From Verrucomicrobiota bacterium (GTDB taxonomy: Bacteria > Verrucomicrobiota > Verrucomicrobiia > Limisphaerales > Palsa-1400), in assembly GCA_049510745.1 (NCBI GenBank), contig JBEKYR010000002.1, positions 32,001 through 96,000 on the forward strand: a DNA stretch of 64,000 nucleotides, given 5' to 3'. The notes below the pieces were generated by a model. The model was not told the DNA's origin. It did no database searches and was given only the letters and a program-made list of their open reading frames with translations. Both the position numbers and the translations under genes were made by a program. Below, piece after piece: positions 1 through 64,000 of this stretch. Numbering within the stretch: position 1 is the stretch's first letter; each line of letters opens with the position of its first letter.

Positions 1-251
1 TCGCCGGAGAAACATATCTCCCGCGTGCCGCCGCGGATGCCGCTCCACTCGGGTTGTCCGCCCTCGCCCCATTTACCCCCGATGATCTCCGCCAAATTAT
101 AGCCGCGGCCAACGCCGTGCAGGAAACGCAGGGCGTCGCGGATGTTGCTTTTGCCCGACGCGTTGGCGCCGACCAAAATGCTGAACGGCCCAAAGTGAAC
201 TTCCGCCTTCCGGAAGTTTTTGAAATTCGTCAATGTTAACTTCTTTATCAT
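1..251 (-). CDS. AAA/SMC-like ATPase (AAA_15/AAA_21 type), N-terminal part; runs off the window edge
   Basis: Manual translation from ATG at 251: MIKKLTLTNFKNFRKAEVHFGPFSILVGANASGKSN..., with the 'NFKNF' start and Walker A GANASGKS; absent from the ORF track because no stop lies in the window. Confidence 0.85.
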   Translation of the reverse strand, partial: MIKKLTLTNFKNFRKAEVHFGPFSILVGANASGKSNIRDALRFLHGVGRGYNLAEIIGGKWGEGGQPEWSGIRGGTREICFSG

Positions 252-353
252 CGCGCCTACGGCTGTTGCGGGGGCGAGTTTAGGCGATTTGCGGGCGTTT
301 GTAAGCAGAATTTCATTCGACATTCGCGGGGGCGTCCGTTCAAGATAGGGGAG

Positions 354-1154
354 ATGCATTGGCCGGCGGATTATCACATCCACACGCCGCTCTGCCGGCA
401 CGCCCAGGGCGAGCCGACGGAATACGCGGCGCGCGCCGTCGCGCTTGGACTGGACGAAATCGGTTTTTCGGACCACTCGCCCATGCGGCGCGATGATTTC
501 GACAATTGGCGCATGCGGTTCGACCAGTTGGGGGAATACGTCGAGAAGGTGCGCCGGGCGCAAAAGGATTTTCCCGCCCTGTCCATCAAGCTGGCGCTGG
601 AGGTCGATTATTTGCCGGGACACGAGGACTGGATTCAGGAATTGGCGCGGCTGCATCCGTGGGATTATTTTATCGGCTCGGTCCATTACGTGGCGGATTC
701 GTGGGCGCTGGATAACCCGGACGACATGCGCAAGTGGACGGAACGCAATCCGTACGAAGTCTGGTCGGTCTATTTCGAGCGGCTGGGGCTGGCGGCGGAA
801 TCGGACCTTTTTGAAATCATCGGCCACGCGGATTTGCCGAAGAGATTCAAAATTTACCCCAAACAGAATGTCACGCCGCTCTTCGAGCGTTTCCTGGATA
901 AAGCCGCCAAGAGCGATGTGGCGATCGAGGTGAACACGGCCGGCCTGCGCAAGGATTGCCGGGAGATTTACCCCAGCCGCGCGTTCCTGGAACTGGCGGC
1001 GCGGCGCAAAATTCCCATCACCTTTGGGTCCGACGCGCACGCGCCGGGCGAGGTGGGAAGCGACTTTGCGGCGGCGCTGGAATTGGCCCGCGCGGCCGGC
1101 TACACGCACACTTGCCGGTTCGACCAGCGCGAGCGCACCGAGACCCGACTTTGA
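354..1154 (+). CDS. Histidinol-phosphatase, HisJ/PHP family
   Basis: DYHIHT, FSDH, GSVH, GHAD and GSDAH PHP metal-binding motifs. Confidence 0.88.
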   Translation: MHWPADYHIHTPLCRHAQGEPTEYAARAVALGLDEIGFSDHSPMRRDDFDNWRMRFDQLGEYVEKVRRAQKDFPALSIKLALEVDYLPGHEDWIQELARLHPWDYFIGSVHYVADSWALDNPDDMRKWTERNPYEVWSVYFERLGLAAESDLFEIIGHADLPKRFKIYPKQNVTPLFERFLDKAAKSDVAIEVNTAGLRKDCREIYPSRAFLELAARRKIPITFGSDAHAPGEVGSDFAAALELARAAGYTHTCRFDQRERTETRL

Positions 1155-1173
1155 ATTCTTAGCGAAAGACGCC

Positions 1174-1800
1174 ATGAAATTCCTCTCCCTGCTCCTTGCC
1201 GCCGGTTTCCTGGCGTCCTTCGCGGGCGCGGAAACGGTTCATTTCGACTCCGCCAAACCGGGTGCGTTGCCCGAAGGTTGGCTGGCTGGAGTGACCGGTC
1301 CCGGAGCCGCGCAATGGGCGGTCGCCGCCGATCCGGTCGCGCCCGGCGCGCCCCGCGTCCTCCAGCAGTCCGGCGCGGTTCCTTCCCACAGCTATCCCTG
1401 GTGTGTGAAGAAGGATGTTTCGTTGCAGGACGGGTTTGTCGAGGTCAAATTCAAGCCGCTTTCCGGCTGGGAGGACCAGGCGGGCGGCGTCGTCTGGCGG
1501 TGGCAGGACGGCGACAATTATTACGTCGCCCGCGGCAACGCCCTCGAAGAGAACGTCATCCTTTTTCGCACCGTCAAGGGCGCCCGGCGGGAGCTGCATC
1601 GTTGCGCCGTCAAAGTCGCACCCCATCAGTGGCACACGCTGCGCGTCGATTTCAAAGGCAGCCATTTCACCGTGACGTTCGATGGCCGGAGTGTGATGGA
1701 ATGGGATGACGAAACCTTCAAAAAGGCGGGAGCCGTCGGCGTCTGGACCAAGGCCGACAGCGTGACGGCGTTTAATGACTTCCAATTCGACGGCCACTGA
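1174..1800 (+). CDS. Secreted DUF1080/LamG-like beta-sandwich protein
   Basis: Signal peptide MKFLSLLLAAGFLASFAGA from ATG 1174; DQAGGVVWRWQDGDNYYVAR and GAVGVWTKADS motifs. Confidence 0.7.
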   Translation: MKFLSLLLAAGFLASFAGAETVHFDSAKPGALPEGWLAGVTGPGAAQWAVAADPVAPGAPRVLQQSGAVPSHSYPWCVKKDVSLQDGFVEVKFKPLSGWEDQAGGVVWRWQDGDNYYVARGNALEENVILFRTVKGARRELHRCAVKVAPHQWHTLRVDFKGSHFTVTFDGRSVMEWDDETFKKAGAVGVWTKADSVTAFNDFQFDGH

Positions 1801-1900
1801 CAAAGAAAGATTTGCGGTTTACAATTTGCGGGATTGGCTTTAGTCAATGTCGCGCGTTTCGGCTCGGAATAAAAAGTGCGAAGACATTCCAAACTGAATC

Positions 1901-4900
1901 ATGACAACCGCAGACAAGCCCGCGCCAACCGCGCCCCCGCCCCCACCCAAGCGCAAGGTCCCCAATGTGCGCCTGTCTTCCCGCCTGGCTGACGCCGCCC
2001 GCCTGGACGCCCCGGAGGCGTTGCGCCTGCTGGAAACCGGCCCGGAAGGTTTGACGGAAGCGGTCGCGGCGGAGCGCCTGGAGCAAGTCGGCCCGAACGA
2101 AGTCTCCCAGGAAAAACATAACGTCTGGACGGGCCGCCTCTGGCACGCCGTGCGCAATCCGCTGGTCATTCTGCTCACGGTGCTGGCCATCATCAGCTTT
2201 TCCACCGCCCAGGAAACCAGCGATTTCCTCGGCGCCTGGCTCATGGTGGCGATGGTCATCCTCGGCGTGGCGCTGCGCTTCATCCAGGAATCCAAGGCGG
2301 ACTCCGCCGCCGCCAAGTTGAAGGCGATGATCAAGGTCACGGCCACCGTGGTGCGCGACGGCCAGGCCGCGGAGGTCCCCTTGCAGTGCCTGGTGCCGGG
2401 CGACATCGTGAAATTGTCCGCCGGCGATATGATTCCGGCGGATGTGCGCATTCTGACGGCCAAAGATTTGTTCATCATCCAGGCGACGTTGACGGGGGAA
2501 TCGTTGCCGGTGGAAAAGTTCGACACGCGGGAAACGCGGGAGAACATTTCGCCGCTGGAATTTGCCAATCTCTGCTTTTTGGGAACGAGCGTGGAAAGCG
2601 GCGCCGCGCAGGCGCTGGTAGTGGAGACCGGTCCCCGCACTTACCTGGGCGGCATCGCCAGCAGCATGACGACGCAGTTGGTCGAGACGAACTTCGACAA
2701 AGGGATCAAGCGGTTCACGTATCTGATGCTGACGTTCATGCTGATCATGGTTCCGGCGGTCTTCTTTATCAACGCCTTGAGCAAATCGCCCTCGCAGGTG
2801 GCCGACGATGACCTTGTCAAACTCCCTTCGCTGGCTGGCAAACTGGCGGCAAAAGCCGACCCTGTCTCCGCCTTTGTGAGCGAGCAATTGGACGCCGGCA
2901 CCAAGGCTTGCCTGGCGGCCTACCAGGTTTCACCCACCAATAGTGAGGCGCTGGCCGGGATGCTCGTTTCCAACCTGAACCTGATTGTTTCCGGTCCCTC
3001 CATCTATGATCAGAAACGTTTCCAAAATGTCCCGCTGCAGCCGGAAACGAAGTCACGCCTGAAAAACCCGCGCCGCCATGATTTCAGGCTCAACCGGCTG
3101 CTGCTGGAGGACGCTTACCCGGCGGAACTGAAGAAAAGCGGCAAGCATGATTGGGCTGGGGCGTTTCTGTTCGCGCTGGCGGTGGCGGTTGGATTGACGC
3201 CGGAAATGCTGCCGATGATTGTCTCCGTCTGCCTGTCCAAGGGGGCGCTGGCCATGGCGAAGAAAAAAGTCATCGTCAAGCGGCTCAATTCCATCCAGAA
3301 CTTCGGGGCCATGGACGTGCTTTGCACGGACAAGACCGGCACGCTGACCCGCGATCACGTCATCCTGGAAATTCATTGCGACGTTTTCAAAAAGGAGAGC
3401 GACCCCGTTTTGCTGGAGGCCTACCTCATCAGCCATTTCCAGACCGGGCTGAAAAACGTCCTGGATCGCGCGGTGTTGAGCCATCCGGAGGCGCAGCAAA
3501 AACTGTGCATAGACAATTACAGGAAGGTGGACGAAATCCCGTTCGATTTTTCGCGCAAGATGATGTCGGTCATCGTCGAAACGCCGGAGCATGAATACCA
3601 GATTTTGACCAAAGGCGCGCCGGAGGCGGTTTTTGCCCGTTGCACGCAGTTTGAAAGCGAGGGCGAAATTCTGCCCATGGAACCCATTTTGATCGGCGAT
3701 CTCATCCAGGAATACAATGATCTGAGCGCCGACGGATTTCGCGTTCTGGCCGTGGCCTCGCGGAAGCTGGACAAACGGCCCGCTTACTCCAAAGCCGATG
3801 AATCCGAACTCATTCTCAAGGGATACATCGCCTTCCTCGACCCCCCCAAGGAGTCGGCCGGCCAGGCCATCGCCGCCTTGCAGCACAACGGGGTCAGTGT
3901 GAAAGTGCTGACCGGTGACAACGATCTGGTGACGCGCAAAGTCTGCAAAGACGTGGGGCTGGACACGGGCGAAGTGCTGCTCGGCAACGCGGTGGAAGGT
4001 ATGAGCGACGAGCAGCTTTGCCGGGCGGTGGAAACGACGCAGGTTTTCGCGCGGCTTTCCCCAACCCACAAGCAGCGCATCGTCGAGGCCCTGCGCCACA
4101 ACGGCCACGTCGTCGGGTTCATGGGCGACGGCATCAATGACGCTCCCGCCTTGCGCGCCGCCGATGTCGGCCTGTCGGTGGACAACGCGGTGGACATCGC
4201 CAAGGAATCGGCGGACATGATCCTGCTGGAAAAGAACCTGATGGTGCTCGAAGAAGGGGTGCTGGAAGGGCGGAAGGTGTTCATCAACATTCTCAAATAT
4301 ATCCGCATGGGGGCCAGTTCCAACTTTGGCAACATGTTCAGCGTGCTCGGAGCGAGCGCCTTTCTGCCCTATCAGCCCATGCTGCCGATTCAGATTTTGA
4401 CGAACAATCTGCTCTATGATTTTTCGCAGGTCGCCATTCCGACCGACAACGTCAACGTCAACCTCATCGCCAAGCCGCAGCCGTGGGACATGGGTGAGAT
4501 TGCGCGGTTTATTTTATTCATTGGACCGGTCAGTTCGATCTTCGATTACACGACGTTTTTTGTGATGTTGTATCTTTTCCAATGCTGGGCGCCGGCGGGG
4601 GCGGCCCTGTTTCACACCGGCTGGTTTGTGGAATCGCTCATGACCCAGACCCTGATTATTCACGTCATTCGCACACGGCAGATTCCGTTCCTCCAGGCGC
4701 GGGCCAGCACGGCGCTGACGATCACGACGGTGGTCATCATGGCGATCGGGGCGTGGCTGCCCTATTCGCCGCTGGCGCCGATGCTGCAATTCGTGCCGTT
4801 GCCGGCCCTTTTCTGGCCGATTCTATTTTTGACGCTGCTCTGTTACGTGGTACTGACCCAATTGGTCAAGATGTGGCTGATTCGCCGGAGGTGGCTCTGA
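1901..4900 (+). CDS. mgtA: Magnesium-translocating P-type ATPase (P3B) with an extra ~119 aa loop insertion
   Basis: TGES, AVGLTPEMLP, DKTGT, TGD, GDGINDAP, SSNFGNMFS and NNLLYDFSQ motifs. Confidence 0.95.
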   Translation: MTTADKPAPTAPPPPPKRKVPNVRLSSRLADAARLDAPEALRLLETGPEGLTEAVAAERLEQVGPNEVSQEKHNVWTGRLWHAVRNPLVILLTVLAIISFSTAQETSDFLGAWLMVAMVILGVALRFIQESKADSAAAKLKAMIKVTATVVRDGQAAEVPLQCLVPGDIVKLSAGDMIPADVRILTAKDLFIIQATLTGESLPVEKFDTRETRENISPLEFANLCFLGTSVESGAAQALVVETGPRTYLGGIASSMTTQLVETNFDKGIKRFTYLMLTFMLIMVPAVFFINALSKSPSQVADDDLVKLPSLAGKLAAKADPVSAFVSEQLDAGTKACLAAYQVSPTNSEALAGMLVSNLNLIVSGPSIYDQKRFQNVPLQPETKSRLKNPRRHDFRLNRLLLEDAYPAELKKSGKHDWAGAFLFALAVAVGLTPEMLPMIVSVCLSKGALAMAKKKVIVKRLNSIQNFGAMDVLCTDKTGTLTRDHVILEIHCDVFKKESDPVLLEAYLISHFQTGLKNVLDRAVLSHPEAQQKLCIDNYRKVDEIPFDFSRKMMSVIVETPEHEYQILTKGAPEAVFARCTQFESEGEILPMEPILIGDLIQEYNDLSADGFRVLAVASRKLDKRPAYSKADESELILKGYIAFLDPPKESAGQAIAALQHNGVSVKVLTGDNDLVTRKVCKDVGLDTGEVLLGNAVEGMSDEQLCRAVETTQVFARLSPTHKQRIVEALRHNGHVVGFMGDGINDAPALRAADVGLSVDNAVDIAKESADMILLEKNLMVLEEGVLEGRKVFINILKYIRMGASSNFGNMFSVLGASAFLPYQPMLPIQILTNNLLYDFSQVAIPTDNVNVNLIAKPQPWDMGEIARFILFIGPVSSIFDYTTFFVMLYLFQCWAPAGAALFHTGWFVESLMTQTLIIHVIRTRQIPFLQARASTALTITTVVIMAIGAWLPYSPLAPMLQFVPLPALFWPILFLTLLCYVVLTQLVKMWLIRRRWL

Positions 4901-5591
4901 TCCGCCGGGCGGGCGCCGCCGGCTTCAACAACGCCCACTGCAAGCTCAATCCCGGCGCCACTCCGCTCAGGTTCCGCAAATCCACCGGCTTGGCGATGTA
5001 GGCCGCCGCGCCCAGCCGTTTGCTGGTCTGGATGTCGCGGTCGCGGTTCGAAGCGGTCAGGACGACGACAGGAATCGAGGCGGTGCGGGGGTCGGATTTG
5101 ACCCGGCGCAACACCTCCAGCCCGCCCAGCCCCGGCAAACCCAAGTCAAGTAAAATGAGCTGGGGCCGCCGGGTGGGCGGGCGCCCGGCGTAGGCGCCCG
5201 TGCGAAAGAGAAAATCCACGGCGTCCAATCCGTTGCGGATGACCTGCACGCGGTTGGTGATGAATTGGAGGGCCTCCATGGCCAACTCGATGTCGTTCGG
5301 GTTGTCCTCCACGAAGAGAATGTCCACCAATTCCCCGCCCCCGATGCCGGCGCTTCCCGATCCGCCCGGCGGCGCCTGGTAGGCGAAAAGGGTGGCCACG
5401 GAGATTTCGAGGGCGCGGGCCAGCTTTTCGATGCTCTGCAGGGAAACGTTGCGCGCTCCGCGTTCGATATCACAAACATAGGTGCGGTGCAAACCCGCCC
5501 TTCCGGCTAATTCCTCCTGCGAGATGCCCAGGCGGCCTCTCCAGGCTTTGACCGACGTCCCAAACGGTTTTTTTACATCAACTCTTTCCAC
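4866..5591 (-). CDS. XRE/controller-like HTH fused to a response-regulator receiver domain
   Basis: N-terminal SQEELAGRAGLHRTYVCDIERGARNVSL; C-terminal ILFVEDN...LILLDLGLP...YIAKP. Confidence 0.85.
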   Translation of the reverse strand: MERVDVKKPFGTSVKAWRGRLGISQEELAGRAGLHRTYVCDIERGARNVSLQSIEKLARALEISVATLFAYQAPPGGSGSAGIGGGELVDILFVEDNPNDIELAMEALQFITNRVQVIRNGLDAVDFLFRTGAYAGRPPTRRPQLILLDLGLPGLGGLEVLRRVKSDPRTASIPVVVLTASNRDRDIQTSKRLGAAAYIAKPVDLRNLSGVAPGLSLQWALLKPAAPARRIRATSGESATS

Positions 5592-5630
5592 AAGCGTGTC
5601 CTTTGCTCCCAGATGATAACAACCCTCACA

Positions 5631-5644
5631 ACAGACTATGAGTG
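5631..5644 (-). promoter_or_regulatory. C-box-like operator (CACTCATAGTCTGT) upstream of the controller-like HTH gene
   Basis: Matches the ACTCATAGTC(TGT) half of PvuII-type C-boxes, about 40 nt upstream of the start. Confidence 0.5.
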
Positions 5645-5877
5645 ACGGCTCGTTAAAATTGTCCCGACGCTTTGTTTCGCCCCTGAAGATTCATCGTTCC
5701 CCCGGGGACCCAGATAAACTCAACTCGATCATCTGACAACAGAAACGTTACGATAAAGCGAGCGGGAAATCCAGAAAAAAATTCGCTCTTTTCCTGCCGC
5801 CCGCGCGCGGCAAGGCCAGGGCCGGTGCCGGCGGTCGCGGCTCGACAGCGTCCGGGCCTGGCGATAGAATCCAGAAG

Positions 5878-6102
5878 ATGGAAAGCGCTCAAGATGAAGC
5901 ATCGGCCCTGCCGCGCCAATGGCTGGAGGAATTTGAAGCCGCCGCCCGCCGTCCCCTGGAAACGCGCTTTCGTTATTCCTTTATTCACACCTACAAACCG
6001 GTGTTGGACGACGCCCCGTATCGCGCCTTTGACACCATGGAAGACTACCGCCGCTGGTGCGAGGCCAACCTTCCCGACTGGCTCGGCTATGGCCGCGTTT
6101 GA
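5878..6102 (+). CDS. Small hypothetical protein, putative partner of the downstream nucleotidyltransferase
   Basis: 74 aa, host-like codon usage, overlaps the start of the next gene. Confidence 0.7.
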   Translation: MESAQDEASALPRQWLEEFEAAARRPLETRFRYSFIHTYKPVLDDAPYRAFDTMEDYRRWCEANLPDWLGYGRV

Positions 6103-6559
6103 TTACCGCCAAGCCGAGGAAATCCGTGATGTCTTCCGCGCCCATCACGTTCGCTACCTTTTTCTCGGCAAGTCGGGGGCCATTCTGTTGGGCTATCCCG
6201 ACACGACGCAGGACGCCGACCTTTTTGTCCAACGGTCGGCTGAAAACGGAAACGCTCTGGTGGGCGCGCTCCGCCAGTTGGGTTTTGCCCTGACAGATCA
6301 ACAGGCTGGCGAAATCATGCGCGGCAAGGATTTCGTCCAGTTGAAGAACGGCCCGTTCGATTTGGACCTGGTGTTTGCTCCCGATGGAATTGAGCGATTT
6401 GAGGATGCCTGGCGCCGGCGGGTCGATGTGGAAGGATTTCCCGTCTGCCACATCGACGACATAATCGCCAGCAAGGCGGCAAGCAACCGGCAGAAGGACC
6501 GTGAGTCCCTGCCCCGCCTGCGTTCGTTCCGCGAGTATTGGATCAAATCGCGGAAATGA
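6089..6559 (+). CDS. Nucleotidyltransferase-fold protein (DUF6036/AbiEii-like)
   Basis: Start MAAFDYRQ; GKSGAILLG..TTQDADLF (G-x-DxD) and C-terminal KAASNRQKD. Confidence 0.7.
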   Translation: MAAFDYRQAEEIRDVFRAHHVRYLFLGKSGAILLGYPDTTQDADLFVQRSAENGNALVGALRQLGFALTDQQAGEIMRGKDFVQLKNGPFDLDLVFAPDGIERFEDAWRRRVDVEGFPVCHIDDIIASKAASNRQKDRESLPRLRSFREYWIKSRK

Positions 6560-6782
6560 GGCCGGAAATTGACTTGCGTTTCGGGGCGGGGGGAGTATGG
6601 TAGCGGTTGCCTGGACCCCGCTTTGTGCGGTGTTCATTGAGGCTGAGAAAAGAAAGTTAACACAGGAACCTAACCTTTAACCTCCGTTGCCCGGCAACGC
6701 GGTCAGGTAGGCAATGGAGTCTTCGTAGGCGCCGCCGGCGCGCGCGCCCGCAAGTCTCCCGCAGTTTGTCAAGACGCTATAT

Positions 6783-8462
<1,680 letters not shown>

Positions 8463-8540
8463 TTTGACGCGGGAAAACGCCGGTTCGCTTCGACGCGGGC
8501 CGGCGCCCGGTCCGCGCTTGGGGAAAGCGCGTTTCCCTGG

Positions 8541-9707
8541 ATGAAAACCCTGCACCTCTACCTGACCCGCCAAATGCTGGCGACGTTGGGCATGACGGTG
8601 TTCGTGGTGACGTTTGTTCTGCTGCTGGGCAACGTCATCAAGGAAATCCTCAACCTGCTGGTCAACCGCCAGGCCACACTGAGCCTGGCCCTGCACGGCA
8701 TCCTGCTGCTGATACCCTACGTTCTGGCCTTCTCGCTGCCCATCGGGATGCTCACGGCGGCCTTGCTGGTTTTTGGGCGGTTCAGCGCGGACCAGGAATT
8801 GATGGCGGCGCGCGCCAGCGGGATCAGCCTGGTCAGCCTGATCACGCCGATCCTGCTGCTGAGCGTGGCGGTCAGCGGCTTGTGCGCGTGGCTCAACTTC
8901 GACATCGCCCCGGCCAGCCGGATGGCTTACAAGGAACTGCTCTTCCGCGCCTCGGCCAAAAATCCGTCCGACATCCTGCGCCCCGGCGAGCCGGTGCCGT
9001 TGGGCAATTACACCATTTTGGTCGGCAAAAAGGACGGAACCAACCTGGAAAACGTCATCGTCACCAAATGGACGCGCACGGGCGAACTGAAGGAATGGCT
9101 GCAAGGCCCAACCGGAACGCTGTTCTCCGATCCGGCCCGCAAACAAATCATTCTGACGGTGCATTCGGCCCAAGGCTGGTTCCACGAAACCAACGGGTGG
9201 GAGCCGAAATTGTCCGGGGGCGACCCGCAAATCCCGCTGGAAATCGAGTCGCAGGCGCAGACGATGCTGGCGGTGCCGCCCAGTGACATGACCTTCCACC
9301 AATTGCGCGCGGAGCTGGAACGATTGCAGCGGCCCCTGGCCAACCCCGCGCCGCCGGCCCGCCCGCAGAGCGGGGCCGTGAAAGGCGAGCGCGAGGTCCG
9401 GCAAATTGTCGAAGACATAACCACGCCGGTGATGGTGTACATGCACCGCGAAGTGGCGTTTTCGTTTGCGTGCATTGGTTTTACGCTGGTGGGGATTCCG
9501 CTGGGCATCCGGGCGCACCGGCGCGAGACCAGCGCGGGGGTGGCCATCGCGCTGGTGTTGATGCTCATTTATTACAGCTTCGTGGTGCTGGCCCAGGCGT
9601 GGGTCGGCCATCCCGAACGCGCCCCGTACCTGATCGTCTGGCTGCCGAACTTCATTTTCCAGGCGGTGGGCGCGGTGCTGCTCTGGCGGGCAAACCGGCG
9701 CGGGTGA
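8541..9707 (+). CDS. lptF: LptF/LptG family LPS export permease
   Basis: YLTRQML, GRFSADQELMAARASGIS, GIPLG and WLPN motifs; 3+3 TM layout. Confidence 0.85.
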   Translation: MKTLHLYLTRQMLATLGMTVFVVTFVLLLGNVIKEILNLLVNRQATLSLALHGILLLIPYVLAFSLPIGMLTAALLVFGRFSADQELMAARASGISLVSLITPILLLSVAVSGLCAWLNFDIAPASRMAYKELLFRASAKNPSDILRPGEPVPLGNYTILVGKKDGTNLENVIVTKWTRTGELKEWLQGPTGTLFSDPARKQIILTVHSAQGWFHETNGWEPKLSGGDPQIPLEIESQAQTMLAVPPSDMTFHQLRAELERLQRPLANPAPPARPQSGAVKGEREVRQIVEDITTPVMVYMHREVAFSFACIGFTLVGIPLGIRAHRRETSAGVAIALVLMLIYYSFVVLAQAWVGHPERAPYLIVWLPNFIFQAVGAVLLWRANRRG

Positions 9708-9858
9708 GATTATTGAAAATATAAGAATGAGTGAATCAGTGAATGAGTGAGTGGAGCAGGGAAGGCGGATGGACCGATGGCCAAGGGTGCGGGCCACAGA
9801 TGAACACGGATGAACGCAGCGCGGCAGCCGCAACCCAGACCTGCCCAGAGGAAATTGA

Positions 9859-9945
9859 CTCGCGCAGAGGCGCAGAGGGCGCAGAGGAATATCAAGAAGA
9901 AAAGCGATTCATGATTTTCTCTGCGCCTCTGCGGCTCTGCGCGAG
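9859..9945. repeat. Inverted repeat of 9-nt-period units (CGCAGAG.. / ..CTCTGCG)
   Basis: ctcgcgcagaggcgcagagggcgcagag at 9859-9886 pairs with ctctgcgcctctgcggctctgcgcgag at 9919-9945. Confidence 0.75.
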
Positions 9946-10266
9946 AAAATCTCGTTGGAAATGCGCGATTTTTCACTATAGTGGTGCATGCTTTTCCCGA
10001 GACTTCGCTCGGGAAACGAGGCTTCGCAGCCGGCATCCTGCGACCGGCTTGTTTTCGTTGCGACCAACATGTTGGTCTTAGTTTTTGGATAGCAGAACAG
10101 ATTGACTAAAAGACCATGCGCTTGAACTCGACTTTGGTCGCGCCGGCTTGATGGAATTGGCAAGGGTTTTCCCAGTGGCGGCAAGGAACGACCTAGTGGC
10201 GGGCGACCCTCGCAGAAGGTATAAAGGCACTTGCGTGTCTCACCAACCCGCGGGTGCGGATTGGGC

Positions 10267-10309
10267 GGAGTCTGGATACGCTCAATATCCGGACTCCGTT
10301 TTGTTTTTA
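10267..10309 (+). terminator. Intrinsic terminator
   Basis: GGAGTCTGGATA-N7-TATCCGGACTCC stem followed by GTTTTGTTTTT. Confidence 0.7.
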
Positions 10310-10410
10310 CGGGTTGGAAGCGAATCAGTGAGTGGAGCAAGGAATGCTATCGCATACACCCATCAATTGGTAGCAGGCGGGGCGTTCGTGCCAAAAAACT
10401 ACTGATAAGG

Positions 10411-11013
10411 CTACCCTTTTGTGAATGGCTTCGCATCTTCGTCCTGAGTCAAGCGGCTGAACTGCGGGCCAATCGCCCTGTAATACTTCCGTTGCCGTCC
10501 GGTGTAAGGCTGCTTCACCGCAGGCTCAACATCTCGCAGGACTAATTGAGCGATGCGCACGCCGGGAAACAAATCGAGTGGCATCGTTCCAACATTCGAT
10601 AGTTCCAGAGTTACCACGCCGCTGAAACCGGGCTCAATGCACGTAGCCGTAGCAATTTGAAGCCCCACTCGAGACCAGGATGAGCGCCCTTCAACTTGCC
10701 CTTCCAAATCCGAGGGCATCTGGAGATATTCAAATGTGCAACCTAACGCTAACTGGCCAGGATGCAGCACAAACTTATGTCCAAATCTCACTACTCGTCG
10801 CTCCTGAAGGCTGCGCAACTGAATATCCGACAGCACGAACGGGTTGAGCGATTCCCCCATGTGCATGCGGAAAACTATGAATTGATTGCCAAGACGCAGA
10901 TCAACTGAAATGTCTCCAAACTGCTTCGGTGACAAAATCGGCGTAATCACGAGCTGCTTTGCATCAGTTTCCCGCAACCTCGATTCAATTCTCTCTTTGC
11001 TGAGTGTGCTCAT
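10411..11013 (-). CDS. dcd: dCTP deaminase (trimeric Dcd/dUTPase fold)
   Basis: SVDLRLG, EGRSSWSRVGL, IEPGFSGVVTLEL and PGVRIAQL motifs. Confidence 0.92.
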   Translation of the reverse strand: MSTLSKERIESRLRETDAKQLVITPILSPKQFGDISVDLRLGNQFIVFRMHMGESLNPFVLSDIQLRSLQERRVVRFGHKFVLHPGQLALGCTFEYLQMPSDLEGQVEGRSSWSRVGLQIATATCIEPGFSGVVTLELSNVGTMPLDLFPGVRIAQLVLRDVEPAVKQPYTGRQRKYYRAIGPQFSRLTQDEDAKPFTKG

Positions 11014-12478
11014 GTTCGGAGATAGATTTGATCTCTGGCCCGAATTTCGTCTGGACGTAGCTCACCTCGATGGCTTTGAGAACCAATCGAAACAGATCAT
11101 CAAAATTACTCGGCGTTCCCCAACTGGGGTTTTCCTCCAGGCGCAAGCAACTGTACGCCCAAGCGGCGTTCCAAATGTCAGCTATCGCAGCCGGTGCCAT
11201 ATCCGGCCACGTCCCTGTCTCGTTCGGAGGGATTCCCTGCTTTAACCTCAGCACGAGCTCGTGGATGACTCCCAAGTTTTGCTTGAGTTGATACGGAGCT
11301 TGTGATTCCGTCGGAAGGAACGTTAACACTTCCTCTTGAACAGCAGGCCAGTTCTGCTGGATCACCTTGTACGCCTCGAGCGTGCGGATGTCGGCGTTTA
11401 TTTCCAGGACATCGTCATTCTCGGAAGCCAAATCCCGCACTTTCTGTAGAAAGCGAACATATGGGAGAATCAAGGCACGGTATTCTGAATTACCGGCGAA
11501 ACAATCCTCTTCAACCAAATCCTTGGTGACTACTTCTGATATCGTGCGTAACCGCATGCGCCAAGGAGGATAACGACCACAGGCACACGGATTGGCATCG
11601 AGCTTGAATCGAACAGAAAACTCGCCGAGACAAGCAAGAGCCGCCGGCCCCAACAAATGCGCGCCAACAAAGTCGCTGATTAATTCTTTGAAACCGGAAC
11701 GAGTCAATTCCATCGTCTCCTTCATCGTTTCAGAGACGTACTGGTCCCGGTAAATTTTTTTTAACAACTCCTCCTGAGGACTCCTGTTGGCGTTCTCATA
11801 GTTCATCTTGATTCTATGTTGGATGACGTCCTTCGCCTGTGCCCAAAGGCCATCAAACTCAGCAGTCAGCCAGTCAGTAGCAAGAATGTGCCCAACTTCG
11901 TGTCCCCAGTTGACATGCATCAATACGTTCATTCGTTCAACACGCGGAAACGAAATGCAATAGATGCGGCACTTACCGCTTTCACCGACAGCCTGCTCCC
12001 AATCAGAAAGCGGCATCCACTTACCCAAAGAGGCAAAGCAGGCTCTCAAAGTCTCGACGAACGCCCCCTTGATGCTATAGTTATAAGACCATTGCGGCCG
12101 CAAAATAAAGCAGCACTCCTTAGGAGTATGCTGTTTAAGAAATGCCTCGGTTGCCTGGACCATACTCCACGGCGTTTGCTCAATTCGAGAACGTTCGGCA
12201 AAGCGGAGGTGCTCTCCCATGCTCCGTAAGATGGCGTAAATATAAGGGAGTTTCTGTACGGGGGCGGAATCGAGTCTTACGCCTACCAACGCGGCCGTGC
12301 GGCCTATTAGCTGGCAGAAAGTGACAGCAGTTTCCGTAGGGTAATCCTCCGCCTCCTCTAGCCTCGCTGCCAATTGCTCCAAGCTACTGGCGTGGCGAAA
12401 CAACTCTCGTCTGAGGGTCGCACTACGCCAATCCTCGTTTTGGTCGGCGGGTTTACCATCTTTAGAAGTACTGGCCAT
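10985..12478 (-). CDS. Uncharacterised HEXXH zincin-like protein
   Basis: GHEVGH, downstream ELISDFVG and YPPWRMR; lower GC than the host; overlaps the dcd start by 29 nt. Confidence 0.75.
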   Translation of the reverse strand: MASTSKDGKPADQNEDWRSATLRRELFRHASSLEQLAARLEEAEDYPTETAVTFCQLIGRTAALVGVRLDSAPVQKLPYIYAILRSMGEHLRFAERSRIEQTPWSMVQATEAFLKQHTPKECCFILRPQWSYNYSIKGAFVETLRACFASLGKWMPLSDWEQAVGESGKCRIYCISFPRVERMNVLMHVNWGHEVGHILATDWLTAEFDGLWAQAKDVIQHRIKMNYENANRSPQEELLKKIYRDQYVSETMKETMELTRSGFKELISDFVGAHLLGPAALACLGEFSVRFKLDANPCACGRYPPWRMRLRTISEVVTKDLVEEDCFAGNSEYRALILPYVRFLQKVRDLASENDDVLEINADIRTLEAYKVIQQNWPAVQEEVLTFLPTESQAPYQLKQNLGVIHELVLRLKQGIPPNETGTWPDMAPAAIADIWNAAWAYSCLRLEENPSWGTPSNFDDLFRLVLKAIEVSYVQTKFGPEIKSISEHEHTQQREN

Positions 12479-12507
12479 TTGCCAAAGAAAGAGAACGCTC
12501 GCTCCGA

Positions 12508-12996
12508 CTAGGTTGAGTTCGCCACGAAAAGTTCATTATCTCTCGGTAAGCCGTTATCCGTGAGCTGCATCAGAAGACGTTGAGATAGCTCCGATAAGAG
12601 TGCGGATGCAAGTTGCAGCTTATCCGAGGGTAAAACACCCTTGCCTTTTGATCCGCCCCTAATCAAGAACTGGTATAATCTGCGGAGGAATTCCACGACC
12701 TCGTTTTCCCGCTCTAGACCTGCCTCACGCATCCGTCGCTCGATGCCAATTAATGCCGCATAAAAAGTGGGCCGCACCTCCGTCGCCTGAACCGCCAAGT
12801 TGCCAATACTTCCAGCACCATTAGAACTACCGGCAGTCCAATCTACCTGATTCAAGAATCCCCCAGCCCATACAAGAAGCTCGCGGTCGGTCGAAGTCGT
12901 CGGCTGTCCTTTGCTTAGTTTGCTTAACACGGTAGCGGCAGAGTCAAGTCTGCTGCTCACTTCAAAAAGACGAGATGATTCAATTAAATCTGCCAT
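12508..12996 (-). CDS. Hypothetical helical protein, first gene of the dcd operon
   Basis: ORF in a lower-GC island, GAAGGAG RBS before ATG 12996, 29 nt gap to the next gene. Confidence 0.75.
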   Translation of the reverse strand: MADLIESSRLFEVSSRLDSAATVLSKLSKGQPTTSTDRELLVWAGGFLNQVDWTAGSSNGAGSIGNLAVQATEVRPTFYAALIGIERRMREAGLERENEVVEFLRRLYQFLIRGGSKGKGVLPSDKLQLASALLSELSQRLLMQLTDNGLPRDNELFVANST

Positions 12997-13742
12997 AGTC
13001 GCTCCTTCCACGCTCAGATATTAACCTCATTTCTCTAGTCCGTCACTTCTAATGCACCCGACATACTTTGCCATAGCCGGTGCCCGTTCATCACCAGATG
13101 CGGCTTCCGTGCTCATGCTTGGGCGGATTTAAGCATTGATTTCGTGAGAAATCGGACTTCAGGGCCACAATACATAGTGTTAATCTAATGTCAAGCCCCA
13201 ATTTGTGGGGTTTTTGCTCTATTGCAGCAAATGCTGCCAGATGCGAGGAGGGCTTGTCAAGCCGCCGCTACAACACGCAATGGCACAACCTTCGCCGCCG
13301 CCCTATTCTGCCGAGTCGCTTTTGCCGCTTTCACGGCCTCCGGTGTGACGCCGAACCGCTTTTCCGATTCGATTTGGCTGGTCGAGTTCGGGTCAAACTG
13401 TGCTGCGCTGGCCGCCATATCACCCCATTCGACCCGCCTTGTCGCTGCTGGGTACCTGAGGAAGACGCTCTGCTGGGCTCGATGCTGGACGAGGTGTCAG
13501 CCAGACCAGAATGGCGCTCAGATAAGGGATAAAGCTCGCCAAATCGTTTATCGATAGGATCTTATGATGGGCGTGAAGCTCGATCAACAAAACTGTGAAT
13601 ATCGCCGCAGAACAATCTCCGCCGACGCCGCCGGCGAGTGCGACCAGAACGGCCGCACTCCCCAAAAAAGTCGCCAAGGATTCGGGTTTTTCGCGCAAGG
13701 GAAGGTTTGACTTGGCGGGTCGGTAAACTTAGAGTGAAATGC

Positions 13743-14786
13743 ATGTTGGCTGCTGAAACCAGTCGGGTTGCCGTCCCCATCAGTTCACCGCCGCCGCAAA
13801 CCTCGGGCTGGAAAGAGATTGCGGAAGCGGTGGAACCGTTTCTGCAAAGCGTGGCCCGGCGTCTGGAGGCGCAAACGGCGGAGTTCGAGCCGCAAATCGC
13901 CGATTTCGCCCGGTATGCCCTGACCGCCCAGGGCAAGCAGCTTCGCCCCATCCTGGTCTCGCTTTGCGGCGAGGCGGTCGGGAGGCTCAATGAATCGCAT
14001 CTGACGGTGGCGGTGATCATTGAAATGATCCACCTGGCGACGCTGGTGCATGACGACGTGATCGACGAGGGGCAGTTGCGGCGGGGCCGGCTGACGCTGG
14101 CGGCCAATTGGGGCAATGAGATTTCCGTGCTGCTGGGCGACTGCCTGTTCGCGCACGCGCTCAAACTGTCGGCCAGCTTCCCCACGCCCGAGATTTGCCG
14201 GGCGGTGTCGGCGGCGACCAACACGGTTTGCGCCGGGGAGATACTGCAAAGCCGTTCGCGGGGGGATTTTGGCGTGACGCGCGGGCAGTATTTCAAGATG
14301 CTGGCGATGAAGACGGGGGAATTGTTCGCGTTGTCCTGCGATCTGGGGGCGCACTTGAGCGAGGCGACATCCGCGCGGCGCCAGGCCCTCCGGCAATACG
14401 GGCTGGCTCTGGGCACGGCTTACCAACTTTACGATGACTGCCTGGATGTGCTCGGCTCGGAGGCCGCCGCCGGCAAAACACTCGGCGCGGACCTGGCCAA
14501 GGGGAAAATGACGCTGCCCATCCTGGTGGTGCGCGACCGCGCCAGCGCGGAGGACCAGTTGCGGTTGCGCCTTTGGCTGGCCAACTGGGAACCGGGCTTC
14601 CTGGCGGGTGTGGTGGAATTGATCGTCAAGTACGACGCTTTTACCGAGTCGCGGGCCATCCTGCAGCAATACCTTGTGGCGGCCCGGCAGGCGTTGACGA
14701 CGTTGCCGCCGTCGGAGGGCCGGGCGGGGCTGATGGGCTTGACACACTTTCTTGCGGAACAAACCGAGGCCCTGGGGGTTTACTAG
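13743..14786 (+). CDS. Polyprenyl diphosphate synthase (IspB/HepT family)
   Basis: GKQLRP, HLATLVHDDVID..LRRG, KTG and YQLYDDCLD motifs. Confidence 0.93.
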   Translation: MLAAETSRVAVPISSPPPQTSGWKEIAEAVEPFLQSVARRLEAQTAEFEPQIADFARYALTAQGKQLRPILVSLCGEAVGRLNESHLTVAVIIEMIHLATLVHDDVIDEGQLRRGRLTLAANWGNEISVLLGDCLFAHALKLSASFPTPEICRAVSAATNTVCAGEILQSRSRGDFGVTRGQYFKMLAMKTGELFALSCDLGAHLSEATSARRQALRQYGLALGTAYQLYDDCLDVLGSEAAAGKTLGADLAKGKMTLPILVVRDRASAEDQLRLRLWLANWEPGFLAGVVELIVKYDAFTESRAILQQYLVAARQALTTLPPSEGRAGLMGLTHFLAEQTEALGVY

Positions 14787-14813
14787 AGACTGGGTCGATT
14801 TAAAGGCACTTCA

Positions 14814-15461
14814 TTGCATGCGAAAGCGCCATTGGCAAAAGCTGTGACACTGCCGCCGGAGCCGGAGCCGGAAGCCGGTTCCGAAGGCGACGAGGTCGGC
14901 GACCTTGCGTTGGTGCGCCGCGCCCAAGAGCAGGACGTGGGCGCGTACGACGAATTGGTGCGGCGCTACCAGGAGCGCCTTTACGCCACGGTCTATCACA
15001 TGACCTCCAATCACGAGGACGCCAACGACCTGGTGCAGGAAACGTTTATCAAGGCATACCGGGCGTTGAAATCGTTCAAGGGCGATTCGAGCTTTTACAC
15101 GTGGATTTACCGGATCGCGGTCAACAAGACCATCAACTTCCTCAAGCAGCGCAAGAACCGCATCCACATGAGCCTGAACGACGTGGATTTCAACGCGGAA
15201 AACGATCCGGATCTGGTCGCGCTGGTGTCGGAGCGGACGCCGCGAAGGGACTTGAATTTGAGCGAATTGCAGGAGAAATTGAACGGCGCGATGCAGAAAC
15301 TGTCAGAACATCACAGAATGGTTGTGACGTTGCACGACATCCAGGGGTTGTCCCATGAGGAAATCGGGACGATCATGGACTGCAACGTGGGCACCGTTCG
15401 CTCGCGGCTGTTTTACGCCCGGCAGCAATTACAGGCCTATCTCTGCGATTATTTGAAGTAG
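14814..15461 (+). CDS. ECF RNA polymerase sigma factor (RpoE-like)
   Basis: DLVQETFIKAY, FYTWIYRIAVN and GTVRSRLFYAR motifs. Confidence 0.93.
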   Translation: MHAKAPLAKAVTLPPEPEPEAGSEGDEVGDLALVRRAQEQDVGAYDELVRRYQERLYATVYHMTSNHEDANDLVQETFIKAYRALKSFKGDSSFYTWIYRIAVNKTINFLKQRKNRIHMSLNDVDFNAENDPDLVALVSERTPRRDLNLSELQEKLNGAMQKLSEHHRMVVTLHDIQGLSHEEIGTIMDCNVGTVRSRLFYARQQLQAYLCDYLK

Positions 15462-15483
15462 CGCGAAAAGTTCGATTGGCAGC

Positions 15484-15951
15484 ATGAATACCAACCCGGA
15501 GAGTTTTGAGGCAGTGCGCAAACTCATGGCGGTCAAGCGCCACGAAGCGCCGCCGCCCGGTTATTTCAACACGTTATCGGGAAAGATCGTGTCGCGCATT
15601 GAGCGCGGGGAAGGGCAACTGAATTTTTGGGAACGGCTCTCGACCAGCTTCACATTGCGGCCGGCGTTTGCCTACGCCTTTGCCGTGGCCGCGTTTGGCG
15701 CGTTCACGGCCAGCGTGTTTTATTCCGGCAAAGCCTCGATCCAGGAGCCGCTGGCCCAGGAAGGGCCGGCGACGGCCTGGGCGACGGCCGCCCCGCACGC
15801 GGCGTTTGCGAGCCAGATGGAATCGACCCCGCCGCTGCACGTGCCCAATTGGCTGGGCAACACCAATCCCGGCGCGCCGCCGCAAAGCCTGCCGTCCTTA
15901 TTCGCCCCGCAGGGCCGCGCCGTCCCGGTGTCCTACCAGACGGGGAACTGA
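15484..15951 (+). CDS. Putative anti-sigma factor (single TM)
   Basis: Directly downstream of the ECF sigma; PPPGYF motif; one TM segment. Confidence 0.6.
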   Translation: MNTNPESFEAVRKLMAVKRHEAPPPGYFNTLSGKIVSRIERGEGQLNFWERLSTSFTLRPAFAYAFAVAAFGAFTASVFYSGKASIQEPLAQEGPATAWATAAPHAAFASQMESTPPLHVPNWLGNTNPGAPPQSLPSLFAPQGRAVPVSYQTGN

Positions 15952-16027
15952 TATTCCTGAATTTTGAGCGAGCGCCAACTGCTGAACCGCAGTCTGAGTG
16001 CGCTGCAACTTCAGCGATTTTAAACTG

Positions 16028-18028
16028 TTAAATTTGCGAGCCGGGCGGCGCAGATTTTGGCAGCAGCCTTGAAATGATGGCGAGCAGCACCACCACGACC
16101 AACGCCAAAACTGCCCAAAACAGCACACCGCCTTTGCCCGGTACCTGGTTCTCGCGCCACGAAGATTTTTGGAGTTGTTCTTCCGCACCGAGCGTGGCCG
16201 CCGTTTTGTCCGTCGCCAGCAATTCATTTGCGACCAGACTCAGATCGTAACGCGGCGCGGCCGCGCGCGCATTGCCATAATAGAGAAATGGCTCGTCGTT
16301 CAGCCCGGCTTTGAACAGCAGGCGCGTGGCCAAATAGAAGAGCCGGAAATTTTCCAGTTCGACGGGCGGGTTGTCGCCGTTTTCGGTTTCCAAGAATAAT
16401 GTGTCGCTCCGCGGCGGGTTGTCGAGCGTCAAGATGAACTCCCTGCCTGCCCGGCCCGGAGTTTGAATCCACGACGCCTGGCCCAAGGTGCGCCGGTAGG
16501 GCGCGCCGCGCTCATCGGCCAGCTCTTCCTCAAGGGTCATCTCGCGCCGGAACAGCGGCGTTCGCGCGGCGCAGACCAGACGCAGGACGGGCAGCGCCGG
16601 ACGCGGGAGTTTGATCCTCCATCGGCTGAGTCTCGGATTTTTGGAATCGCCGGCCGCCGCGATCACCGGGGTCAGCGCGCGGCTGATGGACGTGCGCTCA
16701 ATAATGTAGGAAACCTGCCGGCCGCCGCGCAGCAGGCGCAAGTCCTGAAAATCCCGCTGGGCGCGGGAAAGCACGTCGGGGTCGAGTTCGAGCTGCTGCG
16801 CGCCGGCGCGCGTGAGGTTGACCGTTTTGCGGAATTTCCACGCCGACACGTCGAGCGCGACTCCGGTCGCCTGGACATCGGGCAAAACTTCGGGCGGACG
16901 ATAGCTTGGATTGTCCGCCAACGGGGAAAGTTCGATAAGCGAGGGCGCAATGCTTTTCAGATTCGCGCCGAGGGCGGCAAGGTCGAAGTGCGGCGTGGCG
17001 CACTGAGAATTGCCCGTCAGCAAATGGTGCGCGCCGGCCTGCCGCGCCAGAAACACAAGATAGACCGGTCGCCGCTCGCCGCCCACGGCGGTGATGGGCA
17101 GCGGCGGGCTGTCGTGGTTGCGAATGAGCAGCAGCAATTCGCGCGAACGAACCTGGCTTTCCACCGGCACGAAAAGCTGAGCGGCAGCCGGCTGGCCTTC
17201 AACGGCCACCCGATAAATGACGCCGCCGGCCAAAGTTTGTTCGCGAATCGAATCCTCGGAAATTTGCGGCGCGGTCACCGTAACTTCGCGCGTGAACAAC
17301 GGTTCAGGCGTTTCGAGATGGAGCGTCGCCAGATTTAAATTCGCCGCGCCGAGATTGAGCGTCAGGCGGGTTTCTCCGGGGCTTTCCTGTCGGTCGGTGA
17401 TGGTCACGGGCAGAGATTCGCCCGGCACAGGCTGGCTGGCGGCCGCGTGGACGCGCGCGCCCGTGAACGGAATCGGCTCGGATCGCTGGTCGTCCACAGT
17501 CAGCCGCAGCCAGGGCAAGGTTCCCGCCCGAATGTCAAGATGAAGCTGGCTGGCGCCGTTCGGCTGGCGGAAGATCGGTTTTCCCCGCGCCAGGATTTCC
17601 CAGCGGTTTCCGTCGGCGGAAGTTTCGATTTGAACGGACTTGATGAAGCTGGTTGCCGGACTTTCCAGCGTGACGCCGTCGAGCGGTTGCGCCTGTCCGG
17701 TTTCAAGCGTGAGAACGGTCGCGCGGGCGTTGAGGGAAACCTGAAATGACTTCGGGTTCTGCGCAATTTTTGGCGCCGCGGTTGGCCGTTCAATCAAGTA
17801 AGGCATCTCCTTGCCGGCGTCGTCGTAAAGGCGCAAATCTTCCAGCGCGGGCCGCGCGGCATTGAGCGTCGCGACGGGCAGACTCAATTTGATCAGGCCG
17901 GGGGCCGGCGCGTCGAACTGTTGCTCGTGTTGCCAGTCGCTTGGCAAAGCGGCCGCGCCGGCAGCCGCGCCGCACACCAGCGCGAGAACGGAAAACACCA
18001 TGGCCGCGCGACTATTGGCCAGGTTCAT
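16028..18028 (-). CDS. DUF3999-like exported protein with C-terminal TM anchor
   Basis: Signal peptide, two DLRL..G..PY repeats, NxD.PP, YYGN...PRYDL and C-terminal TM; coupled to the DUF2339 gene. Confidence 0.75.
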   Translation of the reverse strand: MNLANSRAAMVFSVLALVCGAAAGAAALPSDWQHEQQFDAPAPGLIKLSLPVATLNAARPALEDLRLYDDAGKEMPYLIERPTAAPKIAQNPKSFQVSLNARATVLTLETGQAQPLDGVTLESPATSFIKSVQIETSADGNRWEILARGKPIFRQPNGASQLHLDIRAGTLPWLRLTVDDQRSEPIPFTGARVHAAASQPVPGESLPVTITDRQESPGETRLTLNLGAANLNLATLHLETPEPLFTREVTVTAPQISEDSIREQTLAGGVIYRVAVEGQPAAAQLFVPVESQVRSRELLLLIRNHDSPPLPITAVGGERRPVYLVFLARQAGAHHLLTGNSQCATPHFDLAALGANLKSIAPSLIELSPLADNPSYRPPEVLPDVQATGVALDVSAWKFRKTVNLTRAGAQQLELDPDVLSRAQRDFQDLRLLRGGRQVSYIIERTSISRALTPVIAAAGDSKNPRLSRWRIKLPRPALPVLRLVCAARTPLFRREMTLEEELADERGAPYRRTLGQASWIQTPGRAGREFILTLDNPPRSDTLFLETENGDNPPVELENFRLFYLATRLLFKAGLNDEPFLYYGNARAAAPRYDLSLVANELLATDKTAATLGAEEQLQKSSWRENQVPGKGGVLFWAVLALVVVVLLAIISRLLPKSAPPGSQI

Positions 18029-21000
18029 TTTTGGGTTCCTCGTTCTGCGCGGCCGCGGTGAAGAAGCGTTGATAGGCGAACGACGCGAGCATGGCAATGA
18101 TCGCCACGCCGATGAACGCGCCGATGCGATAGAGCTGGCCGAGCCGGGCAAGGTCGTGGAAGAAAAGTTTGAGCAGTGTCACGCTCAACAAGCCGAGCGC
18201 GGCGTAACGCGGCGCGGGTATTTTTTTCCGGATGCCGATGACCAGCAGCGCCAGGGCGAACAACGCCCACGCAATGGAATAAGTCATGTCGCGCGCAAAA
18301 CTTCCGCTGAATTCAAAGGTGAGCGTCGAACCGGGCGCGCTGAAAAAATCGGCAATTTCGATGTTCAGCAACAGGAAAGCCAGCACGGTTCCGAGCGCGG
18401 CCAGCATCGGCGGCGCGCTGAAACCGGACACCAAATGGCGCGGCGGCGCCAGCAGCCGGGCGCCGGCGAACAAACAGACCGTCACGATGCCGTAAGCGTA
18501 GAGGTACCAGTTCAAAACCGGCGTGGCGGAGCGCGGATGATAGGCCAGCACGGCGGGATTTAACGCCAGCCGAATGAACGCGGCCATGAGCAAGCCGACG
18601 CCGGTCAGGCGCAGACCCGGATGCGGCACGCGATGAAACAGCCAGAGCAACGCCGCGCCTTCCAGCGCCCAGCCGATGGTAATCCATTGGCGATCGAATT
18701 GGATCGGGAAAATGAGCGTGATGAAAAACAGCGCCACGCCGCCGAACCAGGCGACCTGAGTCAGGCGGGCGGCGCTGGTCGCGGGAATTTTCTTCAGAAC
18801 CATCACCAAACTCAACAGACTTGGAATCACAAACGCCGCGGGGAGCAAACCCATCACCTGATTTGGATAGGCGCGGGCCACCAGGCGATGGATCAGGAAA
18901 AATTGCGGCGGGCCGGACAGAGCGGCGGCGGCCCAGGGAACTACTTTGCCGCTGAACTGCCGCAGGAACAAAAATGGAAAGAGCGCAAATGCGCCAAAAA
19001 AAACGAGATACCAGGTCAGCGGTTGCGGGGCGCGGGCCGGATCGAATTCCTTGAAATGCCAGGCGCATTCCAGCGCGGTCACGCACGCCAGGCCGAGGGC
19101 CGGCATCCATTCGAGCGAAAATAATTTTGTCACGCCGAGCAACAGCACGACCAGCAACAGGGCCAGGCCGAAGACCGGCGACGGATTCACCAGCGGCAGC
19201 CGCAGCGTTGCCATGATGAGCAGCAAAAACGGCAGCACGATGGAACAGGCGGGCAGAATCGCGGCCAAATCTCCCGGCGCGGCCAGATCGTTGCTGAATT
19301 GGAATCCGCTCTTCAGCGCCTCGGGTTGGAATTTCCTCACCAGCCAGATGCCGGCGGCGACGAAGAAAACCGCGAAGGCGCCGAGCAGAAAAAATGGAAG
19401 GGGCAGACCGGTCAGGTCGGACGGGATTTTGAAAATGAGCGCGCCGGTGGCGGCGAGGGTGAGCAGCAACACCGCCAGAACCGGCAGCAACGTGGCCGTG
19501 AGCACAGCGAGCGCGATGGCGAGCAAATCAACGAGCAAAATGAACGGCCAGACGAGAAAGGAAACTTCCGCGAGTTTGAAAACCGGCACGAGCACCAGCG
19601 CGAGCGTGAGAATGGGGAAGAGGTGGTTTGCCCAATTTTGAGCGGCCGCGCCGGGCCGGCGCTGGAGCAGCGCAGGCAAAGCGGAATGGAGAACGGCAAA
19701 GATGAAATAAAACGCCAGCGCGGCGTTGAGCAGTTCGTTTGACAAAGAATTCGCCGTCCACAACGCGAGCAGGCCGAAGACGGCGAAGCCGGAAACAGAT
19801 TGGGCGGGAGAAACATTCTCATCGGCCAGCGTGAGCGCGACGACCATGAGATCAATCAGGAAAACAAAACCGAACATCAGCCACGGCCGTTGCGCGAGCG
19901 GCTCAAAGCCAAGAAACCATGCCGTGAAGGCGTAAGCCACGGCGACCAGGCCCAGCACGGAGCCGGAAAACCACCGGCTGCTTTGCCCGCGGCGCTTCGC
20001 CCACCAGGCGGCCAGAAGATAGAGCGCGTTGAAGCCCAGCAGCACGGCGAGAGCGATCAGGATTTTGTTTCCGTCAAAATATTTTTCGCTGACGAAGAAT
20101 TTTTCCGCCCAGCCGATTTGCATCAAAGCAGTGCCGGCGGCGGCCAGCGCGGTGAGGAAAAACCAGCGGCGATGCAGCGCGACGACGATCAGGCCGGCGT
20201 CGAGAAGGGCGATGTAGCCGAACAAGCCGCCCGGATTGTCCACGCCGGTCGAGAGCAAGATGGGCGTGAGAAAACCGCCGAGCATGCCGAGAATGGCAAC
20301 GACAAGCGCGTTGAGTCGGACCGCGAGCAGGAAAGCGGTCGTGGTGATGAGCGCCATCAGCAGAAACGTCGGGAGCGCTCCAAAAAACTCAAAGTGATAA
20401 ATCGAACGGCAGGCGAACGTCACCGCGTAGAGAATCACGACGCCCGTCGCGCACAAGGTCTGCGAAAGCGCGGGATAATTCCTCCGCGACATCACCAGGC
20501 CGCCCACGAGCAGGCCCAGGCCGGTGACGAACCCAATGGCCACGCGCAGTTCCGGCGGGACGAGATTGTTGTCGAACGAGTATTTGACAAAGAACGCAAC
20601 GCCGAGGAACAGCGCCAGCCCGCCCAACCACGCAAACAGCTTCACGCCCATGAATTGTTCCCAGTTGATGGCGGGCGCCGTTTTGCCCGGCAGCCGCGGA
20701 GACTCCGGCGCTGTTTCCAGCGGAACAACGATGGGGGCGGGGCGCGGTAGAGAAGTTGGCGGCGTGGCGAGGGGAATTTTTTCGAGGGGCGGCGCGGGCG
20801 GGGGCTTGGCGGATATTGCGGGCGCGCGCTCCGGTTGCTTTTGCAGCGCAATGTTCAACACCTCCGCTGTCGTCGGCTCCGGAGGCGGCGCCGGTCCGGG
20901 CTCTTTTTTGAATCGGCGCAGTTCTGCCTCCAGGTAACCGAGCCGGTGGGAAAGCTCGTCAAAGCGGCGCTCGGCATTAAATGCGCGGACAATGAGCCAG

Positions 21001-21059
21001 ATGAATAGAAAAACTGGAACTCCGAGAACGAGGATGACGATGATAGGTATCCATTCCAT
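18012..21059 (-). CDS. DUF2339 multi-pass membrane protein
   Basis: WEQFMGVKLFAWLGGLALFLGVAFFVKYSF and KLFFHDL...YRIGAFIGV motifs; many TMs. Confidence 0.88.
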   Translation of the reverse strand: MEWIPIIVILVLGVPVFLFIWLIVRAFNAERRFDELSHRLGYLEAELRRFKKEPGPAPPPEPTTAEVLNIALQKQPERAPAISAKPPPAPPLEKIPLATPPTSLPRPAPIVVPLETAPESPRLPGKTAPAINWEQFMGVKLFAWLGGLALFLGVAFFVKYSFDNNLVPPELRVAIGFVTGLGLLVGGLVMSRRNYPALSQTLCATGVVILYAVTFACRSIYHFEFFGALPTFLLMALITTTAFLLAVRLNALVVAILGMLGGFLTPILLSTGVDNPGGLFGYIALLDAGLIVVALHRRWFFLTALAAAGTALMQIGWAEKFFVSEKYFDGNKILIALAVLLGFNALYLLAAWWAKRRGQSSRWFSGSVLGLVAVAYAFTAWFLGFEPLAQRPWLMFGFVFLIDLMVVALTLADENVSPAQSVSGFAVFGLLALWTANSLSNELLNAALAFYFIFAVLHSALPALLQRRPGAAAQNWANHLFPILTLALVLVPVFKLAEVSFLVWPFILLVDLLAIALAVLTATLLPVLAVLLLTLAATGALIFKIPSDLTGLPLPFFLLGAFAVFFVAAGIWLVRKFQPEALKSGFQFSNDLAAPGDLAAILPACSIVLPFLLLIMATLRLPLVNPSPVFGLALLLVVLLLGVTKLFSLEWMPALGLACVTALECAWHFKEFDPARAPQPLTWYLVFFGAFALFPFLFLRQFSGKVVPWAAAALSGPPQFFLIHRLVARAYPNQVMGLLPAAFVIPSLLSLVMVLKKIPATSAARLTQVAWFGGVALFFITLIFPIQFDRQWITIGWALEGAALLWLFHRVPHPGLRLTGVGLLMAAFIRLALNPAVLAYHPRSATPVLNWYLYAYGIVTVCLFAGARLLAPPRHLVSGFSAPPMLAALGTVLAFLLLNIEIADFFSAPGSTLTFEFSGSFARDMTYSIAWALFALALLVIGIRKKIPAPRYAALGLLSVTLLKLFFHDLARLGQLYRIGAFIGVAIIAMLASFAYQRFFTAAAQNEEPKNEPGQ

Positions 21060-21518
21060 AACGTTCTTTGGCGCGGACACTGCGACTTCGCCAAGGAGCG
21101 CAGTCTGCATCGCTCCCGGCGCTCTGGCAAGAAGAACTTTGCCCGGACCGGCCTCAACTCCGCTGTTGGCTTAAGCGTGCGTTCGGTTTATCTTCCGCAG
21201 CGCCATGACACCGACATCGCCACAGTTTTGGAAGTGCCATAAAAGTTGGCGGGAGCGATTCGTAGCGCGGGACCGTGCTTTGCAGGGACTCCACATTGAT
21301 GAAATCACTGGCGGTGCGATATGTTGTGGTGATGTAACCTACTTTAACGACGTTAAAGTGAATCGTTGCACTTGGCTGTAATTCATGTTTTACTAGCTAT
21401 GACGGTAACGATAACGATGTCATAAAAGTGGTTATTATTGCATGTTTTATGGACTTTATCGATGTTTTTGTGCGGTTTTTGCAATAGTCTATTCGGCTGG
21501 ACGTTAACGATAACGTGA

Positions 21519-23411
21519 GTGAAGCGAATGTTTGTTTATCCAAAAAAGTATGATGTAATCGTGGTTGGGGCTGGTCATGCCGGCGTTGAGGCCGCTCTGG
21601 CGGCAGCCAAGATGGGCGGTTCGACGCTGTTGCTGACCATTAACGCCGATACCATCGGCCAAATGTCCTGTAATCCGGCAATCGGCGGACTGGCCAAAGG
21701 TCATTTGGCGCGAGAGATCGATGCGCTTGGCGGAGAAATGGGGAAAGCGACTGACATGACCGGGTTGCAGTTTCGGATGCTGAACACAAAGAAAGGGCCG
21801 TCAGTCTGGGCGCCGCGCGCTCAATGCGATAAGAAGGCCTATCAGTTTCGGCTGAAATGGATTTGCGAACGGGAGCCGAATTTGGATGTGAAGCAGGGCC
21901 AGGTTGCGAAGATACTTCACAAGGACGGTGCCGCCTTTGGAATCGAAACGACGCTCGACGTTCAGTATCACGGCAAGACGGTCGTCATCACAACGGGCAC
22001 GTTTTTGCGGGGGTTGATGCATATCGGGTCGAACCAGCAATCGGGTGGCCGGGCTGGGGAGGCGGCGGCGATGGGACTTTCGGGGTCGCTAAAGGAATTG
22101 GGGCTTGAATTGGGTCGGCTCAAGACCGGCACGCCCCCCCGGCTGCTGCGTCGAAGCATTGATTTTTCAAAGACCGAGATTCAGCCGGGTGACGAGCCGG
22201 TTCCCTATTTCACCTATTGGAAGGACGATTTGTTCCACGTGGAACATTCCGGGCGGTACCCTTCCGGCTCCATCCTCGAGCGGATTAACGGCCAGTTGCC
22301 TTGTTATATCACTTATACCACAGACGCCACCGCCCAGATCATCCGCGCTAATCTCCACAAATCTCCGATGTATTCGGGCGTCATTGAAGGGGTCGGCCCG
22401 CGTTACTGTCCGTCCATCGAGGACAAGATTGTGAAGTTCCCGGATAAAGAGCGACAGCAGATTTTCCTGGAACCGGAGGGGATTGCGACCGACGAAATCT
22501 ACGTCAATGGCTTCTCGACTTGCCTGCCATTCGAGGTCCAGGTCCAAATGGTCCGAACCATTATCGGTTGCGAACAAGCCGAGATCATGCGGCCGGCTTA
22601 CGCAGTTGAATATGATTTTGCGTTCCCGACACAACTCCAGCCTTCGCTCGAAACCAAAGTCTGCCGCAACCTTTTTCTGGCGGGTCAGATAAACGGCACT
22701 TCAGGTTACGAAGAGGCCGGCGCACAAGGGATCATCGCCGGCATCAATGCCATGCGTCGCATCCAGGACCGTGAACCCATTATCGTTCGCCGGAACGAAG
22801 CTTACATTGGCGTGTTGATTGACGACCTGGTTACGAAGGGAACCATTGAGCCGTATCGGATGTTCACCTCGCGGGCGGAATACCGCCTCCTGTTGCGCCA
22901 GGACAACGCCGATCTGCGCCTCTCCCAACTCGGCTACGACATCGGCCTTTTGCCACTACGCAACTTCCAGAAGTTCCAAACCAAAAAGGCGGCCATCGAA
23001 AGCGAACTTGCCCGGCTCGAAAAGACGCGGGCCGGTTCGGAATCTCTTGCGCAAATGCTGCGCCGGCCGGAAGTGACGTACGCGGACCTGCCGGACCGAA
23101 ACGCGGGGCTGCCGTTGGAAGTCATCCAACAAGTTGAGATAGCGGTAAAGTATGAAGGCTACATTGCCCGCCAGGAAATCGAAGTTGCCAAACTCAAGGG
23201 ACTTGAAGACAAACAAATCCCGCGCTGGCTCGACTACGCCAAAGTGCCGAGCCTCCGAACCGAAGCCCGCCAGAAGCTCTCCAAAATCCAGCCCGCGACC
23301 CTCGGCCAAGCATCGAGGATATCCGGGGTGTCCCCATCCGATGTCGGAATCCTGATGATTTGGATGAGGCAAGGAGCGCCACCGCCTCCAGAACCCGTCG
23401 AGCAGGAGTAG
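21519..23411 (+). CDS. mnmG: tRNA uridine-5-carboxymethylaminomethyl modification enzyme
   Basis: GAGHAG, MSCNPAIGG, KTGTPPR, GPRYCPSIEDK, AGQINGTSGYEEA and YRMFTSRAE motifs; start may be ATG 21528. Confidence 0.98.
   Translation: MKRMFVYPKKYDVIVVGAGHAGVEAALAAAKMGGSTLLLTINADTIGQMSCNPAIGGLAKGHLAREIDALGGEMGKATDMTGLQFRMLNTKKGPSVWAPRAQCDKKAYQFRLKWICEREPNLDVKQGQVAKILHKDGAAFGIETTLDVQYHGKTVVITTGTFLRGLMHIGSNQQSGGRAGEAAAMGLSGSLKELGLELGRLKTGTPPRLLRRSIDFSKTEIQPGDEPVPYFTYWKDDLFHVEHSGRYPSGSILERINGQLPCYITYTTDATAQIIRANLHKSPMYSGVIEGVGPRYCPSIEDKIVKFPDKERQQIFLEPEGIATDEIYVNGFSTCLPFEVQVQMVRTIIGCEQAEIMRPAYAVEYDFAFPTQLQPSLETKVCRNLFLAGQINGTSGYEEAGAQGIIAGINAMRRIQDREPIIVRRNEAYIGVLIDDLVTKGTIEPYRMFTSRAEYRLLLRQDNADLRLSQLGYDIGLLPLRNFQKFQTKKAAIESELARLEKTRAGSESLAQMLRRPEVTYADLPDRNAGLPLEVIQQVEIAVKYEGYIARQEIEVAKLKGLEDKQIPRWLDYAKVPSLRTEARQKLSKIQPATLGQASRISGVSPSDVGILMIWMRQGAPPPPEPVEQE
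22231..22246. promoter_or_regulatory. parS centromere-like site inside mnmG
   Basis: Perfect 16-bp palindrome TGTTCCACGTGGAACA matching the parS consensus. Confidence 0.85.
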
Positions 23412-23415
23412 CGGG

Positions 23416-23452
23416 AGTGCCATTGTGGCACTAGAGTGTGACAACATGTCCC
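23416..23452 (+). promoter_or_regulatory. Tandem palindromic putative upstream activator sites
   Basis: AGTGCCA-TTG-TGGCACT (23416-23432) and GTGACA-ACA-TGTCCC (23438-23452), about 80-110 nt upstream of the sigma54 motif. Confidence 0.6.
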
Positions 23453-23528
23453 ATTTACCAGCATTTAGGCTTGAAGCAGTTGTTACATAAGTGGCTTTCA
23501 ATAAACGACATATAACTTTTCATAGCAT

Positions 23529-23545
23529 CTGGCACCAACATTGCT
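23529..23545 (+). promoter_or_regulatory. Sigma54 (-24/-12) promoter of dnaK-groES-groEL
   Basis: CTGGCAC-CAACA-TTGCT with exact consensus spacing, 26 nt before the dnaK ATG. Confidence 0.8.
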
Positions 23546-23571
23546 CATGAAAAGGGGACAACTGATTTTTT

Positions 23572-25521
23572 ATGTCTAAGGTAATTGGAATTGATCTCGG
23601 AACCACTAATTCTTGCATGGCCGTTATGGAAGGCGGCGAACCGGTGGTATTGGAAAACTCGGAAGGCAAACGCACGACTCCTTCTATCGTCGCCTTCACC
23701 AAGACCGGCGAACGCCTGGTCGGCGACGCCGCCAAGCGCCAGGCGGTGACGAATTCCCGCAACACGGTCTATTCGATCAAACGCTTCATGGGCCGCAAAT
23801 ACGGCGAAGTCCAGGAAGAGTTGAAGCGGGTCCCTTACAAAGTGGTATCCGGCCCCAACGGCGACGCCGCGGTGGAAGTTGAGGTGGACGGCAAGCCCAA
23901 GCAATTCAGCCCGCCGGAAATCTCGGCGATGATCCTGACCAAGCTCAAGACCGACGCCGAGATGCGCCTGGGGGAAAAGATCACCCAGGCCGTCATCACG
24001 GTGCCCGCCTATTTCAACGACTCGCAGCGCCAGGCAACCAAGGACGCCGGCCGCATCGCCGGCCTGGAAGTGCTGCGCATCATCAACGAGCCGACGGCGG
24101 CCTCGCTGGCCTACGGACTTGACAAGAAGAAAAACGAGGAGATCGCCGTCTATGACTTGGGCGGCGGCACCTTCGACATCTCCGTGCTGGAAATCGGCGA
24201 CGGCGTTTTCGAGGTCAAAGCCACCAACGGCGACACCCATCTGGGCGGCGACGACTGGGACAACCGCATCATGGACTGGATTCTGGACGAGTTCAAACGC
24301 GAGCACGGCATGGACCTGCGCAAACAGCCCGACGCCCTCCAGCGCATCAAGGAGGAATCGGAAAAGGCCAAGATCGCCCTTTCCAGCGCCCAAACTTACG
24401 AGATCAATCTCCCCTTCATCACGGCCGACGCCTCCGGCCCCAAACACGTCAGCGCCAAATTGACGCGCGCCAAGATGGAACAGTTGTGCGACGACCTTTT
24501 CGAGCGCACCATCGGCCCTGTCAAGAATTGCTTGAAGGACTCCGGCCTGACCGGCGACAAGATGGACGAGTTGGTGCTCGTCGGCGGCATGACCCGCATG
24601 CCCCGGGTGGTGGAAACCGCCCACGGCCTGGTCAACAAACCCCCGCACCAGGGCGTCAACCCGGATGAAGTCGTGGCCGTCGGCGCCGCCATCCAGGCGG
24701 GCGTCCTCAAAGGCGAAGTCAAGGACGTGCTGCTGCTGGACGTGACGCCGTTGTCGCTGGGCATCGAGACCCTGGGGGGCGTTTTCACCAAGTTGATCGA
24801 CCGGAACACGACGATTCCGACGCGGAAATCGGAAATCTTCTCGACAGCATCGGACAACCAGCCCGGGGTCGAGATTCACGTCTTGCAGGGGGAGCGGCAG
24901 TTTTCGCGCGACAACAAGACGATCGGCAAATTTCATTTGACAGATATTCCGCCCGCCCCGCGGGGCGTGCCGCAGGTCGAGGTGACCTTTGATATTGACG
25001 CCAACGGCATTTTGCACGTCAGCGCCAAGGACCTCGGCACGGGCAAGGAACAGAAGATCACCATCACCGCCAGCAGCGGCCTGTCCAAGGACGAGATCGA
25101 GAAGATGCGCAAGGACGCCGAGAGCCACGCGGAAGAAGACAAACAGAAGCGGGAAGAAGTCGAGGCCCGCAACGAGGGCGACAACGCGGTCTATCGCAGC
25201 GAAAAAATGCTCAAGGACAACGCCGCGAAAATCTCCGCCCCGCAAAAGGAGAAGATTGAAGAAGCGGTCAAGGCCGCGCAAGAGGCGTTGAAAGGGACGG
25301 ACACGTCCGCCATCCGCGCCGCGACCGAGAAACTCAACGAGGCCTGGCAGGCAGCCTCCGCCGACATGTATCGCGCCGCCTCCGAGGCGGCCAAGTCCCG
25401 CTCCGGCCCCGGCCCGGCGGGTCCGAAGCCGCCGCCCGGTGGCCAGCAAGAACCCGGCCCCGGCCAGGGAAAGGAAGAAGGCCCGATTATTGACGCGGAA
25501 GTGGTGGACGAGAAGAAGTGA
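23572..25521 (+). CDS. dnaK: Chaperone DnaK
   Basis: [25 protein letters not shown] and DNQPGV motifs. Confidence 0.99.
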
Positions 25522-25656
25522 CGATACGGGCCGTCTGCCTGGATCGATTGCCGGCCGCCGGCGCGGCGGCCGCGCCTTGAAGATTTTCCCGCCTGTGAGT
25601 GCGGCGGGATTTTGATTCGAAGAGAATAAAAACAAAACAAAAAGGAAAACATAGTT

Positions 25657-25950
25657 ATGGCCATTAACGTCAAACCTCTCGGCGACAGGATTCTTGTCGA
25701 ACCCGCCGAAGAACGCGAAGTCAAGAAGGGCGGCATCATCATCCCCGATACCGCCAAGGAAAAACCCACCGAAGGCATCGTCGTCGCCCTCGGCACGGGC
25801 AAAACCGACGACAACGGAAAGAAAGTTCCGTTTGAAGTCAAAAAGGGCGACCGGGTGCTCGTCAGCAAATACGGCGGCACGGAAATCAAACTCAACGACA
25901 AGGACTACAAAATCCTGAGCACGGATGACATCCTCGCCATCATTGAATAG
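25657..25950 (+). CDS. groES: Co-chaperonin GroES
   Basis: [22 protein letters not shown] and KYGGTE motifs. Confidence 0.99.
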
Positions 25951-25981
25951 CCCCAAACGCTTTATCCACTCTAAATTCTAA

Positions 25982-27646
<1,665 letters not shown>

Positions 27647-27680
27647 GCCGTTAATCTCCCAGGGAGAACAGGGGAACCGA

Positions 27681-27719
27681 GCGAGGCTGGCCTTTGGGCC
27701 GGCCTCGCATTTTATTTAT
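27681..27719 (+). terminator. Intrinsic terminator after groEL
   Basis: GCGAGGCTGGCC...GGCCGGCCTCGC stem followed by ATTTTATTT. Confidence 0.7.
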
Positions 27720-27739
27720 GCCGGACGCCCTGTGCGTGC

Positions 27740-27926
27740 TGAACGCATGAAAGGCTTGATTTTGGTTGCTGGCGGCAACATCCTTCTTGGCAAATGAAAT
27801 GCGAGGCTGTTGCGGTAGTCGCAATATCGCTTGAGCCAGGCGCAGTAACTGTGCTGTGCTGCGAATGCAAGATGGTTGCCCCGTATCACTTCCGTAGTGA
27901 CGGCGCACCGCTTCGTCGGCATTCGC
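27740..27926 (-). pseudogene. Integron-integrase-like (IntI N-terminal SAM domain) remnant
   Basis: Across frameshifts it reads NADEAVRR/TTEVIRGNHLAFAAQHSYCAWLKRYCDY.../AKKDVAASNQNQAFHA; VAAS.QNQA is an IntI signature. Confidence 0.7.
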
Positions 27927-27984
27927 GTGGCCATTTTGATACACGAACCGCCAGTTGTATATTAATTCTTAACCCGATTCACCT

Positions 27985-28380
27985 ATGATCGCCAAAGACT
28001 ACCAGGAAGTTTATGAAGCGGTGTCCGCGATGATCCAAAATCTGTTTCTTCAAGGTGTAAGAGGCGTAGCCACATTTGGTGAGGTGACCAGCGACGCTGA
28101 ATCCTTTGCACTATCCATACAAACGGCATGTCATCAAGACCGGGTAGAAGAATTGATAAGAGCGAATCCGGGAAAAGCCGCAACATTTCTGACCGTGTTA
28201 GATCAGATTCGTACCGAATTAGATCCCATAGTCAAAAAAACTGGTGCAGAAATGACGGACATTTCCAGAATATGCGTGATTTCAGGCGAGGCAGTGCTTT
28301 ATGCAGTGAAAGCGAGGCGTCGGCGGCGAGAAGGTTTCAGCGGTGCATATTTACCGTACCCTAAGGACGATCGAGTATGA
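27985..28380 (+). CDS. Hypothetical protein (cassette-like, lower GC)
   Basis: 131 aa ORF with ATGA overlap to the next gene. Confidence 0.55.
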   Translation: MIAKDYQEVYEAVSAMIQNLFLQGVRGVATFGEVTSDAESFALSIQTACHQDRVEELIRANPGKAATFLTVLDQIRTELDPIVKKTGAEMTDISRICVISGEAVLYAVKARRRRREGFSGAYLPYPKDDRV

Positions 28381-28781
28381 CGGCGCTTGAAGCTATTCCT
28401 AAGATCAGCGAGTTGCTGGCTCGACTCATTAAGCTCTCGAAGAACAGAGAGACAGGGGCGCTTGTTCAACAGATACAGGAGCACCAGCTTGTTATACATA
28501 GAGCATTGGTGGACGCGGACGCGAAGATCCGTGACCTTGAGCGTCAGCTTGAGGCAGAAAAGTTTGAGGAAAAGAGGATTCATAGATTGATTACGTTTAG
28601 ACGTGGAAAGAACACAGGTGGGAAGTGGGTGGCTTTTTGTTCCAAGTGCAATATGCCCGCCGGGCAAGGACAGAACATTTTAGGAAAGGTCGTTTGTATG
28701 GTGGTGTGTTCTGGACATTGCGGGTGGCAAGTTCCGATTCCAGAGACATTACAGCAAGTCATAAAGGAGCTTGAAGGATGA
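28377..28781 (+). CDS. Hypothetical coiled-coil protein with C-terminal Cys cluster (CSKC...CSGHC)
   Basis: 134 aa ORF with putative Zn-ribbon; followed by an attC-like sequence. Confidence 0.65.
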   Translation: MTALEAIPKISELLARLIKLSKNRETGALVQQIQEHQLVIHRALVDADAKIRDLERQLEAEKFEEKRIHRLITFRRGKNTGGKWVAFCSKCNMPAGQGQNILGKVVCMVVCSGHCGWQVPIPETLQQVIKELEG

Positions 28782-28788
28782 CCGTGAG

Positions 28789-28834
28789 GTTTAAGAAGCC
28801 GCTGCAGCTAACGTTGGTTGGCCGCTTTAGTTCA
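28789..28834 (+). mobile_element. Truncated attC-like site
   Basis: GTTTAAGAAGCCGCTGCAGCTAACG..GTTGGCCGC resembles an attC left arm; no right arm found. Confidence 0.45.
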
Positions 28835-30146
28835 CTGCATCACTGCCCGATAAAATCGCGCTGGTTGGCCGACACCGGCAGGGTCAATCAGCGAATACGG
28901 GCTGACCGACAAATTGGTCACGGAAAGCAGATTTATCCAGTTGGGATTGTCTAAATTGGTGCTGTATTCGACCACGAAATTGTTTCCCAATGTGCCAGAC
29001 AGATTCAATTGCGGACAACCTGCCGAAAATTGCAATGTCAACATTGGTGGCACAACTGGCGGAAGCAACAAACGAAACACAGTTCCATAACCATCAACGC
29101 CGGAATTCTCGGACGGTCCGTAGAAATCGCTTCCGCCGAAATGCGTCGTTCCGTAGAAATTGCCGTCATTTCCGAGGATCAGAGTGCCGCCTGGCTCCTG
29201 CCCGTTGGTTCCATTGAATGAAACCAACGTGGTCAAAGCGCCTTTAGGCGTCACTTGGAAAACCGTTCCATACGTTCCTAACGACCCGCTCGTAAAGCCA
29301 ACGCCGCCGCCGCCCGTCGTACCATAGAATTTTCCGTCATTGCCAAGTGTCAGTCCATTCGGATACAACCCGTTGGTCCCGTCGAATGAAACTAACGTGG
29401 TCAAAGCGCCTTTAGGCGTCACTTGGAAAACCGTCCCGTAACCAAGGCCGGCTTGGACCGACCCAAAACCGTCGCCGCCGTATGTTGTCGTTCCGTAGAA
29501 ATTGCCGTCATTTCCCGGCGTCAGAGCGGCTTCCGGACACACGCCGTTTGACCCATTGGCATTGAATACAGCCAGCGTGGTCAACGTGCCGTTGGACGTC
29601 GCTTTGAAAACCGTTCCACAACCGGCGGGGGACGCCGCCGTCTTCCGTCGTGCCGTAGAAATTCCCATCATTGCCCAGCGTCAGCGCGCCCTCAGGCTGC
29701 TCCGCGTTGATGCCATTGAACGAAGCCAATGTGATCAATGTGCCGTTTGTCGTCACTTTGAAAAACGTGCCACCGTCATCATTTTCCCCGTATGGCGTTG
29801 TTCCGTAGAAATTGCCGTCATTGCCCAGGGTCAGAGGGGCGTCTGGCTGTGCTCCGTTGGTTACGTTGAACGAAACCAATGTGGTCAAAGCGCCGTTGGT
29901 CGTCACTTGGAAAACCGTTCCCTCGTTATCGCTGCCGCCTTCTTCCGTTGTTCCGTAGAAATTGCCATCATTCCCCAACGTGAGTCCATTCGGATGGGAG
30001 GCGCCATTGAATGAATAGATGGTTTGTATGCTCTGAGCGCCAACCAGGGACGCCGATGCGATGAACAGAAGCGCGATTACGAATTTGAAAGGCAATTTTA
30101 CCGCATCGGAGCGATAGGGATGAAACGACTTTGCCGAAGCGCTCAT
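28832..30146 (-). pseudogene. Secreted GloVer-type tandem repeat (beta-propeller) protein, frameshifted near 29630
   Basis: LTLGNDGNFYGTT..GG...GTVFQVT repeats split over two frames; C-terminal EYSTNL..W...RFYRAV domain. Confidence 0.8.
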
Positions 30147-30260
30147 AGACACGAATGATTGCGCACAGAACCGCTTGTGTCGAGCAGGAAAGGTGAATGT
30201 AGGGCAACCGGAGAATTCTGCGGCAGCTCATCGGCGGTCGTGGTCGGGCGATTTAACGGC

Positions 30261-30968
30261 TCACCGCTTCTCGTTGTAACTCCTTTGACTGTATTTCGCG
30301 GCGCGAAGTTCTTCGGTGAGATTCTGCAACTCAGCGGCGATCTCCAGCGGTTCCCATTCGATCGCAAACTCCTCCCGCGCGGCCTGGCACATCGCCGTTT
30401 CCCAACTCTCCCGCGCCAAGCCGAGGGGCGGGGGCTGCACTGAGCCTTGCACCAGCAATCCGTGGCGCGTCCGGCGTTGCGCCGCGCCCGCTATCTTGCG
30501 TCCGTGCCACAGCACGTCGTCCTTCTCCGCCCCGGCGAAACATTGTCCTGGTATTTCTTTTTGACTCCCCGGAGACAAAACCGCGGCCACGTTCATTTTC
30601 GCGAAGGCGGCGCGCACCCATTGGTGGACCCGTTGATAGCTTTCCACCGCCTTGAGCCGATGCCAGAAGTGGCCCGCCGGAAAAACCAGGCTGTAGGTCC
30701 AATCGGCGTCGTGCGGCACCAATCCGCCGCCGGTGGGCCGCCGCACCAGCGGGCGCAACAGCGTCAGCTTTTCAACGTCCGCGTATTTTTGCGCGTAACC
30801 GAACGTCGCGGCGGATTCCTTCCAGCCGTAAAATCGCAGGACGGGCCGGCCCAGCTCCGGCGCGGATTCCAGCAGGGCCTCGTCCAGCGCCATGTTGTAA
30901 TCGGCGGCGTTTTTGCCTTGCCGCAACAAGTGCCAGACGGCGGCTGTGGGTTTTTCGTCCGTCGCCAT
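30261..30968 (-). CDS. Lipoate-protein ligase/octanoyltransferase (LplA/LipM family)
   Basis: NMALDEALL, LRFYGW, VRRPTGGG and GRKIAGAAQRR motifs. Confidence 0.9.
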   Translation of the reverse strand: MATDEKPTAAVWHLLRQGKNAADYNMALDEALLESAPELGRPVLRFYGWKESAATFGYAQKYADVEKLTLLRPLVRRPTGGGLVPHDADWTYSLVFPAGHFWHRLKAVESYQRVHQWVRAAFAKMNVAAVLSPGSQKEIPGQCFAGAEKDDVLWHGRKIAGAAQRRTRHGLLVQGSVQPPPLGLARESWETAMCQAAREEFAIEWEPLEIAAELQNLTEELRAAKYSQRSYNEKR

Positions 30969-30969
30969 T

Positions 30970-31674
30970 CTAAATCCGCGCCAGCATCTTCTGGCGCTGC
31001 TCCGGCGTCAGTTTGGGGTCCAAAACTTTGCGGCCGGCGGGACAGTCCGCGTTGATCTCGCAACCGGCGCAATCCGGGCTGCGCGCGAAACAGCGCCGCC
31101 GTCCGTGCCAGATCAGCCAATGGCTCAAGAGCGTCCAATTCTCTTGCGGCGCCAGCGCCTGCAAGTCGGCTTCGATCTTCTCCGGCCCGGTGTGCGCGCT
31201 CAAACCCAGCCGGGCGGACAAACGCGCCACGTGCGTATCGACCACGATCCCGGCGTTGATCTGAAAGGCGTTGCCCAGCACGACGTTGGCCGTCTTGCGT
31301 CCGACTCCGCCCAACTCAGTCAACTCTTCCATCGTGCGCGGCACGGCGCCGCCGTGTTTCTCGACCAATGTGCGGCAGGCGGCTTGAATATTCTTGGCCT
31401 TGTTGCGGTAAAGGCCGATGCGCCGAATATCCCCTTCCAATTGCGCGAGAGGCGCGCCGGCATAATCCGCCGCGCTCCGGTATTTTTTGAAAAGCTCGGG
31501 CGTCACGAGGTTGACCTGGCGGTCGGTGCATTGCGCGGAAAGGATGGTGGCGATGAGCAATTCCAAGGGGCTGGAATAATCCAACTCGCAATGCGCCTGC
31601 GGATACGCGGCCTTGAGGCGGGCCATGATCCGTTGCGCGCGCAGCCGGCGGTTTTCAAGAGTTTCGCGGGCCAT
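30970..31674 (-). CDS. nth: Endonuclease III
   Basis: LLIATILSAQCTD, GVGRKTANVV and VDTH motifs; C-terminal 4Fe-4S cysteines. Confidence 0.96.
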   Translation of the reverse strand: MARETLENRRLRAQRIMARLKAAYPQAHCELDYSSPLELLIATILSAQCTDRQVNLVTPELFKKYRSAADYAGAPLAQLEGDIRRIGLYRNKAKNIQAACRTLVEKHGGAVPRTMEELTELGGVGRKTANVVLGNAFQINAGIVVDTHVARLSARLGLSAHTGPEKIEADLQALAPQENWTLLSHWLIWHGRRRCFARSPDCAGCEINADCPAGRKVLDPKLTPEQRQKMLARI

Positions 31675-31689
31675 GCTAAAACAATCCCT

Positions 31690-31925
31690 TAGTGTTGATG
31701 AAGAGACTAAAGATGCCCGCCTGCGCGGCGACGTATAAAAACTGCGCCCTCACCGCCATCGAAAAGTGCGGATGCGTCCAGATGGAGTGCGACACATCGG
31801 GTGTCGTATCGTCCAGGTGATAATCATCCGGGGGTTTGATGTCCGAGATGTAAGCGAAGTAAAACGCCACCGCGAGAACCAGCGCCACGACGGCTACGAT
31901 GATGTAAGGGATATAAAACAGAATA
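31690..31925 (-). pseudogene. Internal fragment of a FucP-like MFS permease
   Basis: YIPY...HFSMAVRAQFLYVAAQAGIFSLFIN parallels the neighbouring permease (HFTLGVATQFLYVAAQTGIFSFFVN). Confidence 0.75.
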
Positions 31926-32097
31926 AATCCCGTGCGGAACAGCCCCAACAACGGCGAGGACTTCATAACCCTGTCGAGTGCAACTGGTGAGGGCGTAATC
32001 TCATGTCGTTTCGAGGAGAGAGTTTATTCCTTCAGTCGTCCATTGTCCATCCTGGATCGACTGAGGGAACCTCAACCGGCTGCCGGCGCCGATGAAT

Positions 32098-33369
32098 TCA
32101 GGCCAGACTGTCCCTGGCTTCCAGCTTCTGCCAGACGGCGCCGTAGAGGGCGATAAAGACAAAGCAAACAAGCGGGACCGCGAATCCGATGCGCATGGAA
32201 TAAACATCCGCGATATGGCCCATGAAGGGCGGAGCAAGTGCCCCACCCACGATGGACATGACGAGCAGCGACGAGCCGAGCTTGGTGTGATCACCCAACC
32301 CGCGGATGCTGAGCGCAAAAATGGTCGGGAACATGACGGACATGAAGAAGAACGTGCCGAAGAGGGCGCCTAAGCCCGGTTTCCCGCCGCCCATGGCCAC
32401 CGCGGAAAGCACGACGTTGATGACGGCGTAGGCCGTGAGCACGCGTTGTGGTTTGAACTGGCTGATCACCACGCTGCCGCAGAGCCGGCCGAACATGAAC
32501 AGGCCAAAACCAAAGGCGCCCAACCAGGTGGAGGCCTGCAGCTTGGTCACGCCGGGATCGTTCTCCAGGACGTAATTGACGAAGAAGCTGAAGATGCCCG
32601 TCTGGGCGGCGACGTAGAGGAATTGCGTGGCCACGCCAAGGGTGAAATGTCGGCGCTGCCACAAAGTCCTTTTCCCTTTGCCTTCGGCTTCCACTTTGAC
32701 TTCTTCTTCCGCGCGGAGGTCCGGCACATTGGCCAGGGCGAAAATCACGACCAGGATTGACACGACAAACGCCACGCCCAGATAGGGGATATAAAGACCG
32801 GCATCCGCGTTCGCGCCGTTGCCGCTGCCAAAGACGAAATGTCCGCCCACAATCGGCCCGAGAATCCAGCCCACGCCGTTGAAGGTTTGGGCGATGTTGA
32901 TGCGGGTGGCGCCGCCCTCCAGCGCGCCGAGCAGGGTGGTGTAAGGATTGGCAATGGTCTCCAGACAGGTCATGCCGGCGGCCACAATGAACAGGCCGGT
33001 CAGGAACGCCCAATAGGTTCCGATATGGGTGGCAGGAATAAACCAGAACGCGCCGCCGGCGATGAGCGACAAGCCGGCCAGGATGCCGCCTTTGTAACCA
33101 AATTTCCGCGCCAGCAGCCCGGCCGGAATCGCCATCAGAAAATAGGCAATATAATTGGCGAATTGCACCAAGCCCGACTGCGCCTTGTTGATGTGAAGCG
33201 AGTCCTGGAAATGCTTGTTGAGGATGTCAATCATGCCATTGCAGAAGCCCCAGAGCAGGAAGAGCGAGGTGACGAGCACGAACGTCATCATCATGTTTTT
33301 GCCATCGGGGGTGCGGAACAAGCTCGCGCCGGTGCGGGTCGGCGTGGCGATTGGGGGAGTGGGTGTCAT
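32098..33369 (-). CDS. fucP: L-fucose/glucose:H+ symporter family MFS permease
   Basis: LFLLWGF, LETIANPY, RINIAQTFNG, MFPTIF and MSIVGGA motifs. Confidence 0.88.
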   Translation of the reverse strand: MTPTPPIATPTRTGASLFRTPDGKNMMMTFVLVTSLFLLWGFCNGMIDILNKHFQDSLHINKAQSGLVQFANYIAYFLMAIPAGLLARKFGYKGGILAGLSLIAGGAFWFIPATHIGTYWAFLTGLFIVAAGMTCLETIANPYTTLLGALEGGATRINIAQTFNGVGWILGPIVGGHFVFGSGNGANADAGLYIPYLGVAFVVSILVVIFALANVPDLRAEEEVKVEAEGKGKRTLWQRRHFTLGVATQFLYVAAQTGIFSFFVNYVLENDPGVTKLQASTWLGAFGFGLFMFGRLCGSVVISQFKPQRVLTAYAVINVVLSAVAMGGGKPGLGALFGTFFFMSVMFPTIFALSIRGLGDHTKLGSSLLVMSIVGGALAPPFMGHIADVYSMRIGFAVPLVCFVFIALYGAVWQKLEARDSLA

Positions 33370-33373
33370 GTGA

Positions 33374-33550
33374 TTAGGCGCTTTCCAGGATCATGTTCGC
33401 ATATTGAGTGGTGTCGCCGGTGCGGATCAAGCCGATACTGTGCGGCACGCGCTTTTTGAACTCGACGTGTGGTTCATGGATCAACTCGATCCCGCGCAAG
33501 GCCCCGGCAAAGGCGGCGCGGGTTTTGGCGTTGTTCTGTTGCAGGAATTC
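33374..33550 (-). pseudogene. C-terminal remnant of RbsD/FucU pyranase/mutarotase
   Basis: Manual translation EFLQQNNAKTRAAFAGALRGIELIHEPHVEFKKRVPHSIGLIRTGDTTQYANMILESA*; IRTG...YAN is the family motif; N-terminus missing. Confidence 0.75.
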
Positions 33551-33687
33551 CTGCCATCCTCCATCTCAAACATGCCTTTTTTGTTGGAGTTCATAGATAA
33601 ATGGATTGGAGGTTGTGGCCGGCGGCGAGGATGCGATGAATTCTCATTCGATTGTTCGCTTGGGTTTACCGCCTTGCCGCTCCCATG

Positions 33688-34239
33688 TCAAACCTGCTTC
33701 CTGGACCACAGATCAAATTCATAGAGCGCGGCCACGATCAGCGCGTGGCGGATCTGCCCGGACGCCACCAACTCCGGCACTTGGGCGACGGGCACCAGGC
33801 GGGTGGCCAAATCTTCGCCTTGATCGAATTGCACCGGTTTGACCTGGTGGCAGTTGCGCACCAGCACGGTAAAACAGGTGTTGCTCATAATGGCCGGGTT
33901 GGGGAGGACGTGGCCGACGATTTGCGGCTGTTCGCCCTCGAAACCGGTTTCCTCAACCAGTTCCCGGCAGCCCGCCGCCTCCGGCGAGGCGTCGGCGGCC
34001 TCGATCACGCCTCCCGGAATCTCCAGTTCCACCGTGTTGGACCCGTGCCGGTATTGTTCGATCAAGATCATCCGGGCGTCCGGCGTGAGGGCGATGACGT
34101 TGACCCAGTTGGATGCGTCAATAATAACAAAATCCAGCGCCGCGCCCGTGCGGGGCGACACCGTCCGCTCTTCGCGCACGGAAAACACGCGATAGTCTCC
34201 CAGCGGCCTGGATGAAATCTTCCGCCACGGCTGGATCAT
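33688..34239 (-). CDS. NUDIX hydrolase (ADP-ribose pyrophosphatase-like)
   Basis: QYRHG and EIPGG..E.....AGCRELVEETG Nudix box; start MIQPW. Confidence 0.9.
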   Translation of the reverse strand: MIQPWRKISSRPLGDYRVFSVREERTVSPRTGAALDFVIIDASNWVNVIALTPDARMILIEQYRHGSNTVELEIPGGVIEAADASPEAAGCRELVEETGFEGEQPQIVGHVLPNPAIMSNTCFTVLVRNCHQVKPVQFDQGEDLATRLVPVAQVPELVASGQIRHALIVAALYEFDLWSRKQV

Positions 34240-34258
34240 AAAACGGCCCGGCCGGTTC

Positions 34259-34771
34259 CTACGCCGCGGGCACGATTTTGATGCTCTCGACGGCCACCCG
34301 CACCGTCGGGCGGCTCTTCTCCCCGCCGCCACTGCGCTGGGTCGCGGTGTCGCCGATTTTTCCGAGCACATCGTCGCCCTGGCGCAATTTGCCAAAGGCG
34401 GTGTACTGGCGGTCCAGGAAGCGGGCATCGGCCAGGCAAATAAAAAACTGGCTGCCGGCGGAATTGGGGTCCTGGGCCCGGGCCATGGAGATGACGCCGC
34501 GGACGTGCGGCCGCTCATTGAACTCGGCGTTGACCTTGTAGCCGGGATCACCCGTGCCCCAACGGGCCTCGGCCGCCGGGTCTTTGGTCAGCGGATCGCC
34601 GCCCTGGATCATGAAGCCTTTGACGATGCGGTGAAAGCAGGTGCCGTCATAAAAGCCCTTGCGCGCCAGGGTTTTGAAGTTCTCGACTGTTTTCGGCGCG
34701 ACGTCGGGCCAAAACTCGATGACCATTTCGCCGGCGCTCGTTTTGATGATTGCTACTTCGCTCTCAGCCAT
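34259..34771 (-). CDS. Cyclophilin-type peptidyl-prolyl isomerase (cytoplasmic)
   Basis: FHRIVKGFMIQGGDP, SMAR and SQFFI motifs. Confidence 0.95.
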   Translation of the reverse strand: MAESEVAIIKTSAGEMVIEFWPDVAPKTVENFKTLARKGFYDGTCFHRIVKGFMIQGGDPLTKDPAAEARWGTGDPGYKVNAEFNERPHVRGVISMARAQDPNSAGSQFFICLADARFLDRQYTAFGKLRQGDDVLGKIGDTATQRSGGGEKSRPTVRVAVESIKIVPAA

Positions 34772-34780
34772 GTCTCCACC

Positions 34781-35419
34781 TTACTGCAAAGATTGCGCCG
34801 GCACAATTTTAATGCTGATGATGCCCATCCGCTTGTCCGGCCGGTCCGGCGGATGGGTGGGGGTGGTGGCGATCTTCTCCAGCACGTCGTCGCCTTTGAT
34901 CAGTTTTCCAAAGGTGGTGTATTGATGATCCAGTTGCGTCGGGCTGCCGTGGCAGATGAAGAACTGGCAGCTTGCGGAATTCACATCACCGGGCATCCGC
35001 GCCATGGAAAGGACCCCGCGCACGTGGGAATGGGCGTTGAATTCGGCGGCGATGGTGTATCCGGGACCGCCCGTGCCCCAGCGCGACTCGGCCGCCGGGT
35101 CTTTGGTCAGCGGGTCGCCGCCCTGGATCATAAAGCCCCTGATGACGCGGTGAAAACAGGTGCCGTCATAAAAGCCCGACGAGGCCAGTTTCTTGAAGTT
35201 CGCGATTGTCTTGGGGGCGGCATCGGTCCAGAACTGGGCCACCATCGTGCCTTCCGTGGTGGTGATGACGGCGACTTCGTTGGTATCGGCCGGTTTGGCC
35301 GCGGCGGTTTGGTTGGTGGCATCCGCCGCCCAAGCGGACGGTTGCGCCCCGGCGATAGCGAGCGCCGTCCCCAGCAGGGGCGCCAGACATTTTTTCAAAT
35401 AATTCACCGTTGAATACAT
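34781..35419 (-). CDS. Cyclophilin-type peptidyl-prolyl isomerase with signal peptide
   Basis: Same motifs as its neighbour plus an N-terminal signal (..LLGTALAIAGAQPSAWA); start approximate. Confidence 0.92.
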   Translation of the reverse strand: MYSTVNYLKKCLAPLLGTALAIAGAQPSAWAADATNQTAAAKPADTNEVAVITTTEGTMVAQFWTDAAPKTIANFKKLASSGFYDGTCFHRVIRGFMIQGGDPLTKDPAAESRWGTGGPGYTIAAEFNAHSHVRGVLSMARMPGDVNSASCQFFICHGSPTQLDHQYTTFGKLIKGDDVLEKIATTPTHPPDRPDKRMGIISIKIVPAQSLQ

Positions 35420-35618
35420 TGGCAACATGGCGTGCAAAATAGCCAAAAGTTTTCCAAGCGCAAGACACAATTGATGGGGGCGGCCACAGATTAACACGGA
35501 TGCACACAGATAAGGAATGCAGCCCGGAAATTCTTCGGGGTGTGAGCGCCGATCGCCCGAAAAGGGGTTTTTCTTTGGCGTATGATTCATCAATCGGGGT
35601 TGAGATTTTTTTATTTTT

Positions 35619-35675
35619 GGCACGATTAGGCACGATTAGGCACGATTAGGCACGATTAGGCACGATTCAGCACGA
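35619..35675. repeat. 10-bp tandem repeat GGCACGATTA (4 perfect copies plus degenerate copies)
   Basis: Directly visible tandem array. Confidence 0.95.
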
Positions 35676-35990
35676 ATGAATCTGCTGGAGGGGCCGGACC
35701 GGCAAATTCTGCCGGTGGAACGCCGGGACTCGGATGCAGGCCGACGGGTTGGCGGCGGATCGGCCGGGGCCGCCCCCGTCCTCCCCAATGTGATGATTCT
35801 TAGTTTCATCGAAGGACGTATTACCACCGTTTTTTGAAATATGCAAGGGTTTTTCTCAAAAAATTGCGAAGTCGGAATCAGTGAACCGTAGAAGAATGAG
35901 CGAGTCAGTGAGTCAGTGAATCAGTGAATTGAAGATGGGCCTTCTGCGGGACCCGTCTGCAAACCCCATTCCGTTTTCCGGGCTTGACCC

Positions 35991-36069
35991 CTACTACGCC
36001 GGATATTGCAGGCGAAGCGTTCGCGCCATGCCGGCGGAATGGCCCATCCCACCCGCCGTGTCAACCCAT
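35991..36069 (-). mobile_element. RAYT (REP-associated tyrosine transposase) 5' remnant, copy A
   Basis: TTGACA upstream of ATG 36029, encoding MARTLRLQYPA followed by stops. Confidence 0.6.
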
Positions 36070-36119
36070 TGTGGAAATGTTAGGAACCCCTTTATTGTGA
36101 GGGACCCCTTAGCAGGATA

Positions 36120-36779
36120 TTAGGATACTTCAGAATGCCCCAAGGGACGGCGCAAAGAAGCACTTTTGGTGCGATTCGGCCGTGTCTGCTTACTATGGTC
36201 CTTGAAAACCGTAATCGCAGCCTGCACCGTCGGATCAAAGTCAACCAGCAAGAGACATGCGGAAAGAAATCTTAATTGAGATTTGACGCTCAACCAATAA
36301 GCGTAGCGAATGCCTAAAGATCCTAAATTTCCATCTCTTAGAAAAGCGTAGCACGTGGCAAAAACAAGATTTCCAGCCAGCAGTATCGATTCTACATCAC
36401 CACCGGCATTAAGCTTTTTGATCTTCCATGGATTCCATAAACAACATCGATCTGCCGAGTAATAGCCTGCCAATTCAACAGAATCCACAATCATCAAGCT
36501 GTGGAACAGATTTTTCATTCTTTCCGACCAAATCGGCCTGACCTGCTTGAGAATCGCTATCGAGTTCTCGAGTGATGCACATCCCTCCTGAAGGTTTTCA
36601 TCGCATTTAACCAAATACACAGGAAAATCAAAAGTCCCGACCTGGGTGCTGAACCGGCGCCGCAGAATAGCCCGCACGGGCATACCTATGCTCGACAAAG
36701 AAAAGAACCAAAGCCGGGCGATTCGATCCCGTATGTCATGATGTCGAATCCTGCGAATACTCGTAAAGGGGTCCCGCAT
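36120..36779 (-). CDS. Hypothetical lower-GC protein
   Basis: 219 aa ORF with AT-richer composition between RAYT remnants; start uncertain. Confidence 0.5.
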   Translation of the reverse strand: MRDPFTSIRRIRHHDIRDRIARLWFFSLSSIGMPVRAILRRRFSTQVGTFDFPVYLVKCDENLQEGCASLENSIAILKQVRPIWSERMKNLFHSLMIVDSVELAGYYSADRCCLWNPWKIKKLNAGGDVESILLAGNLVFATCYAFLRDGNLGSLGIRYAYWLSVKSQLRFLSACLLLVDFDPTVQAAITVFKDHSKQTRPNRTKSASLRRPLGHSEVS

Positions 36780-36788
36780 AATCGCATA

Positions 36789-36974
36789 TTATCGTTTTCT
36801 TCCGGCAGCGCGCGGCAGGTTCGCGAGGGAACCCGCCACGGCCATGTTGAGGCGTTGGGCAATCCAGGGCAAGGGCATTGTCGTTTCCTGACGCAGCCGC
36901 CGGGCCATCTGGACCTTCTACTCATTCGCGCCAGGCCGGCGGAATGGCCCATCCCATTTGCCGTGTCAACCCAT
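36789..36974 (-). mobile_element. Internally deleted RAYT remnant, copy B
   Basis: 50-bp near-copy of copy A joined to KVQMARRLRQETTMPLPWIAQRLNM..., resembling RAYT C-termini. Confidence 0.6.
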
Positions 36975-37304
36975 AATGCGGTAACCCAAATCCGCGCCTA
37001 ACGCGGCCTTGCCGCCGAGCGATGACCTATACAATTTGGATAGGAGAGCGAAGAAGCGGTCGGCGGGGGCGCCGACCGCTGCACGCGAGGGCGCATGCGC
37101 TCCCCGGGATGTACTGCAACGGTTCTTAGGATTTGGGCGGTAACGTGCGGGATTGACCCCTTCATGACTTCGTGGAGGGTCAAAAACCGCGCCAATATAG
37201 AAAACCGAGTCAACCGCGAAATACCCGAACTACGCGAAAAATCCAATCCGTTCGTGTTTCGCAGTGCTATGTCGGGGAGTTTTGCTTTTTTAACAAAATT
37301 TTCA

Positions 37305-37391
37305 GACAGGATGAACAAGATGCGCCGGATGAAGAGGGGAATTCTCTTTTCTGAATCCGTTCTTAATCCTGTTAATCCTGTTCATCCTGTC
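37305..37391. repeat. Inverted repeat of 9-nt-period units (GACAGGATGAACA.. / ..TGTTCATCCTGTC)
   Basis: Arms at 37305-37321 and 37375-37391. Confidence 0.75.
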
Positions 37392-37517
37392 CGTCCTTTT
37401 TTTGGGGTTGCGGCTGGCCGCGCTGCGTGGTTCGCGGTTCAAAAACAATTCCTTAGGCGGGGATTCGGATCGTCTCTTTGTTCGTGACGCCGCCGTCCTC
37501 TCCGGCAACAATATCGT

Positions 37518-38843
37518 ATGAAAGGCCGCATCCTCTTTTGGTCCCTCACCTCGGCGCTGGCGGGGTTTCTCTTCGGATTCGATACGGTCGTCATTTCCGG
37601 GGCGGAGCAGAAAATCCAGTCGCTTTGGGGATTGAGTGCGGGAATCCACGGGATTGCCATGGCGTCGGCGCTCTACGGCACCGTGCTCGGCTCGCTGCTG
37701 GGCGGCTGGCCCGCCGACCGTTTCGGGCGCAAGGCGACACTGCTGTGGGTGGGCGTGCTCTATGTCATTTCGGCGGTTGGCTCCGGGTATGCTTGGAACG
37801 TGCAGTCGTTCATTGCCGCCCGTTTCATAGGCGGCCTGGGCATCGGCATTTCGACCGTGGCCGCTCCACTCTACATTTCGGAAATCTCGCCCCCGGCCTG
37901 CCGCGGACGGCTGGCGGGCATGTTCCAGTTCAACATCGTTTTCGGCATCGTGGTCGCTTTCCTCTCGAATTACCTCCTCAAGGACGTCGGTGAGAATGCC
38001 TGGCGTTGGATGCTCGGCGTGGCGGCGTTCCCGTCTCTTCTCTACACGGTCATGTGCCTGGGCATTCCGGAAAGCCCGCGCTGGCTGATCGGGCGCAAAG
38101 GGGACCGTGAGGCGGGACTGAAAGTCCTCAAGCTCATCGAACCCGACGCCCCCCCGGCTCAGATCGAGGCCCAGGCCGCGGAAATTCTGGCCGCCTCCTC
38201 CGAGCGAGTCGTCTCATCCCATTTCTGGACCCGCAAGCTGCGCCTTCCGATCCTGCTGGCCTTTCTGATCGCGTTCTTCAACCAGCTCTCCGGCATCAAC
38301 GCGGTCCTCTATTTCGCGCCGCGCATTTTCGAGATGACCGGGTTGGGGGCGAAGGCTGCGCTGCTTCAATCCGTCGGCATCGGTGTGACCAATCTCATCT
38401 TCACATTTGTCGGTCTGGGGCTCATTGACCGGGTGGGGCGGCGCACCTTGCTCTACATCGGCTCCGTCGGCTACATCACCTCGCTGGGTTTGACGTCTTG
38501 GGCGTTCTTCACCGGGCATTTCGCGATTGTCCCGGTGTGCATTTTCGCCTTCATCGCGTCGCACGCCGTCGGGCAGGGATCGGTGATTTGGGTGTTCATC
38601 TCGGAGATATTTCCGAACCGCCATCGTGCGGAGGGCCAGGCGCTGGGCAGCTTCACGCATTGGGTCTTCGCCGCGCTGCTCACCACGTTTTTTCCGAAGA
38701 TGGTGACGGTCTTTGCGCCTGGCTGCGTCTTCCTGTTTTTCTGCGGGATGATGGTGCTGCAATTGATCTGGGTAAAGACAATGGCGGTCGAGACCAAGGG
38801 CGTGCCTCTCGAACAGATTCAGAAGCGCCTTGGCATCGAATAG
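37518..38843 (+). CDS. Sugar porter family MFS transporter
   Basis: GFDTVVISG, DRFGRK, PESPRWL, NQLSGINA and ETKG motifs. Confidence 0.95.
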   Translation: MKGRILFWSLTSALAGFLFGFDTVVISGAEQKIQSLWGLSAGIHGIAMASALYGTVLGSLLGGWPADRFGRKATLLWVGVLYVISAVGSGYAWNVQSFIAARFIGGLGIGISTVAAPLYISEISPPACRGRLAGMFQFNIVFGIVVAFLSNYLLKDVGENAWRWMLGVAAFPSLLYTVMCLGIPESPRWLIGRKGDREAGLKVLKLIEPDAPPAQIEAQAAEILAASSERVVSSHFWTRKLRLPILLAFLIAFFNQLSGINAVLYFAPRIFEMTGLGAKAALLQSVGIGVTNLIFTFVGLGLIDRVGRRTLLYIGSVGYITSLGLTSWAFFTGHFAIVPVCIFAFIASHAVGQGSVIWVFISEIFPNRHRAEGQALGSFTHWVFAALLTTFFPKMVTVFAPGCVFLFFCGMMVLQLIWVKTMAVETKGVPLEQIQKRLGIE

Positions 38844-38844
38844 T

Positions 38845-39107
38845 GAAATAAACCGTCTGGTAAGTTTTACCGTCACCGGCAGTATGTGCAAAGCTTGCAC
38901 ATACTGCTTTTTCCAGCAGCTCTCCTTCCTCAAAGATATTGCGGATGTGTTTGGTGATGACCGATCGTTCCCGCTGCAACAGTTCCGCAATCTGCGCTTG
39001 CGTCAGCCAAACGGTGTTGTTTTCCAGTGTGACCTCCAGCCGCGTGCGGCCGTCCTCGGTTTCGTAAAGGATGAGTTCCGATCCCGGCTCTTGATTCTGC
39101 TGGCTCA
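38845..39107 (-). pseudogene. N-terminal fragment of a RhuM-family protein
   Basis: LILYETEDG..LEV..ENNTVWLTQAQIAEL...ITKHIRNIFEEGEL...HTAGDGKTY, truncated at the MFS stop. Confidence 0.8.
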
Positions 39108-39289
39108 CGGGGAATTGTTCTAAACCGATTGAGGCGGCGGGGCAATTGGAATCAGCGGAATCCTCCCCTTCCACTCACAAAGCGCCCGTCATCATTGCGG
39201 ATTGGCTGCAACGCCGCGCGATTTTCATTTTTGGCACGATTCACCGCCAAATTCGCTTGTTGCTGAGAAGACGCTTTCGAATGGGGCGA

Positions 39290-39410
39290 ACTTTTGGGGC
39301 GACGTGCCCATGGCCGGCGCGATCTTGGATCGTTTCCTGCGCCACGCACAGACCATTGCCATTACCGGGCGGAGCTATCGGCTTAAAGACCACGCCACCA
39401 TTGTCGGGAA
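39290..39410 (+). pseudogene. istB: IS21-family IstB ATPase C-terminal remnant
   Basis: GDVPMAGAILDRFLRHAQTIAITGRSYRLK. Confidence 0.8.
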
Positions 39411-39672
39411 AGAAGTTAAAAATAAGAAGAGCAAATCCAAGTCCAACAACCCAGGCTGCGCCGGAGGCTTCGCCGAGGCGTGACCTTCGACCGCGGAACC
39501 GGCGAGTTGAATGGCTGGCTTTCCGGTTCTGTTGTATTATCTTGCTGCTGGCCGATTATGGAGAACTCGCGATTTTCGCCACGAATCGGCCTTATTGATC
39601 ACGCTGCCCAAGGTACTGGACTTTTATGTTTCAAAAAACGAACAGGCGGTCGTAGAGTAAAAACTGGACCAA

Positions 39673-40161
39673 ATGAGAATCCGTGCGCCACAAATCCTCG
39701 TCATTGCCTTGATTGGCCTGCTCTCAGCAGCACTCTTGTGCAGCGTTTTGCTCAATGCATGGGGTTACTGGCAGATCTATGGCATTGGTGGCTGGCGTGA
39801 CCAGGTGTACGTATCAGTGGGTGGCGCGGCCTCAGAGCAAGCGCTGCGTGACTTTCGAGGAGGGCATCTCCGATTGTACTGCCTCGGCGGTGAGAACCAA
39901 CATGATAAATATACTGGTACGAACGATGGGCCGTTTGAAATGTGGATTCCTACGTTTTATCCTTCACTTGGGCGCGTTCACCGGTATTCCAAAGAGCGGT
40001 TCATCGAGTTCTACAATCGGAAAATGCATTATATGCACTCAAATCCTGACAAGTTTGGGAAGGAGGGTGTCCAACAAAACGCTCCAGCAAACGGGAGCCA
40101 GTCGATTCGCCCAGAGACAAATCGAACGTCATCGGCCGCTGCGCCCGCAGATGTGAAGTGA
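39673..40161 (+). CDS. Hypothetical exported protein (gene-cassette-like)
   Basis: Signal/TM N-terminus, lower GC, 3' end runs into an attC-like sequence. Confidence 0.65.
   Translation: MRIRAPQILVIALIGLLSAALLCSVLLNAWGYWQIYGIGGWRDQVYVSVGGAASEQALRDFRGGHLRLYCLGGENQHDKYTGTNDGPFEMWIPTFYPSLGRVHRYSKERFIEFYNRKMHYMHSNPDKFGKEGVQQNAPANGSQSIRPETNRTSSAAAPADVK
40069..40146 (+). mobile_element. Truncated attC-like site
   Basis: GTCCAAC (RYYYAAC) followed by ACGCTCCAGCAAACGGGAGCCAG..; the right arm GTTRRRY is missing. Confidence 0.5.
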
Positions 40162-40257
40162 TTGAAAAGCCCTTTCCTGCATCAAGTTTTCTGACATGAA
40201 TAAAGCTCCCCAGAATGTCAGCCGCAACAAACTTCGTTTCCAAACTCGCGCGGCGCG

Positions 40258-41529
40258 CTATGTCCGCGCGGGCAGCTTTTGCGCGACGGGCTTTTTTTCC
40301 AGGACGACAAATTTCGGCAGGCCGTGCTCGGTCGGAACTTTTACTTCGCCTTCGATCAACGGGCGGGCGTAGCGGACGAATTTCTCGTTCGGCATGAACC
40401 CGTCTTCGCTGATCCAATCGCGCGGCACCAGGTGTTCGACATTGGCAATGTCGCTCAACGGCTGCAATCCCGTCGTCCAGCGATAGTCTTCCCCCGCGGC
40501 GCGCACCAGCTTGACCATGAAGCCGCTCTTGCCTTCGACGGCCGCGCGCACGGCGGCCTGGCCGCAAGCGAGCGCCTCGGCGGCGTCGGTCGCGCTGGCG
40601 TAATGGGCGGCGCAACGTTGGGCGTAACCGAGTTTGACGGAGCGCGTTTTGGTGTGGAGCTTGCCATAGACCAGCTCGCCCAGGCGTTCGGCCGCCCCCG
40701 AGAGCACCGGATGGCCGAAGGCGTCCAGACGCGATTTGTCGGCGCTGTATTCGGTGCCGTCGGGGTTCTTCAACCCCTCGCCGGCCACGACGATGCAGTA
40801 GCGCAGTTGGGCGACGGTGGCTTTGACTTTGGCCAGGAAGGCCTCTTCGTTAAACGGAATCTCCGGCAACAAAATCAGGTGGGGGGCGCCGTTTGGCTCG
40901 CGCCGGGCCAGCACCGCGCTGGCGGCGATCCAGCCCGCGCTGCGGCCCATCACCTCGATGATGCAGCAGGAGCCGTCATCGGTCGCCATGCTGCTGACGT
41001 CGGCGGCGATCTCCATGACGGTGCAGGCGTTGTATTTGGCGACCGAGCCGAAGCCCGGGCAATGATCGGTGTGGGGCAAATCGTTATCGATGGTTTTGGG
41101 CACGCCGATGACGCGCATTTCGTAGCCGCGCTTGATGGCTTCCTGATGCATCTTGTCGGCCGTATCCTGGGAATCGTTGCCGCCGGCGTAGAAGAAGAAG
41201 CGGATTTGGTGGGCCTGGAAAACCTGGAAGAGGCGGTCCATTTCGCGGGCGGCGCGTTCGGGTTTCTTTTTGAAATCGATCTTGTAGCGGCAGGTGCCCA
41301 GGGCGGCGGCGGGGGTGTGTTTAAGGGCCTCGATCGTTTCGGGGCGTTCCTGGCCCAGGTCAATCAACTGTTCATTGAGAATGCCCAGAATGCCGTTCAA
41401 CCCTCCATAGACTTTCCCAATGCAAGGGTGCTTGGCCGCCTCCTGGACGACCCCCGCGACACTGGCATTGATGACGGCGGTGGGTCCTCCCGATTGGGCC
41501 ACCATAAGATTTCCAGATAATTCTGCCAT
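40258..41529 (-). CDS. pfk: 6-phosphofructokinase (PPi-dependent-type clade)
   Basis: QSGGPTAVIN, GGNDSQD, PKTIDND and EVMGR motifs; start MAELSG at 41529. Confidence 0.93.
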   Translation of the reverse strand: MAELSGNLMVAQSGGPTAVINASVAGVVQEAAKHPCIGKVYGGLNGILGILNEQLIDLGQERPETIEALKHTPAAALGTCRYKIDFKKKPERAAREMDRLFQVFQAHQIRFFFYAGGNDSQDTADKMHQEAIKRGYEMRVIGVPKTIDNDLPHTDHCPGFGSVAKYNACTVMEIAADVSSMATDDGSCCIIEVMGRSAGWIAASAVLARREPNGAPHLILLPEIPFNEEAFLAKVKATVAQLRYCIVVAGEGLKNPDGTEYSADKSRLDAFGHPVLSGAAERLGELVYGKLHTKTRSVKLGYAQRCAAHYASATDAAEALACGQAAVRAAVEGKSGFMVKLVRAAGEDYRWTTGLQPLSDIANVEHLVPRDWISEDGFMPNEKFVRYARPLIEGEVKVPTEHGLPKFVVLEKKPVAQKLPART

Positions 41530-41605
41530 ACGTGATTCAATAACTAATCGCCCGGCCCCGCCGCGTAAAGGACAAACCGGGGGGGTGAATTCCAAGGAAT
41601 ACAAT

Positions 41606-41634
41606 GTGACAATTGGGTTACATTTGATATACAA
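41606..41634 (-). promoter_or_regulatory. Pho-box-like 11-bp-period direct repeats
   Basis: Minus strand TTGTATA-TCAA-ATGTAAC-CCAA-TTGTCAC between pfk and DUF47-pit. Confidence 0.45.
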
Positions 41635-41643
41635 AGCGGCGAA

Positions 41644-42270
41644 ATGTTCTCGATACAGAAGTGGTTTGCAAAGGACGACCAGTTTTTCCGATTGCTGCAG
41701 GCCAGCGCCGAGGAAGGGCGGGCCAGCGTGCAGGGGCTGAAGCAATTCCTGCAAAGCCCCAGGTGCGACGCCAGCCTGGCCCGATTCGCCGCCGCGCGGC
41801 ACAAAGACAAGCAGATCACGGTGCAGATCAGCGAGTTGCTGGCCCGCACCACCATCACCAGCCTGGACCGCGAAGACATCGAGGCCATTTCCCGCTCGCT
41901 CCATCGTCTGCCGAAGACGGTCGAAAAATTCGCGGCGCGGTATGTTGTTTGCGCCCCGCACCTGGGAGCGATAGATTTTTCCCGCCAGATTGACCTGGTG
42001 GAACAAGCCGTCGATACGGTCGCCGTCATGATCCGGGAGTTGGAGAGCGTTCATTTCGAGTCGGTCAACCAGTCCAACGAGAAGCTTCAGACCATCGAAA
42101 GCGACGCGGACAGGCTTGTGCTGCAGTTGTTGACGGAACTCTACGGCGGCGGCCATCCGTTTTTGACCGTCATCATGGCGAAGGACCTTTACGAATTGCT
42201 GGAGAAGGGCGTGGACCGGTGCCGGGACGCTGGCAATATCATTGACAGTGTCGCGCTGAAGCATTCCTAA
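41644..42270 (+). CDS. DUF47 (PhoU-like) phosphate transport regulator
   Basis: DREDI, IESDAD and KDLYELLEKGVDRCRD motifs; upstream of pit. Confidence 0.9.
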   Translation: MFSIQKWFAKDDQFFRLLQASAEEGRASVQGLKQFLQSPRCDASLARFAAARHKDKQITVQISELLARTTITSLDREDIEAISRSLHRLPKTVEKFAARYVVCAPHLGAIDFSRQIDLVEQAVDTVAVMIRELESVHFESVNQSNEKLQTIESDADRLVLQLLTELYGGGHPFLTVIMAKDLYELLEKGVDRCRDAGNIIDSVALKHS

Positions 42271-42276
42271 ACCCTC

Positions 42277-43323
42277 ATGGAGCCGGTCCTCATCCTCCTG
42301 TCGGTCAATTTCGCCGTCCTGGCGTTCACCTACACCAACGGATTTCACGACGCCGCCAACGCCATCGCCACCGTCGTCGGCACAAGGGTCCTGACCGCGC
42401 GCCAGGCGGTGATTCTGGGGGCGATCACAAATTTTCTCGGCGCGCTTTCCGGGGTGGCCGTGGCCGAAACCATCGGCACCGGCCTGGTGGACGCCCAACT
42501 GATCACCATCGGCACGGTCCTCTGCGCGATGATCGCCGGCATCGGCTGGAACGTTCTCACCTGGTATTTTGGCCTCCCCTCCAGTTCCAGCCACGCCCTG
42601 ATCGGCGGACTGCTCGGCGCGGCGCTCGCCTCCGCGCACAACCGATGGGAAGTGATCAAATGGCCGGTCTTTTATCCCAAGGTCATCGTTCCCATGCTGG
42701 CCTCGCCCGTGATCGGATTTATCGGCGGCATGTTGGTCATGACGGTTCTCTTCGTCCTTATTCGCCGCCTGCGTCCGCGGGTGGTGGATTCGCTCTTTGG
42801 CCGCCTCCAGCTCGTCAGCGCCTCCTACATGGGTTGGTCGCACGGTTACGCCGACGGCCAGAAAACGATGGGCATCATGGCCCTGGCCTGCTATGTGGCG
42901 ACCCGACACGGCGACCTGCAACATCTTCCCGGCTGGCTGAATTTTCTCTACAGCCCCCAATTTGAAATCAAGACCTGGATCAAATGTTCCTGCGGCCTGG
43001 CGATGGCGATGGGGACTTATATCGGCGGCTGGCGCATCATTCAAACTCTGGGCCAAAAGATGGTTCGCCTGCGTCCCGTCCACGGCTTCGCCGCCGAGAC
43101 GACCGGCGCGACGCTTCTTCTTGTGACGGGAAAGTTCGGCCTGCCCATTTCCACCACCCACGCGATCACCACGGCGATCATGGGCGTCGGCTGCGCCCGG
43201 CGTTTCAGCGCGCTGGACTGGCAACTGGCCGAGCGCATTCTGTGGGCCTGGATGATGACCATTCCCGCCAGCGCACTCCTTGCCTACGGCCTGATCCGCG
43301 TCGGCCAGGCCTGGGGATTTTGA
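42277..43323 (+). CDS. pit: Inorganic phosphate transporter (PiT)
   Basis: NGFHDAANAIAT, PSSSSHALIG and PISTTH motifs. Confidence 0.95.
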   Translation: MEPVLILLSVNFAVLAFTYTNGFHDAANAIATVVGTRVLTARQAVILGAITNFLGALSGVAVAETIGTGLVDAQLITIGTVLCAMIAGIGWNVLTWYFGLPSSSSHALIGGLLGAALASAHNRWEVIKWPVFYPKVIVPMLASPVIGFIGGMLVMTVLFVLIRRLRPRVVDSLFGRLQLVSASYMGWSHGYADGQKTMGIMALACYVATRHGDLQHLPGWLNFLYSPQFEIKTWIKCSCGLAMAMGTYIGGWRIIQTLGQKMVRLRPVHGFAAETTGATLLLVTGKFGLPISTTHAITTAIMGVGCARRFSALDWQLAERILWAWMMTIPASALLAYGLIRVGQAWGF

Positions 43324-43382
43324 TGGGAATTCAGGGAAGTCACTTCATACCGGGACTGCCGCAAACCGGCCAAAAAAGAGCG

Positions 43383-43411
43383 TTGACATTTGTTGCAAGT
43401 GAGACTATACA
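43383..43411 (+). promoter_or_regulatory. Sigma70 promoter of the xre-RES operon
   Basis: TTGACA-N17-TATACA ending 9 nt before the ATG at 43421. Confidence 0.7.
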
Positions 43412-43420
43412 AAGTATCAA

Positions 43421-43942
43421 ATGAGCGATACCTTGACAAAACGAGCGTCGAAGGGATTATCCGGCAAGGTGAAGGTTGCGGGATTTGGCGGACCGACTGT
43501 CAAGAACTCCGGGGGCGGCGTGGTCAGCTTTTGTGTTGGCAGGCCGACTGGCAAAAGCGCGGCCTTGAGTTTTACCCCGTCCCAATTGATCGAAGTGATC
43601 CAAGTCGGGCTGCCGGTTCAGGAGTTGAAAGACTTGCAGGAAAGCCTTGCCGTGCCGATGGAACAACTTGTCCCCATGCTCGGCATCTCGAAGGCCACGC
43701 TCCATCGCCGGATGGCTGGAGGAAGGCTTGGAGCCGCCGAATCCGACCGGGTCGTGCGCTTCGCCCGGTTGATGGGCAAGGCGGCGGAGGTCATGGAGTC
43801 GGAGGAAAACGCCCGCCGCTGGCTGACCTCGCCTCAATTCGGGTTGGGCGGCGCGGTGCCGCTGGACTATGCGGAGACGGAAGTGGGCGCACGCGAAGTG
43901 GAGGACTTGCTTGGTCGAATTGAATACGGAGTTTACTCCTGA
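43421..43942 (+). CDS. Xre/MbcA/ParS antitoxin
   Basis: ATLHRR, ESDRVVR, WL..PQFGLGG..PLD and LLGRIEYGVYS motifs. Confidence 0.92.
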   Translation: MSDTLTKRASKGLSGKVKVAGFGGPTVKNSGGGVVSFCVGRPTGKSAALSFTPSQLIEVIQVGLPVQELKDLQESLAVPMEQLVPMLGISKATLHRRMAGGRLGAAESDRVVRFARLMGKAAEVMESEENARRWLTSPQFGLGGAVPLDYAETEVGAREVEDLLGRIEYGVYS

Positions 43943-44400
43943 TGCCGGAGGCGTGGCGCATCGTAAAGGAGAAGCACGCCGCCACCGCGTTTTCTGGTGA
44001 CGGCGCGGCCAAGACCGGCGGGCGATGGAATTCGCGAGGTGTGCCGGTCGTTTACACGAGCAGCACCAAATCCCTGGCTGCGCTGGAAAGCTTGGTTCAC
44101 CTGAACCCGCCGGTGCGTTTCAAATATGTCGCCATCCGCATCAAGTTCGACGACGCGCTCGTCGAGATCGTCCCTCGCAAAGCCCTTCCTCGAAACTGGC
44201 GGGTTGAACCGCCGCCGCCCTCCAGCAAGCAGGTGGGTGATGCCTGGGTGCTGGAAGGGCGCTCGGCCGTGCTGGCTTTGCCAAGCGTGATCGTTTCGGG
44301 TGAACCCAACTACGTGCTCAATCCGGCGCATCCAGACTTCAAAAAAATTGTCATTGGCAGGCCGGAGAGCTTTACCTTTGACCCGCGACTGCTCACCTGA
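43942..44400 (+). CDS. RES-domain toxin (NAD+ phosphorylase-like)
   Basis: WRI, GGRWN, VVYTS..SLAALE, PS and NYVLNPAHPDF motifs. Confidence 0.92.
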   Translation: MPEAWRIVKEKHAATAFSGDGAAKTGGRWNSRGVPVVYTSSTKSLAALESLVHLNPPVRFKYVAIRIKFDDALVEIVPRKALPRNWRVEPPPPSSKQVGDAWVLEGRSAVLALPSVIVSGEPNYVLNPAHPDFKKIVIGRPESFTFDPRLLT

Positions 44401-44486
44401 GGCCCGTGAAGGCGCTTTTCTTTTCTTTCCAAAGACCGGTGCTTGTGTTAGATTAGTCAGTGACCGGTCAAATCTTTTGAGGATCG

Positions 44487-44747
44487 ATGATGAAGGCAAC
44501 AACAGAGATCGCGGCTTCCGAAGCCAAGGCGAAGTTTTCGGAACTTCTTGAGCGAACGCGCCACGGGGAAGGGTTCGCCATCACCCTGCACGGCGAACCG
44601 GTGGCCAAACTGGTGCCCGCCAAGGGGCGGAGCTTGAGCGAGGTCCAAGGCGCCATCGCCGAGATGAAGTCCAAACGAGTGACCTTGAACCCTCGCGGCA
44701 AGCCGAAACTCCGCCTGAAAGACCTTGTGAACGAGGGCCGCCCATGA
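44487..44747 (+). CDS. Phd/YefM-family antitoxin
   Basis: EAKAKFSELLER..GE...IT.HGEPVAKLVP. Confidence 0.9.
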   Translation: MMKATTEIAASEAKAKFSELLERTRHGEGFAITLHGEPVAKLVPAKGRSLSEVQGAIAEMKSKRVTLNPRGKPKLRLKDLVNEGRP

Positions 44748-45163
44748 ATTTTGTGGTGGATTCTTCGTTTGCCCTGGCTTGGGTGCTGAAAGACGAGACG
44801 ACACCGGAAACGGACAAAGCCCTCGATTCCCTCGGCCAGGGCGCGAAGGCATTCGTGCCCGCGCTTTGGCGTTGGGAGATGGCAAACGCGCTGTTGACAG
44901 TGGAGAAGCGCAAACGAGCCACGATGACGGAAGTAAACGGCCACCTGTCGCTGCTCCGATCGCTGCCGATTGAGATGGATGAAACCGCGCCTGACCAGGC
45001 CTGGAGCATCACTCATTCATTGGCGCAAAAACACAAGCTGACCAGTTACGATGCCGCTTATCTCGAGCTGGCCATCCGACGGGGATTGCCGCTGGCGACG
45101 TTGGATTCGGATCTCGCGGCGGCCGCCAAGGCGGAAAAGGTGGAATTGCTTCCGGCAAAATAA
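44744..45163 (+). CDS. vapC: VapC/PIN toxin
   Basis: VVDSS, E..NAL, YDAAYLELA and LATLD motifs; ATGA overlap. Confidence 0.9.
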   Translation: MNFVVDSSFALAWVLKDETTPETDKALDSLGQGAKAFVPALWRWEMANALLTVEKRKRATMTEVNGHLSLLRSLPIEMDETAPDQAWSITHSLAQKHKLTSYDAAYLELAIRRGLPLATLDSDLAAAAKAEKVELLPAK

Positions 45164-45306
45164 CAGGAACAAGGAATTGGGAAATGTGAAAGGCACCCGA
45201 ACGCAGAGGGCTTGCACGGCAAAAAATGCTAAGTACTAGCCAAGAAGTGTGTGGGGAGACGTCCGGTTCGGCGGCATAATTATTCGATCAGCAGAACCGG
45301 CGGATT

Positions 45307-47790
45307 ATGAGAAACGCGGACGGCTCCCTCGGCGACGCCCGATTCCGGGCGGAACTGGAGCGGTGCGTCTATTGCGAGGAAAAGCCCTGCCAGGAAGCCT
45401 GCCCCGCGCATTGTTCGCCCGCTGATTTCATCATGGCAGCGCGGGTGGGGGAGAAATCAGATTGGCGCCGTTCCGCCGCGCTGATCCTGGGGGCAAACCC
45501 GCTGGGGTGGGTTTGCGGCGCGGTCTGCCCCGATTCCTTCTGCATGAAGGCGTGCGCGCGGCGGACGTTCGATCGCCCGATCGAGATTCCCGCCGTGCAG
45601 GCCACGGTGATCAAAAAGGCCAACAAAGCCGGGCTGGCGAAATTCCGGCGCGCCCCGTGGAATGGCAAAAGCGTGGGCATCATCGGCGCCGGGCCGGCGA
45701 GCTTGGGGGCGGCGAGTGTGCTGGCGCAGCGCGGCTGCAAGGTCACCCTTTACGAAGAGCGGCGGCGCGCCGGCGGGGCGATGAATCTCATCCCCGATTT
45801 CCGGCTGAACAAACAAGTCGTGCGCGCGGACATCGCGTTTCTCAAAAGCCTCGGTCAAGTCGATTTCAAGCACGGCAAAGCTGTGGCCAGCCCGGAAGAA
45901 TTGCTGGCAAAGCACGACGCCGTTATCGTGTGCGCGGGGCTGGCGGAACCGATCCGGCTCGACATCCCCGGCGAAGCACTCGCGCTTTCGTGGCAGGCGT
46001 TTCTGGAGGACGGGAAATTCAACGTCAAAGGCAGGAAGGTGGCGGTGCTCGGCGGCGGCGCGGTGGCGGCGGATTGCGCGGCGACGGCCAGGCGTCGCGG
46101 GGCGGCGTCGGTCGAACTGATTTATCGGCGCCGGCAACAGGACATGCCCCTGACGCAGTATGAGCGCGACCTGCTGCTGGAGCACGGCGTTGACATTGCG
46201 GCTTGCGCGAAGCCGCTGGCCGTCGTCCACGCCGGCCGGCGGATCACGGGTCTGCGCCTGGCGCGGCTGAACTTGCCCGCCGGAAAAGCTCCGCGACCGG
46301 AGAACTTTGTTGTCAACAAAAAGGAATCGCCGGTCTTCCGCGAGTTCGACGTGGTGATTTCCGCCATCGGCGGCAAACCCAAACTTTCAGCGGCCAAGGC
46401 CAGGGGCGTGTTTTACGCGGGCGACCTGGTGCTGGGCGCGGCGACGGTGGTGGAATGCGTCGCCAGCGGCAAGAACGCCGCGGTCGAGGCCGACGCTTAC
46501 CTTCGCGGCGAAGCGCGGCCGAAATTCAAGAATCGAGCGAAGAGCCGCGTCCTTTTGGCCGGCGTGCCGTTGCGTCCCGTGCCGCTGGAGGCCGATTTTT
46601 TTGGCCGCAAAATCCTCTCGCCGTTTCTGCTTTCCGCCGCGCCGCACTCGGACGGCTACCACCAGATGCGCAAAGCCTACGAACGCGGCTGGCCGGGTGG
46701 CGTGATGAAGACGGCGTTTGACCGGGGGCCGATTCATATCCCCGCCGGCTACATGTTCGTGCTCGGCGGCTCGACTTACGGCAACTGCGACAATGTCTCC
46801 GGCCATCCGCTGGAGCGGGTCTGCCGCGAAGTCGAGCGGCTGGTCAGGGAATACCCGGACCGCCTGACGCTGGCCTCGACCGGCGGCCCGGTCACCGGCC
46901 ACGACGAGGCGGACAAGGCGGTGTGGCAATCCAATACGCGCAAGCTGCAAAACGCCGGCGCGATGGGGGTCGAATACAGCCTTTCCTGCCCGCAAGGCGG
47001 CGACGGCGCGCACGGCGACGTGGTTTCGCAAAACGCGGCGCTGACCGCAAAAATTATTGACTGGGTCATGGAAGCGGGCGAGGAGGGCAACCCGAAACTG
47101 TTCAAGCTCACGGCGGCGGTCACGGCGATTGAGCCGATCATCAAGGCGATTAGGGAAGTCCTGGCGCGTTACCCGAAGAAGAAGGCCGGCGTGACGCTGG
47201 CCAACAGTTTCCCGTCGCTGGTGTTTCGCAAGGAGGCGAGTCGCCGCTGGGAGGAAGGGATTGTCATCGGCATGTCGGGCGAAGGCGTTTTGCCGATCAG
47301 CAATTTGACGCTGGCCAAAGTTTCCGGCCTGGGCATCGCCGTCTCGGGCAACGGCGGCGCGATGACTTACAAGGACGCGGCGAACTTCCTGGCGCTGGGC
47401 GCGCAGACCGTCCAGTTCTGCACCGCCGTGATGAAGCACGGCCTCGGCTATGTCGATGAACTTCATTGCGGCCTGACCTATCTGATGGAGGAGCGCGGCT
47501 TCCGCTCGGTGAAGGAACTCATCGGCTCGGCGCTGCCCCATCCGATCACCGACTTCGGGGCGTTGTCGCCGACGAAGGAACTGCCGCGGGTCGTGACCGC
47601 GCTTTGCCAGCATTGCGGCAACTGCGCGCGGTGTCCGTACCAGGCCATCGAGTTGAACCGTCGCGGCGTGCCGAGGTTTGATCCGAGCCGGTGCGTCGGG
47701 TGCTCGCTCTGCGCGCAGAAGTGCTTTGCCGGGGCGATCTCGATGCGCGCCCGCACCGCGCGGGAACTGGCCGCGCTGAAGGAAAGTTGA
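45307..47790 (+). CDS. Fused dihydropyrimidine-dehydrogenase-like flavoenzyme (PreT+PreA; YgfK-like role possible)
   Basis: N-terminal Fe-S Cys clusters, GAGPA FAD site, GGGAVAAD NAD(P)H site, FMN barrel (SAAP, SLSCP, SGNGG) and C-terminal ferredoxin. Confidence 0.85.
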   Translation: MRNADGSLGDARFRAELERCVYCEEKPCQEACPAHCSPADFIMAARVGEKSDWRRSAALILGANPLGWVCGAVCPDSFCMKACARRTFDRPIEIPAVQATVIKKANKAGLAKFRRAPWNGKSVGIIGAGPASLGAASVLAQRGCKVTLYEERRRAGGAMNLIPDFRLNKQVVRADIAFLKSLGQVDFKHGKAVASPEELLAKHDAVIVCAGLAEPIRLDIPGEALALSWQAFLEDGKFNVKGRKVAVLGGGAVAADCAATARRRGAASVELIYRRRQQDMPLTQYERDLLLEHGVDIAACAKPLAVVHAGRRITGLRLARLNLPAGKAPRPENFVVNKKESPVFREFDVVISAIGGKPKLSAAKARGVFYAGDLVLGAATVVECVASGKNAAVEADAYLRGEARPKFKNRAKSRVLLAGVPLRPVPLEADFFGRKILSPFLLSAAPHSDGYHQMRKAYERGWPGGVMKTAFDRGPIHIPAGYMFVLGGSTYGNCDNVSGHPLERVCREVERLVREYPDRLTLASTGGPVTGHDEADKAVWQSNTRKLQNAGAMGVEYSLSCPQGGDGAHGDVVSQNAALTAKIIDWVMEAGEEGNPKLFKLTAAVTAIEPIIKAIREVLARYPKKKAGVTLANSFPSLVFRKEASRRWEEGIVIGMSGEGVLPISNLTLAKVSGLGIAVSGNGGAMTYKDAANFLALGAQTVQFCTAVMKHGLGYVDELHCGLTYLMEERGFRSVKELIGSALPHPITDFGALSPTKELPRVVTALCQHCGNCARCPYQAIELNRRGVPRFDPSRCVGCSLCAQKCFAGAISMRARTARELAALKES

Positions 47791-47793
47791 ACG

Positions 47794-49125
47794 ATGCCCG
47801 ACTCCCTGCTCATCGAAAACGGAACGGTGCTGACCTTGGGGAAAAGCGCCCAGGTTCTGCCCGGCCACTCGGTGCTGATCGAGAACGGCCTGGTGGCGAA
47901 GGTGGCGCCGAAGCAGGCGGTGAAAAAGTTCCGCGGCAAACGGATTGACGCGACGGGCAAAGTCGTTCTGCCCGGCTTGATCAACGCCCATACGCATTTT
48001 TACAGCAGCTTGGCGCGCGGGTTGACCAAGGCGAAGCCGGCGAAGAATTTCCATCAGGTATTGGAGAACCTGTGGTGGCGGCTGGATCGCGCGCTGACCA
48101 CCGAGGATTGCTACTACAGCGCCCTGATCGCGCTGCTCGGCTCGATCCGCCACGGCACGACGACGCTGATCGATCATCACGCCAGCCCGCGCGCGGTGGC
48201 CGGCTCGCTAGGCGCGATCGAGCAGGCCGTGCGCGAAACGGGCTTGCGGGCCTGCCTCTGCTACGAGCTTTCCGACCGCGACGGCCCGGGCATCGCGCAG
48301 GAGGGCCTGGCGGAGAACGCCTGGTTCATCCGCCGCTGCCAGCAGCGGAAGGATGCGCAGGTGAAAGCCCTCTTCGGCCTGCACGCTTCGTTTACGATTT
48401 CCAATGCGACGATGGAAAAGGCGGCGGGCCTCGGCCGGGAACTGGGCGCCGGGTTTCACATCCATGTCGCCGAGGCGCAGACCGACCAGGACCGGGCGTT
48501 GCGGCAGCATGGCCAACGCGTGGTCGAGCGGTTGAAGGAATTCGGAATCCTCGGCCCGCGCTCGCTTGCCGCGCACGGCGTTCACCTTGACCGGCGTGAA
48601 ATGGATTTGCTCGCGGAAACCAAGACCGCCGTGGTCCACAACCCGCAGTCGAACATGAACAACGGCGTGGGAGTGGCCAATGTCATCGAGTTGCGCCGGC
48701 GCGGCGTGCTCGTCGGCCTGGGCACTGACGCGATGACGACAAACATGCTGGAGGAGCTGCGCGTGGCGCTGTGGGGCCAGCATTTGCGGGCGGAGAATCC
48801 GTCCGCCGGATTCGGCGAAGTGACAAGCGCCTTGTTGGCGAACAACCCCAGGATTGCCGGGCGCATCTTCGGCCTGCGCTTTGGCGAGATTAGCGAAGGC
48901 GCGGCCGGAGACCTCGCCCTGTTCAATTATGACCCGCCGACGCCGCTGGAGAGCGGAAATGTGTTGGGCCATCTCGTGTTCGGAATTTCCCAGACGGAGG
49001 CGGACACGACGATAGTCGGCGGCCGGGTGTTAATGGAGAACAAGAAACTGGCGTTGAACCTGGAGGAGGCGCGCGTCAACGCCCGCGCCCGCGAGCTGGC
49101 AAAGGATTTATGGAAACGACTGTAA
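47794..49125 (+). CDS. ssnA: Amidohydrolase SsnA
   Basis: NAHTHFYS, WWRLD, DHHAS, GLHASFT, HIHVAE, HNPQSNMNN and GLGTD motifs. Confidence 0.9.
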   Translation: MPDSLLIENGTVLTLGKSAQVLPGHSVLIENGLVAKVAPKQAVKKFRGKRIDATGKVVLPGLINAHTHFYSSLARGLTKAKPAKNFHQVLENLWWRLDRALTTEDCYYSALIALLGSIRHGTTTLIDHHASPRAVAGSLGAIEQAVRETGLRACLCYELSDRDGPGIAQEGLAENAWFIRRCQQRKDAQVKALFGLHASFTISNATMEKAAGLGRELGAGFHIHVAEAQTDQDRALRQHGQRVVERLKEFGILGPRSLAAHGVHLDRREMDLLAETKTAVVHNPQSNMNNGVGVANVIELRRRGVLVGLGTDAMTTNMLEELRVALWGQHLRAENPSAGFGEVTSALLANNPRIAGRIFGLRFGEISEGAAGDLALFNYDPPTPLESGNVLGHLVFGISQTEADTTIVGGRVLMENKKLALNLEEARVNARARELAKDLWKRL

Positions 49126-50363
49126 AGAAGAACACGAAACAACTGCCAACCGCAACCGCCATCACCTGCGCCGCGATTCAAAAACGCGCGAAGGAAATGG
49201 AAGCGGACACCGTGCGCTTCCTGTGCGACCTCGTGCGCACGCCTTCGTTCTCCTCGAAGGAGCGCGAGGTCATCGCCGTCATCCGGCGCGAGATGGAAAA
49301 GATCGGCTTCGACGAGGCGCGGGTTGACGGGCTGGGCAACGTCATCGGCCGGCTCGGCCACGGCCCGCGGGTGATCGCCTTCGATGGCCACGTGGACACG
49401 GTTTATCCCGGCGATCTGTCGCAATGGGAGTTCGATCCGTTCAAGCCGTTGGTCAAAGACGGTAAAATTTGGGGGCGCGGCACGGTGGACCAGAAAGGCG
49501 GGGTGGCCGCGATGATTCATGCCGGCAAGCTCATCAAGGAACTGGGCTTGAACGAGCAGTTCACGATCTATTTCACCGGGACGGTCATGGAGGAGGATTG
49601 CGACGGGCTGTGCTGGCAATACCTCCTGAACGAGGAAAAGCTCAAGCCCGAACTGGTCGTCATCACCGAGCCGACGAACCTGAATATCTACCGCGGCCAT
49701 CGCGGGCGCATGGAGATGCGCGTCGAGGTCAAGGGCCGGAGCTGCCACGGTTCCGCGCCGGAGCGCGGGGACAACGCGATTTACAGGATCGCCCGCATCG
49801 CGCTGGAAATTGAAAAGCTCAACGAGCGGCTCAAGGGGGACCCGTTCCTCGGCAAGGGCACGGTGACGATTTCGGAAGTGAAATCGTCGTCGCCGTCGCT
49901 CTGCGCGGTGGCGGACCAGGCGGGCCTGCATCTGGACCGCCGGCTCACCTCGGGCGAGACGAAGGAGAGCGCCATCGCGGAAGTTGAGGACGCGGCCAGG
50001 CGCGCCGGCCAGCCCGAGGCAAAGGTTTTCGTGCTCAAGTACGAGGAAGCCGCTTACACGGGCAGAGTTTATCCGACGGAAAAGTATTATCCGACGTGGG
50101 CGCTCGATGAGAAATCTCCATATCTCAAAAACGCCGTTGCCGCTTACGCGGCAGTGCTGGGCAAGGCGCCGTTGGTGGACAAGTGGACGTTCAGCACGAA
50201 CGGGGTCGCGACCGCCGGCCTGAAGGGCATTCCGACCTTTGGCCTCGGGCCGGGCAACGAAATTTATGCCCACGCGCCGAACGAAGCGTGTCCGGTCGAG
50301 CACCTGAGCGGGGCGGTGGCGTTCTACGCCGCGCTGGTGGCGAAGTTGAATGGAAAGGTCTGA
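49110..50363 (+). CDS. ygeY: M20 hydrolase YgeY
   Basis: DGHVDTV, DQKGG, EEDCDGLCWQY, SCHGSAPERGDNAI and WTFSTNGV motifs. Confidence 0.92.
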   Translation: METTVKKNTKQLPTATAITCAAIQKRAKEMEADTVRFLCDLVRTPSFSSKEREVIAVIRREMEKIGFDEARVDGLGNVIGRLGHGPRVIAFDGHVDTVYPGDLSQWEFDPFKPLVKDGKIWGRGTVDQKGGVAAMIHAGKLIKELGLNEQFTIYFTGTVMEEDCDGLCWQYLLNEEKLKPELVVITEPTNLNIYRGHRGRMEMRVEVKGRSCHGSAPERGDNAIYRIARIALEIEKLNERLKGDPFLGKGTVTISEVKSSSPSLCAVADQAGLHLDRRLTSGETKESAIAEVEDAARRAGQPEAKVFVLKYEEAAYTGRVYPTEKYYPTWALDEKSPYLKNAVAAYAAVLGKAPLVDKWTFSTNGVATAGLKGIPTFGLGPGNEIYAHAPNEACPVEHLSGAVAFYAALVAKLNGKV

Positions 50364-51608
50364 ATGACGCATTTCGTTTACGAGTGCAGCCAGTGCGGGA
50401 AGCGCTACCAGCGCGACGAAGTGCGCTACCTCTGCCCGCTGTGCGCCCGCGACTATCAACCCGGCAAGCCGCTGGCCGGCGTGCTGTCGGCGCAATTCGA
50501 CTACGGCGCGATTCGGAAAAAGTTCGACCGGCGGAAGCCGGACTGGAACCTGTTCTCGGCCGTGGAGAAAAAATTCTTCCCGCCGATTCCTGTCGGCAAC
50601 ACGCCCTTCTTCCAGTCCGCTGCGCTCGGAAATGACCTCGGCTTCGCCAACGTCTGGATCAAGAACGACGGATTGAATCCCAGCGGGTCGCTCAAGGATC
50701 GCGCTTCGTTCCTGGTCGTGGCGGAGGCGAATCGGCTGGGGGAGAAAACCATCGTCACCGCCTCCACCGGGAACGCGGCCGGCGCGCTGGCCGCGGTGTG
50801 CGCCGCCGCCGGAAAGCGGGCGCTGATCTTTGTTCCGGAGAAGGCGCCGAAGGCCAAGCTCGCGCAGATGGTTCTTTACGGCGCGACGGTCGTGCCGCTG
50901 CGCGGCACGTATGACGACGCGTTCCGGCTCTCACTGGAATACACGGCGAAACGGGGCGGGCTGAATCGCAACACCGCCTATCATCCGCTCACCATCGAGG
51001 GCAAGAAGACCGCCGGCCTGGAGATTTGGCGGCAGAACAACTGGCGCGTGCCGGACGCGATTCTCGTGCCCGTCGGCGACGGCGTGATCCTCAGCGGCGT
51101 GCATAAGGCGTTTTGCGATTTGAAGGCGGCGGGATTGATTTCGCGGCTGCCGCGGCTGGTGTGCGTGCAGGCGGAGACCTCCAACGCCATTCACCGCTAC
51201 TTTGAATCGGGCGTCTATGAAAACGCGGCGCGCCCGGAGACGATTGCGGATTCCATTTCCGTCTCGGTTCCCTCGAACGCGCACCTGGCGCGCAAAGCGA
51301 TTGTTGAGAGCGGCGGTTTCTCCGTCACGGTGAGCGACGGCGAGATTCTCGATGGCCAGCGAACGCTGGCCGCCAAGACAGGGGTGTTCGCCGAGCCGGC
51401 CGCCGCCGCCACGGTCGCCGCGTTGAAAAAATTGCGCGGGACCAGGCGGCTGGGCCGCCGGGAGCAAATCGTCCTGCTCATTACGGGCCACGGCTTGAAG
51501 GATGTCGAGGCGGCGCTGCGGCAGATGCGGATTCCGGCCTCCGCCGAACCGACCCTCGCGGGCATCGAGGCCGCGCTCAATGCCGGAGCGAAGAAAGGAG
51601 CGCGCTGA
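50364..51608 (+). CDS. Threonine-synthase-like PLP enzyme (fold type II)
   Basis: N-terminal Zn ribbon; NPSGSLKDR, ASTGNA, EGKKT, PVGDG and TGHGLKD motifs. Confidence 0.85.
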   Translation: MTHFVYECSQCGKRYQRDEVRYLCPLCARDYQPGKPLAGVLSAQFDYGAIRKKFDRRKPDWNLFSAVEKKFFPPIPVGNTPFFQSAALGNDLGFANVWIKNDGLNPSGSLKDRASFLVVAEANRLGEKTIVTASTGNAAGALAAVCAAAGKRALIFVPEKAPKAKLAQMVLYGATVVPLRGTYDDAFRLSLEYTAKRGGLNRNTAYHPLTIEGKKTAGLEIWRQNNWRVPDAILVPVGDGVILSGVHKAFCDLKAAGLISRLPRLVCVQAETSNAIHRYFESGVYENAARPETIADSISVSVPSNAHLARKAIVESGGFSVTVSDGEILDGQRTLAAKTGVFAEPAAAATVAALKKLRGTRRLGRREQIVLLITGHGLKDVEAALRQMRIPASAEPTLAGIEAALNAGAKKGAR

Positions 51609-53899
51609 TGCCGAATCCGGAAACCAAATGCTGGCGCAATGACGCCCACGCCAAAGTCACGGGCAAAGCGAAGTTCACGGACGATCTCAAGTTCGCCAAC
51701 GTGCTCCACGCCGCGCCGGCGTATTCGGATTTTGTTCACGCGCGCATCATCTCGATCGAGACCGGCGCCGCCGAAAAGGTTCCTGGCGTCGTCCGCGTGC
51801 TGACGGCCCGCGACGTGCCCGGCGTCAACCGGTTTGGCCAGATCATCCGCGACTTCCGCATTTTCGCCGACGACAAAATCCGTTACCACGGCGATGTCGT
51901 CGCCATCGTCGTCGCGGAGACGCGCCAGATCGCGATGCGCGCGGCGGAATTGGTGAAGGTGAATGCTGAACCGCTGCCCGCCGTGCTCGATCCCGAGGCG
52001 GCGATGCTGCCGGGCGCGCCGCTCGTTCACGAGAACCACGGCACGAACATTGTCAACACGCACGTCATCCGGCGCGGCGACGTCGAGGCGGGCTTTCGGC
52101 AGGCCGATTTCGTCCTCGAGGAAAAGTTCCAGACGCAGAGCGTCGAGCACGCCTACCTGGAGACCGAGGCGGCGGTTTGCGCGCCGCGTTCGACCGATGG
52201 CGTCATGGAAGTCTATGGCAGCATGCAGCATCCGTTCAGCACGCGCCGGTTTGTGGCGGCGTGCCTGGGCGTGGCGCTGGCGGAAGTCGAGGTCATCGGC
52301 ACGCCGATGGGGGGCGGGTTCGGCGGCAAGGACGATACGGCGGCCCTGGTGTGCGCGCGGACGGCGCTGGCGGCCCGGCTGCTCAATTGCCCGGTGAAGA
52401 TGGTTTATCGCCGCGACTGGTCCATGCGCGAAAGCTACAAGCGCCATCCTTATCGCGTGCATTACAAGATGGGCGTGACGAAGGCGGGCCGCATCACGGC
52501 GGTGCAATGCCGCATCGTCGCGGACGGCGGCGCGTATTGCTCGGTCACGCCGTGGGTCACGTGGCGCTCGACTGTGCAATGCTGCGGGCCTTACGTCGTC
52601 GAGAATGTCCGCTGCGACACGTTCGGCGTTTACACCAACAACGTCGTGGCGGGCGCGATGCGCGGTTTCGGCTCGCCGCAAATGAATTTCGTGATCGAGC
52701 AAATGGTGGAGATGGCGGCGGAGCGGGCCGGCCTTTCGGGAATTGAATTCCGCCGCCGCAACCTGGTGCGCCAGGGCAGCGTGACGATCACGGGGCAAAA
52801 GCTCGAGGGCCACAAAGTCGCCATGGAACAGGCGCTCGACACGGTGCTGCGCGAAATTGATTACGAAAAGAAACTCGCGCAATGCGCGCGCGGCAAAGGC
52901 AAGGCCGGCGAGCTTTACGGCATCGGGCTGGCGATGAGCTACCGCGGGGTCAGCCTCGGCGCGGAAGGCGTGGATTTTTGCGCGGCCATCATCAACGCGC
53001 AGGCCGACGGCTCGATCCTCGTCGAGGCCGGCGTTCACGAGAACGGGCAGGGCGCGGAGTCGGCGATGTCGTTGTTGCTGGCGGAGGAGTTGGGCGTGGA
53101 CCTCAATCGCATCCGCTACCGGCGCTCTTCGACCTCGAACATTCCCGACAGCGGCACGACCGTCGCGTCGCGCGGCACGATCATGGGCGGCGGCGCGGTC
53201 ACGCTCGCGGCGCGCGAGTTGAAAGAGAAAATTGCCGGGGCGTTTTGCGGAAAGCTGGGCTGCGCGCCGGAGGAGGTGCGGTTCAAGAACAATTTCATTT
53301 GCGGCAAAACGGATCGCGAGCGCATCGCCTTCGACGACGCGATGCGGCAGATGTGGCAGACGCAGCGGTTTCCATTTGCGTTCGGCGTGTTCAAAGCGCC
53401 GCGCGTGACCTGGGACGAGCACACCGGCCAGGGCGACGCCTATTTCACCTGGGTCTATGGCTGCCAGGCCGTCGAGCTGACGGTGAACAAAAAGTCGGGC
53501 AAGGTGAAGTTGCTCAACGCCGTGGCCGCGCACGACGTGGGGCGGGCGGTGAATCCGGAGATGGTGCGCGGGCAGATTTACGGCGGCCTGGCGATGAGCG
53601 CGGGTTACGCGCTGCACGAAGAGGTCAAATCCAAGGACGGCAAAATCACCACGCCCAACCTGAACACGTATCGCATCCCGCGCTCGACGGACCTGCCCGA
53701 GATGAAGGCGATCCTCATCGAGAATCCCGATCCGACTTCGCCCAGCGGCGCGAAGAGCATCGGCGAGCCGGCGAATGAGATTCTCGCGCCGGCCATTGCC
53801 AACGCCATTTTCAACGCGACGGGCCGGCGGCATCTTTCCCTGCCGATTCGCCTGGGGGCGCCGCCTGAACCCGCCGCCTGCGGGGAGGTGTGCCAATGA
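51608..53899 (+). CDS. Xanthine-dehydrogenase-family molybdopterin-binding subunit
   Basis: KVTGKAKF, HAYLE, GGGFGGK, MRGFG, GQIYGG and KSIGE motifs. Confidence 0.92.
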   Translation: MPNPETKCWRNDAHAKVTGKAKFTDDLKFANVLHAAPAYSDFVHARIISIETGAAEKVPGVVRVLTARDVPGVNRFGQIIRDFRIFADDKIRYHGDVVAIVVAETRQIAMRAAELVKVNAEPLPAVLDPEAAMLPGAPLVHENHGTNIVNTHVIRRGDVEAGFRQADFVLEEKFQTQSVEHAYLETEAAVCAPRSTDGVMEVYGSMQHPFSTRRFVAACLGVALAEVEVIGTPMGGGFGGKDDTAALVCARTALAARLLNCPVKMVYRRDWSMRESYKRHPYRVHYKMGVTKAGRITAVQCRIVADGGAYCSVTPWVTWRSTVQCCGPYVVENVRCDTFGVYTNNVVAGAMRGFGSPQMNFVIEQMVEMAAERAGLSGIEFRRRNLVRQGSVTITGQKLEGHKVAMEQALDTVLREIDYEKKLAQCARGKGKAGELYGIGLAMSYRGVSLGAEGVDFCAAIINAQADGSILVEAGVHENGQGAESAMSLLLAEELGVDLNRIRYRRSSTSNIPDSGTTVASRGTIMGGGAVTLAARELKEKIAGAFCGKLGCAPEEVRFKNNFICGKTDRERIAFDDAMRQMWQTQRFPFAFGVFKAPRVTWDEHTGQGDAYFTWVYGCQAVELTVNKKSGKVKLLNAVAAHDVGRAVNPEMVRGQIYGGLAMSAGYALHEEVKSKDGKITTPNLNTYRIPRSTDLPEMKAILIENPDPTSPSGAKSIGEPANEILAPAIANAIFNATGRRHLSLPIRLGAPPEPAACGEVCQ

Positions 53900-54381
53900 A
53901 ACTGTCCGTCAACGGAAAGGAAATCGAAGTTCCCGCCGCCGCGATGGAGAAGCGAATCGTCGAGTTTTTGCGCGAAGACCTCGACTTGACCGGGGCGAAG
54001 AACGCCTGCGACATCGGCGCGTGCGGCGCCTGCACGATCCTCGTCAACGACGAGCCGGCGCGCATCTGCCTCAAGCGCGTGAAGGATTTCGCCGGCCGGC
54101 GGATTCTGACCATCGAGGGCCTGGCCGCGGCCGACGGCACGCTGCATCCGCTGCAACAGGCGTTCGTGGATTGCGGCGCGATCCAATGCGGCTTCTGCAC
54201 ACCGGGCATGGTGCTGACGGCGCACGGGTTCCTGCTGAAGAACCCGCGCCCGACCCGCGAGCAAATCCGCCGCGCGATTTCCCAGAACCTCTGCCGCTGC
54301 ACCGGCTACCAGCAGATCATTGACGCCGTCGAGAAAGCCTCGGTTCACTATCGGCGCGAACACACGGGAAGCGAAGCATGA
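53896..54381 (+). CDS. Xdh-family [2Fe-2S] subunit
   Basis: CDIGACGAC, QCGFCTPG and NLCRCTGY motifs; ATGA overlap. Confidence 0.93.
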   Translation: MKLSVNGKEIEVPAAAMEKRIVEFLREDLDLTGAKNACDIGACGACTILVNDEPARICLKRVKDFAGRRILTIEGLAAADGTLHPLQQAFVDCGAIQCGFCTPGMVLTAHGFLLKNPRPTREQIRRAISQNLCRCTGYQQIIDAVEKASVHYRREHTGSEA

Positions 54382-55559
54382 AGACACTGAAGAAACAACT
54401 GGATGCACTGCGGGAGCTGCGTTTCAACAGTTACGGGAAGGATTTCCTGTTGACGTGGGAAAAGACCGGGGACGAACTGCGCGCCGTGGTCGCGCTCGCC
54501 GAGTTGTTTTCCGAAATGCACAAGGCCGGCAAGTCGTTCCGCGCGTTCAACACCGGGCTGGCGATTTCCATTTTCCGCGACAACTCCACGCGCACGCGCT
54601 TCAGCTTCGCCGCGGCGGCGAATGCGCTGGGCTTGGGCCTGGCCGATCTGGACGAGGAGAAATCGCAGATCGCGCACGGCGAAACGGTGCGCGAGACGGC
54701 GAACATGATCTCCTTCATGGCCGAGGTCATCGGCATCCGCGACGACATGTATCTGGGCGAGGGCAACCGTTACATGCGCGAGGTTGCCGCCGCGGTGCGG
54801 GAAGGATTCGAGAAGGGCGTGCTGCATCAGCGGCCCAGCGTGATCAATTTGCAGTGCGACCTGGATCATCCGACGCAGAGCATGGCGGACCTGGCGCATC
54901 TGAAAAATCATTTCGGTTCGCTGGAAAAGTTGCGCGGCAGGAAGCTCGCCATGAGCTGGGCCTATTCGCCCAGCTACGGCAAGCCGCTGTCCGTGCCGCA
55001 GGGCATCATCGGTTTGATGACGCGGTTCGGCATGAACGTGACGCTGGCGCATCCGGAGGGTTACGGGTTGATTCCCGAAGTCATCGGGATCGCGCGGAGG
55101 AACGCGGCGGAGAACGGCGGAAAATTTGAAGTGGTGTCGAGCATGGAGGAGGCGTTCCGCGGCGCGGACGTGGTTTATCCGAAGTCGTGGGCGCCGTTTT
55201 CGGTGATGGAGCGGCGCACTCCATTGTTGAAGCAAGGCGACGGCGACGGGTTGAAGGCGCTGGAGAAGGAATGTCTGGCGAACAACGCGCGCTTCAAGCA
55301 CTGGGAATGCGACGAGAAGAAAATGAAACTGACGAAAAACGGCAACGCGCTCTACCTGCACTGCCTGCCGGCGGACATTACGGGCGTGAACTGCGCGCGG
55401 GGCGAAGTGTCGGCGGCGCTGTTCGAGAAATACCGCCTGGCGACGTATCGCCAGGCGAGCTTCAAGCCGTTCGTGATTGCGGCGATAATTTTCCTGGCGC
55501 GGGTGCCATCGCCGCTGGCCATGCTCGGCGAACTGGTCAAGAAATCTGCGAAAGGCTAA
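54378..55559 (+). CDS. ygeW: Knotted carbamoyltransferase YgeW
   Basis: DNSTRTRFS, HGETVRETANMISF, DHPTQ, WAYSPSYGKPLSVPQG and HCLPADI motifs. Confidence 0.94.
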   Translation: MKTLKKQLDALRELRFNSYGKDFLLTWEKTGDELRAVVALAELFSEMHKAGKSFRAFNTGLAISIFRDNSTRTRFSFAAAANALGLGLADLDEEKSQIAHGETVRETANMISFMAEVIGIRDDMYLGEGNRYMREVAAAVREGFEKGVLHQRPSVINLQCDLDHPTQSMADLAHLKNHFGSLEKLRGRKLAMSWAYSPSYGKPLSVPQGIIGLMTRFGMNVTLAHPEGYGLIPEVIGIARRNAAENGGKFEVVSSMEEAFRGADVVYPKSWAPFSVMERRTPLLKQGDGDGLKALEKECLANNARFKHWECDEKKMKLTKNGNALYLHCLPADITGVNCARGEVSAALFEKYRLATYRQASFKPFVIAAIIFLARVPSPLAMLGELVKKSAKG

Positions 55560-55570
55560 ATACCCGCTCT

Positions 55571-55984
55571 TCACGGCCGCGCCTCTGCCGGAAGCAGACT
55601 CAGCACGAAATCGTAAATGGCTTGGGCGTGTTGCAGCGCCGCATCAAATTCCTCGCGCGAAGGCATCGGATCGTCCGTCAGCCCCGGATAGCGGAAAGCG
55701 GAAACGTAGGGAGTCAAGATGTCCGCTGCTTCCTCGAACTTCGCAAAATCCGGCTTGTCATCGATGGCGTCTTCGATCAACCAAATCAAATCGTGGGTCT
55801 TGACGACGGCGATGCCCCGCCAAGTCAGCCAACCTTTCAACGACTTCTCTGCTGCCGGCTGACAGTGGTAAATAGCGGTGTCGAGCGGGCCATCAGGCGT
55901 TGCGCCGACAATCCGCGCATTCTGAAGATCGTGCATGGCTTTTGTGAGCCAGTCGCGGGTGAGCCGGGCATGGTTGTCAGCCAT
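55571..55984 (-). CDS. HEPN-domain protein
   Basis: YHCQPAAEKSLK, KTHDL and RYP motifs; start MADNH. Confidence 0.85.
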   Translation of the reverse strand: MADNHARLTRDWLTKAMHDLQNARIVGATPDGPLDTAIYHCQPAAEKSLKGWLTWRGIAVVKTHDLIWLIEDAIDDKPDFAKFEEAADILTPYVSAFRYPGLTDDPMPSREEFDAALQHAQAIYDFVLSLLPAEARP

Positions 55985-56297
55985 AAAGCTTCCTGCCCTG
56001 TGCGAGAATCTGGTGCTGGAGCGAAGCGCGCAAATCCTTGTAGCGGTCAAATTCCTCCCGTGTTTGCACAAACACGTCTTTGCTCATCCGAAGTCCCCGG
56101 AGACACCGATGGGCGCGTTGCATCCTGCGAATGGCCCGCTCGCCGCTCTCGCGCACGATCACCATCAAGTCGATGTCGCTGTCTTCATCGGGCGTGCCCC
56201 AGGCGTGCGAGCCAAACAAAAAAATTTCCTCCGGCTGGAACTCGGCTGTCAGCCGTTCCACGACTTTGTCCAACAGACCTGCCGGGATGGTCTTCAC
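55977..56297 (-). CDS. Minimal nucleotidyltransferase (MNT)
   Basis: LFGSHAWG...DSDIDL; overlaps the HEPN start. Confidence 0.88.
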   Translation of the reverse strand: MKTIPAGLLDKVVERLTAEFQPEEIFLFGSHAWGTPDEDSDIDLMVIVRESGERAIRRMQRAHRCLRGLRMSKDVFVQTREEFDRYKDLRASLQHQILAQGRKLYG

Positions 56298-56383
56298 GGT
56301 TTGCAGAGTAGCATGGGCCGGTGTCTTTGAGAAGCCATTCTTCCATTCCCTTTTGCGGCGTTTTTTCGTAACATTCGCGGACC

Positions 56384-57841
56384 ATGTCCAAAATCATCAA
56401 ACGGCTGCATCCGGAAGTCATCCGGAAAACCGCGACGCGCTGCCGCGAGCGCGGCATCGTGCTGCCGACGTTCCAGCAATTGCGGCGTCCGGAACTCATT
56501 CCCGCCACGATCCAGTCCAAGCTCAAAAGCGCCGGGCTTTGGGACATGAACCCGGTGAATCTGTTCCGCATCACGTGGAAGAACGACGTGAAAACGGGCC
56601 TCTACGGCGGCGTGAATTATCTGGAGATTCCGCCCGCGATCACCGGCGTGAAGGCGCGGGTCATCGGGTTGGTTGGAAAATACTTTCCCACGGGCGCGCA
56701 CAAGGTGGGCGCGGCGTTTGGCTGCCTGGCGCCGCGGCTGGTGAGCGGCGAGTTTGATCCGCAGAAGCACAAGGCGGCGTGGCCTTCGACGGGCAATTAT
56801 TGTCGCGGCGGCGCGTTTGATTGCGCGGCGCTGGGTTGCACGGCTATTGCGATTCTGCCGCAAGGCATGTCGCGCGAACGTTTCGAGTGGCTGAAAAAAG
56901 CCGGCGCGGAAATCATCGCCACGCCCGGTGGCGAATCGAACGTGAAGGAGATTTACGACAAGTGCTGGGAACTGAAGCGCGACCCGGCGAACGTCATCTT
57001 CAACCAGTTCGAGGAATTCGGGAACCCGATCTTCCACTACAACGTGACCGGCCCGGCGATGGACGAGGTCTTCACGCAACTCGGCCCGGACGTGCGCGCG
57101 GCGGCTTTCGTCTCCGCGACCGGTTCAGCCGGCACCCTCGCGGCGGGCGATTATTTGAAGAAGCGACATCCCACGCTGAAGATTGTCGCGGCCGAAGCGT
57201 TGCAGTGCCCGACGCTGCTCAGCAACGGCTTCGGCGAGCACCGCATCGAAGGCATCGGTGACAAGCACGTCCCGTGGATTCACAACGTGCGCAACACCGA
57301 CGCCGTGGCCGCGATAGACGACGAGGACTGCATGAGACTCCTGCGGCTGTTCAACGAACCCGCCGGACGCAAGCACCTGGCGTCGCTGGGCGTGAAGGCC
57401 AGGGAGGCGGAGTCCCTGCCGCTGCTGGGCATCTCCAGCCTCTGCAACCTGCTGGCCGCCATCAAGACCGCGAAGTACTTCGAGCTGGCCGGGCGCGACG
57501 TGATTTTCACCGTTTTCACCGACTCGGCCGAACTCTACCGCTCGCGCGTGGAAGAATTGAAAAAAGAGCGCGGGGCCTATCGCGTCGCAGACGCCATCGC
57601 CGACTTTGCCGGCCCGCTGGCCCATCAAAGTGCAGATGCCTTCAAGGAGTTGACCGGCCTCGAGCGCAAAGCCATTCACAACCTGAAGTATTTCACCTGG
57701 GTTGAACAACAGGGCAAAACCGGCGACGAGTTGAACGCGCAGTGGGATCCTGATTACTGGCGGGAGTTGTTTGAGGAGGAGGTGGCGTATTTCGACCGGC
57801 TCATCGGAGAATTCAACATTCTGGCGGGATTGCCCCGCTGA
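56384..57841 (+). CDS. PLP-dependent fold-type-II enzyme (cysteine synthase/OrtB/DpaL-like superfamily)
   Basis: TGAHKVGA, PSTGNY, GSAGT and HRIEGIGDKHVPWIHN motifs. Confidence 0.85.
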   Translation: MSKIIKRLHPEVIRKTATRCRERGIVLPTFQQLRRPELIPATIQSKLKSAGLWDMNPVNLFRITWKNDVKTGLYGGVNYLEIPPAITGVKARVIGLVGKYFPTGAHKVGAAFGCLAPRLVSGEFDPQKHKAAWPSTGNYCRGGAFDCAALGCTAIAILPQGMSRERFEWLKKAGAEIIATPGGESNVKEIYDKCWELKRDPANVIFNQFEEFGNPIFHYNVTGPAMDEVFTQLGPDVRAAAFVSATGSAGTLAAGDYLKKRHPTLKIVAAEALQCPTLLSNGFGEHRIEGIGDKHVPWIHNVRNTDAVAAIDDEDCMRLLRLFNEPAGRKHLASLGVKAREAESLPLLGISSLCNLLAAIKTAKYFELAGRDVIFTVFTDSAELYRSRVEELKKERGAYRVADAIADFAGPLAHQSADAFKELTGLERKAIHNLKYFTWVEQQGKTGDELNAQWDPDYWRELFEEEVAYFDRLIGEFNILAGLPR

Positions 57842-57907
57842 AGCATCCAATCCCTTGCGCCGAATCATTCCCCTGGCGCGCCTCTTGGTTGGTCCTGGCC
57901 ACCGCGG

Positions 57908-57923
57908 TGGGGTGAACACCCCA
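57908..57923. promoter_or_regulatory. 7-2-7 palindrome TGGGGTGAACACCCCA, copy 1
   Basis: Identical to the copies at 59657 and 62660; about 38 nt before ATGAAA. Confidence 0.75.
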
Positions 57924-57960
57924 TAGCGCCGTCAAGGTTTCCGGGGTTATTCTATGGCGC

Positions 57961-58239
57961 ATGAAAAATAGCATGAATAAAACGAATGGTCCGGTGGACC
58001 GAATCAAGATTGGGCTGGGGACTGCGCTGTTGGTGGCCTTGACCGGATGTGTGGGTTACGTGGAGGGAGGTTACGGCGGCGCGGTAGTGGTGCCGGGGCC
58101 TGATGTGTATGTTTTCGGCGGCGACTTTGGAAGAGGGCGCGATGTGCGCGATTATAGTCATCGCGGAGTTGTCAGTCGCGCGGTGGCGCACCCTGCCGGC
58201 GGCGGGGGAGCGAGAGGCGGCGGAGGCGGAAAGCGGTGA
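57961..58239 (+). CDS. Small Gly-rich lipoprotein
   Basis: Lipobox LVALTGC. Confidence 0.65.
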   Translation: MKNSMNKTNGPVDRIKIGLGTALLVALTGCVGYVEGGYGGAVVVPGPDVYVFGGDFGRGRDVRDYSHRGVVSRAVAHPAGGGGARGGGGGKR

Positions 58240-58279
58240 AGCCAACAACTCCCTGGATAAAAACAGACCTGATGAATCT

Positions 58280-59284
58280 ATGAAACAGTCAACTATATTT
58301 ACATGTTTTTCGAAACTTTCCGCCATCGTGCTTTTGGCGGGTGCTTGGGGTTTTTTGGCGGCGGCTCTTCCTGCGGCAGAACCGAACGAGGCGCCACAGA
58401 AACCGGTGGTCGCGCAACGGTTGTTTGCGTCGCCGGATGACGCCGTAAAAGCCTTGCAGGCGGCCGCCGAAGCCAAAGATAAAACGGCCTTGAGCGAAAT
58501 TTTCGGCCCGGAGTTCGACGAACTTATAACCGGCGACCAGGTGCAGGACGCGAACAATGCGCAGAGGTTCGCCACGGCCATGGCGCAGGGCTGCCATCCT
58601 GTGAATGAGGGGGAGGACAAGATCACTCTTGAGGTTGGCACGAATAGCTGGCCGATGCCGATTCCACTGGTGAAAGCGGACGGGCAATGGCATTTCGACA
58701 CGGCGGCGGGCAAGGAGGAGATCATCAACCGGCACATCGGGAAGGACGAACTCCACGCCATCGGCGTTTGCCGGGCTTACGTGACCGCGCAGCGGCAGTA
58801 CGCCAGCGCGAACCCGGACGCGGGCGCAGGCGCGAAGTACGCGCAGAAATTCAAGAGCACGCCCGGCAAGAAAGATGGCCTCTACTGGCCGGCGGCGGAG
58901 AACGAACCGGCCAGCCCCTTCGGGCCTTTGGTGGCGGAAGCTCATGCCGAGGGTTATGGCAATAATAAGGGCACGGGTCCGCACCCGTTTCACGGTTATT
59001 ATTTCAGAATACTGACCCGGCAAGGCAGTGCTGCGCCCGGCGGGAAAATGAATTACATGAGCCACGGCAACCTGACGGAAGGATTCGCGCTGGTGGCTTA
59101 TCCGGAGCATTGGGACCAGTCGGGCATCATGACCTTTATCGTCAATCAGGACGGCAAAGTTTTTCAGCGCAATTTGGGCGAAAAGACTTCCCGGAGGGCG
59201 GGGGCGATGAAGGAATACAATCCGGACAGCGAATGGACGCCGGTGCAGGATGAGGGAGTCGTGAGCGCGGTGTCCGAGAAATGA
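58280..59284 (+). CDS. DUF2950 exported protein
   Basis: FASPDDAV, WPMPIPLVK, KKDGLYW, PFHGYYFRIL, FALVAYP and SGIMTF motifs. Confidence 0.9.
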   Translation: MKQSTIFTCFSKLSAIVLLAGAWGFLAAALPAAEPNEAPQKPVVAQRLFASPDDAVKALQAAAEAKDKTALSEIFGPEFDELITGDQVQDANNAQRFATAMAQGCHPVNEGEDKITLEVGTNSWPMPIPLVKADGQWHFDTAAGKEEIINRHIGKDELHAIGVCRAYVTAQRQYASANPDAGAGAKYAQKFKSTPGKKDGLYWPAAENEPASPFGPLVAEAHAEGYGNNKGTGPHPFHGYYFRILTRQGSAAPGGKMNYMSHGNLTEGFALVAYPEHWDQSGIMTFIVNQDGKVFQRNLGEKTSRRAGAMKEYNPDSEWTPVQDEGVVSAVSEK

Positions 59285-59313
59285 CGCCGGCTATCAGCCA
59301 GAGCGAAGGCCTT

Positions 59314-59628
59314 ATGAAAACGAAAAGTGTGCGTGCGTTACTGTCTCTGACGATTATGAGTCTGATCGTCGTTTTGAATACTCCGGGACAAACTCTCAAA
59401 CCGGGACCGCCTCCTGTGCAACCGACACAACCGGCGCCGGCAACCCCCGCACCCATTCAGCCACCGCAACCCATTCAGCCGCCGCAACCCATCCAGCCGC
59501 CGGAACCTATCCAGCCGCCCCAACCCATTCAGCCACCGCAATCCGCCCCTAATCAGGCGCCAGTGTTCACGAACAGTCCGCCAGTGTACACGAACCAACT
59601 GCCCGTGTTCACTAATCATCCAGAGTAA
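59314..59628 (+). CDS. Small exported Pro/Gln-rich repeat protein
   Basis: Signal-like N-terminus, (PIQPPQ)x5 and PVFTN repeats. Confidence 0.6.
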   Translation: MKTKSVRALLSLTIMSLIVVLNTPGQTLKPGPPPVQPTQPAPATPAPIQPPQPIQPPQPIQPPEPIQPPQPIQPPQSAPNQAPVFTNSPPVYTNQLPVFTNHPE

Positions 59629-59655
59629 TTCGATACCGGAATACTGACATCGCGC

Positions 59656-59673
59656 ATGGGGTGAACACCCCAT
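59656..59673. promoter_or_regulatory. 7-2-7 palindrome, copy 2
   Basis: ATGGGGTGAACACCCCAT, about 40 nt before the response-regulator ATG. Confidence 0.75.
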
Positions 59674-59711
59674 AGCGCCGGCTAGGTTTTTCAGCTTATT
59701 GTTATCGTGCC

Positions 59712-60215
59712 ATGAAAGATGACGAAATCCAGCCAACGGGAGAGCCAGGCGGCGGGCCGCGGCAATGCCACCCCAGTCCGACCCATCGCATTCTCGTGGC
59801 GGATGACGAAGCCGCCATCCGCCGGCTGATCACCACCGTGCTGCTCGGCTCCGGCTACCACGTTGATGCCGCCGAAGATGGCGCCGCCGCTTGGGAGGCG
59901 CTTCAGGCCCAACCCTACGACCTGCTGATCACCGACCACTCCATGCCGAAGATCACGGGCGTTGAACTGGTCAAGAACCTGCGTTCGGCCCGCATGGCCC
60001 TGCCGGTCGTCATGGTTGCAGGGAGATTACCCGAGTACGAACTGGCCCAAAACCCATCGCTTCAACTTGCGGCCACGCTCTTGAAGCCCTTTGCCGTGGC
60101 TGCGTTGCTGAACACGGTGGAAAACGTCCTGCGCGCGACCGACAGTCCCCGCGAGCAGATCGATCCGCTGCCAGACTGGAGAAGCCAACCAGTAGCCGAT
60201 GGCTTCCGGCTCTAA
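59712..60215 (+). CDS. Single-domain response regulator
   Basis: ILVADDE, LLITDHSMP and LLKPF motifs. Confidence 0.88.
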   Translation: MKDDEIQPTGEPGGGPRQCHPSPTHRILVADDEAAIRRLITTVLLGSGYHVDAAEDGAAAWEALQAQPYDLLITDHSMPKITGVELVKNLRSARMALPVVMVAGRLPEYELAQNPSLQLAATLLKPFAVAALLNTVENVLRATDSPREQIDPLPDWRSQPVADGFRL

Positions 60216-60247
60216 TGACCACCCCAGAGCGGACCCGCCTTTGAAAT

Positions 60248-62569
60248 GTGAAGGATTCTCCGCTTTTGACTGGCCTCACGAGCGATGAAGCCCGCCGCCG
60301 GCTCGAGAAGTTTGGTCCAAACGCAGTGCCCGACACGGCTCTGCATCCGTTACGCCGGGCCCTGACCAAATTCTGGGCGCCGGTTCCATGGATGCTCGAG
60401 GCTGCGATCGTGCTCGAGGTTGTCCTTGGCAAGTACGTCGAGGCTGCAATCATCGCGGTTCTCCTGGCCTTCAACGCTGCTCTTGGGTTCTTCCAGGAAG
60501 GGCGCGCTCAGGCAACTCTGGCCGCGCTGAAATCTCGGCTCGCGCTGAACGCGTCGGTCCGTCGCGATAATGTTTGGGTGACGGTGCCCGCCGCCGGATT
60601 AGTGCCCGGCGACAGGGTCAAGCTATCGCTCGGCGCCGTGGTTCCGGCGGACGTGCGTCTGACCGAAGGCGAGATTCTGCTTGACCAGTCCATGCTCACC
60701 GGCGAATCCATACCCATCGAAGCTGGCGCCGGCCTGCAAACATACGCGGGGGCGCTGGTACGGCGCGGCGAAGCCGTGGCGGAGGTTACGGCGACCGGAG
60801 CGCGCACAAAGTTTGGACGCACCGCGGAGTTGGTTCGCACCGCGCATGTCGAAAGTTCCCAGCAGAAGGCCGTTCTGCGCGTGGTGCGCAATCTCGCCAT
60901 GTTCAATGGCGCCGTCATTGTGATGCTGGCGGGGTATGCCTCCGCTCTGAAGCTGCCGCTGGGTGAGATCATCCCTCTGGTGCTGACGGCGGTTCTGGCG
61001 TCCATCCCGGTAGCGTTGCCTGCCACCTTTACCCTTGCGGCGGCCCTCGGCGCGCGGGCTTTGGCACATCTGGGCGTCCTTCCAACGCGGCTCTCCGCCG
61101 TGGATGAAGCGGCCAGCATCGGGGTCCTGTGCGTGGATAAAACTGGCACGCTCACGCGCAACGAACTGAAGGTAACCGTCGTCCACCCTATGCCCGGCTT
61201 TGACGAATCCCACGTTCTGGGAATGGCCGCCCTCGCCAGCTCGGATGGCGGGCAGGATCCCGTGGACGCGGCCATTTGCTCCGCCGCGTCGCGGGCGGTC
61301 GCCTCCGATCTGCCGAAACTGAGTAAATTTGTGCCTTTCGATTCCGCCACGAAGATGTCCGAGGCCACGGCTGTGGATTCGAGCGGCGCCACGGTGCGTG
61401 CCGTGAAGGGAGCCTTTGCCGTAGTCATGGGCCTGACGCCACCATCGCCCGATGCGTCCACGACAGCGAACCAACTGGAGGCACAGGGCTTCCGGGTGTT
61501 GGCTGTCGCGGCAGGTCCGCCGGGGGCGGTGAAGCTGGCGGGAATCATCGCTCTGAGCGATCCGCCTCGAACGGATTCGGCAGCGCTTATTACGGAGTTG
61601 CGCACGTTGGGCGTCCGCACCGTCATGGTGACGGGCGACGCCCCTGCGACGGCAGCGATCGTGGCTCGCGCAGTAGGTCTCGACGGACCTGTCTGTCCGC
61701 CCGGACCCATCCCCGACGGAGTGCGCCCGGAGGATTTCGCTGTCTTCGCCGGCATCCTCCCGGAGGGAAAGTACAACCTCGTCAAAGCCTTCCAGAACAG
61801 CGGCCACACGGTTGGTATGTGCGGAGACGGCGCCAACGACGCGCCGGCGCTGCGTCAGGCGCAGATGGGAATCGCGGTCTCAACCGCGACCGATGTTGCC
61901 AAGTCTGCGGCCGGCATTGTGCTAACCACACCAGGACTCGGCGGCATTGTCGCTTCGGTAAAGGAAGGACGCGTGACGTTCCAGCGCATCCTGACTTATG
62001 CGCTAAACTCGGTGACCAAAAAAACTGTGCAGGTGCTCTTCCTGGCGGCGGGTCTGGTCATGACCGGACACGCGATCCTGACTCCCATGTTGATGGTTAT
62101 TGTAATGCTCACCGGCGACCTCCTCGGCATGTCCTTGACGACGGACAACGTGCGACCGTCCCCAATGCCCAATGCCTGGCGAATCGGCGAATTGACGATC
62201 GCGGGTGTCTTCATGGGCGTCTCCGAGCTGGTCTTTTGCATCGCCGTTCTGGCCATCGGCAAATTCTGCCTGGGCTTTGGAATCGAAACGCTAAGAACCC
62301 TGGCCTTCGTGGTCATCGTCTTTGGCAATCAAGCAACGACCTATACGAACCGTGAACGCCAGGGCCTGGGGTCCTCTCGTCCAAGCCCGTGGCTCATCGG
62401 CTCGTCTGTAGTTGATCTGCTGATCGCCTCAACGCTGGCGACTTGCGGGATTGCCATGACTCCCCTGCCTATATTTGTCGTGGGAGGAATACTCGTGGCG
62501 GCAGTGGCCTTTGCGTTCATCGTGGACTTTGTCAAAGTCCCCGTGTTCAATCGCCTCAGAATCGCATAG
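60248..62569 (+). CDS. Plasma-membrane-type H+-exporting P-type ATPase (P3A)
   Basis: KFWAPVPWMLE, TGES, IPVALP, DKTGT, QDPVD, DPPR, GDGANDAP and a TM6 Asp (LTGD). Confidence 0.88.
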   Translation: MKDSPLLTGLTSDEARRRLEKFGPNAVPDTALHPLRRALTKFWAPVPWMLEAAIVLEVVLGKYVEAAIIAVLLAFNAALGFFQEGRAQATLAALKSRLALNASVRRDNVWVTVPAAGLVPGDRVKLSLGAVVPADVRLTEGEILLDQSMLTGESIPIEAGAGLQTYAGALVRRGEAVAEVTATGARTKFGRTAELVRTAHVESSQQKAVLRVVRNLAMFNGAVIVMLAGYASALKLPLGEIIPLVLTAVLASIPVALPATFTLAAALGARALAHLGVLPTRLSAVDEAASIGVLCVDKTGTLTRNELKVTVVHPMPGFDESHVLGMAALASSDGGQDPVDAAICSAASRAVASDLPKLSKFVPFDSATKMSEATAVDSSGATVRAVKGAFAVVMGLTPPSPDASTTANQLEAQGFRVLAVAAGPPGAVKLAGIIALSDPPRTDSAALITELRTLGVRTVMVTGDAPATAAIVARAVGLDGPVCPPGPIPDGVRPEDFAVFAGILPEGKYNLVKAFQNSGHTVGMCGDGANDAPALRQAQMGIAVSTATDVAKSAAGIVLTTPGLGGIVASVKEGRVTFQRILTYALNSVTKKTVQVLFLAAGLVMTGHAILTPMLMVIVMLTGDLLGMSLTTDNVRPSPMPNAWRIGELTIAGVFMGVSELVFCIAVLAIGKFCLGFGIETLRTLAFVVIVFGNQATTYTNRERQGLGSSRPSPWLIGSSVVDLLIASTLATCGIAMTPLPIFVVGGILVAAVAFAFIVDFVKVPVFNRLRIA

Positions 62570-62659
62570 CAAAAGGATGCGCAGTCTGGAAGTTGGCGAC
62601 ACAATCCACCTTCGATCCGAGGAAGGTCTCCTGAGCAAACGGTCCTCCTGAATTTTCTG

Positions 62660-62675
62660 TGGGGTGAACACCCCA
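62660..62675. promoter_or_regulatory. 7-2-7 palindrome, copy 3
   Basis: TGGGGTGAACACCCCA, about 37 nt before ATGAAAGAC. Confidence 0.75.
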
Positions 62676-62711
62676 TAGCGCCGGCAAGGCTTTCCGGCCT
62701 ATTGTTGTGCC

Positions 62712-62860
62712 ATGAAAGACGACCAATTCCGGCCACCTGGAGAGCCAAGCCGGCGCGCCACTACAATGCCAGATGAGTCCGCCCCATCGCATTTTCGTGT
62801 TGGATGATTAGACCGCCATACGTCGGCTGATCACCGCTGCGCTGGTTGGCTCCGGCTATG
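62712..62860 (+). pseudogene. Degenerate 5' copy of the response regulator at 59712
   Basis: Nucleotide alignment to 59712-59860 with an indel and a TAG. Confidence 0.75.
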
Positions 62861-62884
62861 ATGAGGGGTCCGACAGTTACGTCC

Positions 62885-63604
62885 ATGAGCTTCGCTAGTG
62901 TAAAACCAATAGAAAACCAGGCGATCGTCGCGACCGATCTGACAAAATGGTTCGGCGAAGGCGAAACCAAGGTGACGGCCGTGAATCATGTCCGGCTTGT
63001 CGCTCACTTTGGCGAGATGCTCTTCATCGTCGGCCCCTCCGGCAGCGGCAAGACCACGATGCTCAGCATGATCTCCGGCATTCTGCGTCCCAACGCCGGC
63101 AAGGTGACAGTCAAAGGGGCCGACATCTGGACTCTGGACAATGACCAGTTGGCTGACTTCCGCCTGAATACAGTTGGTTTCGTCTTCCAGGACTACCATC
63201 TTTTCCCGCGGCTGACCACGGCCGAAAATGTCGCCATCCCATTGATCCTGAAGCAGCGCGACTGGGACGATTCCATCACCGAGGCAAAGAAAACCCTCGA
63301 GATCGTCGGGCTGAAAGGCCGGGGCGAGATTCTGCCAGTGAAGCTCTCGGGCGGAGAGCAACAGCGCGTGGCCATCGCGCGCGCGATCATCAGCAGTCCG
63401 GAGATCCTGATTCTCGACGAACCGACCGCCTCCCTGGACGGTGACACCGGGAGGATGATCATCGCCTTCGTCAAAGAGAAAATACTTAATGAAAAGCGCT
63501 GCATCCTGATTGTCACCCATGATGCGCGCATCAACGAATATGCAGACCGGATCATGCATATGGAAGATGGACGTCTCACCGCGTTCGACAAGGGTACCGA
63601 ATGA
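62885..63604 (+). CDS. ABC transporter ATP-binding protein (LolD/MacB-like)
   Basis: GPSGSGKTT, LSGGEQQR, DEPT and VTHD motifs. Confidence 0.93.
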   Translation: MSFASVKPIENQAIVATDLTKWFGEGETKVTAVNHVRLVAHFGEMLFIVGPSGSGKTTMLSMISGILRPNAGKVTVKGADIWTLDNDQLADFRLNTVGFVFQDYHLFPRLTTAENVAIPLILKQRDWDDSITEAKKTLEIVGLKGRGEILPVKLSGGEQQRVAIARAIISSPEILILDEPTASLDGDTGRMIIAFVKEKILNEKRCILIVTHDARINEYADRIMHMEDGRLTAFDKGTE

Positions 63605-64000
63605 AAGAAGCCGAACCTAATCCCGAAGCCAAAGCAGCCGAGCCCAAACCTGAAGGCACGCCAGCCGGGCCTACACCTGAAGGCAAGACACCGTCTGATT
63701 TGACGCCGCAACTCATCAAGCGAGTCCATGAACTCTACAAGGAGCTAGGGCGCGACGAAGTCCGAGCAGTTCTGGCCTGGGAGAAGGCGGAGGAGATTCG
63801 GAAAGATGAAACCAAGGCCGAACCCAAGCCCGAAGCCAAAGCAGTCGAACCCAAGCCTGAAGTCACAGCAACCGAACCTAAGCCTGACGCCAAAGCAGTC
63901 GAACCCAAGCCTGAAGTCACAGCGACCGAACCTAAGCCTGACGCTAAAGCAGTCGAACCCAAGCCTGACGCTAAAGCGGTCGAACCTAAGCCTGACGCCA
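63601..64000 (+). CDS. Partial protein with a DUF2934-like helix pair and 9-aa EPKP(E/D)AKAV tandem repeats
   Basis: ATGA overlap with the ABC gene; LIKRVHELYKELGR..AVLAWEKAE followed by 27-bp repeats to the window edge. Confidence 0.7.
   Translation, partial: MKEAEPNPEAKAAEPKPEGTPAGPTPEGKTPSDLTPQLIKRVHELYKELGRDEVRAVLAWEKAEEIRKDETKAEPKPEAKAVEPKPEVTATEPKPDAKAVEPKPEVTATEPKPDAKAVEPKPDAKAVEPKPDA

What the first reader, a model, noticed from the sequence alone, without database searches (positions are those of the whole stretch)
10411..12996. Horizontally acquired three-gene operon: unknown protein + HEXXH zincin + trimeric dCTP deaminase (candidate new defence or nucleotide-depletion system)
Seen: three tightly coupled minus-strand genes (29-nt gap, 29-nt overlap) in a visibly lower-GC block between core genes lptF and the polyprenyl synthase. 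The Dcd keeps its RSS and TLE catalytic motifs. The 497 aa protein has HEVGH, a downstream E-x-x-x-D and YPP..R, an M48/gluzincin-like layout. Known: dCTP depletion is an antiphage strategy, but described defensive deaminases (e.g. AvcD) are zinc CDA-fold enzymes, not trimeric Dcd. Inference: a metalloprotease-like sensor or regulator plus a small helical partner controls a Dcd effector that depletes dCTP or generates dUTP on infection. I know of no named system with this architecture.
Basis: partly seen in the sequence, partly recalled or inferred. Interest (0 to 1): 0.85.

Follow-up and report, generated by a model that had tools for sequence, protein, structure and literature searches.

The report
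Mobile protease plus dCTP deaminase cassette
Three genes that travel together between distant bacteria pair an unnamed zinc protease and a small helical protein with a dedicated version of an enzyme that destroys the DNA building block dCTP; this is probably an undescribed anti-virus system, but nobody has tested it.

Summary
The three genes form a conserved mobile cassette. Among 99 distinct zincin loci, dcd follows the zincin in 82 of 83 informative cases (fused in 5) and the small gene precedes it in 83 of 85; the three trees agree. It occurs in about ten phyla, is absent from most relatives, and is lower in GC than its flanks in 50 of 54 loci. The zincin is an unnamed M48-like family with invariant metal ligands. 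The Dcd forms its own branch: deaminase residues invariant, feedback loop altered, tail extended. Defence neighbours (RM, BREX, DISARM, Druantia, Hma) occur at 12 of 45 loci versus 0 of 20 other dcd loci, but only after I removed housekeeping look-alikes (blind count 17/45 vs 6/20); 3 of 5 new loci followed the fixed rule. One homologue fuses an AvcD-like kinase; distant zincins sit in Argonaute-Cas4 operons. Best reading: protease-gated dCTP-depletion defence (0.4). Rival: Dcd signals and the protease kills (0.25). No function is shown. I found no description in ten paper searches; this scan noted a similar module once, in Bathyarchaeia.

The parts
13167..13194 (-). sigma-70-like promoter match (TTGACA, 16 nt, TATTGT) about 170 nt upstream of the first gene
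   Evidence: 10 of 12 matches; 4 sites found in the region against 2.5 expected, so a consensus match only
12508..12996 (-). small all-helical protein (162 aa) of no known family; candidate inhibitor or protease substrate (inferred)
   Evidence: (pLDDT 82); upstream of the zincin in 83 of 85 informative clusters
10985..12478 (-). unnamed M48-like gluzincin (497 aa): N-terminal helical bundle, HEXXH 193-197, E265/D269, YPPxRxR 303-309, helical C-terminal part
   Evidence: pLDDT 94; H188, H193, E194, H197, E265, D269, P304, R309 in 60 of 60
10411..11013 (-). dUTPase-fold (trimeric-type) dCTP deaminase of a cassette-specific branch
   Evidence: S111, R115, E137 in 60 of 60
10263..10301 (.). 16-pair hairpin 110 nt beyond the dcd stop; scored as terminator-like on the + strand; a role in ending the operon is inferred only
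8541..9707 (+). lptF, flanking core gene (not part of the cassette)
   Evidence: PF03739 E 1.8e-61
13758..14786 (+). polyprenyl synthetase, flanking core gene (not part of the cassette)
   Evidence: PF00348 E 3e-63

Best explanation
A mobile anti-phage cassette that works like AvcD but is built from unrelated parts. Shown: the three genes are inherited as one unit; the Dcd keeps its deaminase residues; the zincin keeps a full metal site. Inferred: in uninfected cells the Dcd is held off by the small helical protein and/or its own conserved C-terminal tail, in a complex with the zincin (natural fusions would tie a zincin to each Dcd subunit). On infection the zincin is switched on and cuts the inhibitor. 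The freed Dcd turns dCTP into dUTP, which starves phage replication of dCTP. In hosts such as this one, where no dUTPase was found but uracil-DNA glycosylases were, it would also load new phage DNA with uracil.
For: Linkage: dcd in 82 of 83, small gene in 83 of 85 informative clusters, 5 fused; 5 of 5 further full-length zincins found by a profile search without motif filter also have dcd, 2 fused. Co-evolution over 60 triplets: Spearman 0.95, 0.88, 0.85; 24 and 27 of 35 well-supported zincin splits recur in the Dcd and small-protein trees. The 73 cassette Dcds lie on one side of a branch (SH-aLRT 97, quick tree) against 34 other Dcds; their tail is 13 residues longer at the median, GP[QEM]F occurs in 63 of 73, and the usual KYxxQ in 0 of 73 against 30 of 34. 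The HVTA feedback loop of PMC4827122 (passages) reads (I/V)ATA, one residue shorter, His-free in 65 of 65 parsed. Defence context: 12 of 45 loci versus 0 of 20 controls, p 0.007; 3 of 5 new loci lie next to Hma or type I RM; one cassette lies inside DISARM, one directly after brxL, one between DruE and a type IIG enzyme. In L237 the Dcd is fused to a P-loop domain that hits PADLOC's defensive dCTPase model (E 5.8e-13). dCTP depletion is a proven defence (passages of 10.1101/2021.04.26.441389 and 10.1101/2021.03.31.437871); protease-gated effectors have precedent (PMC13434031 passages). Host: no trimeric Dut over cut-off, no dimeric dUTPase, two UDG hits (genome 94% complete).
Against: Counting every PADLOC hit at E<=1e-30 gives 17 of 45 versus 6 of 20, p 0.38. 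The significant figure needs housekeeping look-alikes removed, which I did by judgement after seeing the hits, and the controls are related genomes of one phylum. 33 of 45 loci, and this window's own copy, have no strong defence neighbour. The short His-free loop also occurs in PDB 4XJC and three non-cassette Dcds, so it does not prove loss of dTTP feedback. The zincin also occurs without dcd (L034; Argonaute loci L182, L240), which fits the protease being the effector. No substrate, trigger, enzyme activity or phage phenotype is shown.
Confidence: 0.4

Rival explanations
1. Defence system with the roles reversed. The Dcd is the sensor or signal maker: it turns an infection-swollen dCTP pool into dUTP, or binds a phage-modified dCTP. 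The zincin is the killing effector that cleaves an essential host protein, as Lit does (recalled). The small protein is its inhibitor.
For: Distant relatives of the zincin, each beside a small helical ORF, sit in Cas4-Argonaute operons without dcd: L182 (pAgo_II E 6e-269, hhalign 92% over 256 columns) and L240 (pAgo_II E 7e-33, with an HNH gene). The protease is then the constant part and the partner varies. L034 has zincin and an upstream ORF but no dcd. The nearest named Atlas clusters are M48/U49 (score 0.78, a lead only). Kongming uses a deaminated dNTP as signal (abstracts; passage). The scan's note e1-2109085 places a similar module beside a dead Argonaute (not tested).
Against: The small ORFs of the Argonaute loci show no detectable homology to this one. 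No Argonaute lies beside any of my 115 cassette loci. None of 94 zincins hits Pfam U49 at E<=0.05. Invariant Dcd catalytic residues and the AvcD-like kinase fusion fit bulk deamination at least as well.
Confidence: 0.25
2. A selfish toxin-antitoxin-like or stress/dormancy module: the Dcd or the zincin is a toxin held by the small protein, and the module is kept by addiction or stress arrest rather than by phage defence.
For: Many loci lie between housekeeping genes with no defence neighbour (33 of 45; this window). The module is compact, low in GC and patchy.
Against: No match in 72,556 plasmids. Insertion inside or against DISARM, BREX, Druantia, Hma and type I RM is what defence cargo does. 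The two readings are not exclusive.
Confidence: 0.15
3. Metabolic accessory: a horizontally acquired Dcd supplies dUMP for dTTP synthesis in lineages without dcd, and the zincin and small protein only regulate or chaperone it.
For: It is the only Dcd over the cut-off here; the genome has thymidylate synthase; 6 of 10 other hosts have no second Dcd over the cut-off.
Against: 33 of 40 relatives have no Dcd over the cut-off. 4 of 10 hosts already have another Dcd. The 20 control dcd loci show no strict defence neighbour, and in 401 phylum genomes cassette-type Dcd occurs only with the zincin. The motif-3 aspartate site is Asp in only 9 of 60, and no dUTPase was found in this host, so the product would be harmful dUTP.
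Confidence: 0.08

Closest known systems
AvcD / defensive dCTP deaminase (Tal et al. preprint 10.1101/2021.04.26.441389; Hsueh et al. preprint 10.1101/2021.03.31.437871; passages read)
   Same: Predicted chemistry (dCTP deamination), a deaminase with an altered feedback site, an inhibitor candidate encoded directly upstream; one cassette homologue even carries a related P-loop kinase domain.
   Different: AvcD is a zinc CDA-fold enzyme with an N-terminal kinase and an RNA inhibitor. This Dcd has the dUTPase fold, no kinase in the window's copy, a protein upstream and an obligatory zincin. No PADLOC hit for the window's proteins.
Housekeeping Dcd and bifunctional Dcd-Dut (PDB 1XS1, 2QXX, 4XJC)
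   Same: TIGR02274 above cut-off; Ser, Arg and Glu of the deaminase site align.
   Different: Own branch, RS[ST]W.R motif, (I/V)ATA loop, mostly Glu at the Asp site, longer conserved tail, found only with the zincin.
Peptidase M48 (ZMPSTE24, PDB 6BH8) and Lit/U49 gluzincins
   Same: HEXXH, a downstream E-x-x-x-D and a proline-arginine segment; 4 of 94 members hit PF01435 weakly (best E 4.8e-5); ZMPSTE24 aligns over residues 80-314 (Z 6.6, rmsd 7.5, 181 aligned).
   Different: The window's protein hits no Pfam or NCBIfam model; Tyr-Pro-Pro stands where the Argonaute-linked relative has His-Pro; extra helical domains at both ends.
Kongming and protease-gated systems (HamM/Canu pairs, type IV Thoeris, CapH/CapP)
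   Same: Logic only: a deaminated nucleotide as signal, or a protease that unlocks or acts as the effector (PMC13434031 and PMC12799240, passages).
   Different: No shared components: those use adenosine deaminase/HAM1/SIR2, or trypsin-like or caspase proteases with nucleases.
DS-4 and predicted dUTPase-containing nucleotide-modification systems (DefensePredictor, PMC13092281, passages)
   Same: dUTPase-fold proteins predicted in defence; the paper says none of those was validated.
   Different: Its main text has no 'dCTP', 'Dcd' or 'HEXXH'; supplements not read.

Membership tests
dCTP deaminase (TIGR02274) | score above curated cut-off | tested here: met
   146.1 bits against 92.8
dCTP deaminase (TIGR02274) | deaminase-site Ser, Arg and Glu (their role is recalled; positions aligned to PDB 1XS1) | tested here: met
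   S111, R115, E137 align and are in 60 of 60 cassette Dcds
dCTP deaminase (TIGR02274) | HVTA-type allosteric loop for dTTP feedback (PMC4827122) | tested here: inconclusive
   His absent and loop one residue shorter, but PDB 4XJC has a loop of the same length
dCTP deaminase (TIGR02274) | trimer and dCTP-to-dUTP activity | not testable with these tools
   needs purified enzyme
Bifunctional Dcd-Dut | conserved motif-3 aspartate (catalytic in dUTPases per PMC4827122; its role in Dcd-Dut is recalled) | tested here: not met
   Glu127 here; over 60 cassette Dcds Glu 37, Asp 9, other 14
AvcD / defensive dCTP deaminase | zinc-dependent CDA-fold deaminase domain | tested here: not met
   Pfam DCD/dUTPase fold, no PADLOC hit at E<=1
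AvcD / defensive dCTP deaminase | fused P-loop kinase | tested here: not met
   absent from the 200-aa protein; present C-terminally in one homologue, L237
AvcD / defensive dCTP deaminase | upstream inhibitory RNA | not tested
   the upstream element here is a conserved protein gene; the 5' region was not searched for RNAs
Gluzincin metallopeptidase | HEXXH plus a distal Glu ligand on a later helix | tested here: met
   H193, E194, H197, E265, D269 invariant in 94 of 94; both on predicted helices
Peptidase M48 (PF01435) | Pfam gathering score | tested here: not met
   no family for the window's protein at E<=1; 4 of 94 members hit weakly
Peptidase M48 (PF01435) | M48 fold | tested here: inconclusive
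   ZMPSTE24 Z 6.6, rmsd 7.5 over 181 residues, within the range of common arrangements; the domain was not folded alone
Lit / Peptidase U49 | PF10463 match; EF-Tu cleavage (recalled) | tested here: inconclusive
   0 of 94 at E<=0.05; Atlas neighbour at 0.78 only; activity not testable
Named defence system in PADLOC-DB 2.0 | model match for any of the three proteins | tested here: not met
   0 families for all three and for the homologues scanned, except the kinase part of the L237 Dcd
Anti-phage system (any) | enrichment beside known defence genes | tested here: inconclusive
   12/45 vs 0/20 with look-alikes removed, 17/45 vs 6/20 blind; 3 of 5 out of sample
Anti-phage system (any) | protection against phage | not testable with these tools
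   needs plaque assays

The most novel reading that the evidence does not exclude
dUTP, or a phage-modified dCTP bound by the Dcd trimer, is an immune signal that switches on a new family of metalloprotease effectors. The same protease family is wired to Argonaute-Cas4 sensors in other genomes, which would make it a plug-in death module for different sensors and make a pyrimidine counterpart of Kongming.
Probability: 0.2. Interest if true: 0.92.

Novelty: new variant of a known kind. Interest (0 to 1): 0.72.

Why it matters
If the best reading holds, bacteria evolved dCTP-depletion immunity twice from unrelated folds, and a textbook housekeeping enzyme was turned into a protease-gated weapon; no dUTPase-fold protein had been validated in defence according to PMC13092281. 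It also names an unannotated protease family of at least 547 representatives at 50% identity. The cassette is 2.6 kb, has two clear catalytic sites to mutate and occurs in a cultured strain (Aporhodopirellula rubra CECT 8075), so the question is directly testable.

Tried and rejected
Family libraries gave nothing for the zincin or the small protein. Foldseek against PDB and BFVD gave no match at E<=0.001 for the zincin (a phage 'zincin protease' at E 0.4 only) or the small protein; VIA's best for the small protein was Z 7.0, generic helical bundles. PDB sequence searches with the zincin profiles gave only helical noise. No zincin match in plasmids, phages or IMG/VR (the one viral hit was a 17-residue motif match with no zincin). 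No fusion of 927-2645 aa was found, weak evidence. The second near-length homologue search mostly returned the same proteins. The complex predictor was not available, so binding between the three proteins is untested. No RNA holder was listed. The joint 11168-13633 rests on 22 letters and was set aside; no contig showed the cassette skipped. No integrase or att-like direct repeat brackets the cassette; the repeats at 9718-10347 recur across the genome. 'Loss of the His loop proves loss of feedback' was rejected because of 4XJC. An ancestral lptF-polyprenyl synthase empty site was not found. Paper searches returned no paper; others returned listings, none describing this operon by title or abstract start; PMC3239186, PMC7824862, PMC6299218 and PMC10733785 were searched for terms and the passages did not describe it. 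Two papers asked for were not held (the journal version of Tal et al.; Burroughs et al. 2015, PMC4678834).
Full report
Observation. The block has GC 0.514 against 0.603 for the genome; 0.9% of 2,131 windows of that length are as low, and GC3 is 0.50-0.58 against 0.79-0.85 in rpsA, lptF, the polyprenyl synthase and the sigma factor. Contigs from other studies cover 9754-13058 and 11997-13886 with no difference. In 8 of 8 relatives the genes after lptF differ and the polyprenyl synthase is not within the 12 kb read, so the site is variable and no empty-site allele is shown.

The Dcd. It scores 146 bits on TIGR02274 and aligns to E. coli, M. tuberculosis and other solved Dcds. It is the only Dcd over the cut-off in this 94%-complete genome. 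It is not the lineage's housekeeping copy: 7 of 40 relatives have a Dcd over the cut-off, 0 of 2 in the same genus, and one of the 7 is itself in a divergent cassette. In 401 genomes of the phylum, only the two with a strong zincin hit have a cassette-type Dcd (274 and 292 bits; all others 127 or less). Four of 10 other cassette hosts have a second Dcd over the cut-off. In a quick maximum-likelihood tree, 73 cassette Dcds are one side of a branch (SH-aLRT 97) against 34 others from relatives and the phylum; the careful search did not finish and the tree is unrooted. S111, W113, R115, A123 and E137 are in 60 of 60. The loop that carries dTTP feedback, HVTA in PMC4827122 (passages), reads mostly IATA or VATA and lacks His in 65 of 65 parsed; 17 more could not be parsed. 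PDB 4XJC has a loop of the same length, so deregulation is only a possibility. The aspartate site is Glu in 37 and Asp in 9 of 60, which argues for dUTP rather than dUMP as product (role of this residue in Dcd-Dut recalled). The tail is longer (median 64 against 51 residues after the catalytic Glu) with a conserved GP[QEM]F and a later aromatic residue.

The zincin. No Pfam, NCBIfam or PADLOC model matches. It has 104 close homologues among the 8,000 candidates scored and 547 representatives at 50% identity; names given are 'hypothetical protein'. H193, E194, H197, E265, D269 and R309 are invariant in 94 diverse members. The AlphaFold model is confident (pLDDT 94). The only zincin among the 50 structural rows shown is ZMPSTE24 (Z 6.6, rmsd 7.5, 181 residues, model 80-314), 4 of 94 members hit Peptidase_M48 weakly, and the nearest named Atlas clusters are M48/U49 at 0.78. 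I read it as an unnamed M48-like gluzincin with an intact site; proteolysis is inferred.

The small protein. Twenty-eight upstream ORFs align at 26% mean column identity with no invariant residue, which suits a binding protein rather than an enzyme (inference). The model is a helical bundle (pLDDT 82) with no specific structural match.

The cassette. A motif scan of 185,579 species genomes gave 33 loci and a metagenome scan 130, of which 80 were kept. The window's Dcd alone, by tblastn, hits 30 of the 33 genome loci. I pooled 115 loci (leaving out L039 and L070, weak distant hits, and L151, no zincin) into 99 clusters at 95% identity; one is identical to the window's copy. dcd follows in 82 of 83 clusters with enough downstream DNA (16 uninformative) and the small gene precedes in 83 of 85 (14 uninformative); 5 are zincin-Dcd fusions. 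The small-protein profile was built from 28 of these loci, so that count is partly circular. A profile search without motif filter in 401 Acidobacteriota genomes gave 15 with a match; the 5 new ones at E<=1e-19 all have dcd, 2 fused. In 401 Pseudomonadota only the starting genome matched strongly. Hosts carry labels of ten bacterial phyla and one archaeal bin on a 2.9-kb contig that may be misassigned. The cassette is lower in GC than its flanks in 50 of 54 loci, by 8 points on average. Distances in the three trees correlate (0.95, 0.88, 0.85 over 60 triplets; the shuffles ignore kinship).

Is it defence? PADLOC scans of flanking ORFs (129, 130 and 150 proteins; the last 150 of 168) found strong hits at 12 of 45 loci with at least 4 kb of flank: type I and III RM, type IIG with DruE, BREX, Druantia, DISARM (cassette between drmMI and drmA), PD-Lambda-1, RmrA, CapP, Septu-like and PDC candidates; 10 of 45 without the PDC-only ones. 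Twenty other dcd loci of the phylum (258 ORFs) gave 0. Fisher p is 0.007 and 0.018. But I excluded housekeeping look-alikes (ABC, RtcR, DinG, PolA, IscS, Lon, MzaA, WYL) after seeing them; counted blind the figures are 17 of 45 and 6 of 20, p 0.38, and the controls are kin. With the rule then fixed, 3 of 5 new loci lie against Hma or type I RM. A ubiquitin-like E1/JAB operon with CapH/CapP-like genes recurs at L008, L027, L236 and L240. The window's own copy lies between core genes; I did not scan the rest of the window with PADLOC. I put defence at about 0.65-0.7.

Two variants bear on mechanism. In L237 the cassette Dcd is fused to a P-loop domain that hits PADLOC's defensive dCTPase model (E 5.8e-13), echoing the kinase of AvcD; this is one case. 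In L182 and L240 a shorter, distant zincin (hhalign 92%; the two match each other at E 3e-14) with an adjacent small ORF sits in a Cas4-Argonaute operon without dcd; those small ORFs are not detectably homologous to ours. The first favours Dcd as effector, the second the protease as effector.

Mechanism. Best reading (0.4): a protease-gated dCTP-depletion defence. The small protein or the Dcd tail keeps the Dcd off; infection activates the zincin; dCTP becomes dUTP; phage replication stalls, and uracil may enter phage DNA because this host shows no dUTPase but two UDG hits. Lack of dUTPase is common in prokaryotes (PMC5122711 passages). Every step after 'the genes travel together and keep their catalytic residues' is inferred. 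Rivals: Dcd as sensor or signal maker and zincin as killer (0.25); toxin-antitoxin or stress module (0.15); metabolic accessory (0.08).

Comparison and novelty. It would work like AvcD (preprints 10.1101/2021.04.26.441389 and 10.1101/2021.03.31.437871, passages) but fails membership: another fold, no kinase here, a protein partner and a zincin. Ten paper searches and term look-ups in PMC13092281, PMC13434031, PMC12799240, PMC6299218, PMC3239186, PMC7824862 and PMC10733785 (passages only) found no description. The library lacks most subscription papers, and I read no supplements; those of DefensePredictor and of comparative-genomics surveys could list the operon. I could not reach those genomes, and found no Argonaute beside my 115 loci. 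Other notes gave me the lead to DefensePredictor and a label for the unrelated cassette at L002.

Verdict. A real, widespread but rare, unannotated three-gene system with a dedicated Dcd branch and a new gluzincin family; probably defensive, mechanism open, easy to test. Interest 0.72; new variant of a known kind, with a one-in-five chance of a new signalling principle.

Noticed in passing
L002 (G000:C15:24304-27690): A second, unrelated cassette in this genome: thymidylate-synthase-like genes, a papain-like peptidase, a Dcd-like protein with a hydrophobic tail and a kinase-like P-loop protein. Earlier scan notes describe such cassettes as DS-4-like; not checked.
   Followed up: partly
L003:1357-2625: A 422-aa ORF with a weak Dcd-like N-terminal part and an ankyrin-like segment; the join looks odd and may be a frameshift or chimera.
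   Followed up: no
L053 (G000:C12:28085-28393): Zinc deaminase domain fused to a RecG-C/ATPase-like domain in a 615-aa open frame.
   Followed up: no
whole genome G000: No trimeric or dimeric dUTPase over cut-off, but two UDG-family genes and thymidylate synthase.
   Followed up: partly
L237:5337-6650 (-): Cassette Dcd fused to a C-terminal P-loop kinase-like domain that hits the defensive dCTPase model; no small upstream gene was picked there; a subtilase follows here and in L235.
   Followed up: partly
L182:8226-13213 and L240:5901-11836: Cas4 + Argonaute + small helical ORF + distant zincin, followed by HerA-like/integrase or HNH genes: a possibly undescribed Argonaute subtype.
   Followed up: partly
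L008, L027, L236, L240: A multi-ubiquitin/E2, JAB-E1 operon with HTH and CapP-like genes recurs next to these zincin loci.
   Followed up: partly
L034:2509-4478: Zincin with an upstream ORF but no dcd: the one exception among informative loci.
   Followed up: partly
P0098: A 498-aa protein joining a zincin lacking its C-terminal part to a Dcd lacking its first 63 residues; may be a deletion or assembly artefact.
   Followed up: no
L183 (G163:C39:214000-230000): TIR-rich gene cluster with SLOG, amidase, lipase and astacin-like genes, and a 637-aa protein that weakly hits the zincin profile.
   Followed up: no
window 9718-10347: Short repeats and palindromes that recur at many places in the genome (REP-like) between lptF and the cassette.
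   Followed up: partly
window 4866-6559: An HTH-receiver fusion gene and a 74-aa ORF with a nucleotidyltransferase-like neighbour (weak RlaP hit, E 0.1), possibly a toxin-antitoxin pair.
   Followed up: no
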